Positions 1 through 10,796 of a DNA stretch of 10,796 nucleotides are shown one piece after another. A program made the translations under genes and the position numbers. Under the pieces are notes generated by a model. That model was given only the letters and a program-made list of their open reading frames with translations, had not been told where the DNA came from and ran no database searches. Source of the stretch: a virus (lineage: Duplodnaviria > Heunggongvirae > Uroviricota > Caudoviricetes); the IMG/VR virus record IMGVR_UViG_2690316318_000025, positions 1 through 10,796 of that record; one strand, given 5' to 3'. Position 1 is the stretch's first letter. Every line of letters begins with the position of its first letter.

Positions 1-6821: not shown

Positions 6822-7303
6822 CTGGACATGCAGCAATCCTCGACATGTGCTGTGGCAGTCGCATGTTCTGGTTCGATAAGAATGACGACCGGGCGATATT
6901 TAGCGATATCAGAAAGGAAGAGCACACATTGTGTGATGGACGACGCCTGATTATCAGTCCTGACCTGATAGCTGATTTTCGTGCACTACCATTTGCAGAC
7001 GCATCCTTTTCGATGGTTGTATTCGACCCTCCGCATCTTGAGCGTGTTGGTGATAACGCCTGGATGGGAAAGAAATATGGACGGCTGAATAAAGATACCT
7101 GGCGTGATGATTTACGGCAGGGATTCAAAGAAGCCTTTCGTGTGTTGTGGCCATACGGCGTTCTGATTTTTAAATGGAATGAAACGCAAATACCTGTTCG
7201 CCAGATATTGGCACTGACCGACAGAAAACCTGTTATCGGTCAACGAACAGGAAAGGGTGACAAGACCCACTGGATTATTTTTATGAAGGAGGGCAACCAG
7301 TGA
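6818..7303 (+). CDS. Small SAM-dependent methyltransferase, probably an N6-adenine/N4-cytosine-type DNA MTase with a DPPH catalytic motif, ~161 aa
   Basis: GTG at 6818 overlaps the upstream stop (GTGA), with AAGGAGG RBS at 6804-6810. Alternative starts are ATG 6785 (track ORF) or ATG 6845. Motif I-like ILDMCCGSRMFW, acidic FSDI, and motif IV VVFDPPH. No adjacent restriction endonuclease candidate, so an orphan MTase. Confidence 0.6.
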   Translation: MTGHAAILDMCCGSRMFWFDKNDDRAIFSDIRKEEHTLCDGRRLIISPDLIADFRALPFADASFSMVVFDPPHLERVGDNAWMGKKYGRLNKDTWRDDLRQGFKEAFRVLWPYGVLIFKWNETQIPVRQILALTDRKPVIGQRTGKGDKTHWIIFMKEGNQ

Positions 7304-8022
7304 GCAAGATTGATTATCAGACGCTACGGGAACGTTATTCACCTAAGCCAGTACCTGAGTGCTCTGTTTGTGGCGAGGAAATGTCAATACAGCGTATATC
7401 TGGAGCACATGTCGTTTATGCCTGCTCCAGTTATGGTGGTGATGGAGATTTCAAAATTGGTCGAACACTTGCCGACGAACATTATGAAAAATCACGCGTA
7501 ACAGTAGTTGATGACAGTGACCCTGATGTGATTGCACTACTGGACGAACTGGAGGCAGCAAAATCAAAACTCAACGAGCAGCGTGAGTATTACGAAGGTG
7601 TTATCTCGGATGGAAGTAAGCGTATTGCTGAACTGGAGAAAAGCGAAGAGCAACTCATCAATGAGCGTGACCATGCTGAGTCTGCTTTAGATGATATGTA
7701 CTTTGCAGCAACCGGTAACAGGCCGGAGTGGAGCAACTGGTTCGGCTTTTCAGATGCTGTCGATGCCGTGGTTGACAGAATTGCTGATTTAGAAGCTAAA
7801 CAATGCATTGAAGAGATGAGTAAACAAAGTTGCGAAGCTCGGGAGCGTGATTTGTTTGAATCATGGGTAATGCATTCAATTTGTATTTCCAAATCGACGC
7901 TTGAAGGATTGCGCACCGAAACTGGATACCGTAACGCGACCTTATCAGGAACAGACTTCAACCGCATGTGGAAACAATGGAAATCTATCCGCGCCGCTGG
8001 CATTCGCATCAAAGGAGAGTGA
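7300..8022 (+). CDS. Ead/Ea22-like early protein (Cys cluster plus coiled coil), 240 aa
   Basis: GTG start at 7300 overlapping the upstream stop (GTGA), RBS GAAGGAGGG at 7286-7293. N-terminal CxxC...C cluster (CSVCGEEMS...YACSS) and a central coiled-coil-like segment (LLDELEAAKSKLNEQREYYEG...AELEKSEEQLINERD). Family call is from memory of Ea22-like proteins. Confidence 0.45.
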   Translation: MSKIDYQTLRERYSPKPVPECSVCGEEMSIQRISGAHVVYACSSYGGDGDFKIGRTLADEHYEKSRVTVVDDSDPDVIALLDELEAAKSKLNEQREYYEGVISDGSKRIAELEKSEEQLINERDHAESALDDMYFAATGNRPEWSNWFGFSDAVDAVVDRIADLEAKQCIEEMSKQSCEARERDLFESWVMHSICISKSTLEGLRTETGYRNATLSGTDFNRMWKQWKSIRAAGIRIKGE

Positions 8023-8023
8023 T

Positions 8024-8215
8024 ATGAACGGACAAATATCAATTGTTCGACCGGGAGCATGTGACGATCGCGAGATACGAATGATTATTCGTCTGGCGAT
8101 GGGGAAAACAATAACTGCTCTCATTACTCCTGAAAATCTCGCATTAGCATTAACAGGAAAGTCAGACTTGCCAGTAGAGCTAAAGCTGCGAAATGTTGAG
8201 ATTAAGGTGAAATAG
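8024..8215 (+). CDS. Hypothetical small protein, 63 aa
   Basis: ATG 8024 (internal Met of track ORF 7901..8215) with AAAGGAGAG RBS directly upstream; it starts 2 nt after the upstream stop. No domain recognised. Confidence 0.5.
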   Translation: MNGQISIVRPGACDDREIRMIIRLAMGKTITALITPENLALALTGKSDLPVELKLRNVEIKVK

Positions 8216-8217
8216 TT

Positions 8218-8952
8218 ATGAATACTCTTACCAAAGAATGGTTACAGAACACGATTACCAGCATTGAGTCAGCACGGGATGAAATACCGTTCGGACTCGA
8301 TGAAGATCAAAACAACATGCTTACCGCATTAAAAATTGCACTGGCATCACTGGCAGCAGTATCGGATGAACGAGCAGCCTATGAATTATTTATGGAGAAG
8401 CGTTTCGGGGAATCTGTAGATCGCCGTAGGGCAAAAAATGGCGATAGAGAATACATGGCATGGGATATGGCGCTTGGCTGGATTATCTGGTGTCACCGCG
8501 CCGCCATGCTTCAGGGTAGCCAACCTGTAAGCCAAACTTACAACTTGCCAGAATTAATCGAAGGCATGGAAGTTTCCATTGATATAAGCACTTGTGATGC
8601 TGATTTAGGTAATCGCTATTTCGGCACCGTCACCGAAGCGTTAGAACTTGATACAGCCAAGAATGGTTACATCCTCTTGGTTCAGGACGCAGAGCCAAAC
8701 TTCGATGTAAATGGCAACTCTCCGGGAACTCCGGATAGTTGGATAAGCTGTAGTGATCGAATGCCTGAAAAGGGCCAGAACGTGCTTATTTCGGTGAATT
8801 TCGATAGCTCTCTGGTTGAACCGCTAATATGCTCCGCACGCTATACCGGAAGCACCTTTCGGCGCGGAGATGCAACGATTAAGCCGGGTAATGGTATTGA
8901 GCAAGCAACTCACTGGATGCCGCTACCGGAACCGCCGCAGGAGGTGAAGTGA
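8218..8952 (+). CDS. DUF551-domain phage protein (unknown N-terminal domain plus C-terminal DUF551), 244 aa
   Basis: ORF 8218..8952 (+). The C-terminal segment WISCSDRMPEKGQNVLISV...ATHWMPLPEPP matches the DUF551 pattern (W...P.....VL...HWMPLPEPP) common in enterobacterial prophage early regions. Confidence 0.7.
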   Translation: MNTLTKEWLQNTITSIESARDEIPFGLDEDQNNMLTALKIALASLAAVSDERAAYELFMEKRFGESVDRRRAKNGDREYMAWDMALGWIIWCHRAAMLQGSQPVSQTYNLPELIEGMEVSIDISTCDADLGNRYFGTVTEALELDTAKNGYILLVQDAEPNFDVNGNSPGTPDSWISCSDRMPEKGQNVLISVNFDSSLVEPLICSARYTGSTFRRGDATIKPGNGIEQATHWMPLPEPPQEVK

Positions 8953-9524
8953 TGAACAACTTAATGATCGACCTTGAGACGATGGGGAAAAATAAGGATG
9001 CACCGATCGTTTCCATTGGCGCGGTGTTCTTCACTCCAGAAACCGGAGACATCGGACAAGAATTCTATGCGGTTGTCAGCCTAGACAGTGCTATGAAGCA
9101 AGGAGCTACACCTGACGGCGATACCATCCTGTGGTGGTTGAAACAAAGCCCTGAAGCGCGAGCTGCAATCTGTATTGATGATACTTTGTCGATCAGCGAT
9201 GCTCTCTCAGAACTAAACCATTTCATTAACCGGCACGCAGACAATACGAAATATTTAAAAGTCTGGGGTAACGGGGCCACCTTCGACAACGTAATTTTAC
9301 GTGGAGCTTACGAGCGAGCAGGACAAATCTGCCCGTGGGCGTACTGGAATGACCACGATGTACGCACGATCGTTACGCTTGGGCGTTCCATGGGATTCGA
9401 CCCCAAAATGGACATGCCTTTCGATGGCGAACGGCACAACGCCCTGGCTGATGCCCGTCATCAGGCAAAATATGTTTCCGCTATCTGGCAGAAATTAATT
9501 CCTGCCACCAGCACAGAATTATGA
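8952..9524 (+). CDS. 3'-5' exonuclease, DEDDh (DnaQ-like) family, 190 aa
   Basis: ATG 8952 with GGAGG RBS about 7 nt upstream; the track ORF starts at GTG 8949. Exo motifs: IDLETMG (Exo I, D-x-E), WGNGATFDNVIL (Exo II), ERHNALADARH (Exo III with His). Confidence 0.8.
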   Translation: MNNLMIDLETMGKNKDAPIVSIGAVFFTPETGDIGQEFYAVVSLDSAMKQGATPDGDTILWWLKQSPEARAAICIDDTLSISDALSELNHFINRHADNTKYLKVWGNGATFDNVILRGAYERAGQICPWAYWNDHDVRTIVTLGRSMGFDPKMDMPFDGERHNALADARHQAKYVSAIWQKLIPATSTEL

Positions 9525-9560
9525 TTTTCCCGGGTGCAGCCGGTTTTGATGGAGAAAATT

Positions 9561-9842
9561 ATGAACACCTTGTTTTTACTGATGGCTGAATTCAATACCC
9601 CAAACATTGAACTCTCAGCAGTTAGCCAAAAGTACTTTGGTATGAGTCCAGCCACGGCAGAAGCAAAAGCAAACGCTTGTAAGTTGCCCGTTCCAACATA
9701 TCGCATCGGCACATCACAAAAAGCAAAACGTTGCATCAATATTCAAGATCTTGCGGAATACATAGACAAAAGGCGAGAAGAAGGACGTATCGAGTGGGAA
9801 CAGGTCAGAACAGTCAAACAGAAGGACAAAGAACATCACTAA
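9561..9842 (+). CDS. Excisionase-like DNA-binding protein (PrtN/AlpA-like), 93 aa
   Basis: ATG 9561 with GGAGAA RBS upstream; the track ORF begins at 9534. MNTLFLLMAEFNTPNIELSAVSQKYFGMSPATAEAKANACKLPVPTYRIG... resembles PrtN-type excisionase/activator proteins. Last gene of the rightward operon, followed by a strong terminator. Confidence 0.55.
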   Translation: MNTLFLLMAEFNTPNIELSAVSQKYFGMSPATAEAKANACKLPVPTYRIGTSQKAKRCINIQDLAEYIDKRREEGRIEWEQVRTVKQKDKEHH

Positions 9843-9843
9843 A

Positions 9844-9871
9844 GAAAAAACCCGCCTGAAGGCGGGTTTTC
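9844..9871. terminator. Bidirectional rho-independent terminator
   Basis: A-tract (9844-9850), stem CCCGCC (9851-9856), loop TGAA, stem GGCGGG (9861-9866), then TTTT (9867-9870). It lies between convergent genes (9561..9842 + and 9890..10063 -). Confidence 0.8.
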
Positions 9872-9889
9872 AAAAAGCACCAGCTATGA

Positions 9890-10063
9890 TCATGCTGCTT
9901 TGCGACGACGAAGCTTACCCTGCTGCTCTTTACCAGAGACAGTAGCGTGAGTGAACGCATTAGGAGCAGCCTTCATCAGAACTTCAACAGCAGCACCCAT
10001 ACCTGCGAATGCTTTCATTGTGTCGAACTTAACCTGTGGCTTGGTTGCTTTTTGATCTTTCAT
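9890..10063 (-). CDS. Small Lys/Ala-rich basic protein, 57 aa, function unknown
   Basis: Not in the ORF track (under 60 aa). ATG at 10063..10061 with GGGAG RBS about 8 nt upstream; stop TGA at 9892..9890. Translation: MKDQKATKPQVKFDTMKAFAGMGAAVEVLMKAAPNAFTHATVSGKEQQGKLRRRKAA. Codon choice resembles well-expressed enterobacterial genes, and it ends at the bidirectional terminator. Confidence 0.5.
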   Translation of the reverse strand: MKDQKATKPQVKFDTMKAFAGMGAAVEVLMKAAPNAFTHATVSGKEQQGKLRRRKAA

Positions 10064-10133
10064 AGAAAACTCCCGAGACAGTAAAGGCGTCTCTAACCCT
10101 TTCTTTAAAGCTAGCTTGTTTCGCTAACTTATG

Positions 10134-10154
10134 CCAATCGATCATGTCGATTGG
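10134..10154. promoter_or_regulatory. Palindrome CCAATCGA-tcatg-TCGATTGG, candidate regulator-binding site
   Basis: Eight-bp perfect inverted arms separated by 5 bp, lying 70-90 bp upstream of the 57-aa gene in an AT-rich intergenic region (10064..10259). Confidence 0.3.
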
Positions 10155-10259
10155 TGACATCGTTTCTTAGTAGTTTAAGCACAAAACGACTGCCATAGAT
10201 GTACCTTTAAGGTAATCTGGACGGGTATCCTACAATTTGTAGACCCTTCTCGTCTATAC

Positions 10260-10796
10260 CTACTGAGCAAATTTAAGAAAGATATCCTGCAGCTCATCAA
10301 TGACTGCAGACATCACATAACCGCACTGTTCCATGCGGAAACCAAAAGACTCGTAATACTGCACCAGTTCTGGTACTGGCTCTACAATGTGGACAACTTT
10401 ACATTCAACAGCTTTACAAAATATAAAAGCACTCATAAGAGTGAGTAAAACCATGCGCCCTTTCAATGGGTGAGATTCATCTTCTCTAGAAAACCTTTCG
10501 ATCATATGGATACGAAAGATGTTTTCTTCAACCCCATAAACACAAATTGCTGCTCCTGATGGTATTCCCTGAACCCGACCTTGCTGAACAAGTTTTATGC
10601 AGAACTCATACTTTTCTCTGGAGTTGCCATAGGTGCTTAACGCATAGTCCCATTCAAGCTCACCATAGCCACCACACAGAATCTTGTAATCATCATCACT
10701 GAGCGGACCAACAGCAAGAGGTAAGCCGACATGATCAATAATCAACTGGATATTGTTACGTACAGATTGACCTATCTCGTCTAGGGTAAGCATCAT
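10260..10796 (-). CDS. GNAT-fold acetyltransferase-like protein (divergent motif A), 178 aa or longer; start at or beyond the window edge
   Basis: ORF 10260..10796 (-), stop TAG at 10262..10260; the N-terminal MM codons sit on the last bases of the window, so the true start may lie outside. The segment HPLKGRMVLLTLMSAFIFCKAVECKVVHIVEPVPELVQYYESFGF fits the GNAT beta4-alpha3...beta5-alpha4 pattern (R/KxG...L....A...G...V.L.V...N..A..FY...GF). AT-richer than the prophage genes. Confidence 0.45.
   Translation of the reverse strand: MMLTLDEIGQSVRNNIQLIIDHVGLPLAVGPLSDDDYKILCGGYGELEWDYALSTYGNSREKYEFCIKLVQQGRVQGIPSGAAICVYGVEENIFRIHMIERFSREDESHPLKGRMVLLTLMSAFIFCKAVECKVVHIVEPVPELVQYYESFGFRMEQCGYVMSAVIDELQDIFLKFAQ

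Follow-up and report, generated by a model that had tools for sequence, protein, structure and literature searches.

A self-contained phage-borne cassette encoding a predicted GNAT-fold protein and a small basic partner, with a putative structured RNA leader between the two genes

The closest described counterparts of the locus reported here are the GNAT/RHH toxin–antitoxin (TA) systems (TacAT, AtaRT, KacAT, and ItaRT), mobile two-gene modules formed by a GNAT-fold protein of about 175 amino acids and a small partner, whose gene lies upstream and overlaps or abuts that of the toxin. The GNAT toxins that bind tRNA have basic surfaces. A small protein is also paired with a GNAT-family protein in TopAI (YjhX)–YjhQ, from the prophage-like KpLE2 element of E. 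coli, a precedent for a GNAT protein acting as antitoxin to a small toxin of a prophage island. Lambdoid phages, in turn, carry morons (bor and lom, or stx at its site between Q and the lysis genes), which are optional units with their own terminator and a promoter-like element, located between conserved phage genes.

The window analysed here (the whole stretch of 10,796 nucleotides) ends in a self-contained phage-borne two-gene cassette, or moron, on the minus strand, in which a promoter-like element is followed by a gene for a 177-aa protein, a leader of ~190 nt that is predicted to be structured, a gene for a 57-aa protein, and an intrinsic terminator. As in the GNAT/RHH systems, a mobile module combines a GNAT-fold protein of this size with a small partner, but the cassette has no sequence-profile relation to those systems. 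Its partner gene is found downstream, beyond the ~190-nt leader, instead of upstream, and is not of the RHH/DUF1778 type, and the larger protein is strongly acidic, unlike the basic tRNA-binding toxins; it is not a member of the TacT/AtaT family. In comparison with TopAI–YjhQ the gene order is opposite, and the small protein falls outside the YjhX family. Several relatives of the cassette occupy the gap between Q and holin, the same place as stx in the Stx phages, but the cassette differs from the lambdoid morons in that its two genes are conserved together around an internal, putatively structured RNA, and in that it occupies five or more kinds of site, a tail gene cluster among them. A literature search retrieved no description of these two genes.

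Phage mEp460 carries both genes in its packaged genome, in the order xis, 57-aa gene, 177-aa gene, attP, and int, and since they lie between xis and int in a virion genome, this region is phage DNA and not host DNA. The carrier, an mEp460-like lambdoid prophage, uses the 5' end of dusA as its integration site. Because the cassette is placed between xis and attP, it forms the outermost part of the prophage on this side, next to the host junction, and the integrase gene is at the opposite end. In the phage, 339 bp separate the GNAT start from int, whose product has a Phage_integrase domain, and the position of attP between the two explains why the window holds no integrase, as the preliminary description had correctly remarked. 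In lysogens the junction with the host, at the 5' end of dusA, is located ~100–165 bp beyond the end of the window. Upstream of the GNAT start in strains CT02 and A1, after an interval of 146 bp, comes a 35-codon piece of the host dusA 5' end, and beyond it yjbM, zur, and lexA; in A1, a full-length dusA is located ~44 kb from the cassette, and int adjoins this rebuilt gene. The phage carries its own copy of the dusA 5' end. The alignment of attP and attL agrees with an att site beside the cassette. The suggestion that the prophage/host junction might coincide with the terminator after xis is thus contradicted, both by the mEp460 packaged genome and by the true junction in dusA past the window end, and the alternative suggestion of moron-like accessory cargo at the att-proximal end of the prophage is supported. 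Insertion into the 5' end of dusA, an element-borne replacement of that end, and a tyrosine integrase beside the rebuilt dusA are shared with the elements that carry dusA-specific integrases, a family described by Farrugia et al. 2015 (PMC4482086), and this likeness concerns the carrier prophage and not the cassette. The host dusA promoter is left facing into the cargo slot.

On its left, the cassette is bordered by the PrtN-type excisionase gene xis (9534–9842, plus strand), which ends the early-left operon and is a neighbour, outside the cassette. Its product belongs to PF11112 (Pfam, E = 4e-23) and to the excisionase family phrog_1300, and is also annotated as excisionase in mEp460. The xis operon and the cassette converge on a common intrinsic terminator, a G+C-rich hairpin of 11 pairs (6 of them G–C) at 9846–9871, with a tail TCTTTAGTGA after the T-run in the terminator scan of the minus strand. 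What had been called a strong bidirectional terminator is therefore present and bidirectional in form, and strong on the minus strand, but the plus-strand tail has merely four T, making it weaker for the xis operon. The terminator is kept 3' of the small gene across other genera and other insertion sites. A shift in composition beyond this point was likewise confirmed in part: the region 9844–10796 (GC 0.430, against 0.476 in the remainder of the window) is in the lowest 4% of windows of the same size, but the shift is modest and does not set in abruptly at the terminator, as xis itself has a GC of 0.427. On the cassette side the low GC is limited to the GNAT gene (0.417) and the spacer (0.413), and does not extend to the small gene (0.477).

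The GNAT-fold gene was called as an ORF of 178 aa (10260–10796, minus strand), but the family N-terminus reads MLTL..., which places the real start at the second ATG, at 10793; the gene (10260–10793; mEp460 gp23, WP_000956557, phrog_4350) is therefore complete at 177 aa, ending 3 nt from the window edge. A TATAAT element is found ~30 nt upstream of this start, outside the window, and a conserved TAYAAT at this distance accompanies the cassette in all contexts, which makes it promoter-like, with no good −35 element found to pair with it. The predicted structure is confident and places the protein in the GNAT fold, with a mixed alpha/beta topology (beta1-alpha1-alpha2-beta2-beta3-beta4-alpha3-beta5-alpha4-beta6) and the structures of TacT3, TacT2, AtaT, and KacT among its many fold neighbours. 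The initial label of GNAT-like is in this respect upheld by the predicted fold, but not by sequence profiles: Pfam, NCBIfam, and PADLOC-DB v2 returned no match at E ≤ 1, a profile search of the PDB gave chance matches alone (gp41, armadillo designs), and no Pfam family was found for 10 remote relatives. In PHROGs both cassette proteins fall only in families of unknown function. The beta4-alpha3 loop carries an invariant H109-P-L-x-G113-x-M115 instead of the Q/R-x-x-G-x-G/A motif of the loop that binds the acetyl-CoA pyrophosphate. In alignments read by eye, E139 (beta5) and the invariant Y148, within YYESFGF, resemble E103 and Y115 of RimI and are candidates for the catalytic Glu and Tyr; hhalign of the family profile against an approximate RimI query aligned 14 columns, the YESFGF motif alone, at 1.8% probability. 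Across 38 family members the protein is acidic, with a pI of 4.3–4.9 and a net charge of −8 to −18.

The small gene (9890–10063, minus strand; mEp460 gp24, WP_000654815, phrog_2741) encodes a basic protein with 9 Lys in 57 residues and a pI of 10.5, and the family as a whole has a pI of 9.6–10.8 and a charge of +5.5 to +8.7, so that opposite charges of the two partners are kept throughout. The gene is preceded by a Shine-Dalgarno sequence GGGAG at 10070–10074 and shows dN/dS values of 0.11–0.35 against its relatives. In the protein, the segment FDTxKAFAGMGAAVEVLMKAAP makes up the central helix, the residues QGK are invariant, and the tail is basic, with -KAA as its last residues; when modelled alone by AF2 it is of low confidence (pLDDT 61), with a single helix at residues 15–32. 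There is no Pfam domain in it, that of the YjhX family included, no NCBIfam match, no PADLOC match at E ≤ 1, and no recognisable DNA-binding fold.

The two leftward ORFs, the 196-bp spacer between them (10064–10259), and an 8-5-8 palindrome, CCAATCGA-TCATG-TCGATTGG (10134–10154), were all found as first described. On comparative grounds, the spacer is best read as a conserved structured RNA forming the 5' leader of the small gene, with the palindrome as one of its hairpins. RNAalifold predicts hairpins on the minus strand at 10240–10256, 10202–10214, 10134–10154, 10108–10130, and 10075–10093, of which the palindrome corresponds to leader helix 2, kept in 16 of 16 relatives; the changes in this helix among them are C–G to U–G, A–U to G–U, and two pairs with double changes. 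When 16 diverse spacers were analysed by RNAalifold and pair counts, 90.3% of the cells were paired, against 17–46% in slid controls, and the covariation score of the spacer was reached by none of 500 shuffles. Folding of the single sequence gave similar z-scores on the two strands (−3.0 and −2.7), with no discrimination between them, and for this reason the strand was assigned from the asymmetry between G–U and A–C cells (35 versus 8), an excess with which the pairing fits the strand of the cassette. In Rfam 15 the spacer matched no family at the gathering score, and gave only sub-threshold matches of terminator type. A block TAGACG-N18-TAGGAT (10227–10256, minus strand), which overlaps or follows the GNAT stop codon, is kept in all Enterobacteriaceae spacers. 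It agrees with the promoter consensus at only 8 of 12 positions and was not called in the promoter scan; it may serve the small gene as a weak internal promoter, or correspond to hairpin 0 of the leader.

The two genes form an obligate pair, which has been transferred together to unrelated positions in other phages and in islands. The small gene is located downstream of the GNAT gene and on the same strand in 108 of 108 GNAT loci, at a distance of 93–200 bp, except for one locus with 409 bp, where the GNAT gene is decayed and the small gene intact. The small gene is likewise present in every one of the 361 E. coli records with the GNAT gene, and in remote relatives (profile E of 1e-10 to 1e-17) an ORF of 52–58 aa is found 81–110 bp downstream, so that the pairing persists down to 43% identity of the GNAT protein and across five or more different insertion contexts. 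The small ORF, initially taken as a separate gene, is thus the conserved partner, and lies inside the window. The pair is found between three different Q-antiterminator families and holin, within a Photorhabdus tail cluster, at the end of a Shewanella prophage, and elsewhere beside a P4-type integrase or beside a resolvase, and takes its own TAYAAT and its own terminator to the new sites. The GNAT gene occurs in 358 of 5426 E. coli genomes (~6.6% of the complete ones, and absent from 93%), with carriers that include O157:H7, O145, and O111, and also in Salmonella; this distribution, and a prophage or mobile element in every context inspected, are the opposite of what host core-genome genes would show.

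Among the loci and records examined, the GNAT gene was never seen without the small gene. The converse was observed in ~205 E. coli records and two phages, which hold the small gene without this GNAT allele, and an asymmetry of this kind is expected if the GNAT protein is the toxin. Inspection of five of these contexts (three genomes out of the ~205 E. coli records, and the two phages) revealed that the slot from the 57-aa gene to attP is taken by a Panacea toxin–antitoxin pair, PanA and a gene of 128/139 aa standing in place of the GNAT gene, with the small gene intact 39 bp downstream. As the small gene is kept there without the GNAT gene, it may have a GNAT-independent role. The Panacea proteins are unrelated to those of the cassette and represent an alternative cargo, not a homologue. 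The cassette is in this sense an optional unit, absent or replaced in close relatives while the flanking xis and att are conserved, as befits a moron, and the expectation that the slot next to att would be a hotspot for accessory cargo is borne out in sister phages and in the three inspected E. coli genomes. Other defence genes are also found beside the pair: in Hafnia PDC-S33 is directly upstream, and a remote pair adjoins a CBASS patatin and DncV.

A possible explanation is that the pair works like a TA or abortive-infection module, a reading to which we give somewhat less than even weight. The GNAT protein would be an acyl-CoA-dependent acyltransferase, and the oppositely charged small protein would restrain its activity by direct binding. 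The latter would be made in excess from its own structured and stable leader, possibly with the help of an internal promoter, and would probably be short-lived, as suggested by its predicted disorder when alone and by our own reading of the alignment, in which it ends in -AA like ClpXP substrates. If the small protein were lost, for example when a phage infects or the cell is stressed, the enzyme would be released to modify some basic target in the cell; tRNA is an unlikely one in view of the enzyme's negative charge. Several points weigh against a TA-like model: neither protein matches a profile of known toxins, antitoxins, or defence proteins, the AcCoA loop is atypical, the small gene is kept where PanA stands in for the GNAT gene, and the partner, which shows no DNA-binding fold, is located downstream across a long spacer, in contrast to the GNAT/RHH systems. 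The more specific proposal of a widespread module of a new type, obligatorily coupling a profile-less acidic GNAT acyltransferase to a small, separately expressed, leader-bearing basic partner with an -AA degron, and directed at a target other than aminoacyl-tRNA, is rather doubtful. Taking together the observed layout and the proposed module, we consider that this explanation of the cassette as a whole stands at about an even chance.

Co-occurrence of the two genes is also compatible with an enzyme–substrate or enzyme–cofactor pair. The acidic GNAT protein would then acetylate the Lys-rich small protein, or use it as an adaptor for targeting, with no toxicity involved, and the modified or complexed small protein would be a lysogenic-conversion effector acting on nucleic acid, the ribosome, or the membrane. 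We regard the enzyme–substrate or adaptor pair as unlikely.

It is quite improbable that these are two unrelated accessory genes that hitch-hike together, with the palindrome acting as a DNA operator for a regulator. The similarity between sister phages does break exactly between the two genes (window position ~10076), their synonymous divergence differs strongly (0.27–0.38 versus 0.77–0.96), and the GATTGG half-sites are conserved in sequence, but chance association is at odds with a pair kept in every one of the 108 loci, in the remote relatives, and across the insertion contexts, and the changes in the helix are G–U compatible on one strand only, which points to RNA.

The polarity could also be reversed, in the manner of TopAI(YjhX)–YjhQ, with a small protein that inhibits growth and a GNAT-fold protein that neutralises it, and the presence of a Panacea-domain antitoxin gene upstream of the small gene, in the inspected contexts where the GNAT gene is missing, is in line with this arrangement. 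However, PanA already has its adjacent 128/139-aa partner, the small protein matches neither YjhX nor any other Pfam family, and a strong Shine-Dalgarno sequence, a leader predicted to be structured, and a strong terminator suggest a high independent expression that is unusual for a toxin, all of which makes this reversal very unlikely.

The resemblance of the fold to TacT3, AtaT, and KacT (among many others) and a true junction close to the window end recall the earlier proposals of host genes past the junction, or of a TacT/AtaT-type toxin with an RHH/DUF1778 antitoxin to the right of the window, but both are extremely improbable, since the mEp460 virion carries the two genes and most E. coli genomes lack the GNAT gene, since only 146 gene-free bp (in the lysogen) separate the GNAT start from the dusA fragment and only the 339 bp (in the phage) separate it from int, with no RHH partner gene to the right in either case, and since an acidic protein with a non-RHH partner speaks against a tRNA-acetylating toxin of TacT type.

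If the pair is indeed a TA or defence module, it would represent a new GNAT architecture, in which the enzyme gene precedes that of a non-RHH partner and an RNA leader separates the two, and a protein family that is missed by current defence and TA finders. Even with a mundane function the annotation of this region is corrected, as phage cargo whose partner gene is inside the window and whose palindrome is most probably an RNA helix. The dusA-proximal end of lambdoid prophages is a cargo slot in which modules are swapped.

The window holds the early-left and immunity arm of a lambdoid prophage, with genes that include a LexA-type cI, yfdP/Q/R-like genes, ead/Ea22, DUF551, a 3'-5' exonuclease and a PrtN-type excisionase (xis). 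Within 9844-10796, all the features listed in the preliminary description are present: a G+C-rich hairpin (9846-9871, rated a minus-strand terminator), a leftward ORF for a 57-aa protein (9890-10063), a 196-bp spacer with the palindrome CCAATCGA-TCATG-TCGATTGG (10134-10154), and a second leftward ORF, called as 178 aa (10260-10796). An alignment of 30 relatives places the start of the large protein at the second Met (MLTL...), so this gene is complete inside the window, with 177 aa (10260-10793). The composition shift reported for this region exists, with a GC of 0.430 against 0.476 for the remainder of the window, but it is weak, as the xis gene is already at 0.427 and the small gene at 0.477. 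Overall, the earlier observation was confirmed in part and its interpretation supported in part.

The 953-bp region is 99.5% identical to a part of the genome packaged by phage mEp460, where the order is xis(+), gp24(-) (the small gene), gp23(-) (the GNAT gene), 339 bp, int(+) and dinI. In the chromosomes of E. coli CT02 and A1, 146 bp follow the gp23 gene, then a 105-bp 5' fragment of dusA, and beyond it yjbM, zur, yjbJ, dinF and lexA; no RHH gene is found on this upstream side of the GNAT gene, where a partner outside the window had been proposed. Compared with these two junctions, the phage attP is identical as far as a stretch within the dusA 5' region, then shows ~85% similarity, where a phage-borne copy stands against the host dusA 5' end, and finally becomes unrelated. 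The attP region with this phage copy lies just beyond the window end (L001:9950-10290 and L002:12950-13300, local coordinates of fetched loci), and its core has GGTTCCC repeats on both sides, which are probably integrase arm sites. From the mEp460 gene order, the junctions in CT02 and A1 and the att alignment, we conclude that both leftward genes belong to the phage cargo and that the host junction lies ~100-165 bp past the window end. The terminator is therefore not the prophage/host junction, one of the options first considered, whereas the other, accessory cargo near att, holds, the pair being located between xis and attP of an mEp460-type phage.

With attP placed between cassette and int, the integrase gene ends up at the opposite prophage end and is absent from the window. 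Strain A1 matches the entire window best; there, int and a full-length dusA are ~44 kb distant and adjoin pspG, qorA and dnaB, which is the arrangement reported for dusA-specific integrases (PMC4482086). Neither the carrier element nor the concept of cargo near att is new. The host dusA promoter and first 35 codons, orphaned in lysogens, lie 146 bp upstream of the GNAT start and are directed at the cassette, with which they share a strand. The CT02 prophage is a chimera or remnant (L002:1-6000), with the cro/cI region abutted by Mu/P2-type baseplate and tail-fibre genes and an invertase, and no integrase at its dusA end. On the other side of attP, just past dinI, phage Lys8385Vzw carries a gene of the type III effector NleG family (L004:8641-9354; PF06416, E=5e-48).

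The small gene lies downstream of the GNAT gene, on the same strand, in all 108 fetched loci encoding relatives of the large protein, which reach down to 43% identity and include Franconibacter, Enterobacter, Pseudescherichia, Edwardsiella, Photorhabdus, Xenorhabdus, Hafnia, Salmonella and Shewanella. The distance between the two genes is 93-200 bp, except at one locus (L029, 409 bp) where the GNAT gene is decayed. Among complete E. coli genomes, 361 records (358 genomes) carry the GNAT gene, and a query spanning both genes is covered to 80% or more in an equal number of records. An ORF of 52-58 aa likewise lies 81-110 bp downstream in three remote relatives (profile E 2.5e-17, 4e-14 and 5e-10), and two of these ORFs have FD(T/V) or an AIEMLIRA-type helix together with a basic or -KAA end. 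The pairing is asymmetric: no GNAT gene without the small gene was found among the loci examined, whereas the small gene occurs in 566 E. coli records, ~205 above the GNAT gene count, and in one Photorhabdus locus it is intact beside a decayed GNAT gene. These data show that the GNAT-fold protein and the small basic protein form a phage-borne, mobile and obligate two-gene cassette.

Judging from the sites it occupies, the cassette moves as one unit. It is found at the xis/attP end (E. coli, Salmonella), between holin and Q antiterminators of three different PHROG families, within a sheath/tube/baseplate cluster (Photorhabdus), at a prophage end (Shewanella), and adjoining a P4-type integrase or a resolvase. 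A TAYAAT element ~30 nt upstream of the GNAT start accompanies the pair across sites, as does an intrinsic terminator past the small gene; in the present case the promoter-like element is just outside the right edge of the window. The Photorhabdus cluster (L008:111-14537, L009) extends from a Q-type antiterminator to genes for tail terminator, sheath, tube, tape measure and baseplate, with no head genes in view, and may be a tailocin locus. The cassette also occurs at four places on E. coli records labelled plasmid, NZ_CP081716.1 (strain CX04, 37.7 kb), which may be a circular phage genome, and NZ_CP126947.1 (205 kb).

In three E. coli genomes and two phages inspected, a Panacea-domain (PF13274, PanA) gene and a 128/139-aa gene replace the GNAT gene and spacer (L004:5260-6248, L005:5259-6247, L122-L124:3719-4707), so that in these sister prophages they fill the slot from the small gene to attP. 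Similarity to the window ends at ~10076 and the replacement stops 39 bp short of the intact small gene, which is kept without the structured leader. A candidate defence gene, PDC-S33 (RelA_SpoT, E=1e-112; L118:2150-3109), lies directly upstream of the pair in Hafnia, and a CBASS patatin effector with a DncV-like cyclase adjoins a remote relative (L133:2187-3913). A further small insertion point between the small gene and xis (L122:2333-3367, L114:4381-4848) holds a CoiA-like 344-aa gene in one E. coli strain and a 155-aa HTH + 2TM gene in one Salmonella strain.

The preliminary label of GNAT-like stands for the large protein as regards its predicted fold, which modelling establishes as GNAT; membership of a named subfamily is not established, as no Pfam, NCBIfam or PADLOC model matched at E<=1, and ten remote members likewise had no Pfam match. 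It belongs to phrog_4350, whose function is not annotated. The family comprises 51 clusters at 90% identity, nearly all from Enterobacterales plus one Shewanella, and a search of 1.84 billion proteins gave 94 representatives at 50% identity with E<=1e-3. Among its invariant residues are H97, E100, H109-P-L-x-G113-x-M115, Y148, G152 and F153. We read E139 and Y148 (in YYESFGF) as possible equivalents of the RimI-type Glu/Tyr pair, the sole computed support being a motif alignment of 14 columns. All 38 distinct members are strongly acidic (pI 4.3-4.9, charge -8 to -18).

The 57-aa protein belongs to phrog_2741, has no match in a Pfam scan and is basic (pI 9.6-10.8). Its gene is under purifying selection (dN/dS 0.11-0.35). 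The conserved parts of the protein are FDT, the helix GMGAAVEVLMKAAP, an unvarying QGK and a basic tail, with -AA or -AVA at its end in almost every member. For the protein alone, the prediction is a single helix in a largely disordered chain. Between the window and L015, L016, L018 and L022, synonymous divergence is 0.27-0.38 for the small gene (9890-10063) and 0.77-0.96 for the GNAT gene (10260-10793), a difference that may stem from separate recombination histories or from a constraint on the small gene at the nucleotide level.

The spacer architecture is conserved, and RNAalifold on 16 diverse spacers gives three helices, one of them the palindrome described initially, with further local hairpins beside the GNAT stop codon and the Shine-Dalgarno sequence. 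In these helices 90.3% of cells are paired, against 17-46% with the partner slid; their covariation score was reached by none of 500 shuffles, and helix 3 has double changes at four pairs. They contain 35 G-U versus 8 A-C cells, and so fit RNA from the cassette strand better than they fit duplex DNA or RNA from the other strand; this evidence is suggestive and not conclusive, because many cells are inherited within clades. Single-sequence folding does not tell the strands apart, and no Rfam family matches the spacer. At the GNAT stop codon, a conserved block of the form TAGACG-N18-TAGGAT/TACGAT, with 8/12 consensus matches and no call in the promoter scan, could be a weak internal promoter.

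We tentatively favour a toxin-antitoxin-like or abortive-infection module. The small protein would bind and restrain the enzyme, as suggested by their opposite charges and by its disorder when alone; it would be made in excess via its leader, possibly from its own promoter, and would be labile, given that its -AA end resembles ClpXP C-terminal signals. An enzyme that could not be maintained without the small protein would explain the asymmetry between the two genes. An enzyme-substrate or enzyme-adaptor pair is a less likely reading, and it is still more doubtful that the two genes are independent hitch-hikers unlinked in function; a reversed polarity, by analogy with TopAI-YjhQ, seems slightly less probable again. 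We reject membership among tRNA-acetylating toxins of the TacT/AtaT type with their RHH partners, the cassette differing from those systems in its non-RHH partner, with no RHH gene found, in the downstream position of that partner and in its acidic enzyme. Neither gene was found described in searches of the full-text literature by phage name, accessions and topic. The cassette, which carries a structured RNA between its genes and its own terminator and sits in cargo and defence hotspots, is an uncharacterised family of unusual architecture.
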